Source: Minisyncoccota bacterium (lineage in GTDB: Bacteria; Patescibacteriota; Minisyncoccia; UBA6257; 2-01-FULL-56-20). From it: a stretch of DNA of 64,000 bases. A model generated the notes under the pieces. The model was not told where the DNA came from and made no database searches. It was given only the letters and a program-made list of their open reading frames with translations. Shown here in pieces: positions 1 through 64,000 of the stretch; within the stretch, counting starts at the first letter, position 1; each line of letters begins with the position of its first letter. The stretch spans positions 330,338-394,337 of the forward strand of contig DATJLR010000002.1 in NCBI GenBank assembly GCA_035509435.1. The letters are read 5' to 3'. The position numbers were made by a program, and so were the translations under genes.

Positions 1-61
1 TCAAAGATCACGTCGAACTACTGACTGCGTAGCTTTGTTGAGTACACAATTATTTACGCAA

Positions 62-89
62 GAGGCACCTTAGTGGGTGCCTCTTTTTT
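62..89 (+). terminator. Rho-independent terminator (GAGGCACC...GGUGCCUC stem plus U6) for a gene ending just left of or at the window start
   Basis: Perfect 8-bp inverted repeat followed by TTTTTT read directly from the sequence. Confidence 0.6.
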
Positions 90-220
90 GTGCGCCGGGC
101 AGGATGGGCTGATAAGAATCAGCCGAATTGGTTCGCTCGTCGAAAATAAATCTTTGCTTTATTTTCTCCTCGCTGCCAATTCCCGAACCCTAAAGGGTTC
201 TTATCCTGCCCAACATAGAC

Positions 221-255
221 AAACAAAAATGGCATCTTTGATGCCATTTTTGTTT
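221..255. terminator. Perfect 15-bp palindromic hairpin (AAACAAAAAUGGCAU-CUUUG-AUGCCAUUUUUGUUU), U-rich on both strands; bidirectional terminator-like
   Basis: Inverted repeat seen in sequence between the tRNA-Tyr region and the upstream gene. Confidence 0.45.
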
Positions 256-305
256 GCGGTGCGGGGTATCGGACCAGGTTCGAACCTATTTGGACAATTT
301 CTGAA

Positions 306-641
306 CTACCCCTGAAGGCCCATTAACATAAATCCTATTAAAGCGATAAGAAAATATATAAGGGAAAGAATTAAAAAAATAACGCCAACAATTCGAGATG
401 TTTTGGATTTCTTGCTGATAAGAATAAGCGAAAATATAAATGCCGCCGTATTTAGAGATAGAGCGATTACCCAAATTAAGCCTCCATAAGGAGTATTATT
501 AACAAGCCCATTCTGCATATTAACGTTGTTATAAACCCCGCCAACGATATATGGCGATATGACAAGAATTATTAAAACCAAAACATCCCACCAAGAAAAC
601 TTATATTCTTTTACCGAAGAAGTTTGCTTTTGTTCTTCCAT
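306..641 (-). CDS. Hypothetical small membrane protein (111 aa from MEEQKQ...), in a low-GC stretch
   Basis: ORF with two strongly hydrophobic segments; the upstream part of the ORF-track entry overlaps the tRNA and is discarded; AT-rich composition lowers confidence. Confidence 0.3.
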   Translation of the reverse strand: MEEQKQTSSVKEYKFSWWDVLVLIILVISPYIVGGVYNNVNMQNGLVNNTPYGGLIWVIALSLNTAAFIFSLILISKKSKTSRIVGVIFLILSLIYFLIALIGFMLMGLQG

Positions 642-671
642 AAGATTATTATAACACCTCAATAAAATTTG

Positions 672-755
672 TGCGCCGGGCAGGATTCGAACCTGCGTAG
701 CCCATAGGGCGACAGATTTACAGTCTGTTGCGATTGACCACTCCGCCACCGACGC
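672..755 (-). tRNA. tRNA-Tyr (anticodon GTA), class II with long variable arm
   Basis: Manual fold: acceptor GCGTCGG/CCGGCGC (one G-U), D arm, anticodon stem ACAGA/TCTGT with loop CT-GTA-AA, long variable arm, T arm GCAGG-TTCGAAT-CCTGC; CCA not encoded. Confidence 0.85.
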
Positions 756-761
756 ATTTAT

Positions 762-1094
762 TTAATTGTCTGATTCGCCGCCCTCCTTATTCTGCCCGCT
801 GATCTCTTTAAAATCAATGGCCGGGCGCTTGTCGGCTTCGGGCTTCACTTTTTGGAGGTGCTTGGAGAGCGAGTTGTCGAACTTGAGCACCATCACCTTC
901 AGCTTGCGCAGGAACTTGTTGAGGAAGCTGTTGAACGCCGCATCGATGCGCTCCGGCATCTCGGAGGTCGCCCAGCGTTCGAGAAACCCTTTCTCGTCGG
1001 TCGGAACCTCCTCGATGCGCGGCAATGCCTGGACCGTAAGATACAGCACGGTGCCCAGGCAGACCATCAGGATGATCGTGAAGATGAATTCCAT
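762..1094 (-). CDS. Hypothetical protein with N-terminal transmembrane anchor
   Basis: 110-aa ORF with hydrophobic N-terminus, immediately downstream of tsf (stop/start share 1094). Confidence 0.5.
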   Translation of the reverse strand: MEFIFTIILMVCLGTVLYLTVQALPRIEEVPTDEKGFLERWATSEMPERIDAAFNSFLNKFLRKLKVMVLKFDNSLSKHLQKVKPEADKRPAIDFKEISGQNKEGGESDN

Positions 1095-1564
1095 TATGCC
1101 TCGATGCGGGAGAATTCCTTTATCGTGACGTTCTCCCCCACTTTTGCGACCACTTCGCTTACCACGATCTTTATCGTTTTTGATTCATCTTTGATATACG
1201 GTTGGGCAAGCAGCTCATCCACATCTTTTGGCGCTGCCGCCGCGATGTGCATCGCAAGATCGTGCGCAAGTTCCTTGAACGGCTCCGAACGGACGACAAA
1301 GTCCGTTTCCGCGCTCAAATGGAGCAGCACGCCGATGCGGTCGTTGTGCACGTATGTCTCGACAAGGCCCGCGCCCGTTTCGCGGTCCGCGCGCTTCTCC
1401 ATCTTTGCGAGGCCCTTCTCGCGGATGATCTTTGCCGCCTCGTCCATGTCGCCGTTCGCCTCGATGAGCGCTTTCCTGCAGTCCATCACTCCCGCGCTCG
1501 TGATGTCGCGCAACTTTTGGACCGCCTCTGCCGTAACTCCAGTTTTCGTTTCCATAGTTTTCAA
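1094..1564 (-). CDS. tsf: Translation elongation factor Ts, short form (156 aa)
   Basis: N-terminal UBA-like motif AEAVQKLRDITSAGVMDCRKAL typical of EF-Ts; conserved rpsB-tsf order. Confidence 0.9.
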   Translation of the reverse strand: MKTMETKTGVTAEAVQKLRDITSAGVMDCRKALIEANGDMDEAAKIIREKGLAKMEKRADRETGAGLVETYVHNDRIGVLLHLSAETDFVVRSEPFKELAHDLAMHIAAAAPKDVDELLAQPYIKDESKTIKIVVSEVVAKVGENVTIKEFSRIEA

Positions 1565-1584
1565 TTATACACCCTTCGCTAAAT

Positions 1585-2364
1585 TTATTTTTCCGCTGTC
1601 GGCGCTTTCGCTTCCGGCGCCACCGCCGCGCGTGCCTTCACTCCATCTTCGTATGCGTTGCCCACGCGCTCCAGGAACCATTCGATGCTTTTCTTGGCCT
1701 TGTCGTTTCCTGGCACGACATAGTTGATCTTGTCGGGATCTGCGTCCACGTTCGCGAGCGCGACGACCGGGATCTTCTTGGTGTTTGCCTCGCTGACTGC
1801 CGTGTGGTGCAGCATCGGGTCTACGATCACGACGACATCGGGCTCTTTCGTCATATTCTCCAAGCCGCCCATCAATTCTTCGAGCCGCTTCATTTCGCGC
1901 TCCATTTCCAGCCGCTCCTTCTTGGTGTACTTGCTGACGAGCGCGCCGGAGGCGAGGTCAGTGCGGAGCTTTTTGAGGTGCTCAACGCGCTTGGCGATGA
2001 TCTTGAAGTTCGTGATCGCGCCGCCCACCCAGCGGGTCGTGACGTACGGCAAGCTGAATTTTGTGGCGAGGGCGCTCACGCTTGCTTCCGCCGCCGGTTC
2101 AGTGCCCACGAGGAGCACGAGACCGTTGTTGCGCGCGCGCTCTTTGATGAACGCCGCCGCGGCATCCATCATTTCTTCCGTCTTCTGGAGGTTGATGATC
2201 TCGATCCCGCCCCGATTGGCGAGCACAAAGGGGCGCATCTTGGGGTTGGTCTTGCTCTTTTTGCGGCCATAAAAAACGCCCGCATCCATCATTTCGCGGG
2301 ACCCTTCCGCCGGATATCCCGACGTCTGGTTGTTTTGCGTGGTCACTGCTGTGTTTTCTGGCAT
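1585..2364 (-). CDS. rpsB: 30S ribosomal protein S2 (true start may be the MM pair at 2292)
   Basis: Motifs GVFYG, NPKM, IINLQKT, VVIVDP match S2; genomic context with tsf. Confidence 0.9.
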   Translation of the reverse strand: MPENTAVTTQNNQTSGYPAEGSREMMDAGVFYGRKKSKTNPKMRPFVLANRGGIEIINLQKTEEMMDAAAAFIKERARNNGLVLLVGTEPAAEASVSALATKFSLPYVTTRWVGGAITNFKIIAKRVEHLKKLRTDLASGALVSKYTKKERLEMEREMKRLEELMGGLENMTKEPDVVVIVDPMLHHTAVSEANTKKIPVVALANVDADPDKINYVVPGNDKAKKSIEWFLERVGNAYEDGVKARAAVAPEAKAPTAEK

Positions 2365-2521
2365 AGGGAGAATTATAGCAAAGGCGCGGAGATAGTCAAA
2401 TCATACATAAAAAAGACCCATTGCCGGATCTTTTTTATAACTTGCGGTGAAAGGCACCGCGGCCCCCTCGACAGGTATTATTCATAATACGCGCGCCTTT
2501 ATGAATGTCAATTCGGATCAA

Positions 2522-2560
2522 TGGCGGACCACCGGGAAATCGAACCCCGAACTGCCGTCT
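2522..2560 (-). other. tRNA-like 3' fragment (T-arm CGGGG-TTCGATT-TCCCG plus acceptor 3' strand plus encoded CCA) with no matching 5' half
   Basis: Minus-strand reading ...cagttcggggttcgatttcccggtggtccgCCA; upstream 50 nt cannot be folded into acceptor, D or anticodon arms. Confidence 0.3.
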
Positions 2561-2654
2561 GTCGAGAGGGCCGTGATACCGTTTCACCAGTGGCCCCCAC
2601 TGACCAGCGAAATGTAGCACGCAGGCGATTAAAATCCTGTTAAACCTTTTCTGC

Positions 2655-3704
2655 TTAGTGGCTGAGGAAGAAGATCACCAAGCCGAGCGCGCAGAAGATG
2701 GCCGAGACGATCCAGAAGCGCATCGTCACCTGCGACTCGGGCCAGCCGAGCGCTTCGAAGTGGTGGTGGATCGGCGCGGAGCGGAACACTTTTTTGCCGT
2801 GGCGCAGTTTCTTTGACGTCACCTGGATGATCACTGAAAGCGATTCGAGCACGAGGATGATCGTGAAGAACGGGAGGATAAGCGTGGTGTTCGTGAGCAT
2901 CGCGATGACGCCGATCGTGACGCCGAGCGACATCGAGCCCGTGTCCCCCATCATGAACTTTGCCGGATAGATGTTGAACCACAGGAACGCGAGGAGCGCG
3001 CCGATCACGACGCCGCTGAACGCGGCGAGGTCATAGCGATGCAGGACGAACGCCACCGTGGCGAGCGAGACGAACGCGAAGAGCGCCACGCCGCCGAAAA
3101 GCCCGTCGAGCCCATCCGTCTCGTTCGCGCTGAACGCGCTCGCGAAGATGATGAAGAGGAATATCGGGATGTACCACGCGCCGATCGTCACGTTGCCCAC
3201 GAACGGGACCGCGAGGACGTCCCACTGGAGCCGGAAGTAGAACCACCACGCGCCGATGCACGCCATGATAAAGTACATGATCGCTTTTTGCCTGACCTTC
3301 AATCCCCCGCCGGAAGCGCCGCCGAGGCCGAGGGCTCCCAGCCAGTCGTCGAGCAGGCCAAGAAGCGCGGCGATCGCGAGCGCGGCGATCGGCAGATATG
3401 TTTCCGCACGATCCACAAAATTGAAGTACGTCCATACGCCCCCGAACAAATGATTAAAAAGATCGAAAATGAGCGCCATGCCGAGCACGGTGCTCCAGAT
3501 GATGATGCCCGCGCTCGTCGGCGTGCCCGCTTTGTTCTTATGGAGCTCGCTGAAAATAGGCGTATCCGTACGCAGCTGTTTGCCGAATTTATATTTTTTT
3601 AAGAACGCGAACCAGAGCGGCGTGATCACGAGCGCGATCACGAACGAGATCGTGGTCAATATCGTGACCCGTACCGCTTCGCTGAGGAGCATGGATTGCG
3701 TCAT
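2655..3704 (-). CDS. mraY: Phospho-N-acetylmuramoyl-pentapeptide transferase
   Basis: Ten-TM profile, motifs NETDGLDGL and PIHHHFE. Confidence 0.9.
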   Translation of the reverse strand: MTQSMLLSEAVRVTILTTISFVIALVITPLWFAFLKKYKFGKQLRTDTPIFSELHKNKAGTPTSAGIIIWSTVLGMALIFDLFNHLFGGVWTYFNFVDRAETYLPIAALAIAALLGLLDDWLGALGLGGASGGGLKVRQKAIMYFIMACIGAWWFYFRLQWDVLAVPFVGNVTIGAWYIPIFLFIIFASAFSANETDGLDGLFGGVALFAFVSLATVAFVLHRYDLAAFSGVVIGALLAFLWFNIYPAKFMMGDTGSMSLGVTIGVIAMLTNTTLILPFFTIILVLESLSVIIQVTSKKLRHGKKVFRSAPIHHHFEALGWPESQVTMRFWIVSAIFCALGLVIFFLSH

Positions 3705-3710
3705 TGATCG

Positions 3711-4721
3711 CTATTTATAATTTTGCCGGAACCAGGCAAAGAGGTTCGAGGTGTTCTGGAACGGCAGCGCCGGCGCGCCGAGCACGACGATCAGCACCGG
3801 ATGGCCGTCATAGTTGAATATGGAGAGCAGGTTGCCGCCTGCCTGCGGCGTGTTGCCCGTCTTTCCGCCCACGAATACCGATTCTCCAGCAAAAGCGTTG
3901 ATGCTTTTTACCTCGATCGTCCTTCCGGAATTGAGTTCGGTCATTGTCCATGTCGGCGTGTCGGTGAGCGTAAGGATCTCGGGATAGTTTTGATAGATAT
4001 GCTGGGCAAGGATCAAAAAGTCGCTTGCGCTTGATTCGTTCGCCGCGGAAATGCCCGATGTGTCCGCAAAGTAGGTGTCGGTCATCCCCCATTGCGCCGC
4101 ACGCGCGTTCATCTCGCTCATGAATTGCGCGTGGCCGATCGTGTCTGCCATCGCTTCCGCAGCGACGTTGCTGGACGGCATAAGCATGAGGTGGAGCAGG
4201 TCTTCCACGGTGTACGTACCGCCGATCGCGAGCGTATACTCGTCCGGATCGACGGAGAACATCTGCGGCGTGATCGTGATGCGCGTGTTTGTGGGCAGCT
4301 GGTCGAGGATGAGTGTTGCGGTCATGAGCTTGGTGAGCGATGCGGTCGGCCACCGCGCATTGACGTTCGAACCGGCGAGGACGGCGCCAGTCGTAAGATC
4401 GGCCACCATATATGCTTTATTGCTGAAGATCGGAAGCGGTGTGTCGCCGGTTCGCGTAAAAACAGTGTCGGTGGCGGCAGGCGGGACGCCATCGGTCGCT
4501 GCATTGCCGTCATTGTCATCCGGCGCGGTAGCACTGATCGTCGTCTGCGGCAGCACAAGCTTTGTTGGCTGGTTCGTGGACGATTGCGCGGCGGAGGCGG
4601 TCTGTCCCTGGTCGGCATCGGCACGCGAGGGTACGCCGGAGATGTTCGGATACACGTATCGCACGAACGCTATCGCGCCGATGATCACCAATAAAAAAAT
4701 GATTTTCTCTGATCGCTTCAT
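3711..4721 (-). CDS. D-alanyl-D-alanine carboxypeptidase (S11 family, PBP5/6-like) with N-terminal TM and low-complexity linker
   Basis: SxxK (SLTKLMT), SxN (SSN) and KTG motifs present in the canonical order. Confidence 0.85.
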   Translation of the reverse strand: MKRSEKIIFLLVIIGAIAFVRYVYPNISGVPSRADADQGQTASAAQSSTNQPTKLVLPQTTISATAPDDNDGNAATDGVPPAATDTVFTRTGDTPLPIFSNKAYMVADLTTGAVLAGSNVNARWPTASLTKLMTATLILDQLPTNTRITITPQMFSVDPDEYTLAIGGTYTVEDLLHLMLMPSSNVAAEAMADTIGHAQFMSEMNARAAQWGMTDTYFADTSGISAANESSASDFLILAQHIYQNYPEILTLTDTPTWTMTELNSGRTIEVKSINAFAGESVFVGGKTGNTPQAGGNLLSIFNYDGHPVLIVVLGAPALPFQNTSNLFAWFRQNYK

Positions 4722-4736
4722 ATATAAATAGGGCCG

Positions 4737-5318
4737 CTATTGCGCTTCTGCGGTTTCGGTGCCCGGCAGGGGCTCGGTTTGGGGCTGCGGCTGGTCGAAC
4801 ACTTTTAGCAGCTCCTGGAATTTTTCATAATCCGGCAGACCCTCCTTTTCTTTTATCCCGAGATGCTTCATGAGGTCAAATGTACCGCGGTAGAGGAAGC
4901 TCGCGGGGTGCTCCGGATCGGGAGAGCGGTCCACGAGGCCGCGGATCATCAAGCTGCGCAGGATGACGATGGAATTCACGCCGCGCAGATACTCAAGCCG
5001 CGCACGGGAGATCGGCCCAAGATACGCGATGATAGAGAGCGCCTCGAGCGACGCGGGCGTCAGATCCTCGGAGATCTCCTCCTTCATAAAGCTTTCCAGA
5101 ATATTGTTGAAGTCCGGCTTAGTGGCAAGCTGGACCTTTTCGCGATCGGAAACAAGCTGAAGGCCGCGGTCGGCGGATTCGAGATCGGTCGTTAATCCGG
5201 CGATGAGCGTTTCGAGCTCGTCTTTTTCTATTCCAAGAACGGACTGTATTTTTTTATACGTAAGGGGTTCGCCGTGGATAAAAAGCAATGCTTCAAGTGC
5301 TGCGCGTCCGTTTTTCAT
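4737..5318 (-). CDS. scpB: Segregation and condensation protein B
   Basis: N-terminal LEALLFIHGEPL winged-helix signature; adjacent to scpA. Confidence 0.85.
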   Translation of the reverse strand: MKNGRAALEALLFIHGEPLTYKKIQSVLGIEKDELETLIAGLTTDLESADRGLQLVSDREKVQLATKPDFNNILESFMKEEISEDLTPASLEALSIIAYLGPISRARLEYLRGVNSIVILRSLMIRGLVDRSPDPEHPASFLYRGTFDLMKHLGIKEKEGLPDYEKFQELLKVFDQPQPQTEPLPGTETAEAQ

Positions 5319-5328
5319 GATCTTTTAA

Positions 5329-6093
5329 TCACTTTTTCTTCACCATTATATCAGAAAAATTATCCATCTGCTCCAGGAGGACGAGCTGCTCGCGCGCGAG
5401 GTGGAGTATCGCGAGGAAGACCACGATCATCTCGCCCCGCGATTTTTCGCCGGACAGGTTGCCGAAGCGCATATCCCCTTCTTTTTGGATGCGGCCGAGC
5501 ACTTCGCTGATCTTTTCCTCGAGCGTGACAATCTTCTCCCGGATGGTCTCCGTCTCCAGATCATACGTTTTGATGGAGTCAAATATACTGCCCAATGCCG
5601 CGGCGAGCGCCTCGGTGTCCAGGTTGGCGCCGGGATAGAACATCGTCTGGCCCGGGATGTTGCCCGTGCCGCGGCCGAGGAAGTATGGCCGGCTGAACGA
5701 GTGGTGGCTCGTTTGCCAGAGCCGGTTGATCAGCTTGATCGCGGGTTTGAGCTGTTGATAGATATGCAGGCGCGCCTCGAGGTCTTTGATGTCTGCTTCC
5801 TCCTCTTCGGTCAGCGCGAGGCCCGGCAATAAATACTTCGACTTCAGAAATATCAATTTGCTCGCGACGGAAACAAAGTCCGCGAGAACGCGCAGGTCGC
5901 CCCGGAATTTGACCTCCGCCTCCGCAGCGGCATCGCCGCTCAGCCCGCTTTTGAACGTCTCCAGGTATTTCAAAAAATCGTCCGTGACCTTGGCCAAACT
6001 GACCTCGCTCACGTCCATCTTCTCCGCCTCTATGAGCTCCAGCAACTTCTCGAGCGGCCCGCTGAACTCCCCTACGCGCGTTTCATATTCCAT
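5329..6093 (-). CDS. scpA: Segregation and condensation protein A (kleisin)
   Basis: N-terminal FSGPLEKLLELIE motif typical of ScpA; scpA-scpB pair. Confidence 0.85.
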   Translation of the reverse strand: MEYETRVGEFSGPLEKLLELIEAEKMDVSEVSLAKVTDDFLKYLETFKSGLSGDAAAEAEVKFRGDLRVLADFVSVASKLIFLKSKYLLPGLALTEEEEADIKDLEARLHIYQQLKPAIKLINRLWQTSHHSFSRPYFLGRGTGNIPGQTMFYPGANLDTEALAAALGSIFDSIKTYDLETETIREKIVTLEEKISEVLGRIQKEGDMRFGNLSGEKSRGEMIVVFLAILHLAREQLVLLEQMDNFSDIMVKKK

Positions 6094-6165
6094 GGGATCA
6101 ATATTCTGATGATAGAAGAAACGGATAGAAGAATCAATTTAAGATGTTTTTAATGACGAGTATGT

Positions 6166-6558
6166 ATGCTGCTATGGATGCAAAAAGATTTCGACCGCTG
6201 GAATGCTCAAAAATCAAAACTGAACAACGAGATTACCACTCAGTTGTTTAAAGAACGCGAGATCTGGTTCTGTTACCTAGGATTGAATATCGGGCACGAG
6301 CAGGATGGAGGTGTAAAAACTTTTCTCCGGCCAGTGATCGTTTTAAAGAAAATTTCTAACGAAATGTTTTTTGGTATCCCTCTCACGCGTACGCCAAGAT
6401 TTGGAAAAGAATATTTTACGATAATCAACAATCACGGCGTTGGGTTTGCCATGCTCTCGCAGGGGCGCACATTGGACGCCCGACGTATTAAATATTGTTC
6501 GGCGATTATACCAGAAGATGAATTCGAATCACTCAAGCTTTGTTTCCTTTTATTTTAA
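6166..6558 (+). CDS. PemK/MazF-family toxin-like protein (mRNA interferase fold), no adjacent antitoxin
   Basis: Core REIWFCYLGLNIGHEQDGGVKTFLRPVIVLKK matches the MazF/PemK signature (GDIYxADLxPxxGSEQxGxRPVLV); low-GC segment. Confidence 0.7.
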   Translation: MLLWMQKDFDRWNAQKSKLNNEITTQLFKEREIWFCYLGLNIGHEQDGGVKTFLRPVIVLKKISNEMFFGIPLTRTPRFGKEYFTIINNHGVGFAMLSQGRTLDARRIKYCSAIIPEDEFESLKLCFLLF

Positions 6559-6699
6559 GTATTCTATAAAAACGTTACTCCCGCCCGGTCTGCGCGCCAG
6601 ACATCTATGGGACGGGAGAGCAATAGGACTTTTTCAGTCCTGCTATTAGAATAAATTTCTTGTGCGCAAAGTCAAATGAAATTTAATGATATTTTAATA

Positions 6700-7130
6700 A
6701 ATTTATTACCCTAAAATTAGAAAGGCCCGCTCACGGGTGAGACGGGCCGAAGGGCAACTGAGAACTGGACTCAGAAGGTGCATTTCAAATGCACTGATAC
6801 CCTGGGAAGAAAGCTCCCTCGACCGAATTATCGGCGCTCGGGAACTTACAATCGCGGTTTCCAGCAACCGCGAAGGATTACGTGCTCCTATGGGAGCGAA
6901 GGACCAATGGTCCGGTAAAAAAAGAACTGTTGTCGGGTCATGCAACCGCCTGCACGAACCCGACCATTATAACACGCATATTGCCAGCCGATGGCAGTCT
7001 CGACTGACGCACCCCTGTTCTTCCCCCGCAGACCGAGGAACGCCTTTTGGGAGTCCGGATTAGCTCAGCTACTGCGTTTCCACAGTAAGGTGTCAGGGTC
7101 AATCCGGATCAAGCACCCTAACTCAGGACA
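6700..7130 (-). ncRNA. Candidate structured ncRNA (~420 nt) with its own promoter and intrinsic terminator; class unresolved (SRP RNA, RNase P RNA or other)
   Basis: GC-rich, hairpin-dense, no protein-like ORF on either strand; minus-strand -35 TTGACA/16 nt/-10 TATACT at ~7157-7130; minus-strand terminator hairpin GGCCCGUCUCACCCGUGAGCGGGCC plus UUUCUAAUUUU at 6752-6705. Confidence 0.45.
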
Positions 7131-7190
7131 GTATAGCATATCCATAAATCCTGTCAAGCCCCTGTCAATGCCTAATTTCCAGCGTATAAT
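7130..7190. promoter_or_regulatory. Divergent overlapping sigma70-like promoters: minus-strand promoter for the ncRNA candidate and plus-strand CTGTCA/16 nt/TATAAT placing the TSS at or next to the dnaX ATG (leaderless dnaX)
   Basis: Hexamers read from sequence; TATAAT ends 8 nt before the dnaX ATG at 7199. Confidence 0.4.
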
Positions 7191-7198
7191 AGCAATAC

Positions 7199-8308
7199 AT
7201 GGCACAAGCGCTCTATCGAAAATACCGGCCGCAAAAATTGGACGATGTCCTCGGCCAGGAGACGAACGTCGAGATCCTTAAGAATGCCGCGAAGGCGGGG
7301 CGGCTGGGGCAGGCTTACATCTTTTATGGCGCGCGCGGGACAGGTAAGACGACGACGGCACGGTTGATCGCAAAATTGCTCAACTGCGAAAAACGTCGCA
7401 CCGATCCGAAGTTCGCCGCGCTCGGCGAGCCGTGCAACGAATGCCGCGAGTGCCTGGCGATCGACGCGCAGAACTCGTTCGATGTCGTGGAAATCGACGC
7501 TGCGTCCAATCGCGGCATCGACGAGATCCGCAACCTTAAGGAAAACATCCGCACGTCGCCCGCGAGCGCCGAGCACAAGGTCTACATTATAGACGAAGCA
7601 CACATGCTGACCGGCGCGGCGTTCAACGCCCTGCTCAAAACGCTCGAAGAACCGCCCAAGCACGCGGTGATCATTCTCGCGACGACGGAATTTGAAAAGT
7701 TGCCGCCGACGATTACTTCGCGCGCCCAGCGGTTCGTGTTCAAGAAACTGTCCAAGGCGACGATCATCGAAAAGCTCACCGACATCGCAAAGAAGGAAAA
7801 GATAAAGATCGATGACGCGGCGATCGAGCTCATCGCCGCCGCCGCGGAAGGAAGCTTCCGCGACGCGGAGTCGTTGCTCGACCAGATCTCATCGCTCGCG
7901 AGCGCGAAGGGCATCTCCCTTGCCGACGCCGAGCGCGTCACCGGCCGCACCGGCCTCAAGAAGGTCCACGAGATGGCGCAGTTCATCGTCGCGCGCGATG
8001 TAAAAGGGGCGCTTGGCTACCTGAACGAGCTGAACGAGGATGGCCACAACCTGGTGCAGTTCGCCAAAGACCTCATCCATTATCTGCGCAAAGTGCTGTC
8101 GCTCAAGATCAATCCGTCGCTCAAGGCGGTGATGGAACGCGACCTCACGCGTGACGAGGTCGCCGCCGCGATCGCGCTCGGCGCGGACGCCGATGCCGCC
8201 GCGCTTGTGAAGTTCGAGAAGGCGCTCATCCGCGCGTACGCGGAGATGCGCTACTCCCCTTTTGCCATCGTCCCGCTCGAAGTGGCGCTCGTGGAACAGC
8301 TCTCGTAG
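7199..8308 (+). CDS. dnaX: DNA polymerase III subunit gamma/tau, short gamma-only form (369 aa)
   Basis: YRPQKLDDVLGQE, Walker A GARGTGKTT, DEAH-like IIDEAHML and the clamp-loader box. Confidence 0.9.
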   Translation: MAQALYRKYRPQKLDDVLGQETNVEILKNAAKAGRLGQAYIFYGARGTGKTTTARLIAKLLNCEKRRTDPKFAALGEPCNECRECLAIDAQNSFDVVEIDAASNRGIDEIRNLKENIRTSPASAEHKVYIIDEAHMLTGAAFNALLKTLEEPPKHAVIILATTEFEKLPPTITSRAQRFVFKKLSKATIIEKLTDIAKKEKIKIDDAAIELIAAAAEGSFRDAESLLDQISSLASAKGISLADAERVTGRTGLKKVHEMAQFIVARDVKGALGYLNELNEDGHNLVQFAKDLIHYLRKVLSLKINPSLKAVMERDLTRDEVAAAIALGADADAAALVKFEKALIRAYAEMRYSPFAIVPLEVALVEQLS

Positions 8309-8354
8309 ACAAAAATCGCGCGGTGCGTATAATAAGAAACGTTCGCAATACCAT

Positions 8355-8426
8355 TGCCGGATCATCTAATGGTAGGATAGTGGACTCTGAATCCATTCAT
8401 CTTGGTTCGAATCCAAGTCCGGCAGC
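8355..8426 (+). tRNA. tRNA-Gln (anticodon CTG)
   Basis: Acceptor TGCCGGA/TCCGGCA, anticodon stem TGGA/TCCA with loop CT-CTG-AA, T-loop GGTTCGAATCC; CCA not encoded. Confidence 0.8.
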
Positions 8427-8618
8427 ATTGTCTCCAAATTGCAATAGTCTATATGAAGTGGTGGTCGCCGTCCTTAAGGATTCAAAAAATGAAGCACTTA
8501 AAAAGGACTTTCGTGAAAAGATTTTTGCCACTACAGGCGATCTAATAGCATTCGATTTTCCGAAAAAACCCGAACCCGAGGTGGATCGAGAAAATTTAGC
8601 GGCCGACCTTAAATAAGC

Positions 8619-8647
8619 TTGACGATGAATTTAATATATGCTATATT
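8619..8647 (+). promoter_or_regulatory. Sigma70-like promoter (TTGACG, 17-nt spacer, TGc-TATATT extended -10) for the downstream hypothetical gene
   Basis: Hexamers and spacing read from sequence in an AT-rich intergenic region. Confidence 0.4.
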
Positions 8648-8684
8648 ATGTGCTGTAGCACCTTGACTTTGAATGTGGGGGTTT

Positions 8685-9104
8685 ATGACAAAGCGCGGGC
8701 AAGAAATGAAAAACTTCCTTGATGAAGCAGTGGGCTTCGTCGAAATGTTTGACCGAATCATGGCAGAAGGTTTCATCGACGATCTGAACGTGAATGTTAC
8801 GGGATTCGAAGGAAAGGGAATAACATCCATCGTTATCAGAGGAACGGGATATCTGCCTGCTGACCGGCGGGCGATCCCTCTCGGCATCACGCCGTTCATC
8901 AATCCCGCAACGATCGTCGAAGGCATTCGTAAACAACTTCTCCATAATCGGTTTAGGATCGACAGCAGGCGATGCGAAATCAAAACCGACGATTGGGCCA
9001 AATGGGACCGCAGTGGCGAGAATGTCATCGGCAGCAGAGGCCTTCGCATCATCTTTGATTTCATGGTCTTTCTGAAGCCGAAGCAGTGGGAAGATAAAAA
9101 ATAG
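8685..9104 (+). CDS. Hypothetical protein (139 aa), low-GC, adjacent to tRNA-Gln(CUG)
   Basis: ORF with a GGGGG RBS 6 nt upstream of the ATG at 8685; no recognisable motif; GC visibly below the local average. Confidence 0.55.
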   Translation: MTKRGQEMKNFLDEAVGFVEMFDRIMAEGFIDDLNVNVTGFEGKGITSIVIRGTGYLPADRRAIPLGITPFINPATIVEGIRKQLLHNRFRIDSRRCEIKTDDWAKWDRSGENVIGSRGLRIIFDFMVFLKPKQWEDKK

Positions 9105-9205
9105 CACCTACGACGGCGACAGCAGCGGTAATTACCTTCTGGTAGTTGCCGCTTTTTCTTTTAATGCAGTTAAAACATCGTCCGACACTGCCAGCCTTAT
9201 ATCCC

Positions 9206-9682
9206 CTATCCCCTCCTCGCCGCATCGATCGCGGCCACGTCGATCTTTTTCATCTTCATCATCGCGGCGAAGGCGCGCTTTGTTTCATCGCCGCCTGCGG
9301 ACAGCGCTTCGGTGAGCGTGCGCGGCGTGATCTGCCAGGAAACTCCCCAGCGGTCCTTGCACCATCCGCACTGGCTCTCTGTGCCGCCGTTCCCGACGAT
9401 CGCGTTCCAGTAGCGGTCCGTTTCTTCTTGGTCTTCCGTCGCGATCGCGAATGAAAACGCCTCGCTCTGCTTGAAGGTGGGGCCGCCATCCAGTCCGAGG
9501 CATGGGATCCCGCAGACCGTGAACTGCACCGTCAGCACATCGCCTGCTTTGCCATCGGGATAATCGCCCGGCGCGCGGACGATCGCGCCCACCTTGCTGT
9601 CCGGAAACGTGGCGGCATAAAACGTTGCCGCGCTCTCCGCGTCCTTATCAAACCAGAGACAGATGGTATTTTTGGCCTGCAT
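9206..9682 (-). CDS. VOC/glyoxalase-fold protein of the PhnB / 3-demethylubiquinone-9 3-methyltransferase-like family
   Basis: N-terminal ICLWFDKDAESAATFYAATFPDSKV signature of PhnB-like proteins. Confidence 0.8.
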   Translation of the reverse strand: MQAKNTICLWFDKDAESAATFYAATFPDSKVGAIVRAPGDYPDGKAGDVLTVQFTVCGIPCLGLDGGPTFKQSEAFSFAIATEDQEETDRYWNAIVGNGGTESQCGWCKDRWGVSWQITPRTLTEALSAGGDETKRAFAAMMKMKKIDVAAIDAARRG

Positions 9683-9738
9683 GCTCTTATATACGATCAT
9701 TTTACCGCATCCGTTAATCTTGGTATAGTGAGCATATT

Positions 9739-10038
9739 ATGACCAAGAGTCCCTATCTTAATGCGCTCATAGCCGTGCTCTATATCGTCCTCATTGTTCT
9801 CCTCATCAACTACGGCCCGATCCTTGTGCGGCAAAAGCCCGACACTATTCTCGCGCCGATAGCGATGCTGAGCCTCCTTGTGCTTTCCGCCGGCTTCATG
9901 GCCTATGACTTTTTCTTTCAGCCCGTTCAAATGTACATAGAAGGGAAAAAGCGCGAAGCGGCGCAGTTTTTCATGAAGACGCTCGGTGTCTTTGCGGTCA
10001 TTACGGCTGTGATAGTCGCGATCGCCTTCATTGTTTAA
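9739..10038 (+). CDS. Hypothetical small membrane protein (3 TM)
   Basis: 99-aa ORF, hydrophobic throughout. Confidence 0.5.
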   Translation: MTKSPYLNALIAVLYIVLIVLLINYGPILVRQKPDTILAPIAMLSLLVLSAGFMAYDFFFQPVQMYIEGKKREAAQFFMKTLGVFAVITAVIVAIAFIV

Positions 10039-10107
10039 CGACAGGGTGATGCAGGTCCCGTCCGGGCCTGTTACTATTTGGCGCGGGAGTGCGTTATTAT
10101 AAGAGAT

Positions 10108-10653
10108 ATGAAAAAATCAACTATGTGGGTCATTGTCCTCGCAGTGGTCATCGTGCTCGGCGGATTTTTATATTGGCAGAGCATAAATCCTTCGTCTCCC
10201 TCCCCTTCCTCGACTACGTCAACTTCTACATCGGCATCAAGTTCGCCGGTAACCTACACCAACAGCACCTATGGCTTTACTTTTTCACTTCCCGCCGACT
10301 GGCAGGGATATGCGATCGTAACATCAACGTGGAGCGGAACCGGCGACGAGGCATGTCCGGCAAGCGGGTGTCCGAAAGTGACCGGCCCCGAGATCCTTAT
10401 TCGTAACCCGCAGTGGACGGCGGCGAACCCCTACCAAGATATTCCCATTATGGTCTTTACGCACAGCGAGTGGGATGCGGTCGCGACGACTTCGCCGACG
10501 CTCATCGTGAGCGCGGCACCGATCCCGCCATCCGAACTCGGCGAGAACGCAAACTATGTCTTTGCATTGCCGCCCCGCTACGATTATGCATATCCAAGCG
10601 GCTGGCAGGAGGTGGAATCGATCATCGCAAACAACCCGCTCCACGCGTTTTGA
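10108..10653 (+). CDS. Hypothetical secreted/membrane-anchored protein with Ser/Thr-rich linker
   Basis: MKKSTMWVIVLAVVIVLGG signal-anchor followed by low-complexity S/T/P tract and a globular C-terminal domain. Confidence 0.6.
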   Translation: MKKSTMWVIVLAVVIVLGGFLYWQSINPSSPSPSSTTSTSTSASSSPVTYTNSTYGFTFSLPADWQGYAIVTSTWSGTGDEACPASGCPKVTGPEILIRNPQWTAANPYQDIPIMVFTHSEWDAVATTSPTLIVSAAPIPPSELGENANYVFALPPRYDYAYPSGWQEVESIIANNPLHAF

Positions 10654-10673
10654 TCGCCGTGATCGGGCGACGG

Positions 10674-11897
10674 CTATTGCCGGAGCAATTCCTTGATGCC
10701 CACGCGGCGTCCGTACTCCATCGATCCGTAGCGGAACGCGCGCACGGCGAACCAGACCGCAAGCACGGCGCTTGCGACGATGACGGCAAGCGCCCCGAAC
10801 GATTCGCCGAGCGAAAGGCTGCCAAGGGTGTTGCGCAGGAGCGCGGTCGTGGGAGCGGTCAGCGGGAAGTACGTGAAGACCGTGACTGCAAGCGCGTGCG
10901 GTGAGCTGATGATGGTGCTGATGGCGTAGATCGGAATATAGTTCCAGATGATGGAAAGCCCGATGAACCGTCCGGCTTCGTTCGTGCTCGGGAAGAGCGC
11001 GCCGAGCCCGACCAGTATTCCGGTGAACATGAGGAATCCCGCAACGAAGAACAGTATGGCAAAGGTGACCGCCACCGGATCGATCGGAATATTGCTCAAT
11101 GATATATTGTTCAAAAACTGGAGCTGCCCGGGGAGCAATGCGTGCGCAACAAGAAGGACCGCCCCGATGACGATGATCTGTACGATGCCTAAAATGAATA
11201 TTGAAACGATCTTGCCGGTGATGAGCAGCCTCGTTTTGATTGAGGTAAGCAATATCTCGGCCGTGCGATTCGCCTTTTCTTCGGCGGTGCTCGAGATCAT
11301 GATATATGCGAGGAGGATGACGAGCACAAGAAAGAGGCCTGCAAATATTCCCGGCGCGATCATGCTTTCTATGTCCTGCGTCTCGACGCCGTTCTTATAA
11401 GTGATCGCCGTGACGGCTGGCGTCTTTTGTAAAACGTCCACGACCTCGGGGTTTCCCGTTGAGGAACTTACGTCAGCGATCGCACTCTGGGTCAGGATCG
11501 CCGTAGCAACGTCGTTATACGGCTGTATGAGGGCATTGCCCTGATCCTGGGCGTAGATCTCGATGCCGCTTGAGGCGACGTCCGCGGGATAGTAAAAGAA
11601 GGCATCCAGCGAGCCGCCCTTTACGGAATCGATGCCGGCGTTCTCGTTCGGTTCTGTCGCAATATGCTGTGCGCTCAACAATTGCTTGCTGATCAATCCG
11701 GAATCATCGAGGACGGCGATCTTCGCGGTTTGCGAGAACGACCGCGCCTGTTGCGCGGCGGTGTTCGCGGCGCTCTTGCTTGAAAGGTTTTCAACGCCGA
11801 TGACGGCAAGGATGAGGAGCGGCGGCGCGATCGCGGCGAACCAGAAGCTTCTCTTCTTGAGCGCGCGAAATACTTCAAAATGGACGATGTTCCACAT
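10674..11897 (-). CDS. ABC-2 type transporter permease
   Basis: N-terminal TM, large extracytoplasmic loop, then a block of 5 TM helices typical of ABC-2 permeases; adjacent ATPase. Confidence 0.8.
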   Translation of the reverse strand: MWNIVHFEVFRALKKRSFWFAAIAPPLLILAVIGVENLSSKSAANTAAQQARSFSQTAKIAVLDDSGLISKQLLSAQHIATEPNENAGIDSVKGGSLDAFFYYPADVASSGIEIYAQDQGNALIQPYNDVATAILTQSAIADVSSSTGNPEVVDVLQKTPAVTAITYKNGVETQDIESMIAPGIFAGLFLVLVILLAYIMISSTAEEKANRTAEILLTSIKTRLLITGKIVSIFILGIVQIIVIGAVLLVAHALLPGQLQFLNNISLSNIPIDPVAVTFAILFFVAGFLMFTGILVGLGALFPSTNEAGRFIGLSIIWNYIPIYAISTIISSPHALAVTVFTYFPLTAPTTALLRNTLGSLSLGESFGALAVIVASAVLAVWFAVRAFRYGSMEYGRRVGIKELLRQ

Positions 11898-11898
11898 G

Positions 11899-12807
11899 TT
11901 ATTGCTGGTAGAGTTTTAAAAATATCTCATTGAGGGTCGGGCGCCGGACATCAAATGTCGTCACGTGCAGGTCTTTGTTCGCCGCAAAGAACCGGAACAC
12001 GTCATCCACCGAGACGCCATCCTTCCACGAAAGCTCCGCGTAGTGCGGCAGCTGTTTTGTGATCGTATATAGTTTTTCGTTGGCCGGCAGGGTTCCATTG
12101 AATGCGACGGCGATGACCGTTGTACCGAATTGGTCCTTCACCTCATCAATAGTCCCGTATAATGCGCGTGTCCCGTCCTTGAGCAATACAATGCGGTCGC
12201 AGAGCTGCTCCACCTCCTCCATGCGGTGCGTGACGAGAACGACCGTCGCGCCTTTTTCGCGCCGCTCGTTGATGATGCTCATAAGAAGCGACCGGTTGAC
12301 GGGGTCGAGCGCTTCGGTCGGCTCGTCGAGGATCATGAGCGACGGGTCGTGCAATATGGTGACGCCGAGCTGGACCTTCTGCTGTTGGCCGTTCGAGAGG
12401 TTCGCAAGCTGTTCCTGTGCCTTGTCACCGATCCCGACGCGCTCAAGATATGCGAGTGCGCGCTGCTTCGCTTCGCTCCTGCCCAGTCCGTGCATTACGG
12501 CAAAATAGACCATGATATCGAGCACCGGTTCGTTACGATACAGACCGCGCTGCTCGGGCAGATAACCGAGCGTTGCGGCCATGTCGGAGCTGTACCGTTT
12601 GCCGTTTATAAAAAGCGTGCCGCTCGTCGGGTCCATCAGCGAAAGCAGCGTGCGGATGGTGGTCGTCTTCCCCGCGCCATTTGCGCCAAGAAGGCCGAAC
12701 ACTTCGCCCTGGCGCACCTCGAACGAGAGATCTTTGATGACCTCCTTCTCGTCGAAGCGCATTGCGAACGACCGGATATCGATGACAGGAGATGATTGTT
12801 GATCCAT
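11899..12807 (-). CDS. ABC transporter ATP-binding protein
   Basis: Walker A GANGAGKTT, signature LSNGQQQK, Walker B LMILDEPT, H-loop. Confidence 0.9.
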   Translation of the reverse strand: MDQQSSPVIDIRSFAMRFDEKEVIKDLSFEVRQGEVFGLLGANGAGKTTTIRTLLSLMDPTSGTLFINGKRYSSDMAATLGYLPEQRGLYRNEPVLDIMVYFAVMHGLGRSEAKQRALAYLERVGIGDKAQEQLANLSNGQQQKVQLGVTILHDPSLMILDEPTEALDPVNRSLLMSIINERREKGATVVLVTHRMEEVEQLCDRIVLLKDGTRALYGTIDEVKDQFGTTVIAVAFNGTLPANEKLYTITKQLPHYAELSWKDGVSVDDVFRFFAANKDLHVTTFDVRRPTLNEIFLKLYQQ

Positions 12808-12860
12808 GAGGAGAATTATACATCAATGTGATACGTTTTGCGGGAAACTGTGTTATTCTG

Positions 12861-14021
12861 ATGCTATCAATGCGCACAGTGTTCGGCCTATGGGCAGTAT
12901 TTTTGATCATCGTTGCGATCGCGATCGCGGGCATTTTTTTGTACGGCGCCGGACGGGTGGACACGCTGCTGGGCGATTATAAGATCGTGGCGCAGACCGC
13001 GACCTCCACAAAAGTGGTCGATGCGACGACCACGTCGCTTGCCGCGCTCACGCCGGTGAATGCCGCCGCGTACGACGCAAAATTGCTCGCCATCGCGAAC
13101 GTGCCGCCGCGCACGATCACGGTCGTCGTGACGTCAACGATCCCGGGTACGACGACCATCGCGCGCACGACCGTCACAAAGACCGTTTCCTCCACGAGCC
13201 CATGGCCGGTCAAGGGCGCTCCCCTGCCGGATGCCGGCGCGTTGCTCCCCTTCAACCGCATAGTCGCGTATTACGGCAACTTCTATTCCACCGCGATGGG
13301 CGTCCTCGGCGAATATCCGCCTGACCAGATGATGGCGATGCTCGCATCGACGACGGCCGAATGGGCGGCGGCCGATCCGTCGACTCCCGTGATCCCGGCG
13401 CTCGACTACATTGTGGTGACCGCGCAGGGTTCGCCGGGCGTCGATGGAAAATATCGGTTGCGGATGCCGGACAGCCAGGTGGAAAAAGCGATCTCGCTCG
13501 CGCAGCAGATGAACGGGCTTGTATTCCTCGACTTTCAGGTGGGATGGAGCAACGTAGAGACGGAAGTGCCGCTCTACGCGCAGTATCTCAAGCTTCCCAA
13601 CGTGGAACTGTCGCTTGACCCGGAATTCGATATGGAGCCGGGCGCCAAGCCGGACACGGAGATCGGAACGATGTCGGCCACCGACATCGATTGGGCGGCA
13701 AACTATCTTGCTACTATCGTGAAGGAAAATAATTTGCCGCCGAAGATTTTGGTGGTGCACCGCTTCACGCTTGATATGGTCACCAACTATCAGGACATCA
13801 CGCCGCTTCCCCAAGTGCAGGTGGTGATCGACATGGACGGATGGGGTTCGCAGGCAAAGAAGATCAATACGTACGAGACAGTGGAAGAAGCGGAGCCGGT
13901 GCAATTCACGGGGTTCAAGCTCTTTTATAAGAATGACCTGTTGCCGCCGAGCACCGGCATGATGACGCCGCAGCAAGTGCTTCAGCTTACCCCCCGGCCC
14001 AGTTATATCCAATATCAATAG
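12861..14021 (+). CDS. Membrane-anchored hypothetical protein, possibly a TIM-barrel glycoside-hydrolase-like (DUF4015/GH114-like) protein
   Basis: N-terminal TM anchor, Thr-rich linker, ~280-aa domain (RIVAYYGNF...DYIVVTAQG...ILVVHRF); functional call is weak. Confidence 0.6.
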   Translation: MLSMRTVFGLWAVFLIIVAIAIAGIFLYGAGRVDTLLGDYKIVAQTATSTKVVDATTTSLAALTPVNAAAYDAKLLAIANVPPRTITVVVTSTIPGTTTIARTTVTKTVSSTSPWPVKGAPLPDAGALLPFNRIVAYYGNFYSTAMGVLGEYPPDQMMAMLASTTAEWAAADPSTPVIPALDYIVVTAQGSPGVDGKYRLRMPDSQVEKAISLAQQMNGLVFLDFQVGWSNVETEVPLYAQYLKLPNVELSLDPEFDMEPGAKPDTEIGTMSATDIDWAANYLATIVKENNLPPKILVVHRFTLDMVTNYQDITPLPQVQVVIDMDGWGSQAKKINTYETVEEAEPVQFTGFKLFYKNDLLPPSTGMMTPQQVLQLTPRPSYIQYQ

Positions 14022-14036
14022 CGGTAATAGTCACCT

Positions 14037-15143
14037 ATGGAAGAAAAGCGATCGCGCTTCGCCCGGGTGCGGGGCTGGTATCAAAAATTCGAACGGCCGA
14101 TCTCGTCCCTTTCTCTCATTGGCGGATTCGTGTTCGACGCGCTCACGCTCACGCGCGTGGACATTTTTTGGGACAATTTCTGGGTAGGCGCGCACCTGCT
14201 CATCGTTGCGGTGAGCATCGTCCTGGCAAACGCCACGGAGGGCGGTGAGGTGGATGTGGAGGATCCCGGCAAGCTGCATTTCTGGCTTGTGAACGTGATG
14301 CAATTCTTCTTTGGCGGCCTTCTCAGTACGTACCTCGTTTTTTATTTCCGCAGCGGTACGATCGGCGTCAGCTGGCCATTCTTTGCCATCCTTGCGATCG
14401 CGTTCATCGCGAACGAGCGGCTGAAGCATCATTACGCGCGGCTCGCGTTCCAGATCAGCATCCTTTATCTATCGGTCTACCTTTTTTGCATCTATATCAT
14501 TCCCGTGATCGTTCACGCGATCGGAGCATGGGTATTTATTTTGAGCGGTGTTGCGAGCTTGGTCGTCATCGGCCTCTTTCTGCTCCTTCTCCGCGCAACG
14601 TCAAAAGAGCGGTTCGTGAACAAGGGCGGACGGCGGGTCATCCTTTTTGTCGTCGGGATCTTTGCGATGATGAACATCTTTTATTTCACGAATATATTGC
14701 CGCCGATCCCGCTTTCCGTTAAAGATGCCGGACTTTACGAAACGTTCACGGTCAATGCTCCGGGCAATTACACCGCCCAATACGAAGACCAGGGCTGGCT
14801 GGGATTTTTGGATCCGTCCGATACGATCCGACTTACGCCCGGCGCGGCCCTCTTTGCGTATAGCGCCGTTTTCTCCCCTACTTCGTTCAATGTGAATATC
14901 GTCCACGAATGGCAATATTATAACGCGAGCAGCAGCCAGTGGATCACGCGCGGCAAGATCACATTGCCGGTCACGGGCGGAGCGGATAGCGGCTATCGCA
15001 CCTTTTCGGAGGAAGAGGGGCTTGGCGCCGGCGCCTGGCGCGTGGACATCGAAACGACGCAGGGTCAGGTGATCGGCCGGATCGGGTTCAACGTCATCAT
15101 TGTGAGTTCAACGCCGACGCTTTCCACGCGCGAGATCGATTAA
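14037..15143 (+). CDS. Hypothetical polytopic membrane protein with C-terminal extracytoplasmic domain
   Basis: ~7 predicted TM helices followed by a ~150-aa soluble domain. Confidence 0.6.
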   Translation: MEEKRSRFARVRGWYQKFERPISSLSLIGGFVFDALTLTRVDIFWDNFWVGAHLLIVAVSIVLANATEGGEVDVEDPGKLHFWLVNVMQFFFGGLLSTYLVFYFRSGTIGVSWPFFAILAIAFIANERLKHHYARLAFQISILYLSVYLFCIYIIPVIVHAIGAWVFILSGVASLVVIGLFLLLLRATSKERFVNKGGRRVILFVVGIFAMMNIFYFTNILPPIPLSVKDAGLYETFTVNAPGNYTAQYEDQGWLGFLDPSDTIRLTPGAALFAYSAVFSPTSFNVNIVHEWQYYNASSSQWITRGKITLPVTGGADSGYRTFSEEEGLGAGAWRVDIETTQGQVIGRIGFNVIIVSSTPTLSTREID

Positions 15144-15160
15144 AGTTAAATAAAAATAAA

Positions 15161-15667
15161 ATGAACATCCCGCGACGCAGATGGAGCCAGCGGCCGCCGC
15201 CGAACAACGACCCAGTCTATCTGACGCCCGAAGGCGTGGAGCGATTGCGCGCGCGCCTTGAACGATTGAAAGCATCACTGCCCGCAGCCATCGACGAGGC
15301 CGCGCGCACAGGTGCCTTCGGCGATCGATCTGATAATGCAGAATATAAGGAGGCAAAAAGCATCCTTCGGCGGACAAAAGGGCAGATCCTAAACCTCGAA
15401 GATCAGTTGAAGCGCGTCGTGGAGATCCCCTCCGGCGCGGATATGACCGGCGCGGTCCGTCTCGGCACAACGGTCAGATTGCGCGCAACGAACGGCGCGG
15501 TTACAACGTACCGTATCGTCGGGCCATCCGAAACCGACCCCGGACACGGGCGCATTTCTCACATCTCCCCGCTCGGCGCGGCGCTGGTGGGACATCGCGT
15601 CGGAGACCCGATCGTTGTCAAAAGCCCGAAAGGAACACAGGAATATTCGATAATTGACGTCGCGTAA
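15161..15667 (+). CDS. greA: Transcription elongation factor GreA (with ~20-aa N-terminal extension)
   Basis: Coiled-coil N-domain with DNAEYKEAK acidic tip region and C-terminal FKBP-like domain (YRIVGPSE...SPLGAALVG). Confidence 0.85.
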   Translation: MNIPRRRWSQRPPPNNDPVYLTPEGVERLRARLERLKASLPAAIDEAARTGAFGDRSDNAEYKEAKSILRRTKGQILNLEDQLKRVVEIPSGADMTGAVRLGTTVRLRATNGAVTTYRIVGPSETDPGHGRISHISPLGAALVGHRVGDPIVVKSPKGTQEYSIIDVA

Positions 15668-15737
15668 GGGTAAAGAAATAAAAAAACCGGCACGATCCAA
15701 TGTGAACATTGATCGTGCCGACGTAACTCCACTCCTT

Positions 15738-16076
15738 TTACTTTCGCTGGCGGGCGCGGATGAGTTTCCGTTCGATACGCGCGCGCGTGACCACCTCCCT
15801 ATGCTGGATCTTTTGCACAATGTGCTCAATGGCCGCATACAGCCGTGCGTCCATTTCTTCCTCGCTCTGAATGCCATGATCGCGCCGCTGAACATGCTTG
15901 CGGCACGGCCGACATTCAAGGAGGTGCCGGAGAATGTCCGGATCGAGCCCGTTTTCCGCAAAGCGAACGATCTCGTCGAGGGTGGGTTTATCTTTCCGGT
16001 TGACGTAGATGATCGTACAGTCCTTTGTCGGAAACGTTCTCTTCGGGCGATATATCACCACAAGCGGCGCCGCCAT
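15738..16076 (-). CDS. Hypothetical protein with CxxC...DH motif (possible HNH-like/zinc-binding fold)
   Basis: 113-aa ORF between greA and tig on the opposite strand; motif ECRPCRKHVQRRDHG; no strong family match. Confidence 0.35.
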   Translation of the reverse strand: MAAPLVVIYRPKRTFPTKDCTIIYVNRKDKPTLDEIVRFAENGLDPDILRHLLECRPCRKHVQRRDHGIQSEEEMDARLYAAIEHIVQKIQHREVVTRARIERKLIRARQRK

Positions 16077-16185
16077 AATTCGATCTCCTAAGCGTAGTGT
16101 GAACCACCTATTACCGTACCCCTCCGCTATTTCTCTGTCAATACAATTTGGAAATATCGCACGCGTGCGGTACAATCAAGCGGCT

Positions 16186-17277
16186 ATGGAACGATCATAT
16201 ATAAAACTTAAAAAACTGGAAGAAAAGAACGGTGATATTGAGTTCCGGGCGGAGGTGCCGGTTGAACTGCTGGAGGAATACACCATGGCGGCGCTCGCTG
16301 AGCTTGCGGAAAATTTCAGCCTGCCTGGCTTCCGTAAGGGGAAGGTGCCACAGGAGAAGGTTCGGGAACATGTAAGCGAGATGGAGCTTTTGGAGGATGC
16401 GGCAAATGAGGCGCTTCGCGATGCCATGATGGAGATCGCCGAGGACGAGAAGCTGGACGTCATCGGGCGTCCGCAAGTGACGGTCACGAAGCTTGCGCCA
16501 AAGAACCCGTTGGAGTTCCGCGTGCGTTACGCGCTCTTTCCGGACGTGTCGCTTCCCGATTATAAGAAGATCGGCAAGGAGATCTTCGAGCGCAAGGATC
16601 CGACGGACGTGACCGAGAAGGAAGTTGACGAGGCGCTCGGGCGCATCCAAAAGATGATCGCATCGACGGCGAACGTCGGGCTCGCGCCGGACGCGGCAAA
16701 GGATATCCCCGCTCCCCCGCTTATCGACGAGACCGTCAAGCAATTTGGCAATTTTGCGACCATCGCCGATTTTCGCGCCGAACTCAAACGCCAATTGGAG
16801 CAGGAAAAGGTCTTGCACATGAAGGATGGCCGCCGCGAGGAGATCATCAAAGAGATCGTCAGCCGCTCCAAATTGAAAGTACCGCAGCTTCTGGTGGAAC
16901 AGGAGCTTTCCGAATTCTTGGCGGATCGCGATGAACAGCTCAAGGGCGCAAAGCTTTCGCTCGAGGAATATCTGAAACAGATCGGCAAGACCGCCGAGCA
17001 ATTGGAAAGGGATGAGCGAAAGCTCATTGAGGATGATCTGCGCATGAGCATGGTCGTGCAGGCCATCCGCAAAAAGGAGGATATCAATGCCGATGACCGG
17101 GATGTCCATATCCTGATCGCCCAGCTGAAGCTCCGTTATCCGGAACGCACAGAATCGGAGCTGCACCGGACGGCAGAGGCAATGATCGTCCAGAACAAGC
17201 TGTTCGCATTGTTTGAAGGCGCCGAGGCGAAAGAGTTGAAAGACGGAGGCGTGACAGATGTACTAAAGAGCGAATGA
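16186..17277 (+). CDS. tig: Trigger factor, short form (363 aa)
   Basis: Ribosome-binding signature LPGFRKGKVP near residue 45 from start MERSYIK; the ORF-track N-terminal extension is rejected. Confidence 0.85.
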   Translation: MERSYIKLKKLEEKNGDIEFRAEVPVELLEEYTMAALAELAENFSLPGFRKGKVPQEKVREHVSEMELLEDAANEALRDAMMEIAEDEKLDVIGRPQVTVTKLAPKNPLEFRVRYALFPDVSLPDYKKIGKEIFERKDPTDVTEKEVDEALGRIQKMIASTANVGLAPDAAKDIPAPPLIDETVKQFGNFATIADFRAELKRQLEQEKVLHMKDGRREEIIKEIVSRSKLKVPQLLVEQELSEFLADRDEQLKGAKLSLEEYLKQIGKTAEQLERDERKLIEDDLRMSMVVQAIRKKEDINADDRDVHILIAQLKLRYPERTESELHRTAEAMIVQNKLFALFEGAEAKELKDGGVTDVLKSE

Positions 17278-17300
17278 TGTTAATTAAATTAATATAAAAA

Positions 17301-18014
17301 ATGGAAATAAAGGGAAAGGTAATTATCGTAACGGGGGCCTCGGAAGGTATCGGTGAGGCGCTCGCAAAGAAGCTTGCCCGCGCAGGTGCGAAGGTGGTGC
17401 TCGCCGCGCGCAACGACGAAAAACTGGCAACGCTCGCCCATGAGCTTCCCGGCTCGGTTGCGGTGCATACCGATATGACCCAGCAGGCGGACATCCAGAA
17501 CCTGATCGACCGCACGATGGAGATCGACGGCCGCATCGACATCCTCGTGAACAACGCCGGCCAGGGAATGTACAGCCCGCTTGAACACACCGATATCGAC
17601 AAGTACAAGCACATCATGAACCTCAACGTCTACGGACCGCTCTATGCGATGCAGCTTGTGATCCCTAAAATGCGCGAACAGGGCGGAGGCATGATCCTCA
17701 ATATCAGCTCCCGCGTTTCCAAGAATTATTTCCCGAATCTGTCGGCGTACGCCTCAACAAAGTATGCGTTGAACGCGCTTTCGCTCACCGCGCGCGCGGA
17801 ACTCGAGAAAGACCATATCGTGGTAAGCGTGTTCCATCCAAAGATGACGTCAACAAATTTCAGCAAGAATGCGGCAGGGGCTCAGCATCCTGATTATGAA
17901 ACCCTCCGCCGATCGCGTCCGGCGAGCACGAACCTCGCAGTTGACACTGCAGAGCAGGTCGCGGAAAAGATCGTGGAGCAGATCGGATCGGAGGAACCGG
18001 AAGCGTCAATGTAG
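17301..18014 (+). CDS. SDR-family short-chain dehydrogenase/reductase
   Basis: TGASEGIG cofactor motif, NNAG, catalytic YASTK. Confidence 0.85.
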   Translation: MEIKGKVIIVTGASEGIGEALAKKLARAGAKVVLAARNDEKLATLAHELPGSVAVHTDMTQQADIQNLIDRTMEIDGRIDILVNNAGQGMYSPLEHTDIDKYKHIMNLNVYGPLYAMQLVIPKMREQGGGMILNISSRVSKNYFPNLSAYASTKYALNALSLTARAELEKDHIVVSVFHPKMTSTNFSKNAAGAQHPDYETLRRSRPASTNLAVDTAEQVAEKIVEQIGSEEPEASM

Positions 18015-18024
18015 GCGCGAGGAA

Positions 18025-19257
18025 CTATTTTTCCGAATTATACAGTGCCATGATCTCCGCCGGAGAGAGCGCCCGGTTGTAGATGCGGACGTCGTCGATG
18101 CTGCCGAGAAAATCTCGGGCATTGTCGGTGTTCCATGCTCCGATGGACATATTCGCCGTGGCAGATGGAATCGTGGAGGTGACCGCGTCGGTCTTCACGA
18201 GAGATCCGTTCTCATATAAAGACGTGCTACTCGCTGAGAAAAATGTGATGGTTATGAATGTCCATTGCCCGGTCGGCGGACTTCCTCCAAAGCCAAATGT
18301 AGCGCCGTTCATATATAAATCCATCCCCAGATCAACGCCATAACCATTTACGGCATAACCAGTTGTGCTTTTATCTATGATTCTTGCGGTAATAAGAGGG
18401 ATGCTCGGCGGATCGATCCATGCCGTTATTGTAAAATTAGATCCGGCCAACATAAGAGAATTTGTTCCGGAAATAGAACCGAGCGATACGCTGTTCGTGC
18501 TCCCATCGAACGTCCCCGCATAGGTTCCCACCTTGCCGCCCGTATAGTGGCTTCCATTGATAGAACTCCCGTTCCACGTCCCCGTGTTCCCGTTGCCGGA
18601 AGCATCGATCGTGCTTGATCCACTCCCCTCGCTCATCGGCCAGTAGCCCACAAGGCCTGTGGGGTTATAGAGGGCAGAGATGCCCTGGGTCCCTCCTGAT
18701 ATGACCTCAGGGAAATAGGTGGTCTGGAGGGAAGCCCCGTATTGTTGCTTGTATTTCTGCGATTCCAGATTGGCGGTCACCTGGAACTGGGTGCCGTTCG
18801 TATTGTAGGCATAGAAGAGGCCTGAACTCGTGGCATTCACGGGGTCCACCGGCAGGTTGCTCACGGGATTGCCTGAGGAAATGGAGGTCAGATTCACGGG
18901 GATCCAGCCTGCACTGTTGATGCTGCGGTAGGTGCTTGTGGCGCTGCATTGCCAGGAGCCGGAGGTGAAGGAAGGGAGGCCCAAGCTTCCGCATGCATTC
19001 GTGCTTGTGGCCGCAGGATCAGGGACAGAGATGCCGGTATTTGCCGTATTGCCAAGGGAGAAAGAGGATGCCCCTGCCTGGTCGGTCACATAGAGGTTCA
19101 AGGCGCTTTGGAGCGTTGCCATGTCGCTTACCCGGTTCGCGTCACGGCTCTGGCGGAGAAGCTCTGCGGGATTCAGGGTCAGAACCACCACCACCGCAAG
19201 GATGGCGATGATGGCGATCACGACCAGAAGCTCGATGAGGGTGAACGCGGAGCGGGG
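18025..19257 (-). CDS. Type IV pilin-like (prepilin N-terminal methylation motif) protein with C-terminal LamG/concanavalin-A-like lectin domain; start codon unresolved
   Basis: AFTLIELLVVIAIIAILAVV class-III signal-like segment; C-terminal GSIDDVRIYNRALSPAEI LamG signature; no in-frame ATG/GTG/TTG between the obg start and the FTLIE motif. Confidence 0.7.
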   Translation of the reverse strand, partial: PRSAFTLIELLVVIAIIAILAVVVVLTLNPAELLRQSRDANRVSDMATLQSALNLYVTDQAGASSFSLGNTANTGISVPDPAATSTNACGSLGLPSFTSGSWQCSATSTYRSINSAGWIPVNLTSISSGNPVSNLPVDPVNATSSGLFYAYNTNGTQFQVTANLESQKYKQQYGASLQTTYFPEVISGGTQGISALYNPTGLVGYWPMSEGSGSSTIDASGNGNTGTWNGSSINGSHYTGGKVGTYAGTFDGSTNSVSLGSISGTNSLMLAGSNFTITAWIDPPSIPLITARIIDKSTTGYAVNGYGVDLGMDLYMNGATFGFGGSPPTGQWTFITITFFSASSTSLYENGSLVKTDAVTSTIPSATANMSIGAWNTDNARDFLGSIDDVRIYNRALSPAEIMALYNSEK

Positions 19258-19317
19258 GGGAATTTCTCCGATAGGGAGGCATATGCTAATTGTAGCAAAT
19301 ACAGGTACAATGACATC

Positions 19318-20280
19318 ATGCTTATCGACGATGTGAACGTCCGCATTTCTGCGGGACACGGCGGCAAAGGCGCCGTGGCTTTTAATAAGAATATGATGAG
19401 CTTGGGGCCCGCCGGCGGGAGCGGCGGCCTGGGTGGCAGTGTCTATGCGGAAGGCGTATCCGACCTCTCCGCGCTTGGCCAGTTCCGCTTCAAAAAAGAA
19501 TTTGCGGCCGAGAATGGAGCCGACGGACGCGGCCAGTTCCGTGATGGACATGACGGCAAAGATCTCATCATTAAAGTTCCCGTCGGTACGATCGCGCACA
19601 ACCTGACTACCGGCGAAAATTTTGATATCGATCATAGCGGTCAGCGCGTGTTGCTGGCGAAAGGCGGTAACGGCGGTAAGGGAAATTTTCTCTTTCGCTC
19701 ATCGCGCAACACGACACCCAAACAATCCCAACCCGGACTCCCCGGTGAATCGTTCGATTTCCGCCTGGAGCTCAAGTTCATTGCCGATGTCGGATTCGTC
19801 GGTTTGCCAAATGTCGGCAAATCCAGTTTATTGAATGACTTGACCAATGCCAAAAGTAAGGTGGCAAACTATGCTTTTACCACCCTTGAGCCGAATCTCG
19901 GCACGTACTATGAGCTGATCCTGGCGGACATCCCCGGACTCATCGAGGGCTCCTCGTCAGGCAAAGGGCTCGGTACGCGTTTTCTGCGCCATATTGAGCG
20001 GACCCGGACACTATTCCATTTTATTTCCGCCGAATCCCCCACTCCCGTCGCCGATTATAAAACGATCCGTGCCGAGCTTGGCAAATATAACAAGGCGTTG
20101 CTCAAAAAGCCGGAACATCTTTTCCTCACCAAGTCTGACACGGTTGATGGAAAAGAATTAAAATCCACCCTTACCAAACTGAAAAAAATTAACCCGAAGG
20201 CCATTGCGATCTCGATCATCGACGAAGAGAGCATTAAGAAGGTACAAAAGCTTCTGAATACTATCAAGGCAAAAAAATAA
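19318..20280 (+). CDS. obg: GTPase Obg/CgtA
   Basis: N-terminal Obg fold (MLIDDVNVRISAGHGGKGAVAF, glycine-rich repeats), G1 GLPNVGKSS, G3 DIPG. Confidence 0.9.
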   Translation: MLIDDVNVRISAGHGGKGAVAFNKNMMSLGPAGGSGGLGGSVYAEGVSDLSALGQFRFKKEFAAENGADGRGQFRDGHDGKDLIIKVPVGTIAHNLTTGENFDIDHSGQRVLLAKGGNGGKGNFLFRSSRNTTPKQSQPGLPGESFDFRLELKFIADVGFVGLPNVGKSSLLNDLTNAKSKVANYAFTTLEPNLGTYYELILADIPGLIEGSSSGKGLGTRFLRHIERTRTLFHFISAESPTPVADYKTIRAELGKYNKALLKKPEHLFLTKSDTVDGKELKSTLTKLKKINPKAIAISIIDEESIKKVQKLLNTIKAKK

Positions 20281-20472
20281 AGAAGGGCGCCGTGACCACA
20301 GGCGCCCCTTGTCCCCTTTCGAAGACCCTACTTCTCTGGTTACGGCCCTTTCCATAGATCGGACCATCCTTCTATCGGGGGACCGTTGGAATTATATACA
20401 AATCATAAAAAATATCATATACTACGGACATGACGCGCAACAGCGCGTTCTTCTATTGTAACCATCACCTTT

Positions 20473-21924
20473 ATGGCAAACGAAGTAATTCTCAGGTTCA
20501 GCGACGTCACATTCGTGTACGGCAAGAAGCCCATTCTCAATGAGGCCGCTTTTTCGGTGCGCCGCGGGGCGAAGATCACGCTCATGGGGCAGAATGGCGC
20601 GGGCAAAAGCACGATATTCCGACTGATTGCGGGCGAATTGCATCCGGAAGAGGGCGATGTGATCGTCGAGAATGGTATGACAATGGCAATGGCGCGACAG
20701 GTCATCCCCCGCGATCAGTTGGATTCCACTGTTTTAGACTTCTTTAACACTGCGTTCCCGGGCAAGAAAGTGTATGATATCGAGCCGCGCGTCAAAAAAG
20801 CGCTGGATATCGTAAATCTCACCGCCCCGCTCGACCGCACGGTCGGCAGCTTTTCCGGCGGCCAGCAGGCGCGCCTGCTCCTTGCACACGCGCTCATCCA
20901 GGATCCCGATATGCTCCTGCTCGATGAGCCGACGAACAATCTCGATAAGGCCGGCATTGAACATCTCACGAACTTTATAAAAGAATCAAAGAAGACGTGC
21001 ATTGTGATCTCCCACGACGCGGACTTTTTGAACGCGTTCACTGAAGGTGTTCTTTACCTTGATAGCTTTACTAAAAAAGTGGAACAGTATGTGGGCAACT
21101 ACTTTGATGTAGTGAAGGAGATCACCGCGCGACTGGAGCGAGAGCGCATGAAGAAGGTCCGGCTTGAGAAAGAGATCCAGCACCGCAAGGACCAGGCGAA
21201 CTTCTTTGCGCAAAAAGGCGGCCACATGCGCGACGTTGCCAAAAAGATGTGGAACAAGATCGACGAGCTCGAGGAGGATATTCCTGAGTCGCGCCAGGAA
21301 GACCGCACGATCCGCCAGTTCGCCATTCCCTGCCAGGCGGATGTGAGCGGCCAGATACTTCAACTTACTTCAGTGAATGTCATCAAGAATCACAAACCGA
21401 CTGCCAAAAAAGTGAATGTCGTGCTTAAAAAGAACGAGCGCCTTCATCTTGCCGGACCGAATGGCATCGGAAAGACGACGCTCCTTGAAGCCCTTGCCAC
21501 CGGCCATGCCAAGGGCGAGATCGTAGAGCCGGGCGTCCGCATCGGCTATTATCGCCAGGATTTTTCCACGCTCGATTTTGACGCCACCGTCTGGGACACG
21601 CTTTCGCGTGCCATGCGCGAAGGCGACCATGAAAAGCTGCGCTCTCACGCGGCAGGATTTTTGATAGACGCGGAACTGCTTCGCGCAAAGATCGGCTCGC
21701 TTTCCGAAGGCCAAAAAGGTCTCGTCGCCTTCGCGAAGCTGTCCCTTGAGGCGCCGGGTCTTCTCATCCTCGACGAGCCGACGAATCACATCAATTTTCG
21801 CCACATTCCGATCATCGCAAAAGCGCTCGACCGCTACGAAGGCGCGATGATCCTTGTGAGCCACGTGCCGGACTTTGTGAAGCAGATCCGCATAGACCAG
21901 ACGCTGGATCTGGCGGCACTTTAA
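20473..21924 (+). CDS. ABC-F family ATPase (two tandem ABC domains, no TMD)
   Basis: Two Walker A (GQNGAGKST, GPNGIGKTT), two signature/Walker B sets, inter-domain linker. Confidence 0.85.
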   Translation: MANEVILRFSDVTFVYGKKPILNEAAFSVRRGAKITLMGQNGAGKSTIFRLIAGELHPEEGDVIVENGMTMAMARQVIPRDQLDSTVLDFFNTAFPGKKVYDIEPRVKKALDIVNLTAPLDRTVGSFSGGQQARLLLAHALIQDPDMLLLDEPTNNLDKAGIEHLTNFIKESKKTCIVISHDADFLNAFTEGVLYLDSFTKKVEQYVGNYFDVVKEITARLERERMKKVRLEKEIQHRKDQANFFAQKGGHMRDVAKKMWNKIDELEEDIPESRQEDRTIRQFAIPCQADVSGQILQLTSVNVIKNHKPTAKKVNVVLKKNERLHLAGPNGIGKTTLLEALATGHAKGEIVEPGVRIGYYRQDFSTLDFDATVWDTLSRAMREGDHEKLRSHAAGFLIDAELLRAKIGSLSEGQKGLVAFAKLSLEAPGLLILDEPTNHINFRHIPIIAKALDRYEGAMILVSHVPDFVKQIRIDQTLDLAAL

Positions 21925-22304
21925 TCTTTTTTCTCGAGATCCAGACAAACCGAATTGATGCAGTAACGCTTGCCGCCTTTGTCTTCAGGACCATCATCGA
22001 AGACGTGGCCAAGGTGGGCGCCGCAGGTCTTGCAGATAACTTCTGTGCGGTTCATGCCAAAGCTGCGATCGGTCTTCAGTTCAACCTTCTCCAGGTTGAC
22101 CGGTTCGGTGAAACTTGGCCAGCCGGATTTTGAATCAAATTTGGTGTCGGATGAAAAGAGTTCCGTGCCGCACACGGCGCATTTGTACATTCCCTTCGCG
22201 TGCTCGTTCCAATATTTCCCTTTGAACGCGCCTTCGGTGCCGCCTTCGCGGGCGACATGGTACAGCTCCGGATTTTCTTTTTTAAGTTCTTCGTCAGTTT
22301 TCAT
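21921..22304 (-). CDS. msrB: Peptide methionine sulfoxide reductase MsrB
   Basis: Two CxxC zinc motifs (CAVCGTELF, CKTCGAHLGHVFDDGP) and the RYCINS catalytic region. Confidence 0.85.
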   Translation of the reverse strand: MKTDEELKKENPELYHVAREGGTEGAFKGKYWNEHAKGMYKCAVCGTELFSSDTKFDSKSGWPSFTEPVNLEKVELKTDRSFGMNRTEVICKTCGAHLGHVFDDGPEDKGGKRYCINSVCLDLEKKD

Positions 22305-22852
22305 TTGGATTTTTCTTTTAATAGGTTTACAAACTGCTTTTGCAGTTTTTCGACCTTCGGTTCGATGATCACCTGGCAATAACCGGCGTTCGGATGGTTT
22401 TTGAAATAGTGCCGGTGATAATCCTCGGCGTCGTAGAATTCGCCGAGCGGAACCACTTCGGTGACGATCGGACGTCCTTTTGGATCGGATGCGGTAAGCT
22501 CCGCGATGAATTTCTCCGCCTCTGCCTCTTGTGCCGGCGTAGAATAGAAGATGGCCGAGCGATACTGCGTGCCCACATCATTTCCCTGCCGGTTGAGCGT
22601 TGTCGGGTCATGGGTGGCAAAGAATACCGTGAGCAGATCGCGATACGTGACCTGTAACGGATCGAACTCGATGCGCGTGGCTTCCGCGTGGCCGGTCTCG
22701 CCGGTGCAGACGGCGTCATATGATGGATTCGGCACCGTGCCGCCCGTATAGCCGGGCATCACGGAGATCACCCCGCGCAATTCCTCGAACACCGCTTCGG
22801 TGCACCAGAAACACCCTCCGCCGAATACCGCCACTTCAGTTTTTGTTCCCAT
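22301..22852 (-). CDS. msrA: Peptide methionine sulfoxide reductase MsrA
   Basis: Catalytic GGGCFWC motif at the N-terminus. Confidence 0.9.
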   Translation of the reverse strand: MGTKTEVAVFGGGCFWCTEAVFEELRGVISVMPGYTGGTVPNPSYDAVCTGETGHAEATRIEFDPLQVTYRDLLTVFFATHDPTTLNRQGNDVGTQYRSAIFYSTPAQEAEAEKFIAELTASDPKGRPIVTEVVPLGEFYDAEDYHRHYFKNHPNAGYCQVIIEPKVEKLQKQFVNLLKEKSK

Positions 22853-22862
22853 ATTCGTGTAA

Positions 22863-23480
22863 TTATGCCGTTAATGGATGTTTCTTGAGAAGGTTCGCGT
22901 AGTAGACCAGGTTCCGCGCCATCGTCTTCGCCATATGCGGTGTTGCCCCGTTCTTCAAGCGGCGCTCACGGTCGGTGGACGGCGGCATTCCCACCTCGCC
23001 GACCCAGTACGTGCAGCATTGCGGCGGAAGCGTGAAGTTCATGAACGTGAGCACCTCCATGATGCCCGCGAGCACCGCCTGCGCGCCGTCCTCGCTGCCC
23101 GTGATCACGACCCCCGCCACTTTATTGAGCAGCTCGGCGCGGCCGCCGGCAATGACCTCTTCATCGAACGCGTCCAGCCGCTCGATCACCCGCTGCATCA
23201 AACTGGAGCGTCCGCCCCACCATATTGGCGTCGCAAATATGACGATGTCCGCGATGCGGATCTTGTTTACGATCTCCGGCCATTCGTCGCCTTCACCCTC
23301 GCTGAATCCGAGCCCGACTGGAATGTTCCTGTCGGCAAGACGAACGATCTCCGAAGTGATCGTCGCCTGCTTCAGGTCATCCATCTCCTTGAGCACAAGC
23401 CGGACGACCTCTTCGGTATTCGATATGCCGCCATCCTGATGCTTGAGCGATGCATTCAAAACCAATACGTTCAATTTCAT
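22863..23480 (-). CDS. NAD(P)H-dependent FMN reductase / flavodoxin-like fold protein
   Basis: MKLNVLVLNASLK start and TPIWWGG motif typical of the NADPH-dependent FMN reductase family. Confidence 0.75.
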   Translation of the reverse strand: MKLNVLVLNASLKHQDGGISNTEEVVRLVLKEMDDLKQATITSEIVRLADRNIPVGLGFSEGEGDEWPEIVNKIRIADIVIFATPIWWGGRSSLMQRVIERLDAFDEEVIAGGRAELLNKVAGVVITGSEDGAQAVLAGIMEVLTFMNFTLPPQCCTYWVGEVGMPPSTDRERRLKNGATPHMAKTMARNLVYYANLLKKHPLTA

Positions 23481-23512
23481 TTTTCAATTATATTATTCCT
23501 TATGGCGGCGCG

Positions 23513-24760
23513 CTATCCAAAGGTAAACGTGTACGCCTGAAGCCCCGGTGTCTCAACGATAAGCTGCAGTGTATGCACTCCGCCGCCATTCGGGTCGCTC
23601 ACCAAATTGTAGAGGCGATTACCCGAGATGGTCACCTTTCCGTTGTGGACATCGCTGCCGGCGTCCGCGGCGCTGATCGGCGCCCCATCCTGCATTACGT
23701 CCACCACGGTGCCGTTCGGGGCTCCGGCGGCGACTATATATACATTGCCGGCATTGTACTCATAAGTGATCGTCGCGCCCGCGCTGATGTTTTGCGCATA
23801 TTGGTCCTCAAAGTCCCACGTGCCGCCGAGATAAAGCTGATTCAGCTGGATGGCGCTCGGCACCGGCGCCGTGAGCGTCTGGCTGCCGTTCACGAAGAAC
23901 GTGCCATTGGCAAGCAAACTGTTCCTTGCCGCGCCGAAGTATGTTTCCGGACTTTGGATCTCGTTCAGGTTGTCGGAGGTAAGGTCGACGGTCGACGTCG
24001 GGATATCCGTTGTGTTCTGTCCCAGAAGTTGCGCGCGCTGAACCAATAATTTCTGAATATCCGATTCGGTCGTCGCGTAATCCCCTTCGCCCACATGGTC
24101 GTGCACGATATAGCCGGCGATGTCGATGAGATATTCATGCGGCCAGTACAGGTTGTTATATGCATTCCATGTTCCATAGTTGCTGTCGAGAACGACCGGA
24201 TAATGGATGCCGTATTCGGCCACGGCGCTTTGCACATTGCTCAATTCCTTTTCAAAGTCGAATTCCGGAGTATGGATGCCGACGATCGTGAGCCCGTATG
24301 GCTCATATTTTTGATACCAGGCGTTGAGATACGGGATCGTTCGCACGCAGTTGATGCAGCTATAGGTCCAAAAATCGAGCAGGATCACGCGCTGTCCGAC
24401 GAGGCTTTTTAAGGTGAACGTGGATGACACATTGATAAAGCCGGTAGGATCGGTTATTTCGACCGCCGCCTGGTCGCCGGCGGCCTTATCCGATGCCGCG
24501 ATCTGTTGCAATGACGCCTTCTCTCCGCTCGTAAGGTCGGTGACCGGCGCCGGTGCGGGATTGCCCGTGCTGCTTCCCGCGGCCATCGAGCTGGTGCTTT
24601 CCATGCTTGTCGTGGCGTTCGCAAGGAGTGTATTCACGTCGATCGCCTGTCCCGCGCCGCCGGATGCCGCCGGATGGACCTTCATGTCCTCCAGATACCA
24701 GATGCTTCCGACCACTACGAGAATGATCGCGATGAACGCAATTTTTTTTGTGGTGCTCAT
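23513..24760 (-). CDS. Membrane-anchored thioredoxin-fold thiol-disulfide oxidoreductase (TlpA/ResA/DipZ-C-like) with extra C-terminal beta-rich domain
   Basis: N-terminal TM, linker, thioredoxin core with redox motif WTYSCINC. Confidence 0.8.
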   Translation of the reverse strand: MSTTKKIAFIAIILVVVGSIWYLEDMKVHPAASGGAGQAIDVNTLLANATTSMESTSSMAAGSSTGNPAPAPVTDLTSGEKASLQQIAASDKAAGDQAAVEITDPTGFINVSSTFTLKSLVGQRVILLDFWTYSCINCVRTIPYLNAWYQKYEPYGLTIVGIHTPEFDFEKELSNVQSAVAEYGIHYPVVLDSNYGTWNAYNNLYWPHEYLIDIAGYIVHDHVGEGDYATTESDIQKLLVQRAQLLGQNTTDIPTSTVDLTSDNLNEIQSPETYFGAARNSLLANGTFFVNGSQTLTAPVPSAIQLNQLYLGGTWDFEDQYAQNISAGATITYEYNAGNVYIVAAGAPNGTVVDVMQDGAPISAADAGSDVHNGKVTISGNRLYNLVSDPNGGGVHTLQLIVETPGLQAYTFTFG

Positions 24761-24775
24761 GATGAATGGTTATTT

Positions 24776-25498
24776 TTATACTTTTAACTTCAATAACAGA
24801 TCGTTCACAAACCCGAAGTTCGCGATAAGGGGCAGGTCCTGCGTGAAGACCAGGACGCCAAGCACGACCAGGATGGCGCCGAAAAACGGGTTCACATATT
24901 CCAGTTTCGCTGCATATTTGTTTATAAGCGCGGCACTTTGTGCGACGAACAGCCCAACGATAAGGAACGGGATGCCGAGGCCGATCGCGTATGAGAGCAG
25001 GAGCCAGAACGCCTCGCCTGGCGCGGATGCCGCAATGCCAAGAATGCCGCCGAGCACCGGCCCCACGCATGGCGTCCACCCGGCGGCGAACGCAAGCCCG
25101 AACAGGAGCGAGGTGAGGTAGCGGGACCTGAGCTTTGCGCCAAAGTTCAATTTATGGTCGCTCTCAAAGAAGCGGATCCGGAAAAATCCCATCAGATAAA
25201 GTCCGAAGAAGATCACGATCGTGCCGCCGATCCACGCAAGCCACGACTGCACTGCATAGGCAATGTGCGAAAGCACCCCGTTCAGCAGCACGCCCAGCAG
25301 GGCGAACACGATCGAGAACCCCAGCACAAAGAAAAAACTGTTCAGAAAAATGCTCCACCGCGAAGGCTTCGCCGCGGCATTCGATGACGATTCTCCTGCC
25401 AGATATGCCAAAAAGCCCGGGATGATCGGCAGAATGCATGGCGAAAGGAACGATACAATGCCGGCAAGGAACGCGACGAGAATAGGAATATCAGTCAT
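24776..25498 (-). CDS. ccdA: Cytochrome c-type biogenesis protein CcdA / DsbD-beta-like thiol-disulfide transporter
   Basis: Six TM helices with the two conserved cysteines (FLSPCILP, GWTPCVGP). Confidence 0.85.
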   Translation of the reverse strand: MTDIPILVAFLAGIVSFLSPCILPIIPGFLAYLAGESSSNAAAKPSRWSIFLNSFFFVLGFSIVFALLGVLLNGVLSHIAYAVQSWLAWIGGTIVIFFGLYLMGFFRIRFFESDHKLNFGAKLRSRYLTSLLFGLAFAAGWTPCVGPVLGGILGIAASAPGEAFWLLLSYAIGLGIPFLIVGLFVAQSAALINKYAAKLEYVNPFFGAILVVLGVLVFTQDLPLIANFGFVNDLLLKLKV

Positions 25499-25506
25499 GG
25501 GCAAAA

Positions 25507-25863
25507 TTATAACCTGCTTTTTCCGTAAATAAGGCCGCCGATCTTTGCGATCACCATAAGCGCAAGCGCGTAGATAAGCCATGGATCAAGTGCGTGCTGG
25601 AGCTCGCCGGTCACTATGCCTACCAGGAGCAGCGCCGAGCCGGCAAAGTATGCGATGCGATCGGCAAACAGGCGGTGGAATTGCTCGCGTTCGTCGCCGC
25701 GGCTCTCGCGCCAGAGGAATGTGGCAAAGAATATATAAAGTGCGACCGCGCCGATCAAAAGCCCCATCACCGCGTAGCCGGGCATGAATACGTTCCATGG
25801 ATTGAATATCACGAAAAGCAACACAAGCAGTCCCAACCCTACCAGCAGTTCTTTTTTTGCCAT
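25507..25863 (-). CDS. Small membrane protein (DUF2178-like partner of an XRE regulator)
   Basis: 119 aa, 4 TM; overlaps the stop of the upstream XRE gene, a recurrent XRE + membrane-protein pair. Confidence 0.55.
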   Translation of the reverse strand: MAKKELLVGLGLLVLLFVIFNPWNVFMPGYAVMGLLIGAVALYIFFATFLWRESRGDEREQFHRLFADRIAYFAGSALLLVGIVTGELQHALDPWLIYALALMVIAKIGGLIYGKSRL

Positions 25864-25873
25864 AGTAATGTAG

Positions 25874-26077
25874 TTATGAGAGATAAAATAATTCTTCGAC
25901 CGGCCGCTTAAAAAATTTTGCCAGGCGGAGCGCGAGCAAAACGGACGGGACATAGTTCCCTTTCTCGATCGCAATGATCGTCTGGCGGCTCACGCCGATC
26001 TTCTCCGAAAGCTTCTCCTGCGTGATGTCCGCAGCCGTCCGGATCTCGTAGATCGTATTTTTCACCGCTTCTTTCAT
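25874..26077 (-). CDS. XRE-family helix-turn-helix transcriptional regulator
   Basis: 67-aa Cro/C1-type HTH (ITQEKLSEKIGVSRQTIIAIEKG). Confidence 0.8.
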   Translation of the reverse strand: MKEAVKNTIYEIRTAADITQEKLSEKIGVSRQTIIAIEKGNYVPSVLLALRLAKFFKRPVEELFYLS

Positions 26078-26128
26078 GATCTCAGTATACGGCGCGCTCC
26101 ATGAATGTCAAGTACTCTTTACATTGCC

Positions 26129-27745
26129 CTACTGGGCAAGCGGGATCGTCGCCCTGAACGTGCTTCCCTTTCCCTCTCCCGGTGATTCCGCCACGAGCGT
26201 TCCGCCATGCGCCTCCACGATCTTGCGGGCTATATATAAGCCAAGGCCGGTGCCGCGAACCTCTTTTTTGATCCGCTCGTCACGGATGAACTCTTCGAAA
26301 AGGAACGGGATGAGCGCGGCCGGAATGCCATAGCCGGAATCGCTGACCACGATGCTCGCCTTGCCTTGTTCTGCCTTCAACTCCACTTTTACAAACCCGG
26401 CCGGCGTGTATTTGATCGCGTTGTCGATCAGGTTCTGGACCACCTGCTTGAACTTCTCCTTGTCGATGCTTACCGTTACGGGTGACGGCGGGAGCGCGGC
26501 GGTGAGGGAAAGCTTTTTCGTCTCGGCAAGCGGCATGATCGAATCCACGGTTCCGGCGACGATCGGCACCAGGTCCGCTTTTTCGAACGAATATTCCATC
26601 TTCCCCTCCTCCACCTTGCGCACGTCGAGAAGCGTGTTGATGAGCCCGATCAGCTCATCCGCCGATTGCTGGACCTTCCCGAGCGCTTCCTTGGCCTTAT
26701 CGCTCACCTCGCCATACGAACCGCCGATCACGAGCGTAATGAACCCCTTCATCGCCGCGAGCGGCGAACGGATCTGGTGCGACGCGAGCGACAACAATTC
26801 GCTCTTGAAGCGGCCGAGTTCCGCAAGTTGGGCGTTGCTGGCCTCGATCTTCTTATTGAGATGCTCAAGCTCTTCGCGCTGCTCTACTTCCCGCTGGACG
26901 CTTTGGATGAGGAGGATCCCGAATACCAGAACAAGAACGAACACCACGGTCTGGAATATGATCACCGCGGTTCCTTTGGACACCGTCACTTCCGCAAACG
27001 TGACGATCGCGAGAACAAAGGTCATGGCCTCTGCGGCAAAGACCTTTACCCGAAGCAAATGATGCCGGATGATCGCATATGCGGTAAGTCCCGCGAGCGG
27101 AAAGATGAATACCGCGCCCAGCTCCAGGAAGCGGGTTATATTGAAGAACGCGGGAAGGATATAGTTGAACACGATATGGCAAAGGAATGTGATCGTCGCG
27201 CCGGCAAGCACCAGCGCATAGGCCGCGCGTTCGGTTTTTTCAGCCCTCAATAATTTCTTTAAAAGAAGAACGAATGCGCTTATCACAAGCGATACGATGA
27301 GCATTCCGAATATTGCGATACCGAAGCCGGGCTGGGCGACCGGTGCCTGTCCGGCAGCTCCTATCGTCTGAATGCCTTTGAACGTGAATGGCGTGAGGGT
27401 GAAGAGGTCTACGAGGATGACGGCGGGAACCAATATCCTGGCATACCAACGCGGCCAATCCATTGTCTTTCCCGGAAACACATAAAAGAACTGGAAAAGA
27501 GCGAAGGTATACCATACGGCAAAAAACAGGACGAACCGGAACAGCCAAAGGATGACGGCGGGCGAAGAGAACTGATAGCTTAAATAATTCACGATGCTCC
27601 ACAGGGACGCGGCGACGGACAAAAACAGAAAGCTTTTATTGGTGACACTCGTACGGTCATTGAAAAATGCCACAAAGCCCAGGATGGTGATCGCCGCAAC
27701 CGTGACCGCGACGGATAAGAGATCGATGTTGTTAAGGGTGGTCAC
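26129..27745 (-). CDS. Sensor histidine kinase with ~8-TM N-terminal sensor region
   Basis: H-box LASHQIRSPLAAM; N, G1 (DSGYGI) and G2 (GTGLGL) boxes of HATPase_c. Confidence 0.85.
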   Translation of the reverse strand: MTTLNNIDLLSVAVTVAAITILGFVAFFNDRTSVTNKSFLFLSVAASLWSIVNYLSYQFSSPAVILWLFRFVLFFAVWYTFALFQFFYVFPGKTMDWPRWYARILVPAVILVDLFTLTPFTFKGIQTIGAAGQAPVAQPGFGIAIFGMLIVSLVISAFVLLLKKLLRAEKTERAAYALVLAGATITFLCHIVFNYILPAFFNITRFLELGAVFIFPLAGLTAYAIIRHHLLRVKVFAAEAMTFVLAIVTFAEVTVSKGTAVIIFQTVVFVLVLVFGILLIQSVQREVEQREELEHLNKKIEASNAQLAELGRFKSELLSLASHQIRSPLAAMKGFITLVIGGSYGEVSDKAKEALGKVQQSADELIGLINTLLDVRKVEEGKMEYSFEKADLVPIVAGTVDSIMPLAETKKLSLTAALPPSPVTVSIDKEKFKQVVQNLIDNAIKYTPAGFVKVELKAEQGKASIVVSDSGYGIPAALIPFLFEEFIRDERIKKEVRGTGLGLYIARKIVEAHGGTLVAESPGEGKGSTFRATIPLAQ

Positions 27746-27754
27746 GGAGAGGAG

Positions 27755-28828
27755 TTATGAATGATATTCGAAGATCGGATCAAGTCGCAGCGACCGATGC
27801 GGGAGCGCGCCGCCTTTTCCTATGCGAAACATGACAATGATCGTCTCGCCATCCGTCCCGAACTCCTTTGAGAGCGTTCCGTACGCCTGTTCGATGCCGT
27901 GAACCTGATTTACGGAAAAATCCGCCGCTTCGTTGCCCGCGATCCGCTGATGAAAGAAGGAGATCGCGGTCAGCAACTGGATGTCGTATCCCCGGGCTGT
28001 GGCTGCCAGCCATGTCCGTTCCATGAGCCGGCCGCCTTCGATGAAATCACGCGGGGAATTTCCCTTTGTGACGACCGCCCCCAGCGCGGAGGAATGTTCA
28101 TAGAGGGCGGCATTCTCTTTTGCGGCCATGGCCGACAGGCCTATTGTGGCAAAAAATCTGCGCATGGATTCCTTCTTGAGGAGTTTGAAGGTGAATTCTT
28201 GAGGTGGTTTCAATGCCAGCTCTTTGACATAAAAGCCGCTTTTCGTGTTCAATGCGTCGTTCAATGTCCAATAGATATGCTTGAAGAGAAAATCATGTAC
28301 CGCCCGATTTTCAAACAGGAGCCGATCGCCGTAGCTTAGGGCGCCCGCGATCATCCGTTTTTTTTCCGCATCACTGACAAAGATCAGCCGCGCCGGGATG
28401 GCGGTTTCGGCCGCCGATCCGGCGATACCGCTTTTTTCCTCTTCCTCTAGAATGTGCCCCGCTGCGTACGCGGTCCGGTTGCTTGCGCGAAGAGATATGC
28501 TTTCATACAAGCCATCCTTTTTGATGCTCGCATCTTGCGCAAATTTGAGCGCTGCCGTGCAGTCCGTTTCCGCAGGGAGCGGAAATAGCGTTACATCGAC
28601 CCGATAGCCGAGCACAGAAGCGGCGATAATGACATTTTCGATCGCCGCGCCGTGGGACACGAAAGATCCGAATTGATTGAAATTGTACGGTGACCGATCC
28701 CGGTCGGGAAGGTTGTATATAAAGAGCGTTTCATTCTTAAAAACAAACCGCCACGGTTGGCAGTTCTCTCCGGAAGGAGCCCGAACAGCCGCACCGACCA
28801 TCAGATCAAGATCTTCCTTTCTCATCAT
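27755..28828 (-). CDS. Tandem nitroreductase-fold flavoprotein (SagB/McbC-type dehydrogenase-like)
   Basis: N-terminal nitroreductase signature RAPSGENCQPWRFVF; length and second degenerate half match the two-lobed SagB/ThcOx architecture. Confidence 0.75.
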   Translation of the reverse strand: MMRKEDLDLMVGAAVRAPSGENCQPWRFVFKNETLFIYNLPDRDRSPYNFNQFGSFVSHGAAIENVIIAASVLGYRVDVTLFPLPAETDCTAALKFAQDASIKKDGLYESISLRASNRTAYAAGHILEEEEKSGIAGSAAETAIPARLIFVSDAEKKRMIAGALSYGDRLLFENRAVHDFLFKHIYWTLNDALNTKSGFYVKELALKPPQEFTFKLLKKESMRRFFATIGLSAMAAKENAALYEHSSALGAVVTKGNSPRDFIEGGRLMERTWLAATARGYDIQLLTAISFFHQRIAGNEAADFSVNQVHGIEQAYGTLSKEFGTDGETIIVMFRIGKGGALPHRSLRLDPIFEYHS

Positions 28829-28829
28829 T

Positions 28830-30041
28830 TTACAGGCCGAACATTTTTTTGAACGAATCGGCGATATTCTTTCGTTCCTGGACGGCCGCCGGCGAGTGAT
28901 AGTCCGGAATCAGCTGTTCGTCGAGTGAAACGAGCGCCCGGTCGCTTTCCAGGGGCTGGCCGTTGACGATCTTCCTGACACAATACGCCACGGCAGCGCC
29001 GTTGATCCATGCCGCGCCACCGAGCTGTGGCCAGGAGACGATCGTCTTCCCCATCTCAAGAAGGGACGCCTGCATGCGTGCCGTAATGTTCTCGGGGCCG
29101 ATATGTTTGGTGATCGTCTTCCCGATGCCAAACTTATCAAGCGACCGCAGCCCTTCATATGTCACATCCCCGAGCCGCCCGTGGAAGAACGCGAGATTCG
29201 GGTCCATGTCATATCGTTCCACATCGACCACCGCGTTATCGCCGTTATCCGCGGCCATGACGACCGGCAGCGAATATTTCCTGGCTTTTTCGCGGATGAG
29301 GTATTTGACGGCGATGGTATCAAGTTCATCGATGATCACATCCAACTTCTTCGATCCCGCCACGAACTGCTCAAGGTTTTCCGGCGTCAAGCCGTCGGGA
29401 AAAAGCTCGACGGTCGCGTAGGGATTGATCTCATATATCTGCCGCGCGGTCACCTCGACCTTGCGCACTCCCAGGTCCTGCACGCCCGCGCGAACCCGAT
29501 TGATGTTGGAAAGCGCCAGCCGGTCGAAGTCCGCAAGTTTGATATGCCTCCCTCCTCCCTGCAGAACGATCGCTAGGGCGACACTGTTGCCGACGCTCAA
29601 TCCACCGATCCCGATGACGGCATCATAGAATTTTTTTTGCTCATCGTCATTGATGAGGTTCCGGTTGCGGGCGGTGCGCACCTTTTGAAAATCCGCATCC
29701 TCAAGAATGTGCACGAGCGATGAAAGCCACGGATAAAAGACCCATCTGCCCTGCTGCCACAGCGGCGCCACTGCACGTGATCCGTCGATATGTTTTGCCA
29801 GCGCATCGGCGAACCCCGGCTGATATACCTGCGACGGGTTATTGACGGCAAAGAGCTCGCGGATCTGCTCTTCGTAGTCGTCCCCTACCGTGCTGATCCG
29901 GCCGTTTTGAAAAAGCGCCCCGACCGTTTCACGATCTGCCTGCTGTCCAAGGTCAAAAATAGCCGGCTCTGACGGTACCTCGCCCCCTTTCAATTTTTCC
30001 TCCAATGGAGATCCCATGCAATTTATTTTTTTACGACCCAC
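28830..30041 (-). CDS. E1-like ThiF/MoeB-family adenylyltransferase with ~130-aa N-terminal extension (MccB/PaaA/TOMM-C-like architecture); no CxxC zinc motifs
   Basis: Gly-rich nucleotide loop VIGIGGLSVGNSVALAIVLQGG and ATP-binding motif KLADFDRLALSNINR (cf. DxDxVExSNLNRQ). Confidence 0.8.
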   Translation of the reverse strand: MGRKKINCMGSPLEEKLKGGEVPSEPAIFDLGQQADRETVGALFQNGRISTVGDDYEEQIRELFAVNNPSQVYQPGFADALAKHIDGSRAVAPLWQQGRWVFYPWLSSLVHILEDADFQKVRTARNRNLINDDEQKKFYDAVIGIGGLSVGNSVALAIVLQGGGRHIKLADFDRLALSNINRVRAGVQDLGVRKVEVTARQIYEINPYATVELFPDGLTPENLEQFVAGSKKLDVIIDELDTIAVKYLIREKARKYSLPVVMAADNGDNAVVDVERYDMDPNLAFFHGRLGDVTYEGLRSLDKFGIGKTITKHIGPENITARMQASLLEMGKTIVSWPQLGGAAWINGAAVAYCVRKIVNGQPLESDRALVSLDEQLIPDYHSPAAVQERKNIADSFKKMFGL

Positions 30042-31516
30042 TTTTGCTTTATTCCCGGCTTGAAATAGACCGGATGCTCATATTCCCAAAAGACGATGCG
30101 CGGAGTGACCTTTCGCGGCATGGAATTATAATTGTTGTGGTATTCGGCATTGTGCTCCATAAGCGAACGCACAATGCTGCTTGATACCTGCCGTTTTAGC
30201 GTTGCGGTCTGCCTGACCCGCGGCCGCGTTTCGACGTTCACTTCAAGGTATTCGTCGTGGGAATCATCGAATTTCGTGGCCATGGTGAACCGCCCCGTGA
30301 CCGACCGCTGCAGTGAACGATGCTCCAATCCTTCTTTGATATGTTCGGGATAAATGATCGCGCCGTACAACTTGGTCGAAAAATCGCTCCTTTCAAAGAT
30401 ATAGACGAACGGAAGGTCGGAAAAGTCGGCTTTTATGGCACGCTCCTCTTTTTTTATGTCGATCGCATGGAGCGCAAGCGTCCTTCTTACCTGGTCGGCC
30501 GAAAAAACGCCGCCGTGGTCGCCGATCGCATATCGTATGAGCGGAATGGTGTTATCGCCGGTCAGGGCTATTTCTCCGTTGACTGCTTCGAAATTGATGA
30601 AGAGCGGGTTATATTGAGCAAGGGTCGGTGTCATTTCGATCTCCGAAAAAAGATCACTGAACAAGCGCGTGTCCGCGCTGGCGCGCTGGCGCGTAAAGAT
30701 GCTGAAAGGGCTTTCAAAGGCCATTGCCCCAAGGTCGGCGCTTCCATAGATGTTGAGTGTGTCGCGGCACAGGTCTTTTATTCCCGCCAATTCAGCCACA
30801 TGCCTCCGGAATGTCTCTGTAAACGCTTCCGCCGCAAAAAATAGCCTGAGATTCATTTTTTTTATATTGATACCGCGCGCAGCCGCCTCTTCGAGGACAT
30901 CCTTCACGAACGGAGGATATCCGATGAGAATGGTCTGTTTGAAGTGCGGCGCGAGCGATGTAAACGCGTTGAAGATCTCCTGCTTGTTGATGCCCGGCGT
31001 AAGTATTGAAATATGCTGTCCGAGCCGCTTGCCCGCGATCTCGAACGCCTTGTAAGTGATCAGTCCGCCGATCCAGACGCCCATGCCAAAACCGACGATC
31101 ACAAGAGTCGGACCGTCCCCGTAACTGCTATTTTGTAAGAACGTTTCCGCGATAACGGAATACTGCGCGTCGAGCGTTTCGGTACGGGGGAAATAAAACG
31201 GTTCCCCGGTGGAACCGGATGTGGATGTCCATACTGTCGCGCCGCTTTTGAACGTCCCGTTCCACAACAATCTTTCGAGCGGGTACTGGCGCAGGTAGTT
31301 CTTTTTATTGGTCAGCGGCACCTTTTGGAGGTTCGCGAAGGTCTTTATCGCCCCCGGCACGATACGGTTTTTTTTAAGGAAATCCTTGTATGCGGGTATC
31401 CCGCGCGCGGCGCGATGAAACAGCGCCAGCGTGCGGCGCTCCTGCTCTTTTTTCCAAAAAGCGGACCGTTTTATTTTAAGTATGTTCAATATCCGTCCGG
31501 CCTCTTTGTCATCCAT
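30023..31516 (-). CDS. Phenylacetate-CoA ligase / coenzyme F390 synthetase-like adenylate-forming enzyme (PaaK/CapK family)
   Basis: AMP-binding P-loop-like WTSTSGSTGEPFYFP and overall PaaK-like length (497 aa); overlaps the ThiF-like gene by 19 nt. Confidence 0.75.
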   Translation of the reverse strand: MDDKEAGRILNILKIKRSAFWKKEQERRTLALFHRAARGIPAYKDFLKKNRIVPGAIKTFANLQKVPLTNKKNYLRQYPLERLLWNGTFKSGATVWTSTSGSTGEPFYFPRTETLDAQYSVIAETFLQNSSYGDGPTLVIVGFGMGVWIGGLITYKAFEIAGKRLGQHISILTPGINKQEIFNAFTSLAPHFKQTILIGYPPFVKDVLEEAAARGINIKKMNLRLFFAAEAFTETFRRHVAELAGIKDLCRDTLNIYGSADLGAMAFESPFSIFTRQRASADTRLFSDLFSEIEMTPTLAQYNPLFINFEAVNGEIALTGDNTIPLIRYAIGDHGGVFSADQVRRTLALHAIDIKKEERAIKADFSDLPFVYIFERSDFSTKLYGAIIYPEHIKEGLEHRSLQRSVTGRFTMATKFDDSHDEYLEVNVETRPRVRQTATLKRQVSSSIVRSLMEHNAEYHNNYNSMPRKVTPRIVFWEYEHPVYFKPGIKQKWVVKK

Positions 31517-31532
31517 AATAGAAGTATATCAT

Positions 31533-32432
31533 TTAGCGTCGTACGGATGTGAGCCAGGAACGATAGCGACGCGCCGCTCCGTGCGTTGCCGACGCATAGG
31601 CTTCCTTGAGAGCGCCCGTGACCGGTCCCGTCCCGCCGGTTCCGATCCGGCGGCGTTCAATCTTCCCTATCGATGCCACCTCTACCGCAGTGCCGGAAAA
31701 GAACGCCTCGTCCGCGGCCATCAATTCTTTGACCGTGATGGGTTTCTGAACCGTCCGGATACCCATATCTTTTGCGATGGTCATAATGCTTTCCCGGGTG
31801 ATCCCCGGAAGGATAGAGGCGGAATCCGGAGTATATAAAATTTTATGTTTTATTAAAAAGATATTTTCCCCGGGACCTTCGGAAACATACCCCTTGGTGT
31901 CCAGGAGGACGCATTCATCGAATCCGCGCCGATGCGCTTCGATCGATGCGAGCACCGATGTGGCATAAAATCCGGATATTTTCGCCCCGGGGACGATGGA
32001 TCGCGGATCGAACCGCGCATAGTTTGAGATCCCGATGGAAAGCGGCGAATCTCCTCCAAGATATGCCCCCCAGGGCCATGCCGCGATGGCAACATGCAAC
32101 ACCGCATTTTTTACGGTAAGCCCCATTGATCCTTCTCCAAAAAATGCGATGGGGCGGATGTAGCACTCGCGCAGTTTATTTTTCAGAACCGCCTCCCGGA
32201 TCGCGTCTTTGATCTCTTTTTTCGTATACGGAAGCGCTACCCCGAATGCGCTAATGGACCGAAAGAACCGGTCGACATGTTCCGGCAGCCGGAAAACAGC
32301 GGATCCATTCGCGGTTTGATATGCGCGGATCCCTTCGAACACGCCGGTGCCGTAATGAAGCGCATGGCTTAAAATATTAGCAGTGGCCTTGCGCGAAGGC
32401 ACGAACTTTCCATCAAGCCAGATGACGCTCAT
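31533..32432 (-). CDS. ilvE: Branched-chain amino acid aminotransferase (PLP fold type IV)
   Basis: Near-collinear match to E. coli IlvE blocks (HALHYGTGVFEGIRAY, AYIRPIAFFGEGSMGL, AAWPWGAYLG, SEGPGENIFLIK, LPGITRESI). Confidence 0.85.
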   Translation of the reverse strand: MSVIWLDGKFVPSRKATANILSHALHYGTGVFEGIRAYQTANGSAVFRLPEHVDRFFRSISAFGVALPYTKKEIKDAIREAVLKNKLRECYIRPIAFFGEGSMGLTVKNAVLHVAIAAWPWGAYLGGDSPLSIGISNYARFDPRSIVPGAKISGFYATSVLASIEAHRRGFDECVLLDTKGYVSEGPGENIFLIKHKILYTPDSASILPGITRESIMTIAKDMGIRTVQKPITVKELMAADEAFFSGTAVEVASIGKIERRRIGTGGTGPVTGALKEAYASATHGAARRYRSWLTSVRR

Positions 32433-32441
32433 TGCGGTGAT

Positions 32442-32834
32442 CTATAATAACGCCTTCACTTTTTTATCCAATTTTTCCACATCATCCATCTTGCTGAATA
32501 CCGGGATCCCTTTCAGCTCTTCTTTCAGGTGTGCCCGGTCAGATCGCGCAATCTCCATCATGGGATCACGCAGGCTGCTAAAAAATGCGAACTTCACGTT
32601 CTGTAATTTTGGGTTCCGCTTCACGGCAAGCGCGAGCTCCCAACCGCTCGGTCCGGGTGGCATGAAAATATCGCTCAAAATAAGGTCCGGCTGCAGCTCC
32701 TCTGCCTTTGCAAGTGCTTCCGGAACGGTGTGCGCGATGACCGTCTCGCACCCTTCCGTCCGAAGCTTTACCGACGCGATCTCAAGAAATTCGTCCTCGT
32801 CATCGATAAGAAGGATTAATGGATGATCTCTCAT
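32442..32834 (-). CDS. Single-domain response regulator (REC only, CheY-like)
   Basis: ILLIDDEDEF acidic pocket, phospho-acceptor D in LILSDIFMP, conserved downstream S/T and K; no output domain. Confidence 0.85.
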   Translation of the reverse strand: MRDHPLILLIDDEDEFLEIASVKLRTEGCETVIAHTVPEALAKAEELQPDLILSDIFMPPGPSGWELALAVKRNPKLQNVKFAFFSSLRDPMMEIARSDRAHLKEELKGIPVFSKMDDVEKLDKKVKALL

Positions 32835-32890
32835 GGGTATGCATTAATCATACACTATCCCCGTATCGGCCACAGCTCCGCTGTGGATTC

Positions 32891-34699
32891 TTATCCGTTC
32901 CGCGCCTTCTTGCGATCGTTGTCGTTCAGATACTTTTTTCGGATGCGCACGTTTTGCGGCGTGATCTCAACGAGCTCGTCGTCGCTTATATAGTCGAGCG
33001 CGTCCTCAAGCCCCATGATCACCGGAACCTCAAGCTGGTCGGCCAGGCCTTCGTTTTTTGCGCGGAAATTGGTAAGCTCTTTTTCGCGTGCCACGTGGAC
33101 CAGGATATCGCCTTCTTTGGCGTTTTCCCCGACGACCATGCCTTCATAGACCGCGACGCCGGCGCTGATAAAGAGCGTTCCCCTGCCCTGTGCCGTCACG
33201 AGGCCGTAGTTGTTGGACATTCCATTCTGCGTCGCCACGATCGAACCATGCGGGATCGCGGTAATATCGCCTTTGTACGGCTCATAGCCAAGGAAGATCG
33301 TGTTCATGATCCCCGTCCCTTTCGTGGAGGTCAAAAACTTATTGCGGATGCCGATCAGGCCCCGGGTCGGGACGTCAAAGTCCATGAATGCGTTGCCTTT
33401 ATCGTCCACGCGCATGTTCTTCATGACGCCAAGCCGTTTGCCGAACATTTCGATCACTGTGCCGGAATACATTTCTGGAACCTCGATCGAAACAAGCTCG
33501 ATCGGTTCGGTGCGCGTGCCACCCTCTTCTTTAAAAATGACCTGCGGCTTTGAGACCTCGAGTTCAAACCCTTCGCGACGCATTTTTTCTATAAGGATGG
33601 CCAAGTGAAGCTCGCCGCGTCCGGCCACCACCCAGCGGTCGCTTGCCTCTGTCGGCGTTACCGCAAGGGCAACATCGGTCTCTAATTCTTTCTCCAGGCG
33701 ATCCTTGAGATTGCGCGAGGTCGTGAATTTTCCCTCCTTGCCGCGGAACGGCGAGGTGTTCACGGAGAACGTCATTTTGATGGTCGGCTCGTCGATATGG
33801 ATCGTGGGGAGCGCGACCGGATGGTCCGGATCCGTGATCGTTTCGCCGATAGAGACATCCGGAATTCCTGCAATGGCAACGATGTCCCCTGCCTCGGCCG
33901 CTTCCACTTCGGCTTTGCCAAGTCCGTCGAACAGCATCACCGACGTGAGCTGCGCCTTCTTTACCTCTCCTGAGCGATTGATGTGCGCGACATTCATGTT
34001 TTTGCGCAGCGTGCCGGAATACAGGCGCCCGATGGCGATCTTGCCTTTGTAATTGTCGTAGGCGAGGTTGACGGTCAACATCTGAAGCGTTTCGATCTCC
34101 CCTTTCTGCGGCGGGGGAAGATGTTTGATGATGGTTTCAAACACCGGAATGATGTCCGTCATCTTGGAAAGGTCATTTTCCATTCCGGCCTTGCCTTCGC
34201 GCGCGGCGGCATAGATGATCGGGAAATCGATCTGTTCCTCCGTCGCGTCGAGTTCGAAGAACAGGTCATAGGTTGCGTTCAGCGCCCATTCGGCGCGCGC
34301 GTCCGGCTTGTCGATCTTATTGATCACAACGACCACTTTATGGCCGGCCTGGATCGCTTTGCGCAAGACGAACTTTGTCTGCGGCATCGGGCCTTCTTTG
34401 GCATCCACAAGCAGCAGCACGCCATCCACCATGCGCATGATGCGCTCCACCTCGCCGCCGAAATCCGCGTGGCCAGGAGTATCTACGATGTTGATCTTCG
34501 TATCTTTATAGAGCACCGATGCGTTCTTGGAAAAGATCGTGATACCGCGCTCTCTTTCAAGTTCATTGGAATCCATGATGAGGTCGCCGTTCTCGGCGGT
34601 CTTTTGCTTGAAACTCGCGGACTGCTTCAATAAAGCATCGACGAGGGTCGTCTTGCCGTGGTCAACGTGAGCGATGATGGCGATATTGCGGAGGTCCAT
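32891..34699 (-). CDS. typA: Ribosome-associated translational GTPase TypA/BipA
   Basis: [17 protein letters not shown]1, DTPGHADF G3, NKID G4; overall length 602 aa. Confidence 0.9.
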
Positions 34700-34829
34700 G
34701 AATGGTATTAAACAAACAGAAGCCGTGCCCTATGGCACGGTATTCGGCCTGATGGGAAGATTATAATGGAAATTTAAGGAAGTTGCAACCAAACGTTCAA
34801 TTTGTGCTATTATAACTGTAATAGATCCC

Positions 34830-35303
34830 ATGGAGCCGCTCGCGATAGACAAGCTGGCGCCGGATTTCACCCTTCCTGACCAGGACGGCCGGGAGCAGAC
34901 GCTGTCAAATTATCGGGGGCAATGGGTGCTTCTCTATTTTTATCCCAAGGACGACACGGCGGGATGCACAAAAGAAGCGTGTTCCATCCGCGACTCGTTC
35001 CCGAAATTCCAGAGCTTGAACATAAAAGTGTTCGGCGTGAGCATCGATCCGCCGGAAAGCCACCGGGCATTCATCAAAAAATATAAACTGCCGTTCGCTC
35101 TCCTTTCTGACGAGCACAAAAAAGTGGTAACGCGCTATGGTGTGTGGGGTGAAAAAAAATTCATGGGGCGCGAACACGAGGGCGTCAATCGGACATCATT
35201 TCTGATCGATCCGACGGGCACAATCGAAAGGATCTACGTCGACGTGCGGCCGGAAAAACACGCGGAAGAGGTGCTGCGGGATCTCAAACGTTTGGAGGGG
35301 TAA
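34830..35303 (+). CDS. bcp: Peroxiredoxin Bcp (thiol peroxidase)
   Basis: Catalytic PKDDTAGCTKEAC motif. Confidence 0.85.
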   Translation: MEPLAIDKLAPDFTLPDQDGREQTLSNYRGQWVLLYFYPKDDTAGCTKEACSIRDSFPKFQSLNIKVFGVSIDPPESHRAFIKKYKLPFALLSDEHKKVVTRYGVWGEKKFMGREHEGVNRTSFLIDPTGTIERIYVDVRPEKHAEEVLRDLKRLEG

Positions 35304-35346
35304 AAAATACCGACCCTGCGTCATGGCAGGGTCGAAATTATTTGCT

Positions 35347-35892
35347 TTACCGCGAAGCGAGCAGCTTCGTGGCCTGAGAGATCTCAAGGATGATCGCTCC
35401 CTGTTTTGAATCTACCGTGTGCGGAGTTATGCCCTGCAGATAACGGGGAACATCGGCTTGAACGATCGCCAACAACTGGATCGTCGTCGACTGGGACAAG
35501 GCGGCAGATGGTTCCATCCCCGATCGGCACAGGACATCGCGTTTCCGGCATATCCCCTTCATCGCTTTCCAGATATTCCGAACGTGCTTACGGAATTTTT
35601 TCCGATCCTTTCTTTCCAAGGACGAAATACCTTCGCCTGCTTCCTTCCGTATCCTTCCAAATGCGCGGAATTCCTGGATGGCGGGATCGTTCTCGATCTG
35701 TTGGCGATATGCGAGGAACTCGCGAGCTCCCCAATTCGCCCCGGAAAGACAGATCATCACATTCCCTTCTGCATTGATCGCATCTTTGCAGGGGTGTTCG
35801 GGTTGTGAAGGTTGTTGGGCAAACGTTGCCCCGGCGGTCAGGAACAAAACGCACGACAGGGTGCGGCGAACGATGTTTGGGCTGAAAAACAT
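35347..35892 (-). CDS. Hypothetical secreted protein (signal peptide, AQ-Q cleavage)
   Basis: Only coherent ORF in this interval; N-terminal signal peptide MFFSPNIVRRTLSCVLFLTAGATFAQQ; no family match. Confidence 0.4.
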   Translation of the reverse strand: MFFSPNIVRRTLSCVLFLTAGATFAQQPSQPEHPCKDAINAEGNVMICLSGANWGAREFLAYRQQIENDPAIQEFRAFGRIRKEAGEGISSLERKDRKKFRKHVRNIWKAMKGICRKRDVLCRSGMEPSAALSQSTTIQLLAIVQADVPRYLQGITPHTVDSKQGAIILEISQATKLLASR

Positions 35893-36093
35893 AATTCGTC
35901 TCCCGGGATCCGGAGTGTGAAACGCAGTTCTGCCTCCAGCGTATCATACCCTCGGCAACTTGCAAATATTTCGGGGTTATGGTTTATAATACAACCAGAA
36001 ACTTAAAAGATCCCTCTGCTCTTTGACAGCCTTATATTTATCCAAAAGGCCGTCATTATTGCACTAAAATCGATTAAATTAACTAAATTACCT

Positions 36094-37053
36094 ATGAAAC
36101 GATTACTGTATTTAGCAGTATTGGTAGTGGCAATAGGGAGCATTGGAGGGCATATGGGCGTGGCACACGCCCAAACCGCGACGATGACCCCGGCGGAGAC
36201 CGCCGCGCTTCAGCAACAGCTGGATGTCGCGAAGGCAACGCTCGCAAACCTTGAAATGCAGGCAGGTGCTGTTCCGCCGGCTGACGCGGGAACACCGAGC
36301 GTGATCCCTCCGTCGATCGCGGGAACGGGCGGCTCGTCCTCGGTCGCAACGACCGCGCCGGGCACATCCGCAACGGCATCCGCAGGACTTTCCTCAAGCC
36401 AGGTCAGTGAGTTCAGCCAGACGTTGAGCACTCTCGCGGCGACGCTTTCCCAGTTGAACACGTCGCTCGCATCGAACTCCACGCTTACCCCGTCACAGGA
36501 CGCGGCAGTGCAGACCACATTGAACGGCATGCAGGGAACGCTCGTCGCAATGGCAAATACGATTGCCACAGCGAATACGGGCTCTGCGGGCAGCGCATCA
36601 GCGGGAGCACCGGTAGCAGCCACACAGCCGACAACCGGATCGCCGGTTGCGGTAAATACCGCTCCGACGACCGCGCCAGGCACGGGTGCGACAGCGCCCA
36701 CCACGGCAACGACGCCAACCGTGGCCGCAGAGACCACGCCGACGTCACAGTCAGTGCCCCAGACCGCACAGGTATCATCCTTGTGGTCGTTCACGAAAGC
36801 GCACTGGCCGACGATCGTGATCATTCTGCTCGTCATCGCGATACTCGCGATCCTGTTCTGGCCGGAAAAAGAAGCAGTGAGGACCGTCTCTACGGGGACA
36901 TCGGGATCGGGAACGCCAAAATCGGCTCCGACCTCGACGGTAACAATGTCCCATCAGACCAACTCCGCTCCTTCCAAACCGGCGCAAAGCACGAGCGTTT
37001 CCTCGCCGGCAACTCCGGTGGCAAACGCAGTGGCAGCTCCATCACAAAAATAG
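36094..37053 (+). CDS. Ala/Thr/Ser-rich low-complexity surface protein with signal peptide and C-terminal TM anchor
   Basis: Signal peptide, ~230-aa A/T/S/P-rich region, C-terminal hydrophobic segment WPTIVIILLVIAILAILF. Confidence 0.6.
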   Translation: MKRLLYLAVLVVAIGSIGGHMGVAHAQTATMTPAETAALQQQLDVAKATLANLEMQAGAVPPADAGTPSVIPPSIAGTGGSSSVATTAPGTSATASAGLSSSQVSEFSQTLSTLAATLSQLNTSLASNSTLTPSQDAAVQTTLNGMQGTLVAMANTIATANTGSAGSASAGAPVAATQPTTGSPVAVNTAPTTAPGTGATAPTTATTPTVAAETTPTSQSVPQTAQVSSLWSFTKAHWPTIVIILLVIAILAILFWPEKEAVRTVSTGTSGSGTPKSAPTSTVTMSHQTNSAPSKPAQSTSVSSPATPVANAVAAPSQK

Positions 37054-37076
37054 TGGATCCATCTGGATCAGAAAAG

Positions 37077-37100
37077 ACCGTCCGAAAGGGCGGTTTTTTC
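37077..37100. terminator. Rho-independent terminator (ACCGUCC-GAAA-GGGCGGU plus U6), shared by convergent genes
   Basis: 7-bp stem, GNRA-like loop, T-run; sits between the + strand surface-protein gene and the - strand small ORF. Confidence 0.6.
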
Positions 37101-37101
37101 G

Positions 37102-37260
37102 TTACATGCCCGCGCACTTTTCAATGATGATCGGCGCATGATCGAATTGCCGGTTTGCGGTATAGCCAAGCGCGAAGCTGAGCGATGCCGCAAAGAACAG
37201 GATCGCACCGAATATAACTTCCCTCACATGGAGCGCAATATACTTTTTTATTTTTTTCAT
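37102..37260 (-). CDS. Unlisted small ORF: 52-aa membrane peptide (MKKIKKYIALHVREVIFGAILFFAASLSFALGYTANRQFDHAPIIIEKCAGM)
   Basis: ATG..TAA ORF below the 60-aa track cutoff, single TM helix; translation done by hand. Confidence 0.25.
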   Translation of the reverse strand: MKKIKKYIALHVREVIFGAILFFAASLSFALGYTANRQFDHAPIIIEKCAGM

Positions 37261-37309
37261 CAAACCACCCTACCACACCGCGATTAAAAGATCGTTAACC
37301 TGTTAAGCG

Positions 37310-38038
37310 TTAAAATTGCAGATATTGCTCCCATTTTGTGTACAGGTCCCTCGTGGCGCGAATGTCACGCACATTATATTTTGCGATGTCCAAAAACTTC
37401 TTCTTTTTGAAGAGAGGGCCCACATCATCACCGGTGACGCCGCTGGCCTTGGGACTTGGAATGCCGAACGCGCGCGACCACAGGTGCAGGCTCCCCTTCC
37501 GCCGCGTGGCGCCATAGAACGAAAGCTGTTCGGCGAGATCAATATGAAGCGCCTCCGGATTGTTTTGGTAGAGATAGCGGCCGCGCATCAGATCCTTCGT
37601 GGGCCTGATGCCGTGCACGGCAGAACGGATCATGATGAACGGCATATCGAACGCGCGGCCGTTAAATGTGATGAATACTTGATACCGTTCCGCGAGCTCC
37701 CAAAACTTTGCGAGCATTTCCTTCTCGGTCATCTGCTTGAAACTGATGCCGTCCTCTTTCACTTCCCCATTCTTCTGTCCGGGGGCCTGATAGTACACCG
37801 CGCCCTCGTTCTTATGATAATCAAGCAAACCGATCGCGACGACCTCGCCGGTGAGCGGCGAGAAGCCGAGGCCGTTTTTGAGGTCCTCAAGCGCGAGCTT
37901 GTATTCCTCCTCGCTCCCCGATTCCCGCTTGATCCACCGAGTGATGTTTTCCTGCGTGGCTTTATCGAGAGCGTCGAAATCCTCGCCGATGGTCTCTATG
38001 TCGATGACGAGCTTGTTGGTTGTTGACATTACCTGCAT
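37310..38038 (-). CDS. DEDD-family 3'-5' exonuclease (RNase H-like fold, PolB-exonuclease-like)
   Basis: Exo I LVIDIETIG, Exo II FNGRAFDMPF, Exo III YNVRDIRATRDLY. Confidence 0.75.
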   Translation of the reverse strand: MQVMSTTNKLVIDIETIGEDFDALDKATQENITRWIKRESGSEEEYKLALEDLKNGLGFSPLTGEVVAIGLLDYHKNEGAVYYQAPGQKNGEVKEDGISFKQMTEKEMLAKFWELAERYQVFITFNGRAFDMPFIMIRSAVHGIRPTKDLMRGRYLYQNNPEALHIDLAEQLSFYGATRRKGSLHLWSRAFGIPSPKASGVTGDDVGPLFKKKKFLDIAKYNVRDIRATRDLYTKWEQYLQF

Positions 38039-38095
38039 TCTAGCATAAAATGGAATGACGTTTGAAACAGCATTTAACGCTTATTTAATCATTCT

Positions 38096-38374
38096 ATGGC
38101 ACATACCAAAGCTATCGGTTCAACCAAATTAGGGCGCGATTCCGTCGCAAAGCGGCTCGGGGTCAAGCTTCAGGACGGCCAGAAAGTGATGGTCGGCCAG
38201 ATCATCATCCGCCAGCGCGGTACCAAGTACACTCCGGGCGCGAATGTCATCCGCGCGGACGATGACACGCTCTTTGCCGGCAAGAACGGCACGGTCAAAT
38301 TCTCCACGAAAATGAAGGGGCACTTTGACGGCTCCCGCCGCAAAGCGACAGTGGTGCAAGTGGTTGCGGCATAA
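38096..38374 (+). CDS. rpmA: 50S ribosomal protein L27
   Basis: [24 protein letters not shown]...[10 protein letters not shown] matches the L27 consensus. Confidence 0.9.
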
Positions 38375-38467
38375 TATAGTGCCCCTATCAGGCTTACTTG
38401 ACAAAGTATCATTTTAAGTTGATGATAGGATCAGCGCGACGTTCAGATTTCCTTCCCGGAGGATCAC

Positions 38468-38953
38468 GTGCAGATCAAAGCAGGAACTACCCGAATTGTG
38501 GTGCTTTTTGGTGAAAGCGCCATCAAGTTCCCAAGATTCTCTTTGCTTCAGATACTTTTCAACACCATAAAGATCACCCGCTCCCGAGAGGAACGAGGAG
38601 CTTTTATGGGGAGGCATAACGGGAATCCGTTTTCGGCGTTGTGGAAGCGTCTCTCTGTCGGCATCGTGGCGAACCGCAACGAGTATCGCTACTACAACCT
38701 TCACAAAGACCCGCGGGTCATGCCCGTGATCCATCAATGGCTTGGAGGGTTCGTCGTCATCCAGCAAAAAGGTGACCCGGTCTCGTACGATGAGGTCATG
38801 TCAGAAGTTCCGAAGGAACTTCTGACGGACGAATACGACCTTCAAGCGGCCCGCCAGTTTTGCCGGAGCCGTTCCGACCGCCGGGTCGTATTGGTGGATT
38901 TTGGGCAAGAAACCACGACCAATTTTTTGCAGACAACGAGTGTGCAGTCGTAA
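38468..38953 (+). CDS. Hypothetical protein (161 aa), no confident family assignment
   Basis: Coherent ORF ending at a strong bidirectional terminator; motifs GIVANRNEYRYY / WLGGFVVIQQKGD not assignable. Confidence 0.5.
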   Translation: MQIKAGTTRIVVLFGESAIKFPRFSLLQILFNTIKITRSREERGAFMGRHNGNPFSALWKRLSVGIVANRNEYRYYNLHKDPRVMPVIHQWLGGFVVIQQKGDPVSYDEVMSEVPKELLTDEYDLQAARQFCRSRSDRRVVLVDFGQETTTNFLQTTSVQS

Positions 38954-38957
38954 AACA

Positions 38958-38991
38958 AACCGGTGCTTCCCCAGCACCGGTTCTATTTTTT
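38958..38991. terminator. Bidirectional rho-independent terminator (AACCGGUGCUUCCCCAGCACCGGUU, U-runs on both sides)
   Basis: Perfect 9-bp stem between convergent genes (hypothetical + strand gene and rplI). Confidence 0.65.
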
Positions 38992-39000
38992 CGCATCATA

Positions 39001-39450
39001 CTATTCCGCTTTTGCCACCACTATCCCAAGCTTTGCCGTCACGCCTTTCTTGAGGTCGATCGGCACGGAATGTTCGCCAAGTTCCTTGATGGGATATTTG
39101 AGATCGATGTCGATGCGTTCGGCGCCGATCAGTTTGTGTTCCCGAAGCGCCTTTAAGATCGTCTCCTTATTGACCGAGCCAAAGACCGCGCCGGTCTTGT
39201 CGGTCTTGATATCGAACTGGATCTTGGTCTCGTTGATCCTGCGGGCGATGCCCTCCAAATGCGCCATTAATTCCTTATCCTCCTTTTCGTGGGCGGCCTT
39301 TGCAAATTCCACCTTTTTTACCGCGTCGGCCGTGGCCGCCTCGGCGAATTTATTTGGCAAGAGAAAGTTCCGGGCATACCCGTCGCTTACTTCTTTTATT
39401 TCATATTTTTTGCCGACGTTACGCACGTCGCTCAGAAATATAACTTTCAT
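39001..39450 (-). CDS. rplI: 50S ribosomal protein L9
   Basis: MKVIFLSDVRNVGKKYEIKEVSDGYARNFLLP matches the L9 N-domain; the ORF-track N-extension is rejected. Confidence 0.85.
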   Translation of the reverse strand: MKVIFLSDVRNVGKKYEIKEVSDGYARNFLLPNKFAEAATADAVKKVEFAKAAHEKEDKELMAHLEGIARRINETKIQFDIKTDKTGAVFGSVNKETILKALREHKLIGAERIDIDLKYPIKELGEHSVPIDLKKGVTAKLGIVVAKAE

Positions 39451-39469
39451 ACGATCATTATGGAACAGT

Positions 39470-40789
39470 TTATTGGCCGCTCGTGCTGCTCGCCATTGCT
39501 GCCGTGCTTGTCGGGCTCGTGTCCGCCGATGGCGGCAGCGGCGTGCCATCGATCTCGTCAGTCACGATCTGCAACGCTTTGTCGAGTTGCGGATCCTTGC
39601 CGGCCGCAATGTCCGCATCGGTGATCGCCACCGGATAGTTCGGCAGAAGGCCGTCATGGTCGAGGATCCTGCCGTTCGGTAGCACCCAGTGTGCCACGGT
39701 GATCTTGAGCGATGAGCCGTCCGGAAGGTTCTCCAATTGCTGGACCGTCCCCTTGCCGAACGTGCGCGCGCCAACGAGCGGCACGCCGCGATCGTCGTTC
39801 AATGCTCCCGAAAGGATCTCCGCCGCGGACGCGGTGCCGCCGTCGGCCAGGATAGCCATGGGCATAGTGTCCAACGCTCCGCTGCCCGTTGCCGTGTAAT
39901 CCTGTTCAGGCACCGTACGGCCGACCTCCTTTACCACCGGCGATCCCGGCTTGAGGAAATATCCAGCGAGGTCGACTGCCACCTCAAGGTAACCGCCCGG
40001 ATCACCCCGCAAATCTAATACGATCCCCTTTGCATTATCATTCACCGCGCTCTGGAGCGCGTTATAGAACAAGCTGTCGGAGTCCTGTGTGAATTCATTC
40101 AGTTGGATATCGGCGATGCTCCCTTTCATTGAAAATTCCACGGTCGGCACTTGGATATTTGCGCGGGTGATCGTAAAGTTCTTCGGCGCGCTCCATCCGC
40201 TGCGCAGGATGCCGAGCGTCACTTTTGTGCCGACGTCGCCGCGGATCAGGTTCACCGCATCGTCCACATTCATGTCCGCCGTCGAGGTGCCATTGATGGA
40301 CGTGATGATGTCCTGCGGCTCCAATCCCGCCGCGAATGCCGGCGTGCTGCTGATCGCCTCGATGATGACGATCTGCGTGCTGCTGTTCTCGCCGAGCTCA
40401 GCACCGATCCCGCCGAAATTGCCGGTGATATCCTGCTGGAACTGGTTACTGTCCGCCGGCGTGAAAAATTCCGTATACGGATCGCCGAGCGACGAGACCA
40501 TGCCGTTGATCGCGCCGTACATCATATCCTGCGGCGTCGTGCTGGGGATCCAGAGCGATTCGTTCTGCAAGTCCTGCCATGCCGCCCAGAACGTGTCGAA
40601 GTCCGCCGCGCTCGCCGTCGACGTCCCCGGATTGATGTTCGCCGCCTCCGTCACGACGATGTCCTTTGGATAGTTTCGCCCTGCCGTCCATCCGATCCAC
40701 ACCCCGCTCCCTAATATCACTGCCGCCAAAACGACGATCGCAACGATCTCGAGGATTCGTTTTTTGGTCTCGCGGGTCATGGGGTTCAT
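39470..40789 (-). CDS. ctpA: Carboxyl-terminal processing protease (S41 family) with N-terminal TM anchor and PDZ domain
   Basis: S41 motifs LDLRGDPGG and GGTASAAEI, GARTFGKG. Confidence 0.85.
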   Translation of the reverse strand: MNPMTRETKKRILEIVAIVVLAAVILGSGVWIGWTAGRNYPKDIVVTEAANINPGTSTASAADFDTFWAAWQDLQNESLWIPSTTPQDMMYGAINGMVSSLGDPYTEFFTPADSNQFQQDITGNFGGIGAELGENSSTQIVIIEAISSTPAFAAGLEPQDIITSINGTSTADMNVDDAVNLIRGDVGTKVTLGILRSGWSAPKNFTITRANIQVPTVEFSMKGSIADIQLNEFTQDSDSLFYNALQSAVNDNAKGIVLDLRGDPGGYLEVAVDLAGYFLKPGSPVVKEVGRTVPEQDYTATGSGALDTMPMAILADGGTASAAEILSGALNDDRGVPLVGARTFGKGTVQQLENLPDGSSLKITVAHWVLPNGRILDHDGLLPNYPVAITDADIAAGKDPQLDKALQIVTDEIDGTPLPPSADTSPTSTAAMASSTSGQ

Positions 40790-40861
40790 TTTACCATGGA
40801 GTGCAATAAAAGAAAGGGTCCCGCGCGAAACGCACGGGACCCGTGTTATCAAAACGTTATT

Positions 40862-41089
40862 TCAACTCCCACCGAACTCAGCAGCTTCCGGAACGATGAA
40901 AAGAAAAGCCATCGCGAACAATTCCGCGACAACCCAGCCCATCAGAGCGAAGACAACCCAGTGATTCCTCCCTTGCTGCTCCCATCGGTCAAGGAAACCC
41001 CCCAACAACACCACGCCCATTGAGGTCAGCAACAGAGTGTGGGAAATCGCAGTTGCGATCTGGACCCGCCTAATTCCTGACTTCGTCAT
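40862..41089 (-). CDS. Hypothetical small membrane protein (75 aa, 2 TM)
   Basis: Short hydrophobic ORF; no other support. Confidence 0.4.
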   Translation of the reverse strand: MTKSGIRRVQIATAISHTLLLTSMGVVLLGGFLDRWEQQGRNHWVVFALMGWVVAELFAMAFLFIVPEAAEFGGS

Positions 41090-41167
41090 ATCGATACCCT
41101 CCTAGCAAACATTATAATATTAATAAAATCATTTGTCAATTATCTTCAAATGCGTTAGAATGGTTCC

Positions 41168-41467
41168 ATGGCACGGATGCGCGGGAAATACGTTGCCGAG
41201 CTCAAGCGCCGTGGCAAGGAGTCGCATGTTTACAAGAAATACCAGCTCATCGGCCTTGAGATCGCGCAAATATTGGGCGACGAAAAGCATAAAGCGCTCT
41301 ATATCAAGCTCGCCAAGGAGCATGATGCGGACACGCTGATGCGCCTCGCAAAGGACGTCGCCGATCGCACGAACGTAAAGAACAAAGGCGCATACTTCAT
41401 GACCGTACTTAAGGAGGAGGTCACGGCACAGTACCGCGTCACGAAAAAACAGACCAAAACGAAATAA
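41168..41467 (+). CDS. Hypothetical small basic protein (99 aa)
   Basis: Lys/Arg-rich ORF immediately upstream of def with a 1-nt gap; possible nucleic-acid-binding. Confidence 0.5.
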   Translation: MARMRGKYVAELKRRGKESHVYKKYQLIGLEIAQILGDEKHKALYIKLAKEHDADTLMRLAKDVADRTNVKNKGAYFMTVLKEEVTAQYRVTKKQTKTK

Positions 41468-41468
41468 C

Positions 41469-41972
41469 ATGGCACCCGAGATCGTCACTATCGCGCAGAA
41501 GAGAGACGAGAAATTTCTGCGGAAAAAGACCGTTCCGTTCGATTTCAAAAAATTCACCCGAAAAGAGATCAATGACCTGATCATGCGCATGCAACGCGCC
41601 ATGCACGCGGCGAACGGCATCGGCCTTTCCGCGAACCAGATCGGGCTCACGTTCTCGGTGTTCGTGGCCGAAGTGCCCGACGCGCAGGGCGGCACGAAGT
41701 TCTATGCCGTGTTCAACCCTAAAATAGAGAAGTCCAGCAAGGAGCTGATCACGTTCGAGGAAGGATGCCTGAGCGTGCCGGGCAAATGGGGCGATGTCAC
41801 GCGCTCGGAGCAGATCATCGTGAGCGGTTACAACAAGATGGGCAAGCCGGTGAAGGTAAAGGCATGGGGATTGCTCTCGCGCGTCTTCCAGCACGAGATC
41901 GACCATCTGAACGGAAAGCTTTTCATCGACCGCGCCAAAAGTGTGCACGAATCGGAACAAACTTCCGAATGA
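41469..41972 (+). CDS. def: Peptide deformylase
   Basis: Motif 1 GIGLSANQIG, motif 2 EGCLSVPG, motif 3 HEIDHLNG. Confidence 0.9.
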   Translation: MAPEIVTIAQKRDEKFLRKKTVPFDFKKFTRKEINDLIMRMQRAMHAANGIGLSANQIGLTFSVFVAEVPDAQGGTKFYAVFNPKIEKSSKELITFEEGCLSVPGKWGDVTRSEQIIVSGYNKMGKPVKVKAWGLLSRVFQHEIDHLNGKLFIDRAKSVHESEQTSE

Positions 41973-41989
41973 TATTGGATTAAATAACG

Positions 41990-42838
41990 ATGAAATACGT
42001 TTTCTTTGGAACGCCGAGATTTGCGGAGATCGTGCTCGGCGGCCTGATAGACGCGGGTATGGTGCCTACAGCGATCGTGTGCAATCCCGACCGGCCGCTC
42101 GGCCGGAAAAAGGTCATAACTCCCCCACCGACAAAACTCCTGGCCCTTAAAGCTTCGCCGGACATCGACATCATCCAGCCGGAAGCGCTTGATGAAATAT
42201 TCATAAAACGGCTTCGTGCGCTCGAACCGGATTTTTTCGTCGTTGCGGCATATGCGAAGATAATTCCCCAGGCGGTGCTTGATATCCCCCGTCTCGGCAC
42301 GCTTGGCACGCATCCTTCGCTTCTGCCTGCGTATCGGGGCGCGTCGCCCATCCAGTCCGTGATCCTTGCCGGCGAGACGAAAACCGGCGTGACCATTTAC
42401 CAGATGGATGCCAAAATGGACCACGGCCCGATCCTCGCGCAGGAGGAGATCCCGCTTGATCCGCTTATCACGAATTATCTTGCGCTTGAAGAGCGTCTTG
42501 CCGTCCTGTCGGGAAAATTGTTGGTAAAAACCATTCCCGCGCTTCTTGATGGCAATGTCGCACCGCGCGTCCAGGACGAGTCGCGCGCGACATTCACAAA
42601 AAAATTCACGACCGATAACGGCTTCGTGGAACAGTCAGAGCTCGATCCCGCGATCGCGGGCAATAGCGACAAAGCGGAACTGATCGTGCGAACGATCAAT
42701 GCGCTCAATCCGGAGCCGGGGGCGTGGACGCTGCAGAACGGCAAGCGCGTGAAACTGCTTGAAGCGCGGATGGACGGCGGCGCACTGAAACTGATGGCCA
42801 TCCAGGAGGACGGCCAGAAGCCAAGACGGCTTCTCTAA
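41990..42838 (+). CDS. fmt: Methionyl-tRNA formyltransferase
   Basis: N-terminal formyltransferase domain with [10 protein letters not shown] motif; def-fmt operon. Confidence 0.9.
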
Positions 42839-43452
42839 TTTGCCACAGCGAACTTTTGTCCCACCGCTTCCCAATCCACTACGTTCCACCACGCGTCGAT
42901 ATAATCCGGCCGCTTGTTCTGGTATTTCAGATAATAAGCGTGCTCCCAAACATCGAGGCCGAGCACCGGCACTTGCTTCTTCATGAGCGGACTATCCTGG
43001 TTTGGCGTTGAGGTGACGGCCAGCTTTCCGCCTTCCTCGCGAACAAGCCATGCCCACCCCGAGCCAAAGACCCCGCCGACGGCCTTCGTAAAATCTTCTT
43101 TGAACCTCTCAAATCCGCCCAGATCGGTCTCTATCGCGGCAGCCAGCGTGGCGCCCGGCTTGCCGTTCTTGTCCGCCGGTCCCATGATCGTCCAAAAGAA
43201 CGAATGATTGCTGTGGCCGCCGCCATGATTGCGCACTGCAGTACGGATATCTTCCGGCACGATCGTGTCAATGCCCGCGAGCAGCTCCTCGAGCGGCCGC
43301 TCGGCGATCTCCGGATGTTTCTCGAGCGCCTCGTTCAATTTGTTGATGTACGCCTGATGATGTTTTGTATAATGGATCTCCATCGTCTTCGCGTCGATGT
43401 ACGGCTCCAATGCATCATATCCGTACGGCAATTTTGGCAATTCATATTTCAT
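42835..43452 (-). CDS. sodA: Fe/Mn superoxide dismutase
   Basis: [23 protein letters not shown], metal ligands and DVWEHAYY motif. Confidence 0.9.
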
Positions 43453-43566
43453 GATTTTTTAAATTGATTAAATTTTTGTTAAAAATTGTTTGCAATTCTG
43501 ACCTGACACGACCATGATTCATTATACAATCTATTGCCGTGAAAAATAACCTAGAGAGAACTGCCG

Positions 43567-43596
43567 TTGCCGGGTGGACACAGGGCGTGGTAGAAT
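43567..43596 (+). promoter_or_regulatory. Sigma70-like promoter for tRNA-Gln(UUG) (TTGCCG, 18-nt spacer, TAGAAT)
   Basis: Hexamers 12 nt upstream of the tRNA 5' end. Confidence 0.35.
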
Positions 43597-43608
43597 CCTT
43601 TCGTTAAT

Positions 43609-43681
43609 TGGGGGGTGGTGTAATTGGTAACACGTCTGCCTTTGGAGCAGAAGACTTCAGGTTCGAGCCCTGGCCCCCCAG
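43609..43681 (+). tRNA. tRNA-Gln (anticodon TTG)
   Basis: Acceptor TGGGGGG/CCCCCCA, anticodon stem TCTGC/GCAGA with loop CT-TTG-GA, T-arm TCAGG-TTCGAGC-CCTGG; CCA not encoded. Confidence 0.8.
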
Positions 43682-43816
43682 CCTCTTAGGACGCAGTATC
43701 GTGCGTCCAGGGAGCGTCAAACTCCCTTATATTTCAGCGGATCAATTTTTGATTTTTTGACCCTTTCCGGACGCGGTATCGGTGGAAAAAATGTAGTACG
43801 GGTCGTGGACCCAGAA
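43679..43816 (+). repeat. Repeat copy A (attL-like): core CAGCCTCTTAGGACGCAGTATCGTGCGTCCAGGGAGCGTC starting at the tRNA-Gln 3' end, plus ~100-nt right arm shared with copy B
   Basis: Direct comparison of the three copies in sequence; core contains a perfect 7-bp inverted repeat GGACGCA/TGCGTCC. Confidence 0.7.
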
Positions 43817-43841
43817 CCAAGTATCAATAATTCTCCTTTTT

Positions 43842-44366
43842 CTAATCGCTTTTTATTATCTCAATAATTTTTCCTACTACGCCATCAAGGTCCCCTTCGG
43901 TGTTAACCGGGATCGCCCCCAGTGAGAGAAGCAACGGATCGTATTCTTTTTGCCACTCGATATTATCCTCCTGTTCCGCCTCCGTCTTCCCATAGCCGGA
44001 CTTGTTGACCCTCGTCCGCATCCGATGAACGAGCGTCTCGGGATTGCTTTGGAGTAGTATTATTTTGTCGAAGAGCGAGAAGAATTCATTTTGGTTGCTG
44101 CCGCTCGTGCTGCCAACCATGACGACTGCCGGGTTTTGCTCGAGCATCTCTTTCACTTTCCCAATATCGCAAAGCCGATCCACCGTATCGAACCAATCCT
44201 TTGAATGGACGGGTGCGTACTCAACCGCCATCTTGGTTTTCTTGTCTTGCCAGAAAAATACGCCGGGTACGTCATGGAGGTCGATGGCCTGGATCCCTTT
44301 TCCATTCAGCGCTTTCGCGATCGTGGATTTTCCGGTTCCGGCTATGCCCGTGATCAGGACTTTCAT
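43842..44366 (-). CDS. P-loop NTPase / nucleoside-nucleotide kinase-like protein (islet 1)
   Basis: Walker A ITGIAGTGKST at N-terminus, adenylate-kinase-like size (174 aa). Confidence 0.65.
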   Translation of the reverse strand: MKVLITGIAGTGKSTIAKALNGKGIQAIDLHDVPGVFFWQDKKTKMAVEYAPVHSKDWFDTVDRLCDIGKVKEMLEQNPAVVMVGSTSGSNQNEFFSLFDKIILLQSNPETLVHRMRTRVNKSGYGKTEAEQEDNIEWQKEYDPLLLSLGAIPVNTEGDLDGVVGKIIEIIKSD

Positions 44367-44368
44367 GT

Positions 44369-44917
44369 TCAGTCGACCAGTTTAGCTATTAAAGGGAATT
44401 CCTTATACGGCTGCTTGAACGTTCCCGACCCCATATGCCCTTCGCCGTGAAGAATGATCTGCGTCCCTCCGAGATGGTCGAACATGATCTTTCCTTGAAC
44501 GTCGCTGCATTTCCAGGGGTCGTTGTCCGAGTTGATGAAAATAATATCCTTTACGTGGGACTTTATGACGTCCCATTTCAGTTCGTCCTTCGCGTCGCTT
44601 GCTGCAGTTTTCGGCAGCGCCTCGGCGTATCCAGCGACGAGGATCGCCTGTTTTACCCGGACATCAACCTTTTCAAGGATATGCAGGATGAGCGCGGATC
44701 CTTTCGAGTGGCCGACGAGCACGGTGTCTTCAGAAATCGTGCCGTTCTTGAGGGCGAAAGGAAGCCACTCTTCGACGTTCGGTTTGTCCGCATTGGGGAG
44801 CTGAGGAAGCCATACGGAATACCCGCGAGCTTCCAGCTTCTCTTTTAAATAAGGAAACCAAAACTCGTCAGGGCGTGTTCCCATGCCATGAAAGATAATT
44901 GCGTTCTTTGTCGGCAT
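44369..44917 (-). CDS. Alpha/beta-fold serine hydrolase of the YdeN/RBBP9-like family (islet 1)
   Basis: Nucleophile elbow GHSKG, 182 aa, IIFHGMG N-terminal strand. Confidence 0.7.
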   Translation of the reverse strand: MPTKNAIIFHGMGTRPDEFWFPYLKEKLEARGYSVWLPQLPNADKPNVEEWLPFALKNGTISEDTVLVGHSKGSALILHILEKVDVRVKQAILVAGYAEALPKTAASDAKDELKWDVIKSHVKDIIFINSDNDPWKCSDVQGKIMFDHLGGTQIILHGEGHMGSGTFKQPYKEFPLIAKLVD

Positions 44918-44923
44918 AACGAT

Positions 44924-45673
44924 TTATTGATATCCCCCATCCACCTTGAGCGTCTGCCCGGTGATGTTGTTCGCGTCCTCGGAGGCGAAGAAAAGCACCG
45001 GCCGCGCGATCTCCTCCGGCGTGGCGAATTTTTTGCGGGCGATGCGCGCGGTCTCTTCGGCGATGAATTCCGGCGGGAGCAGTGCATTCATATCGGTATC
45101 CACCCATCCCGGCGCAACGGAGTTTACAAGGATATCCGGGGCAAGTTCTTCCGCTAGATTTCTTGTCATGCTTATAAGGCCTGCTTTCGCCGCGTCGTAA
45201 TCGATCGATTCGGGCGACGTGGTATCAACCCCGTTGGTCGAGGAGATATTGATGATCCTTCCCCACTTCTGCTTCTTCATGATGGGGATGACCGCCTTGG
45301 CGCAGATGAACGGACCGATGAGATCGACCGCCAGCATCTTCTGCCAATCCTCGACGGTCTTCTCGGAAAACCGCTTGTCGACGACGATCCCGGCGTTGTT
45401 GACGAGAATATCAACCCGGCCGAATTTCTCCATCCCCGCCGCGACCATTTTCCCCACTTCTTCTTCCAACGAGACGTCCGCCTGATAGATCAGGGCATGA
45501 CCGCCCGATGACTCGATCTGGCCCGCAACCTCCTCGGCCTTCCCCTTTTCCTTGAAAAAGTTAACGACGACGTTGGCACCCTCCTTACCGAATTCGAGGG
45601 CAATGGCCCTGCCGATCCCACGGCTCCCGCCGGTCACGATCACCGTCTTTCCTTCGAATCGCTTGGCATTCAT
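44924..45673 (-). CDS. SDR-family oxidoreductase, FabG-like (islet 1)
   Basis: TGGSRGIG, NNAG, catalytic YDAAK; 249 aa. Confidence 0.85.
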   Translation of the reverse strand: MNAKRFEGKTVIVTGGSRGIGRAIALEFGKEGANVVVNFFKEKGKAEEVAGQIESSGGHALIYQADVSLEEEVGKMVAAGMEKFGRVDILVNNAGIVVDKRFSEKTVEDWQKMLAVDLIGPFICAKAVIPIMKKQKWGRIINISSTNGVDTTSPESIDYDAAKAGLISMTRNLAEELAPDILVNSVAPGWVDTDMNALLPPEFIAEETARIARKKFATPEEIARPVLFFASEDANNITGQTLKVDGGYQ

Positions 45674-45717
45674 GGGTTTATAATAGCATCAGAGAAGCTT
45701 CTTGAATATACGGGCGG

Positions 45718-45874
45718 TTGCGAATCGTTGCCGGGCAGCCTCTTAGGACGCAGTATCGTGCGTCCAGGGAGCGTCATTTGCTCCCAGGTTTCATCGAATC
45801 AATTTTCGATTTTTTGACCCATCGTGAACGCGGTATCGGTGGAAAAAACGTAGTACGGGTCGTGGACCCAGAAC
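45718..45874 (+). repeat. Repeat copy B (attP-like hybrid): left arm TTGCGAATCGTTGCCGGG shared with copy C, core, right arm shared with copy A
   Basis: Sequence comparison; the shared right arm runs from ATCAATTTTcGATTTTTTGACCC through GTAGTACGGGTCGTGGACCCAGAAC. Confidence 0.7.
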
Positions 45875-45996
45875 TGAAAACAAATTTTCTTGGGAAAGGT
45901 AACCAGTTCCCAGTTCTGAGCGCTTTATAAAAATAGGAAAGGCCTGACGCAAAGAATCTTTCGATTCTCCATGTCAGGCCAGTTGTATAAGTGTAT

Positions 45997-46602
45997 CTAT
46001 GATGCGCGCTCTGCGATGAGCGAGTTCGGCTTGCGTAGCGCAAGGAGTCCGATTGCCGCATGCTGCACGAAGCACATGATCGGGTTCGCCAGATCTGCCG
46101 GATGTCCTTCCCACCGCAGTATCACTACCACGATGCTGAGAACAAATGCGAAGGCCCAGATCAGCCACGGTGCGGCCGGCTCGTTGCGAGAATCCTTCAT
46201 GACATTCCGATAGGTCGGGAGAAATCCGAGGATGTAGCATCCCTGAAGGATCAGGTTTGCGTACATGGCGGAATGGAACATCCACCACGCGCCCAAGGAC
46301 AAGGCTCCGACGACCAGGATCAGCTTGTCGGGAAGGTCGAGCTTCGATCCCCTGCCCTTGCGGAGCAAGAGGATGGTGAGGGTTACGAGACAGATGAAGC
46401 AGTCGGTAAACGCCACGACCGTCTTCACCCAATCGCCGCTCATCACGAGATAACTCGAGGAGTTGATCACCGTGATGAAGCTGAACAATGCCCAACTGAC
46501 GATGCTCGGGCTGGTCTTTCCAGCGAGCATGTCCTTGTTGTACATCACGAACGCGATCAAGAAGATCACGCTTGCTACCAACGTCAGGACCGTAGCCATC
46601 AT
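45997..46602 (-). CDS. Polytopic membrane protein, paralog family 1 of 2 (islet 2)
   Basis: Start at MMATV with RBS AAGGAGGGAG 6 nt upstream; clearly homologous to the + strand membrane protein at 47525-48136 (shared GK..P...SW.L.SFI ... AWW blocks). Confidence 0.65.
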   Translation of the reverse strand: MMATVLTLVASVIFLIAFVMYNKDMLAGKTSPSIVSWALFSFITVINSSSYLVMSGDWVKTVVAFTDCFICLVTLTILLLRKGRGSKLDLPDKLILVVGALSLGAWWMFHSAMYANLILQGCYILGFLPTYRNVMKDSRNEPAAPWLIWAFAFVLSIVVVILRWEGHPADLANPIMCFVQHAAIGLLALRKPNSLIAERAS

Positions 46603-46730
46603 GGCGACTCCCTCCTTTTCTGTGAATTTTGAAATGTACTGCCACTCCGTCAGAGGCCGCAAATTTCATTCGTGGACTCTGGTGAGTGGGCGATGCGACG
46701 GGGTTTATCCCATAGCATCGCCCGAACGGT

Positions 46731-47381
46731 TCAGAATGCGGAGATCCGCAGTCCGAACCCAACTGATACTTTTTTTGAACTGTCATTCAGGACGAAGAGT
46801 CCCGGCAAGAAATGCGGCGTCCGTTTGGGATGGACGAGAACCCAATTCTCGTTGTAGTACGAGCCGCCGGGGAAGATCCTGATGTACGACTCGATGTGCC
46901 ATCCGAGGTTTTTGCTCAGCGCGAAGGTATTGGTCCCTCCGGCGACGAGCAGATTATTCGGGCGTACGCCTTCGAAGCGGGGAAGCGCGGTGACGAACAT
47001 GAATGCCATCGGCTTCTTCAGCTGCGGGGCGATCGCAATCGGATTGATGCGCGGCCCGATCTGCACGAAGTGAGTGCCCTTGTTCGGTGCGCCACCGACT
47101 TCGGTATGCACCGAAAACCATGATGCCTCGCTTGGCGTGTAGATGATGAGATGATTCGTGAAGAACGGCTCGTAGGGAGCCACTTCTCCAAAACCATATC
47201 CGCTCATCCTCCCTGTCGGGATCTTCAAGCTCCATCCATACTGCGGATAGAACACCGCTCCGTCACTGCCCCCGAATTGATCGCTATACAGATGCAGCGA
47301 TGCCTTCGGGGTCTCTTGGGCATGCAGGCCCGTGGCTGCTACTGCAAGGGTTAAGGCGATCGTAAGGACAATGCGTTTCAC
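46731..47381 (-). CDS. Secreted beta-rich protein with signal peptide and C-terminal ...RISAF (aromatic terminal residue; beta-barrel-like) (islet 2)
   Basis: GTG start with GGAG RBS gives MKRIVLTIALTLAVAATGLHAQ signal peptide; alternating hydrophobic pattern; terminal Phe. Confidence 0.55.
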   Translation of the reverse strand: MKRIVLTIALTLAVAATGLHAQETPKASLHLYSDQFGGSDGAVFYPQYGWSLKIPTGRMSGYGFGEVAPYEPFFTNHLIIYTPSEASWFSVHTEVGGAPNKGTHFVQIGPRINPIAIAPQLKKPMAFMFVTALPRFEGVRPNNLLVAGGTNTFALSKNLGWHIESYIRIFPGGSYYNENWVLVHPKRTPHFLPGLFVLNDSSKKVSVGFGLRISAF

Positions 47382-47524
47382 GGCTGATCTCCATTTCTGA
47401 CAGTCTTCAATTGTTCCCAGACTGCTGGGAATATTATAGCATGTATATATTGACATTGTCAAGCCTGTGTGGTATGCTAAACCCAGCTCGTCACAACGAG
47501 TTATTTCAGCAAAGGAGGTGCGGC

Positions 47525-48136
47525 TTGAGCGCACAAGTGATAGGTCTCGTCTCGGGCGGCTTGGTAATCGCAAGCATCGTTCCCTACGCCATCCGAGTGC
47601 ATCAGGGCAAGATCCATCCGGTTCCCACGAGCTGGTTGCTCTGGTCTTTCATCGGCCTCGCGCTCTTGCTCACTTACCGGAGCGCGGGCGCAACCGAAAA
47701 CGTATGGCCAGCAGTGTTCGGGTTTAGCAATCCGACGATCATCGCAATCATGGCCATCTCAAAACGCGAGCGATGGAAAAAGCCGGAACTGCACGAATGG
47801 TTCTGTCTCATCCTTGGCGTTGTAACCCTCATCGCTTGGTGGTTCGTCCGCCAGAGTCAGGAGCTTTCGCAGTGGGCATTACTCCTTGCGATCGTGGCTG
47901 ATCTCTTTGCGTGGGGTCCGACGGCGTTGTTCTTCTGGCGTCACCCCGAAGAGGATCGTCCGGCTGCGTGGTTCATCTTCGCAGTCGGTTACTTCATCAC
48001 GATCTTCGCCATCACAGAGCACACTCTTTCGAATTACATCCTGCCGCTCTACATGGCAGCGGGATCGTTCACGAGCACATTGCTCCTGTCGGTGCCTCGC
48101 CTCAAACGCAGGATACCGCTCAAGGAATGGATTTGA
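47525..48136 (+). CDS. Polytopic membrane protein, paralog family 2 of 2 (islet 2)
   Basis: TTG start 7 nt after RBS AAGGAGG; homologous to the membrane protein at 45997-46602. Confidence 0.6.
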   Translation: MSAQVIGLVSGGLVIASIVPYAIRVHQGKIHPVPTSWLLWSFIGLALLLTYRSAGATENVWPAVFGFSNPTIIAIMAISKRERWKKPELHEWFCLILGVVTLIAWWFVRQSQELSQWALLLAIVADLFAWGPTALFFWRHPEEDRPAAWFIFAVGYFITIFAITEHTLSNYILPLYMAAGSFTSTLLLSVPRLKRRIPLKEWI

Positions 48137-48286
48137 CTCAAACTCAACATGGCCCGGGCAGCGAAAGCACCCGGGCTGTTTTATTATCGTGTCGTGGTAT
48201 GCGGATGATGGACTCAGAACTAAAAAAGATAAGAAAATGCCCCAGCTTTTAGCCGAGGCATTAAACGTTAGCGTGTCTTGCAATTC

Positions 48287-49102
48287 TCACGCTACTTCCA
48301 AGATGTCGCCAATCTCCAATCCTCCATGGTGAAGGCAGGCGAAGTTCTTGCCGAACACGACGCCCTTCACGGGAATGCCGGGAAGTGCGGGCAGGCGGCG
48401 ATACTTGCTCAAAGCGAGAAGAGGTTCTTTCCCATTCAGACCCGTCTCCTGATCTATTGTGGGAATGGGACAGCGGACGCAGAGCTTGCCCCCTTTGAGA
48501 GTTGCTTCGGTCGTATCAATCACGTCCCACCCATCTTCGGCATACGGATCACAGTCGGTCACCACGATGTTTGGCCGAAACCGATTCATCGGAATGGGAA
48601 CCGTTGTCCGTGAGTTAAGGTCATCCAGCGATGCTTGGGAGATGAGAAGCAGAGGATATCCATCCGCAAAGCTGAGCGGAATATCGTTACCGCCCCTCGG
48701 ATCTTCGCGCTTCCGCTGGAAAGTTGGATCGTACTGAAGCAAGCGACAAGGAACGCCAAGGTTCTTTTCAAACCACCTGGAAGGCCTGTCACCCATGTCG
48801 ATGCCACGTCCGACGCGACCCCAGATGTCCACTTCCACCTTCTCGCCCTCGCCATCCGAAAGCGGAATTATCAATCTGTCGTCGTAATCCGCAGTCATCA
48901 CCTCAAGCCACTCATTGCAGATGGACGTGCGAATGAGGCACATCTTAGGCACTTTCCTTTGCGAGAGGAATGCCCCGTTGGAATCGATCAGGACAAATTC
49001 CCGATCGTGTTCAAAGCCGGATGGCGTGAGGACGGCCCGATCAACCGGGATGCCCCCGCAGGATTTGATGGGGTAAATGTACAGTTCCGCTATTTTTGGC
49101 AC
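48287..49102 (-). CDS. MOSC domain-containing protein (YcbX/mARC-like molybdenum-cofactor sulfurase C-terminal domain family) (islet 2)
   Basis: N-terminal beta-barrel MPKIAELYIYPIKSCGG with conserved Cys, MOSC core, 271 aa. Confidence 0.8.
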   Translation of the reverse strand: MPKIAELYIYPIKSCGGIPVDRAVLTPSGFEHDREFVLIDSNGAFLSQRKVPKMCLIRTSICNEWLEVMTADYDDRLIIPLSDGEGEKVEVDIWGRVGRGIDMGDRPSRWFEKNLGVPCRLLQYDPTFQRKREDPRGGNDIPLSFADGYPLLLISQASLDDLNSRTTVPIPMNRFRPNIVVTDCDPYAEDGWDVIDTTEATLKGGKLCVRCPIPTIDQETGLNGKEPLLALSKYRRLPALPGIPVKGVVFGKNFACLHHGGLEIGDILEVA

Positions 49103-49175
49103 GGAGGCCTCCTTTGGAAAAACTAGCCGTAGAATATCACTTCCCTAAAGAAGTGGCAATTCAAAATTGACGGCG

Positions 49176-49233
49176 TTGCGAATCGTTGCCGGGCAGCCTC
49201 TTAGGACGCAGTATCGTGCGTCCAGGGAGCGTC
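49176..49233 (+). repeat. Repeat copy C (attR-like): left arm shared with copy B, core, unique right flank
   Basis: Sequence comparison; similarity ends after GAGCGTC. Confidence 0.7.
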
Positions 49234-49332
49234 GAGGCCTCCCGAAAATGTGTGACCCGCAAGCCACGTCCTGCCTGCGTCGAAAAAGTTCTGGACCGGG
49301 GTGTCCAGCTATCTGCAAGGTATTAGGTTGAT

Positions 49333-50865
49333 CTATTGCGGCACGGGGACACGCCCTACCGGTTCCTTTTCGATCTCCCCGCTACGCTTGAGCCGGCGGC
49401 CGAGCGCGATATATTTGCGCGCGGAATTCTTCCAGGAAAAATCCTGCGCCATGGCCCGCTCGATAAGATGCTCCCATTCGCCCTTGTTGCGGTAACTTTC
49501 GTGGGCACGGACGATCGTGATGAGCAGCGCGTTCGGATCGAACGGCGCAAATACAAATCCGGTCCCCTTCCCGTGGTGCGGATCAAAATCCTCCACAGTA
49601 TCCGCAAGACCACCCGTCCTCCGGACGATCGGGATGCATCCGTAACGCATCGCCTCCAGCTGTACAAGGCCTGACGGCTCGAACCGCGACGGGATCAGGA
49701 TCGCATCCGCGCCGGCATAGATCATGCGCGGGATCTTGTCATCATATTCCAAATGGACGCTCACCCGATCCGGATATTTTTCGGAAAGCTCTTTGAAGAA
49801 TTTTTTATATTTTGAATCGCCGTCGCCGAGGAGAACGAACTGGAACGCCAGGTTGTCGAGGAGCGGCTGCATCGTGGATTCAAGCAGCGCGAACCCTTTT
49901 TGCTCGCTCAAACGCCCGTTCATCGCGATCAGCATCGTGTTCTCGTCCTCCTTGAGGCCGAACAGGCGCTGAAGAGCCGCTTTGTTCTTGGCGCGCCCGG
50001 CAAGATGGCGGCCGCTGTAGCGGGAAGTGATCTGCGTGTCGGTCGCAGGATCGAACCGCTCGGCATCGATGCCGTTCATGATGCCCACAAGGTTCTCGCG
50101 GCGCTCCTGCAATATCCCCTCCAGCCCTTCGCCGTATTCTTCCGTGGTGATCTCCTGCGCGTACGTGGGCGAGACCGTGACGACCTCATCCGCGTACAGG
50201 ATCCCGCGGCGCATGCCGTTCAAAAAATTCATATCGGTGAAGAACGGCGGGATCGGTTTTCTGCCGAAATCCGCGTCCATTTCCGGGACGAATGACGGAT
50301 CGAATGTTCCCTGATAGCGAAGGTTATGGATGCAGAAAATACTGCTGATGCCGTTGAGGTCTTCGTCCTCCGCGTATTCGGTCTTTAAAAGATCCGGAAT
50401 GAACCCTGTCTGCCAATCGCTTGCAATGATGAAGTCCGGCTTCCACTTTGATCGCTTTACGAATTCGATAGCGCATCGCGAAAGAAGCACCCATCGCATT
50501 GTATCGTCCGCGTAGCCGTAGACGTTCGCGCGTTTTTCAAAACATTCCATATTTTCCAAAAAATAGGTGATGCCTTTTTCGTCCCCGGTGTGGATCATGA
50601 TGTTGGAAACCAGGAGACCATTCGGATCTTCCTCTTTTGGCGCGACGCGCAGCCGCTCCATATGCAATTTTACCGGGAACTTTTCCTGGTCCATGCTGGC
50701 ATATTTAGGGACAAAAACACGGGCGTCGCAGCCAAGCTCTCGCATCGCGCGGGGCAATGCCCGCAATACCTCTCCAAGCCCTCCTACTTTTGCAAATGGC
50801 GCTGCCTCAGAACCGACAAAAAGCACCTTAAGCGGCTTTTCCGAAGCCGGAAGTTTTAATTTCAT
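49333..50865 (-). CDS. glgA: Glycogen/starch synthase (GT5, ADP-glucose type)
   Basis: KVGGLGEV, VSPTYAQEI, RFEPSGL, VRRTGGLADTV blocks collinear with GlgA. Confidence 0.9.
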   Translation of the reverse strand: MKLKLPASEKPLKVLFVGSEAAPFAKVGGLGEVLRALPRAMRELGCDARVFVPKYASMDQEKFPVKLHMERLRVAPKEEDPNGLLVSNIMIHTGDEKGITYFLENMECFEKRANVYGYADDTMRWVLLSRCAIEFVKRSKWKPDFIIASDWQTGFIPDLLKTEYAEDEDLNGISSIFCIHNLRYQGTFDPSFVPEMDADFGRKPIPPFFTDMNFLNGMRRGILYADEVVTVSPTYAQEITTEEYGEGLEGILQERRENLVGIMNGIDAERFDPATDTQITSRYSGRHLAGRAKNKAALQRLFGLKEDENTMLIAMNGRLSEQKGFALLESTMQPLLDNLAFQFVLLGDGDSKYKKFFKELSEKYPDRVSVHLEYDDKIPRMIYAGADAILIPSRFEPSGLVQLEAMRYGCIPIVRRTGGLADTVEDFDPHHGKGTGFVFAPFDPNALLITIVRAHESYRNKGEWEHLIERAMAQDFSWKNSARKYIALGRRLKRSGEIEKEPVGRVPVPQ

Positions 50866-50923
50866 GCATATTCATTATACCACGGAGCCTCATTGCGCCG
50901 CACATGCGCGCGAAGAAGGTGCG

Positions 50924-51661
50924 CTATGATGCCATGTTCGCTTTAAAGAACGCGAGCACTTTCTTCCACGCATCATCCGCGGCTTCGCGGTTATACATGC
51001 GGGGATTTGTGTCGTTGAAGAACGCATGTCCCGCGCCCGGATATACGATGGGGTCGAAAACCTTCCCGTTCTTTTTCATATCTTCTTTTAATGCTGGCAG
51101 GGATTCCATAAGATTGGCATCCTGGTCGCCATAGAAGGCAAGAATAGGGCACGTGATGTCCGCGATCTCCCCTTCTGCGGGCGGATGGCCGTAGAACGGC
51201 GCGGCGGCCTTCACGCGAGGATCATGCGCGGCGAGATGAAAGCTATACGTGCCGCCAAAACAAAAACCCACCACGCCGATGGCGCCGTTCACGCGCTCAT
51301 CAGCCATCAGATGGTCCACGCACGCCTTCAGGGTCGCTATCGTATGCTCCGCGTATTCCGGCTGCTGCGTCGGCGCCATTGCGGCGCGCAGTTTCGGCTG
51401 GACCTCGTTGCGCTTTTCCGGATCAAAAAGATCCTGCTGCAGCTGCGGGGTGAGGATCGCAAGCAGCCCTTCCGGCAAAAGTTCAGGTGAGATCACATTG
51501 TATCCTTCCGCGGCAAACCGGTCCACGACCGAACGGATGTGGCCGTTCACGCCCCAGATCTCTTCTATAAGGACCAGTCCGGGGTATTTTTTGCCGTCAT
51601 CGGGATACGCCTGATATGCCGCCGCGCCGTTGATCGTCAGATCCTTTTTTATGATGTTCAT
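50924..51661 (-). CDS. Dienelactone hydrolase family protein
   Basis: GLVLIEEIWG N-terminal block, nucleophile GFCFGG, catalytic His in GAGHAF. Confidence 0.8.
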   Translation of the reverse strand: MNIIKKDLTINGAAAYQAYPDDGKKYPGLVLIEEIWGVNGHIRSVVDRFAAEGYNVISPELLPEGLLAILTPQLQQDLFDPEKRNEVQPKLRAAMAPTQQPEYAEHTIATLKACVDHLMADERVNGAIGVVGFCFGGTYSFHLAAHDPRVKAAAPFYGHPPAEGEIADITCPILAFYGDQDANLMESLPALKEDMKKNGKVFDPIVYPGAGHAFFNDTNPRMYNREAADDAWKKVLAFFKANMAS

Positions 51662-51709
51662 ATTCCTATGATACCACGCGCCCGGCGATTTTATTACCGT
51701 GCGCGGCGA

Positions 51710-53161
51710 TCAGAGCGCGGTTGCCGTGATCTTCGTTACGCGGATCTGGCTGTTCCCCGCTTGGGGATCCCACGTGATGAAGCCGATGCCGCCGCGCGGC
51801 AACACATCGCCGTTCATCACGGCGGAAATCGTCTGATTGTCCACGCCGCATTGCACATTCGCTCCATTTACCGTCATGGAAACGGGAAAACCGATGCCGA
51901 ACATGTGGGCCGCGCTTGTCGTAAGCGTTTCGCCCGGACTCAACTGGATCGTCTGGCCGTTCTGGATCATATTGATGCTCACATTCGTGTCAGCCGCGTC
52001 CACATCGGAAAAAATGCACTCCAGTAAATTCCCGCCATCCATGCGGCGGGCGACGAGGTCGAACGTCTGCCCGCTTACCCATCCCACATAAGCGGTATAC
52101 GTATAGTTGATCCAGCCGCCGGAACCGTTCAGGAATATTCCGGCGCTTGTACCCGTAATGTCCGTACCGAGGTTCAATGCCCCGCCGGTCGTGGAAAAAA
52201 CGCCCCAACCGCTACCCCAATCGGCCGCGCTGAAGGTGGATGTTGAATACGGAAGCGGGATGATAGATGCGGCAGGCGGCGCGGGCGTGGGATTGGATGC
52301 CGGCGCGGCGGACTGGGCGGCCGCCTGGGAGGGCGTGGCGACGGGAAATGGGACGCTGATGGTCTCGTTCGAAAGCGGCATCACGGAAACCTCGCTCACC
52401 GCCACCCCTTTTTGCGACGCCGGCTGGCCGAACGTCACGAATCCGATCCCGCCGACCGGCGATTCATTCGCCGCAACGTGCGTGGCAACCGCCTCGTGGC
52501 CGTTCATCATGCAGCCGATGTCATTGCCATATACTTCCATGCCGAAATTCTCGGACGCGCCCTGCGCTGCCGTCGTTGATGCGGCCGCGTATGCGATCTG
52601 CGTATCGGCGGTGTTCACGCGCTCGATCACCTCCGTACCGTTGGGACCAAACTCGCAATAGACAAAATCCTGCTGGTTGTTGGAAACACGGGCCACGATA
52701 TCGAACCATCCGCCTTCAAGCGGCGAGGCGTCCGCATTCACGGCGTAGTTCGTCCAGGAAGATGCGCCGGCCAAAAAGCTGTTCGCGCCGTGCGTTGCCG
52801 GATCGGGAATGAGCGTCAGCATATTGTTCTCATAGGAAAGCGCCCCCCATGCTTTTGGCCAATAGGTGGATGTCGCGGTTGCGGGACCGAATGAATACGG
52901 CAACGGAAGTGACGCGGCCGCTTTTACCGAAGACGGGACAGAAATGATAACGGTGCTCGTAGGGATCGTCTCAACATTCTGTTGCGGATTTTCCGGCAGC
53001 GACGGCGCTGAGGCCGAGGACGACGCAACCGCGGAAACGGACGGCGGAACCGGATTCGCAGTATTTTTTTGCGCTTTGATATAGAAAAGACCGCCTGCGA
53101 TCGCGCCGCCGATCACAATGAGCGATGCGAAGAATATGCCAAGTTCGGTCTTCCGGTTCAT
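51710..53161 (-). CDS. Secreted/membrane-anchored protein with two tandem ~170-aa repeated domains
   Basis: N-terminal TM; both repeats start LPLPYS/IPLPYS and end GGIGF(V/I)T(F/W). Confidence 0.6.
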   Translation of the reverse strand: MNRKTELGIFFASLIVIGGAIAGGLFYIKAQKNTANPVPPSVSAVASSSASAPSLPENPQQNVETIPTSTVIISVPSSVKAAASLPLPYSFGPATATSTYWPKAWGALSYENNMLTLIPDPATHGANSFLAGASSWTNYAVNADASPLEGGWFDIVARVSNNQQDFVYCEFGPNGTEVIERVNTADTQIAYAAASTTAAQGASENFGMEVYGNDIGCMMNGHEAVATHVAANESPVGGIGFVTFGQPASQKGVAVSEVSVMPLSNETISVPFPVATPSQAAAQSAAPASNPTPAPPAASIIPLPYSTSTFSAADWGSGWGVFSTTGGALNLGTDITGTSAGIFLNGSGGWINYTYTAYVGWVSGQTFDLVARRMDGGNLLECIFSDVDAADTNVSINMIQNGQTIQLSPGETLTTSAAHMFGIGFPVSMTVNGANVQCGVDNQTISAVMNGDVLPRGGIGFITWDPQAGNSQIRVTKITATAL

Positions 53162-53180
53162 CGGAAATGCGACAATAGGG

Positions 53181-53912
53181 CTAGTGCACGAGCCCTTCTT
53201 TTTTGCCGTAGGCCGTGAGTGCGTCCATGATATCGCTCATGGTATCCACTATAAAATATTTCTTGTGATATTCGTAGGTGCGTCCGGAGGTCGCAATGAC
53301 CGTTTTAAGGTCGAACGGGACCACCTTCCCTTTTTTGATCATGTTCATCGCGTGTTTGGATTCTCCATATGACGAAAGCAATCCGGCGCCGAGAAATTTT
53401 ATTTTTCCTTTCTCTTTGATCATGCCGAACTCAACGCCGAGCGACCAGATGCGCGAGATATGGAGCAGCTGGCGCTTGTTCGCGCGGCTGCACATATCGC
53501 CGAACTTCTGCGCCATCGCCGCGAATTTCTTATCGGTAAGGAACGGCAGGTGGCCGAAATATTCATGGAACAGGTCCGGCGTCGCGGAATAATCGAAATG
53601 TTCCGGCTTGCGGATATAATCGGTGACCGGGAACGAACGCTTCTTCATCGCCACAAACCAATCTTCCATGGACATCGTGATGTTGCCGGCGCTGGAAAGT
53701 TTCCATCCGGTCATGCGGTTGATCCGCGCGCTCACGCGGCGCTGGTCGGGAACATGCTTGGAATCGAGCGCGAGTTTCTTTGAACCGGCGAGAAATTCCT
53801 TGCAGGCGTAATCTGCCACAAGCGCTTTCTGGCGCGCAAAAAGTCGCGCCCAGGTGGCGTGGTCTTCGACCGAATACTTCGTGCGGAGTTTCACTTGCGT
53901 CGCGGTAGCCAT
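53181..53912 (-). CDS. phhA: Phenylalanine-4-hydroxylase (biopterin-dependent aromatic amino acid hydroxylase)
   Basis: Iron-ligand motif PDLFHEYFGHLPFL (2-His) and downstream Glu region; length 243 aa. Confidence 0.85.
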   Translation of the reverse strand: MATATQVKLRTKYSVEDHATWARLFARQKALVADYACKEFLAGSKKLALDSKHVPDQRRVSARINRMTGWKLSSAGNITMSMEDWFVAMKKRSFPVTDYIRKPEHFDYSATPDLFHEYFGHLPFLTDKKFAAMAQKFGDMCSRANKRQLLHISRIWSLGVEFGMIKEKGKIKFLGAGLLSSYGESKHAMNMIKKGKVVPFDLKTVIATSGRTYEYHKKYFIVDTMSDIMDALTAYGKKEGLVH

Positions 53913-53985
53913 GGGAAATACTGGGGTAATATAGCATAGAGAATATCATTTGTCAACTTTCACATAATTGTGTATTCTTTATGCC

Positions 53986-54891
53986 ATGAAACGGTTCATG
54001 CAATGGCTCGACGACCGCACGTTCCAGCGCCGCACGATCATCCGGTATACATTCCTGTACCTGAAGGCGCGGTGGAAGAACGGTTTCAAAGGTCCCACGA
54101 TCCTCTTTTACCCGGACGTGCCCCGGGTGTGGAACGTCATCTATCTCGTATGCAAGGTGCTCGGGTATCGCATCACGAACGATCCCGACGCGCATTTTGA
54201 CATGGCGATGGCGTTCCAGGACATCACGGTGCGTCCAGAAAATAAGACGCTCGCCGAACTTTCAAAAAGGCGCGAAGTGCTCAACGGTCGCTGCGGCGAC
54301 ATCAGCAAGGCGCGCGTGGATCGGATATTCCTTGAAACATTCGGGTACGGGCTCACGATCGATCCGCGCACCCATCGCGGGAGTTATGTCAAAAAAACGG
54401 ACACGAACGCCCTCCATATTGCGACAATAGAGGCCGCACCGGCCGAACCGGAGAACGGATTCGTCTATCAGAAACTGATAGACAACAAGGGTGACAGCGA
54501 CACCACTACCGATATCCGGACCTTTATTTTTGACGACACGATTCCTTTTACGCTTTATAGAAATCACGACATCAATGACCGCTTCGGCGATGAAACGATC
54601 GTCGCCGCACGGGTGGATGCGAATAAGGCGTTCAGCAAAGAAGAACAGGCACAGATCATCCGCTTCTGCAAGAACTTCGGCCTCGACTATGGCGAGCTCG
54701 ATATCCTCCGCGACAAAAATGACGGACGGATCTATATCGTGGACGTGAACAATACACCGTCGGGACCGCATCCCGGCGTGCATATGTCAAAAGCGGATTA
54801 CGGCCGCTTTGTGGCAGAGCTGGCTGCGGCGTTCGAAAAAATGGTACGCAACGCCATCGATAAGAACTCAAGCCACATTCCGGCCGTATAG
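53986..54891 (+). CDS. ATP-grasp-like protein (start of glycan locus); possibly leaderless
   Basis: C-terminal GELDILRDKNDGRIYIVDVNNTP resembles the ATP-grasp Mg/ATP-binding loop; TTGTCA/17/TATTCT promoter ends 7 nt before the ATG. Confidence 0.6.
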   Translation: MKRFMQWLDDRTFQRRTIIRYTFLYLKARWKNGFKGPTILFYPDVPRVWNVIYLVCKVLGYRITNDPDAHFDMAMAFQDITVRPENKTLAELSKRREVLNGRCGDISKARVDRIFLETFGYGLTIDPRTHRGSYVKKTDTNALHIATIEAAPAEPENGFVYQKLIDNKGDSDTTTDIRTFIFDDTIPFTLYRNHDINDRFGDETIVAARVDANKAFSKEEQAQIIRFCKNFGLDYGELDILRDKNDGRIYIVDVNNTPSGPHPGVHMSKADYGRFVAELAAAFEKMVRNAIDKNSSHIPAV

Positions 54892-55730
54892 ATCATGTTC
54901 ATAAGCACCGTTTTGAACGGATGGTTCCCGATATTTTTCATGCAGGCGAGAACGATGATGAATGGATACCACCAGATATAGAACGTAAGCGGCAGGCCAA
55001 AAAAATACATCGTATAGACGGTGATGTAAAGGTTTCCGCCCAGTAATTCGCGGGAAAGTTCTGGATGCTTTACAAGGATCCTCGCGCGCGCCTTTCCGTA
55101 CCGGAATGAACGGTGGATCTCTTCGCTGAACGTCCCCCAATCATGGGTAACGACTGCCGCGCGATGGAACAGGATCCGATTTCCCGCTTTTGTGCAACGC
55201 CAGGTAAAATCAGCGTCCGATCCGTATAAAAACGATTCATCGAACTTCCCCACAGTTTCCCAAAGCGCCTTTTTGAACGCAAGATTGCTCGTGGCGGTCG
55301 TCGTGACATATCCGTCGTTCCGATCGTGCTCGGGATTTATATTCACGTACACATTCGGATCGGTGGCGCGGACAACGCCCGCGACCATTGTCTCTTTCCC
55401 TTCGAGGATCGGCCGGGTGAGCTCCACCAGCCAATCACCCACGGGAACACAATTCGCGTCGATAAAGACGATGATATCCCCTTGTGCAAGCGCGACGGCT
55501 GCGTTGCGTTGTTCGGGGATGGAGGTCTTATTGGCCACCGCGGGCACAAATTGATGCCAGCGGACAGCCGGATGCGCGGCGCGGATATCGGCAAGCCGGG
55601 AAGGATCTGACGCATCGACCACGATGACCTCCGTGGCGGCGGGCTTTTTTTGCGCTTCGAGCGCGGTAAGTGTGTTTGCAATGCCGCGATCGTTCTTTAC
55701 TATCGTAATGACGGATATCTCGGGCTTCAT
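54798..55730 (-). CDS. Family 2 glycosyltransferase (GT-A) with C-terminal TM helices
   Basis: ISVITIVKND start block, DxD-type VFIDANC region; 3' end overlaps the convergent ATP-grasp gene by 94 nt. Confidence 0.8.
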   Translation of the reverse strand: MKPEISVITIVKNDRGIANTLTALEAQKKPAATEVIVVDASDPSRLADIRAAHPAVRWHQFVPAVANKTSIPEQRNAAVALAQGDIIVFIDANCVPVGDWLVELTRPILEGKETMVAGVVRATDPNVYVNINPEHDRNDGYVTTTATSNLAFKKALWETVGKFDESFLYGSDADFTWRCTKAGNRILFHRAAVVTHDWGTFSEEIHRSFRYGKARARILVKHPELSRELLGGNLYITVYTMYFFGLPLTFYIWWYPFIIVLACMKNIGNHPFKTVLMNMIYTAGMWLEFLSMALRTIFSNAAASSATKRP

Positions 55731-55761
55731 GATGGAATAAATATATATTTTTTTTGGCATA

Positions 55762-55790
55762 TTGTCAAATTTCACGTTCTTCTATATACT
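55762..55790 (+). promoter_or_regulatory. Sigma70-like promoter (TTGTCA, 17-nt spacer, TATACT) for the flippase gene, divergent from the GT2 gene
   Basis: Hexamers read from sequence. Confidence 0.35.
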
Positions 55791-55797
55791 GGAGCGC

Positions 55798-57078
55798 ATG
55801 ACCGGATACGCGCAACGCCTGTGGAACCATTTTTTGACCGACACGCTTTTCCGCAACTCAATTTACCTGATGCTGTCCACGGGGTTCATGGGCGCGTTCG
55901 GGTTCTTTTTCTGGCTCATTTGCGCCCATCTCTTCACTTCCGACCAGATCGGGATCGGCACCGCGCTCATTTCGGCAATGGCGCTCATCTCCGCGATCAG
56001 CACGCTCGGCTTCAACAGCACATTCATCCGGGTGCTTCCCACTTCCACCAACCGGAACGATGAGATCAATACCGGCTCCATCTTGGTGGTTGCCGCCTCC
56101 GCGATCATCGCGACCGCGTATGTGTTCGGCGTATCGTTCATCGCGCCAAAGCTCGGCATCATCCATCAGAACTTCTGGTACGCCGCGGGATTTGTGATCA
56201 CGGTCGCGCTCGCGTCGATCAACTCGCTGAGTGACAGCGTCTTTATCGCCTATCGTGCGGCACATTACGCGCTCATCACCGACGGATTGGTGACGAGCAT
56301 CGCCAAACTGCTCCTGCCGCTCGTATTCGTCGTCCTCGGAGCGTACGGGGTGTTCGCCGCGGCAAGCTTTGCGGCATCGATCGGCATGGTCGCGAGCATC
56401 TTCTACATGGTCCGGAAGTTCAATTATCATCCGCGCTTTACGGTCAGCGTTCCCGTGATCAAACAAGTGTTCCATTACTCGTTCACGAATTACATCGCCG
56501 ACCTTTTTAACATGGTTCCCACGCTTGTCCTTCCCATCATCGTGCTTGACGTGCTGGGCGCCGCGCCGACGGGCTATTTCTTTCTGGCATTCATGATCGT
56601 CAATTTGATCTACGCCGTTCCGGCTGCCGTTTCCGGATCGCTTTTTGCAGAAGGGTCGTACGGCGTCACCGCGCTGCGTACATTGCTGAAACGTTCAGCG
56701 GTCCTGTTGACCGCGATCATGGTCCCCGCGGCGATCCTATTCGCGGCGATCGGCCCGTTCGTCCTTGGATTTTTCGGAAAGGAATACAGCACCGGCGGCG
56801 CGGGCGTAATCATCGTCCTCGCGCTCAGCGCGCCGGCGGTCGCCTGCTTTGACATCGGAAGCTCGCTCCTCCGGATAACGAAGCAAGTATATTCGCTGGT
56901 GGTCGTGAATATTTTTTACGCGGCAGTGGTGTGCGCGTGCGCGCTGCTATGGGCATCACGCGGCATCGATTGGGTGGCGGCGGCGTGGCTTGCCGGCAAT
57001 GTGGTGGCGGCAATAATGGCATTTCTTTTTGTTTTTCAGGGTCATCAGCGCCACCTGCGGATGCAAGCGGCCAAATAA
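55798..57078 (+). CDS. Polysaccharide biosynthesis flippase (Wzx-like, MOP superfamily)
   Basis: ~12 TM helices, 426 aa, typical Wzx hydropathy and context. Confidence 0.8.
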   Translation: MTGYAQRLWNHFLTDTLFRNSIYLMLSTGFMGAFGFFFWLICAHLFTSDQIGIGTALISAMALISAISTLGFNSTFIRVLPTSTNRNDEINTGSILVVAASAIIATAYVFGVSFIAPKLGIIHQNFWYAAGFVITVALASINSLSDSVFIAYRAAHYALITDGLVTSIAKLLLPLVFVVLGAYGVFAAASFAASIGMVASIFYMVRKFNYHPRFTVSVPVIKQVFHYSFTNYIADLFNMVPTLVLPIIVLDVLGAAPTGYFFLAFMIVNLIYAVPAAVSGSLFAEGSYGVTALRTLLKRSAVLLTAIMVPAAILFAAIGPFVLGFFGKEYSTGGAGVIIVLALSAPAVACFDIGSSLLRITKQVYSLVVVNIFYAAVVCACALLWASRGIDWVAAAWLAGNVVAAIMAFLFVFQGHQRHLRMQAAK

Positions 57079-57167
57079 GGCTTATTTTTGCTGTATTTCC
57101 GGCGGACTGGACAAAATTAAATAAATATGCTACAAATAGGCATATTAAATAAACATTAAAGGCGTCT

Positions 57168-57623
57168 ATGGAACCCCATTCCAAGTCCCGGTTGATCATC
57201 CTTCTTTTGCTGGCCGTGGTCCTCGTCGGGATCCTCGCGAGCATCTATTACAAAGCCGATCCTGTCTATGGCCTTCTTCAGCGCATGAACCTGATCCCGA
57301 TGCCGGAACGGTTCACCGAGCTCTATTTCCAGAATGCGGACGCGCTTTCCTCTTCTGTCGCGAAAGGGCAGACCCTTTCGTTCGCGTTCACGATCCACAA
57401 TGAGCGCGGCGCGACGACCACGTATCCGTATATCGCATATTTCCAGAAGAGCGACGGCACGAAGATCGTCCTGCAGAACGGCGAGCTTCCGCTCGCGAGC
57501 GATGCAAGCACGACCATCACGGTCTCCTATCCGTTCACCGAGGCCGCAGGGACCGGAACCGTCGTCGTCGACCTCCCGTCGTTCGACCAGCAGATCGATT
57601 TCCTTCTGGCCAACGCCCAATAA
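57168..57623 (+). CDS. Membrane-anchored small beta-sandwich protein (DUF1616-like) in glycan locus
   Basis: N-terminal TM then ~110-aa soluble domain; directly precedes the GT2 gene. Confidence 0.5.
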   Translation: MEPHSKSRLIILLLLAVVLVGILASIYYKADPVYGLLQRMNLIPMPERFTELYFQNADALSSSVAKGQTLSFAFTIHNERGATTTYPYIAYFQKSDGTKIVLQNGELPLASDASTTITVSYPFTEAAGTGTVVVDLPSFDQQIDFLLANAQ

Positions 57624-57625
57624 CA

Positions 57626-58404
57626 TGCCCACGAACGAGCTCAAAAAAATAACGGTCCTCGTCCCCTGCCACAACGAAGAGGTGGGGATCGCCCACGTCA
57701 TGGAAGAGATGCCGTTCGACGACCTCAAGCGCCTGGGCTTCCGGGTGGAGGTGATCGTCATCGACAACAATTCGACCGATAAGACCGCGCTCGTTGCCCG
57801 CGCCCACGGCGCCACCGTCATCCACGAACCTAAGAAAGGGAAAGGCAATGCGCTTTCCACCGGTTTCCGCGCCGTGACGGAAGATACCGACTTCGTGGTC
57901 ATGATCGACGGAGACAACACTTACAAGCCGAAGGAGATCGCGCGCCTCGTGGAACCGCTCGCCTGCGGATTTTGCGACGTCGTCGTCGGATCGCGCCTGG
58001 GCGGCAAGATAAAGAAGGGCTCGCTCCACTTCCGCAACCGCGTCGTCAACTGGGGATTCGCGTTCCTCGTGCGCCAGTTCTATAAAGTGAACGTCACGGA
58101 CGTATTGAGCGGGTTCTTCGCGTGGAAGAAAGACGCGATCGACATCATCAGCGCCCATCTGCGGTCGGAAGGATTTTCGCTTGAGATGGAGCTCATCACG
58201 AAGACCGCCAAGCTCGGGCTCGAAATGTACTCCGTCCCGATCACCTACGACGTGCGCGACGGGAAAACGAAGATCAGCCCGGTCCGCGACGGCATCAGCA
58301 TCCTCGCGATGCTCGCCAAGAACCTTTTCTGGAAATCGACGATGGCCATCAAGGACGGCGCAACCGCGATCGCGGAACATAAAAAGCGGCTGCAGGACAT
58401 TTAA
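57626..58404 (+). CDS. Family 2 glycosyltransferase (Dpm1/GtrB-like polyprenyl-phosphate sugar transferase)
   Basis: ITVLVPCHNEE, DxD motif MIDGDNTY; 259 aa. Confidence 0.85.
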
Positions 58405-58411
58405 CATCATC

Positions 58412-59548
58412 ATGGCTGACGCAAAGAAGATCGCGATCGTCTCCGATACGGTCTATCCCTATTTCAAGGGCGGAAAGGAAAAGCGGATCCACGAGATCAC
58501 GACGCGCCTTGCCGCGCAGGGCCACGACGTGACCATCTACACGATGAAATGGTGGAGTGGCGGAAACACGATAAAAGAAAATGGCGTGACGCTCCGGGCG
58601 ATCAGCCCGCTGTATGCCGTCTATTACGGAAAGCGGCGCTCCACAAAGGAAGCGATCTTTTTTGCGCTGTACTGCTTGCGCCTGTTGTGGGCGGATTTTG
58701 ACGTGATGGAGGCCGACCACATGCCGCACCCGGTACTTTTCCCGTTGAAGATCGTATGTATGCTCAAGCGCAAAAAAATGATCGTCACCTGGCATGAGGT
58801 ATGGGGGCGGGAATACTGGGATGAATATCTGTCCCATGGCCTGCAAAGCTGGATCGCCTGGAACATCGAAAAAATGAGTGCGCACCTTCCCGACCTTGTA
58901 GTGTCAGTTTCCCGGCACACCACCCGCGAGGTCCGCGGGATCTTAAAACGAAAGAGGCCCGTCGTCACCGTTGAGAACGGCCTCGATATGGCAACGATCT
59001 TGAAGAATCCTCCGGCGCCCCGCGGAGCGAACATCCTTTTTGCGGGACGCCTGCTTTCCCATAAAAACGTCGATGTCCTCGTGCGGGCGACCGCGCGCGT
59101 CCTGAAAAAATATCCCGACGTGGTGCTGTGGATCATCGGCGAAGGTCCCGCGCGCGCATCGCTCGAATCGCTTGCGAAAGAATTGGGCATCGAGAAAAAT
59201 GTTGCGTTCCTGGGCTTCCTTAAAGATGAGGACGAACTGTACCGCGTGATGCAGGCCTCGCAGATATTCGCGCTCCCTTCCACGCGCGAAGGGTTCGGCA
59301 TCGCCGCGATCGAAGCCAACGCCTGCGGCATGCCCGTGATCACGATCGACCACGAACACAATGCCGCGCGGGACCTTATCATCAACGGCGAAAATGGCAC
59401 GCTCATCAAATTGGACGAGGCGCAGATGGCGGCCGCGATCGAATCATATCTCTTTTCGAAAAAAGACCGCGCCCAATACCGCACCTACGCCGAAAAATAC
59501 GACTGGAACCGCGCCGTATCCGAACTCCAGAAAATTTACGCATCATGA
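58412..59548 (+). CDS. Family 4 glycosyltransferase (GT-B)
   Basis: C-terminal E-x7-E region FALPSTREGFGIAAIEANACGMPVI. Confidence 0.85.
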   Translation: MADAKKIAIVSDTVYPYFKGGKEKRIHEITTRLAAQGHDVTIYTMKWWSGGNTIKENGVTLRAISPLYAVYYGKRRSTKEAIFFALYCLRLLWADFDVMEADHMPHPVLFPLKIVCMLKRKKMIVTWHEVWGREYWDEYLSHGLQSWIAWNIEKMSAHLPDLVVSVSRHTTREVRGILKRKRPVVTVENGLDMATILKNPPAPRGANILFAGRLLSHKNVDVLVRATARVLKKYPDVVLWIIGEGPARASLESLAKELGIEKNVAFLGFLKDEDELYRVMQASQIFALPSTREGFGIAAIEANACGMPVITIDHEHNAARDLIINGENGTLIKLDEAQMAAAIESYLFSKKDRAQYRTYAEKYDWNRAVSELQKIYAS

Positions 59549-60240
59549 CCGACACTATCGTCACAACCAGTTGGGACGACGGCCATATCCTCGATATGAA
59601 ACTGTCGGATCTCCTTTCCCGGTACGGCCTGCCGGCGACTTTTTATATTGCCCCCGAGAACCGCGAGATCGCCGCAAGCGAGCGGCTCTCGAAGGCGGCC
59701 GTGCGGTCGCTTTCCGAGCGGTTCGAGATCGGCGCGCACACCATGACCCATCCGCGCCTTTCCAGGATCGACGATGCATCGGCAAACGCGGAGATCGCCA
59801 CATCAAAATCCGTTCTGGAAGATTGGACCGGCAAGCCGGTGTCGGCATTCTGCTATCCCGGCGGCGATTTTACTCCGGCGCACGAGGCGATGGTAAAAGA
59901 CGCCGGATTCGCCGTTGCGCGCACCGTAAAGCGATTTTCATTCGGCGGCGGCGATCGTTTTGCGATGCCGACGACCGTCCATGCTTACCGGCACTGGTCG
60001 GATGTTTCCGCGATCGCCGCATTTTCCGGAATAAAGAATTTTTTGCGAAACTATCTCCATTGGGACGACCTTGCTATCGCTCTTTTTGAGCATGCGCGGA
60101 AAAACGGCGGCACCTTCCACCTATGGGGCCATTCGTGGGAGATAGAAAAGAACGGCGACTGGAACCGGCTGGAGCGCGTGTTCCGGCACATCGGCCGCCA
60201 AAATGGGATAACATATAAGACAAACAGCCAACTCGCATGA
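59545..60240 (+). CDS. Polysaccharide deacetylase (CE4 / NodB homology domain)
   Basis: TSWDDG motif 1, HTMTHPRL motif 2, CYPGG. Confidence 0.85.
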   Translation: MTDTIVTTSWDDGHILDMKLSDLLSRYGLPATFYIAPENREIAASERLSKAAVRSLSERFEIGAHTMTHPRLSRIDDASANAEIATSKSVLEDWTGKPVSAFCYPGGDFTPAHEAMVKDAGFAVARTVKRFSFGGGDRFAMPTTVHAYRHWSDVSAIAAFSGIKNFLRNYLHWDDLAIALFEHARKNGGTFHLWGHSWEIEKNGDWNRLERVFRHIGRQNGITYKTNSQLA

Positions 60241-62516
60241 AATCCCAAAAGACCGCAATCGTATTCGCGCCCTATTTTCCTCCGCAAGGCGGCGGCTTGG
60301 AGCGCTACGCCCGGCACATCAGCGCAAGTCTGGCGAACGAGTACCACTGGCGCGTGGTGGTCGTCACATCGGGCGACCGCGGCGGCGCGGACCGCATCGA
60401 GGAATACGACGGCCTCCGCGTCCATCGCCTCGCCTACCGTCACAAGATATCCAACACGCCGTTCTCGTTCGGATGGTTCCGCAAGATCCGAGCCATTCTG
60501 AACACCGAGAAACCGGATCTCATCAACGTGCACATGCCGGTGCCGGGCATCGGCGATGTCGCATGGCTGCTCTCCGGCAAGACGCCGCTCGTCGTCACGT
60601 ATCACGCCGGCAGCATGCACAAGAACAAGTTCCGCGACGATGTTCTGATCTGGCTCTACGAACACGGCCCGCTCCAATTCCTGCTGCGCCGCGCCGACCG
60701 CATCATCTGCTCGTCGGATTTCATCCGCTTCAATCTCCTCAAAAAATACCTCTATAAGAGCGTCACCATCATGCCGGGCGTGGACGCGGATTTCTTCACG
60801 CCGGATGCGAGCAAACGTTCGCCTATGCCGACGGTGCTTTTTGTGGCTGCGCTCAACCGCGCGCAGGAACAAAAAGGGTTGAAAACCCTGCTTGCGGCCG
60901 CAAAGATCGCGCGTGCGACGATCCCGAACCTGGGCGTCACCGTGGTGGGGACCGGCGATATGGAAGATGAATACAAAGCTTATGCGCGCGAGCTCGGCAT
61001 TGATGCGCATGTCGCGTTCATGGGCGGACTGGAGGGCAAAGACCTTCGTGATGCCTATCAGAGCGCGCACGTCTTTGCGCTCCCCAGCGCCAACGAAGCG
61101 CTCGGCATGGTCATTCTTGAAGCAATGGCATGTGAAGTTCCGGTCATCGGGGCGAATTCCGGAGGGATCCCGCTCATCATCGACGAGAACAAAACAGGGT
61201 TGCTCGTCCAGCCGAAGGATCCGGATGGATTGGCACGCGAGATCGTCACCCTCTTGAAGGATCCGGCAAAAAGCGCGGAATTTGGAAAGACCGCGCGCGA
61301 GATGATCATCAAAGATTTTAACTGGAAAGGACGCACCGATCTCTACGACGAGGTCCTCACGCAAATGCTCGGCAAAAAAGCGGAACACATTACGCGGATC
61401 ACCGTGGTCGCGTCGTATTTCTATCCGAAGATCGGCGGCCTTGAGAACTATGCCTATCTTCTCGCAAAGAACCTGAACGCGAGCGGTAAATATAAAATGA
61501 GCGTCATCACCAGCAACTATGACGGAAAAGGATACCGGCAGGATGTGATCGACGGCATGACGGTGCACCGGCTGCCGATCATGTTCCGGATCTCGAACAC
61601 CCCGATAAATCCGTTTTGGCCTGGCATGATAAAAAAGATCTACGATGCGGAACAGCCGGATATCGTGCATGTTCACTCTCCTGTCCCCTACATGGCGGAT
61701 GTGGCCGAATATGAAGCGCAAGATCGCGCCGTGGTGCTGACCTATCATTCGGGAAGCATGCTTAAAGGGCGGTGGCCTATCGATATCGTCATCGGTTTCT
61801 ATGAAAAGATATTCCTGCCGATGCTTTTTAAGCGCGCAAATATAGTGGTAGCGGTTTCACAGGAATTTGCCCGCCGTACATTCCCGCAATTCAATGAAAA
61901 AATCCATTTCATCCCTACCGGCGTAGATCTTTCCCGATTTAAAAAAACGCCGTTGCCGGATGGCACAAAAACCGTGACCTACGTGGGGCGCATCGAACAT
62001 AGTTCCAGCTGGAAGGGCATCGAACCGCTCTTACAGGCAATGGCGCTTGTCATAAAAGACCATCCTGATGTCCGGCTTGAGCTCGTTGGCGGCGGCGATG
62101 CGATCGGACATTATCGCGAGCGGGCCGATGCCCTTGGTATCGGAGCGTGCGCCACCCTGACGGGGCCGTTGCTTGGCAATGCCCTTGTGGATGCGTATAA
62201 ACGCGCAACCGTCGTGGTGTTGCCTTCGACCTCGGATTCGGAAGCTTTCAGTATTGCGCTTATCGAGGCGATGGCATCGGGTCGTCCGATCATCGGGACC
62301 GCTATTGGCGGCACGCCCCAGGTGATAGAAAACGGCAAAAACGGTTTGCTCGTTCCTCCGAAAGATCCGCGCGCCCTTGCCGACGCGATAGAAAAAGTGG
62401 TCATGGACAAAGCGCTCGCGACACACTTGGCGGATCATGGCGCCACGCGGGCACAAAATTTTTCCTGGGACGCGCAAGCGATGAAATATTCGGATCTTTT
62501 TGCAACCCTCTCATGA
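60237..62516 (+). CDS. Tandem-duplicated GT4 glycosyltransferase fusion (two complete GT-B units, 759 aa)
   Basis: Two EX7E regions (FALPSANEALGMVILEAMACEVPVIG and VVLPSTSDSEAFSIALIEAMASGRPIIG) ~380 aa apart; both halves start with an Rossmann-like IVFAPYFPP / ITVVASYFYP block. Confidence 0.85.
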   Translation: MKSQKTAIVFAPYFPPQGGGLERYARHISASLANEYHWRVVVVTSGDRGGADRIEEYDGLRVHRLAYRHKISNTPFSFGWFRKIRAILNTEKPDLINVHMPVPGIGDVAWLLSGKTPLVVTYHAGSMHKNKFRDDVLIWLYEHGPLQFLLRRADRIICSSDFIRFNLLKKYLYKSVTIMPGVDADFFTPDASKRSPMPTVLFVAALNRAQEQKGLKTLLAAAKIARATIPNLGVTVVGTGDMEDEYKAYARELGIDAHVAFMGGLEGKDLRDAYQSAHVFALPSANEALGMVILEAMACEVPVIGANSGGIPLIIDENKTGLLVQPKDPDGLAREIVTLLKDPAKSAEFGKTAREMIIKDFNWKGRTDLYDEVLTQMLGKKAEHITRITVVASYFYPKIGGLENYAYLLAKNLNASGKYKMSVITSNYDGKGYRQDVIDGMTVHRLPIMFRISNTPINPFWPGMIKKIYDAEQPDIVHVHSPVPYMADVAEYEAQDRAVVLTYHSGSMLKGRWPIDIVIGFYEKIFLPMLFKRANIVVAVSQEFARRTFPQFNEKIHFIPTGVDLSRFKKTPLPDGTKTVTYVGRIEHSSSWKGIEPLLQAMALVIKDHPDVRLELVGGGDAIGHYRERADALGIGACATLTGPLLGNALVDAYKRATVVVLPSTSDSEAFSIALIEAMASGRPIIGTAIGGTPQVIENGKNGLLVPPKDPRALADAIEKVVMDKALATHLADHGATRAQNFSWDAQAMKYSDLFATLS

Positions 62517-64000
62517 AAATAACCTTTTTTGTTTCCGGAAGCATCCTCAGTAATTTCAGCTATCGCACGCTCGCGCTCGCGCGTTCTTTGCATAAACTGG
62601 GACACGATGTTTCTATCGTTGCCCCGAGGGCAGACAAATACAACAACTTTACGCCGGAGATGATCAAGGAGGTCGATGGCGTACGGATAATCCAACCCTT
62701 TCAATTCGCCACACGGCGCTTGGAGATCAATCTAATTCCGTATCTGTTCGGCGCCGTCCGAGCGCTTTTCCGTGAACGGCCGGACCTTATCTACATATAT
62801 AAAGCCACGCCAATTTCCATCGTCGGCCTTCTTGGAAAGCTTTTCTGGAAAACGCCTGTCGTCACCGACTTCGATGATCTCGGAAGCGAGGTCATGAAGA
62901 TCGAAGGTCATCCTTTTCATCAGCGGAAGCTCGTGGAGTGGTCCGAACGAATAGCTGGCAGCTATGCGGATCGTCTTGTCGCCGCCTCGCGCTATCTTTT
63001 TGACTACTATCATCGTAAATATCCCGAAACGCCGATATATCTTATGCAAAATGGCGTGGATAAAGAGTGGTTTGCCGGACCGCTCGTTCCGTCCACACAA
63101 AGGACGATAGTCTTTTTTGGGGCGATCAATCGGACGAGCATTCTTGAGCCGCTGTTTGACGTCCTACCGAACGTGGCAAGGGAGGTTCCTGGTATAAAAG
63201 CGGTGATCATCGGCGACGGAAAATTCCTTCCGTATTTCAAAGAAAAAACGATTGCAGCAAATCTTGGGAATATCGTCACGTTCACGGGATGGCTTGATTT
63301 TGCCGCCGCGCGGACGTATTTACAGGCAGGAAGTATCGGCTACAGCTATATGCCGCGTGAAAACACCGCAATTGCAGCCAGCAGCATGAAGATCTCACAA
63401 TACATGTCCCGTGGTGTGATCCCGCTTGTGAGCGATATAAACGATATGGCAAATGATGAAGAATTCCTTTCGGCTGCCTATGTCGTCCCCACGGGAGATC
63501 GCATAGCATTAGAATCCTCAATAAAAAATCTATTTAAAAATGATGATATCCACGCCCGTTCCAAAAACGCACGCCAGTTTTCCGCGACCCACTTTGATTG
63601 GGACGCTCTTGCCTCTGGATTTTCGCAATGGATCTATCCGACCCACACACACACTTCTCCAAAGGTTTACATTGTAACTACAAAAATACCCGGCGATGTT
63701 GGAGGATCGGAAATCCGGAACTATAACCTCATCCGCCAGCTTCTGAAAAGCGCGAACGTCCATATTGAGGTTTTTTGTATTGCGCAAAATGATCCACAAT
63801 CTGAATGCGATGCTTTTGAATCACGGATAGGCGCACAATGTCACGCTGTTCACAATACACACCCGTCTATAGAGTCAACAATACGCGGACTATTGTGGGG
63901 TCGCGTTCCTCCGTTTATGGAAAATTTCAAAGCAAGCGGCATCGGCGATATATTTCGCAAAGCCTGCGAAAGATCGCTCCCCGATTTTGTACAAGTTGAA
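62513..64000 (+). CDS. GT4 glycosyltransferase, 5'-partial in window (continues past the right edge; second GT4 unit appears to begin near 63660)
   Basis: ATG at 62513 overlaps previous stop (ATGA); hand translation gives GT-B N-domain and ...PTGDRIALESSIKNLF; no stop before 64000. Confidence 0.75.
   Translation, partial: MKITFFVSGSILSNFSYRTLALARSLHKLGHDVSIVAPRADKYNNFTPEMIKEVDGVRIIQPFQFATRRLEINLIPYLFGAVRALFRERPDLIYIYKATPISIVGLLGKLFWKTPVVTDFDDLGSEVMKIEGHPFHQRKLVEWSERIAGSYADRLVAASRYLFDYYHRKYPETPIYLMQNGVDKEWFAGPLVPSTQRTIVFFGAINRTSILEPLFDVLPNVAREVPGIKAVIIGDGKFLPYFKEKTIAANLGNIVTFTGWLDFAAARTYLQAGSIGYSYMPRENTAIAASSMKISQYMSRGVIPLVSDINDMANDEEFLSAAYVVPTGDRIALESSIKNLFKNDDIHARSKNARQFSATHFDWDALASGFSQWIYPTHTHTSPKVYIVTTKIPGDVGGSEIRNYNLIRQLLKSANVHIEVFCIAQNDPQSECDAFESRIGAQCHAVHNTHPSIESTIRGLLWGRVPPFMENFKASGIGDIFRKACERSLPDFVQVE

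Follow-up and report, generated by a model that had tools for sequence, protein, structure and literature searches.

Two accessory-gene islets bounded by three att-like repeats stand in tandem behind tRNA-Gln in a Candidatus Paceibacterota genome

Two accessory-gene islets, of 1.9 kb (islet 1) and 3.3 kb (islet 2), lie one behind the other between a superoxide dismutase (SOD) gene and tRNA-Gln on the left and the glycogen synthase gene glgA on the right in a tiny-genome member of Candidatus Paceibacterota (CPR). The locus falls within the 64-kb stretch of DNA that was analyzed (the window), which is part of a 439-kb contig. We read the islets as att-flanked units that stand in tandem, carry no recombinase and resemble cis-mobilizable elements (CIMEs), either moved in trans or now fossil, a reading to which we give roughly an even chance of being correct.

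The array is delimited by three copies of a 40-nt core, CAGCCTCTTAGGACGCAGTATCGTGCGTCCAGGGAGCGTC, all on the forward strand and without mismatches, at 43679-43718 (copy A, attL-like), 45736-45775 (copy B, attP-like, at the junction of islets 1 and 2) and 49194-49233 (copy C, attR-like), just where a preliminary description of this DNA had placed them. Shuffled versions of the window gave 0 core matches, and none is expected by chance. A search of the 64 kb for a fourth core allowing up to 3 mismatches found none, and an nhmmer profile of the whole repeat module found no copy in the window beyond the three, which all fall inside 5.6 kb and leave the remaining 58 kb free of copies. The perfect 7-bp inverted repeat reported earlier is present as GGACGCA-GTATCG-TGCGTCC, a 7-6-7 arrangement, and judged by its sequence the core is built like the core site of a recombinase.

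The left side of the array is anchored by the conserved Fe/Mn SOD gene (42835-43452, minus strand; Pfam Sod_Fe_N and Sod_Fe_C), whose linkage to tRNA-Gln is also conserved in loci L003, L007, L087, L092, L095 and L096. The putative target gene at the array's left end, an intact tRNA-Gln(UUG) on the plus strand, spans 43609-43683 according to ARAGORN and 43609-43681 according to Rfam (64.9 bits), and follows a promoter-like site found by consensus scan (43567-43596, plus strand; TTGCCG, 18-nt spacer, TAGAAT) that is identical in L096 and L009. Copy A opens with the final 3 nt of the tRNA, in keeping with the earlier claim, and its overlap with the gene is 3-5 nt depending on which of the two predicted ends is used. 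For integrases that target tRNA genes, an identity block overlapping the tRNA by just 3-5 nt is unusual. On the right, the flank of copy C (49234-49332) opens with CTCCC, which closes a second hairpin (hairpin 2), and is otherwise unrelated to the sequences that follow copies A and B, so that the description of this flank as unique holds apart from the hairpin closure. It contains the glgA terminator (49308-49291, minus strand) and adjoins glgA itself (49333-50865, minus strand; Pfam Glyco_transf_5), the native right anchor. Elsewhere in the window, a second small integrase-less islet occupies 87-686 and is bounded by a 19-nt repeat of the 3' end of tRNA-Tyr.

The core is the almost invariant center of a module of ~170 nt, with a tRNA-like left arm (~20-28 nt in the module overall, resembling a tRNA T-arm and acceptor strand) and a right arm of ~100 nt in which the half-site motif GGACGC(A/G)G recurs two times. 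The left arm of copy B, GTTGCGAATCGTTGCCGGG (45717-45735, plus strand), is identical to that of copy C (49175-49193, plus strand); together with the core, these 19 nt form a 59-nt block of 100% identity (45717-45775 and 49175-49233). Both left arms match the T-arm and acceptor strand at 10 of 19 positions (ungapped, counted by hand), and only 3-5 of the 40 nt of the direct repeat fall within the tRNA. The right arm of copy A (43719-43817, plus strand) closes hairpin 2, contains an AT-rich hairpin with a T-run and two further GGACGC/GGACCC motifs, and ends in GTCGTGGACCCAGAAC; a terminator-like site spans its boundary with the core (43709-43727). The right arm of copy B (45776-45874, plus strand) was delimited by alignment to that of A. 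Copies A and B have 154 nt in common at 84% identity (43664-43817 and 45721-45874), or 81% over the ~100-nt right arm only, and the right arm of A is 77% identical to that of L003. These alignments bear out the ~100 nt said to be common to A and B on the right and extend by one nucleotide the ~18 nt said to be common to B and C on the left; the attL, attP-like and attR pattern of flanks is likewise confirmed.

Two integrations in succession would produce exactly this flank pattern, which supports the array reading. Circular forms carrying left arm, core and right arm would have recombined, one after the other, inside the core with a resident copy beside the tRNA, leaving tRNA-core-right arm, then left arm-core-right arm, then left arm-core-native flank. 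Because the islets encode no recombinase, the enzyme would have to act in trans, supplied from elsewhere in the genome or by a visiting element; alternatively, the islets may now be fixed fossils. We infer that the recombination was site-specific rather than homologous, that the crossover fell inside the inverted repeat and that such a trans-acting enzyme exists. The proposal that two related elements integrated successively at one att site stands as regards the flank pattern, the shape of the core, the hypervariability of the site, the recurrence of the module in other genomes and a permuted copy of islet 2 (the last three below), but neither an enzyme, nor a free attP, nor a strictly empty site could be put beside it.

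All seven genes named in the preliminary description were recovered as open reading frames (ORFs) and, where applicable, Pfam domains. Islet 1 carries an operon on the minus strand (43842-45673) for an AAA_18 kinase (43842-44366), a Ser_hydrolase (44369-44917) and a short-chain dehydrogenase (SDR; 44924-45673), and the loci of close relatives do not contain this cargo. Islet 2 consists of two segments. Segment X (45928-48194) encodes a membrane protein (45997-46602, minus strand), a secreted protein of 216 aa ending in Phe (46731-47381, minus strand) and a paralogous membrane protein (47525-48136, plus strand), the two paralogs being 23% identical (E 7e-9). Segment Y (48234-49160, minus strand) encodes a MOSC-domain protein (48287-49102; Pfam) and, according to scans, has its own promoter (49159-49131) and terminator (48262-48236). 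The junction between X and Y, GTCGTGG..GGACTCAGAACT (48195-48233, plus strand), delimited by its sequence and by the boundary of the alignment to contig L103, looks like a right-arm terminus and may perhaps be the remnant of a fourth module. Islet 2 may be two units, 45928-48194 and 48234-49160, giving three in the array. The compositional check divided the islets: islet 2 is a tetranucleotide outlier in the window (0 background windows were equally distant), but islet 1 is not, and the GC content of both equals that of the backbone.

The DNA of islet 2 also occurs in L103/L104, beside the mraZ (dcw) cell-division cluster, an unrelated locus without the repeats. Segment X is 93.7% identical to L103 11452-9187 and segment Y 88.6% identical to L103 12645-11717, and the order there is Y-spacer-X versus X-Y in the window, a circular permutation whose break point in the window falls where the modules lie. 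Such a permutation fits a circular intermediate. Homology to L103 begins 54 nt beyond B's right arm and ends 15 nt short of C's left arm, and no backbone remnants were seen in the islets. The identity of islet 2 (89-94%) compares with ~81% for the flanking core genes of the nearest relatives, a comparison subject to how closely the L103 organism itself is related. Occurrence of the same genes elsewhere without repeats had been named in advance as evidence against the islet reading, and it was found in part: four of the seven genes are present in L103/L104 at 94-98% protein identity. The cargo is thus not tied to the repeats.

Beyond the window, a scan of JGI metagenomes yielded the module at 4 loci only, and GTDB genomes yielded 0. 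Dispersal of the repeat to many unrelated sites, the other observation named in advance as adverse, is not seen within the 64 kb, where there are none beyond the three, but the module does recur in these four metagenomic contigs (L003-L006). In L003, from another organism, it directly follows tRNA-Gln adjoining SOD, with the same start base (CCCCCAG/CC), and by eye the tRNA-Gln sequence is clearly different from that of the window. L004 and L005 hold left arm-core-right arm copies and L006 a copy made of a tRNA 3' fragment plus the core; left arms akin to that of copy B are present in all three. The core is identical at 39-40 of 40 positions among the window, L003 and L004, and the right arms at just 66-81%. 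Orientation relative to neighboring genes differs inconsistently among the window, L004 and L005.

The nearest relatives, with 80-93% protein and ~81% DNA identity in flanking genes, have neither module nor islets. L092 (DLH-ORF97-tRNA-Gln-SOD), L087 (KdpD-tRNA-Gln-SOD), L096 and L007 retain tRNA-Gln-SOD and lack both, and L096 preserves the frame glgA ... tRNA-Gln-SOD with other cargo (three genes) between. The site past tRNA-Gln holds different genes in each of L092, L087, L096, L007, L095 and L003, indicating that the tRNA-Gln 3' flank is a hypervariable insertion hot spot. In addition, the window's tRNA-Gln and its promoter differ from those of its closest relatives, indicating that larger replacements by homologous recombination also shaped the locus.

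Searches for the mobile partner of the islets were negative throughout. None of the seven islet genes matched a recombinase family in Pfam, consistent with the earlier statement that neither islet encodes one; no recombinase of any family was found with Pfam in 40 ORFs of the window, where ~47 of the ~60 ORFs of gene size are accounted for, or on the module-bearing contigs L003-L006. Viral, phage, plasmid, GTDB-genome and JGI-metagenome searches found no integrase-bearing element with the core, and neither excision products nor a free attP on any phage, plasmid or viral contig came to light; two Logan contigs (2057 and 3458 nt) proved to be k=31 unitigs that break off at the repeats rather than circles. 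The proposed search for an empty site in the strict sense (tRNA-Gln, then core and copy C right flank) found none among the relatives examined. The tRNA-Gln trailers of the genomes without the module also lack the core hairpin, so the 'native' core at copy C may itself derive from an element.

The lack of a recombinase would follow naturally if the module served as portable homology for RecA-dependent cassette exchange, for example after DNA uptake, with no dedicated enzyme. The larger replacements evident in the differing tRNA and promoter are of this kind, and with arms at ~80% identity the perfect 40-nt core is the sole stretch for efficient exchange, which would confine crossovers to it. 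Yet such exchange leaves unexplained why the core is near-invariant (39-40/40) when arms and flanking genes are ~20% diverged, as well as the 7-6-7 repeat with its right-arm half-site and the same tRNA start base in two organisms, and we consider it unlikely. Segmental duplication of the tRNA-Gln trailer on the spot, with later divergence and islets that were never mobile, would agree with the backbone-like GC, the unexceptional composition of islet 1 and the failure to find mobility genes. However, the right arms of A and B (81%) differ from each other no less than arms taken from separate genomes do, although their cores are identical; this points to two acquisitions made independently and to constraint on the core rather than to a recent duplication in place. 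Moreover, relatives lack the islet genes at the site, and islet 2 DNA stands permuted elsewhere at higher identity than that of flanking core genes (with the same reservation on L103 as above). Local duplication is very improbable.

Rather improbable, too, is that the module is an intergenic functional element (a cassette acting as tRNA trailer or terminator-promoter, a site bound by protein, or a small structured RNA) that lies between operons by chance. Its copies do occupy intergenic spacers adjoining the promoters of downstream operons, hairpins and terminator-like features occur on both strands, and hairpin 2 survives G-U changes, even in copy C with its otherwise unrelated flank. Against this, the three copies all cluster at a synteny break, close relatives that retain the tRNA-SOD context lack the module, and gene orientation around it is inconsistent. 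A structured RNA of the Rfam kind was rejected: there was no hit at E<=10, folding z-scores were just -1.8 and -2.2, and covariation was weak (2 of 30 predicted pairs compensatory; covariation term -1.25 kcal/mol). Other repeat classes were rejected as well. An integron cassette array, with an IntI integrase and attI at its head, attC sites with the RYYYAAC / GTTRRRY core and ORFs that are mostly single, lack promoters and point one way, does not fit: no integrase was found, the junctions have 40 nt in common where a 7-nt core would be expected, and each islet has three to four genes in mixed orientation under promoters of its own. The clustering of three copies in 64 kb, with module ends that are not inverted repeats, is unlike REP or MITE-like repeats, which come in many dispersed copies with terminal inverted repeats or target duplications.

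An array of att-flanked islets moved in trans would belong to a kind of structure that is already known, and we found no description of one for the phylum Paceibacterota. Elements that exploit the host Xer system at dif (IMEX) also have no recombinase of their own and form tandem arrays, with sites made of two inverted arms around a 6-nt center. The islet site lies beside a tRNA gene, unlike IMEX sites, and an IMEX or dif site, which XerC/D of the host would use at the replication terminus, was rejected as there is no GC-skew switch at 43-49 kb. To our knowledge, the core is also unlike known dif sequences, and a one-sided arm of ~100 nt is not a dif feature.

Islander-type islands are defined by a tRNA gene at one end, a repeat of its 3' fragment, an internal integrase and absence in relatives (PMC4383910). 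The present array has the intact tRNA-Gln(UUG) and is absent from relatives that keep the site, the repeat at its far end coincides with the tRNA only to the small extent given above, and its seven genes include no recombinase domain. In Dehalococcoides, islands at ssrA similarly stand in a row past a small RNA gene with direct repeats of its 3' end and additional conserved sequence around the repeat; a CcrB-like serine recombinase module is found in most, a 20-bp portion of ssrA itself serves as the repeat, and some units without an integration module have been proposed to be cis-mobilizable (PMC3146451). Here, in contrast, no island has a recombinase, and the 40-nt repeat is mostly trailer. 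Tycheposon-shaped tRNA islands of Prochlorococcus resemble the islets in their streamlined genome, flexible genes by particular tRNAs, partial-tRNA repeats between integrations and integrase-less remnants, whereas a tycheposon by definition brings a tyrosine or serine recombinase and replication modules of its own (bioRxiv 10.1101/2020.12.28.424599), which the islets do not have.

CIMEs and their site-specific accretion at tRNA genes have been described for the ICESt1-related elements of streptococci, where CIME mobilization relies on the integrase of another element (PMC5704250). The islets differ from these in that the searches turned up no autonomous ICE or IME sharing their att site, in their very small size, in having no decayed backbone, in an identity block almost wholly outside the tRNA and in their CPR host. 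Like CIMEs, they keep attL and attR without integration or transfer genes, follow one another in tandem from a tRNA gene's 3' end and are separated by a hybrid att site between neighbors.

The 40-nt core repeat occurs exactly three times on the forward strand of the window, at 43679 (copy A), 45736 (copy B) and 49194 (copy C), with 0 mismatches where 0 occurrences would be expected by chance, and no further copy was found in the 64 kb even when 3 mismatches were allowed. As tRNA-Gln(UUG) spans 43609-43681 or 43609-43683, copy A starts on the final three bases of the tRNA. Copies A and B are alike over 154 nt (84% identity), copies B and C are identical over 59 nt (the core and a left arm of 19 nt), and the flank to the right of C is otherwise unique sequence. 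The preliminary description had claimed three core copies, with A and B alike to the right, B and C alike to the left and the right side of C unique, and both exact matching and alignment bear this out. The seven islet genes also have the identities that it gave them: an SDR, a Ser_hydrolase and an AAA_18 kinase in islet 1, between A and B, and two paralogous membrane proteins, a secreted 216-aa protein and a MOSC protein in islet 2, between B and C. A recombinase domain is present in none of the seven, and no recombinase family was detected among 40 window ORFs searched with Pfam; Pfam or inspection by eye accounts for about 47 of the approximately 60 gene-sized ORFs in the window. From the sequence, the best reading of the locus is a tandem array, at tRNA-Gln, of att-flanked islets that carry no recombinase; for this array we infer the recombination, its site-specificity and the enzyme alike.

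The repeated unit is a module of ~170 nt made up of a tRNA-like left arm, the core and a ~100-nt right arm. Within the core lies a perfect 7-bp inverted repeat with a 6-nt spacer (GGACGCA GTATCG TGCGTCC), and a half-site motif, GGACGC(A/G)G / GGACCCAG, recurs in two further copies in the right arm of A and in one in the right arm of B. Another hairpin, GGGAG(C)...(G)CTCCC, spans the boundary between core and right arm and closes in copy C too, despite the otherwise unrelated flank there. The left arm of B and C (GTTGCGAATCGTTGCCGGG) matches the T-arm and acceptor strand of the tRNA at 10 of 19 positions in an ungapped alignment counted by hand. A promoter and terminator scan predicts that both islets have their own promoters, and that the terminator regions of their minus-strand genes are provided by the right-arm end or by native flank.

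To find the module elsewhere, we scanned GTDB species genomes with the 20-nt hairpin, which gave no match, and JGI metagenomes, which gave four contigs (L003, L004, L005 and L006). L003 carries an SOD gene, a clearly different tRNA-Gln(UUG), a core that begins at the same tRNA base and a full right arm, so that another organism shows the same layout as copy A. L004, from the same source metagenome, has left arm, core and right arm, as in copy B; L005 has the left arm, the core and half of the right arm; and in L006 the core stands by itself after what looks like a piece of a tRNA-Gln 3' end. Between the window, L003 and L004, the core is identical at 39-40 of 40 positions and the right arm at only 66-81%, and the right arms of A and B, in the same genome, are 81% identical, no closer than arms in different genomes. 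This pattern suggests that the core is constrained and that the arms were acquired independently, and invariant cores with arms as diverged within as between genomes argue against a recent local duplication. In L003 the cargo beside the module is a DUF1254-type gene, of which L005 has a relative, and no recognisable recombinase is encoded on any of the four contigs. Directly to the right of the core in L006 (1683-5527) are genes for a 202-aa and a 1077-aa protein, both without a Pfam match, which are possible cargo.

The window belongs to a Candidatus Paceibacterota MAG, and its SOD protein has a 100% match in an NCBI TPA record on a contig of 439,088 nt. The tRNA-Gln locus was compared with its counterparts in relatives that lack the module. 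In the closest relatives found (L087 and L092; flanking proteins 80-93% and flanking DNA ~81% identical) the order L9-CtpA-def-fmt-SOD-tRNA-Gln is retained, without module or islets, and the other side of tRNA-Gln is occupied by KdpC and KdpD in L087 and by DLH and a 97-aa ORF in L092. The more distant L096 keeps the outer frame of glgA (80% identical to that of the window) and tRNA-Gln-SOD, between which lie a glyoxalase gene, a 106-aa ORF and a RibD_C gene, with no direct repeats beyond A-rich terminator tails; L007, L009 and L095 have yet other genes at this flank. Since the genes differ from relative to relative and L096 keeps the glgA frame, the 3' flank of tRNA-Gln is an insertion hot spot, with glgA as its native right anchor. 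The core hairpin is absent from the tRNA trailers of all module-less genomes examined, so the strict empty site that had been sought (tRNA, core, flank of C) was not observed among the relatives compared. The tRNA-Gln of the window and its promoter (TTGCCG...TAGAAT) are like those of L096 and L009 and unlike those of L087 and L092, which indicates that larger replacements have also happened at the locus and suggests that the tRNA-Gln gene itself was replaced in the lineage of the window. A 10-nt match of the left arm (CGTTGCCGGG) to this promoter was set aside as coincidence, because the same promoter is kept in L096 and L009, both without the module. An older promoter-like site, CTGACA...TACAAT (43503-43530), persists in the region upstream of tRNA-Gln (43503-43608).

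Islet 2 DNA also occurs in a second setting. On two contigs, L103 and L104, all four of its genes are present at 94-98% protein identity (96% for the 216-aa protein), adjoining the mraZ-rsmH-ftsL-PBP-mur (dcw) cell-division cluster, with neither tRNA-Gln nor the module. The preliminary description had held that the same seven genes without repeats in a different context would speak against it; such a context exists for the four genes of islet 2, and this cargo is thus not tied to the repeats. Two segments align with L103, X (window 45928-48194) at 93.7% and Y (48234-49160) at 88.6% DNA identity; their order is X, a 39-nt junction, Y in the window and Y, a 264-nt unrelated spacer, X in L103, so that the two arrangements are circular permutations of one another. 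The break point in the window coincides with the module sites: L103 homology stops 15 nt short of the left arm of C and resumes 54 nt past the right arm of B. Either a circular intermediate that was opened at different points or independent movement of two cassettes would be consistent with this. The X-Y junction carries a motif like the right-arm end (GTCGTGG..GGACTCAGAACT), which could, weakly, be a remnant of a fourth module. No direct repeats surround the permuted copy in L103 beyond A-rich terminator tails. Its spacer (L103 11453-11716), between the mem1 and MOSC homologues, is GC-rich and hairpin-rich, stands at the position that the module has in the window and has no Rfam match. Composition, which had been proposed as a check, sets apart one islet only: islet 2 is an outlier in tetranucleotide usage within the window and islet 1 is not, and GC content is unremarkable in both. 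The 216-aa protein (46731-47381, minus strand) is secreted, beta-rich and Phe-terminal like an outer-membrane protein, though its host is a CPR bacterium; it has no Pfam match and only ~20 homologous clusters among 5.8 billion proteins, and its neighbourhood is not kept around more distant homologues (L105, L106).

Several other identities for the module were considered. As a known RNA family it finds no Rfam match at gathering thresholds or at E<=10, its folding z-scores are modest, and alignment folding yields almost no covariation. As a small protein gene it has a frame open through A, B and L003, but L004 is frameshifted, and substitutions by codon position (4, 9 and 5; 7, 8 and 8; 7, 9 and 5) show no third-position bias. 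A terminus dif site is not indicated, there being no GC-skew switch at the locus, and the ends of an IS200/IS605-like or other transposon would abut as right and left ends, whereas each junction here has one common core; that the module ends are not inverted repeats also counts against transposon ends. The features fit neither an integron nor REP/MITE elements. A phage or plasmid origin was likewise rejected, the module being unmatched in INPHARED, PLSDB and IMG/VR; the integrase or free attP-bearing element anticipated earlier was thus found neither in these collections nor among the 40 window ORFs. Two Logan contigs of 2057 and 3458 nt, equal to the repeat spacings, are not excised circles, since their ends (43690-45746 and 45747-49204) fall exactly at forced k=31 unitig breaks, which makes them assembly-graph artefacts. 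A serious rival to the tandem att-flanked array is exchange by homologous recombination through the core, which is the only long identical stretch.

Elsewhere in the window, an exact 19-nt direct repeat (87-105 and 668-686; ATCCTGCCCGGCGCACAAA on the minus strand), with copies 581 nt apart, consists of the T-arm and acceptor 3' end of tRNA-Tyr (671-755, minus strand) plus 3 nt. One small membrane-protein ORF lies between the copies and a strong terminator hairpin follows the distal one, and from its sequence 87-686 looks like a second tiny integrase-less islet at a tRNA 3' end. At 2522-2596 (minus strand) ARAGORN predicts a tRNA with a four-base anticodon (cgac), without an Rfam match at the gathering threshold; the call is a false positive or else an unusual tRNA. 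A PemK/MazF-like toxin ORF (6166-6558, plus strand; Pfam E 4e-5) adjoins scpA/scpB, and nitroreductase-like, ThiF-like and unannotated 497-aa proteins are encoded in a run beside a histidine kinase (27755-31516, minus strand), which may be a peptide-modification cluster.

In CPR bacteria (Patescibacteria) genomes are very small, and the gain and loss of accessory genes is little understood. The tRNA-Gln-linked module, recurrent in several Paceibacterota genomes, offers a sequence handle on gene flux in Paceibacterota, as the invariant TTAGGACGCAGTATCGTGCGTCCAGGGAGCGTC marks a site with different cargo in every relative, and the same handle could guide a search for the missing recombinase. We consider it improbable, though worth stating, that the module is the recombination site of a previously undescribed Paceibacterota/CPR cassette system with a trans-acting recombinase. 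In such a system, small self-expressed cassettes of 1-4 genes without mobility genes would enter the 3' end of tRNA-Gln, leave it as circles and be reshuffled there, and a chromosomal or other trans-acting recombinase would read the invariant 7-6-7 core and the right-arm half-sites. In function it would be intermediate between an integron and an IMEX array, and it would be a main route of gene flux in such minimal genomes. Should the islets be moved in trans, the system would show that integrase-less cassettes are able to persist and be shuffled in minimal genomes too; should they be fossils, the locus is a decayed island array of the ordinary sort.

The same arrangement is known from CIMEs formed by site-specific accretion (PMC5704250), and the array in the window is similar to the tandem ssrA islands of Dehalococcoides (PMC3146451) and to the tRNA islands of Prochlorococcus (bioRxiv 10.1101/2020.12.28.424599). 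New here are the phylum of the host, cassettes that are very small and "clean", an identity block situated almost wholly in the tRNA trailer, and a ~170-nt module that is conserved but has an integrase in none of the contexts seen.
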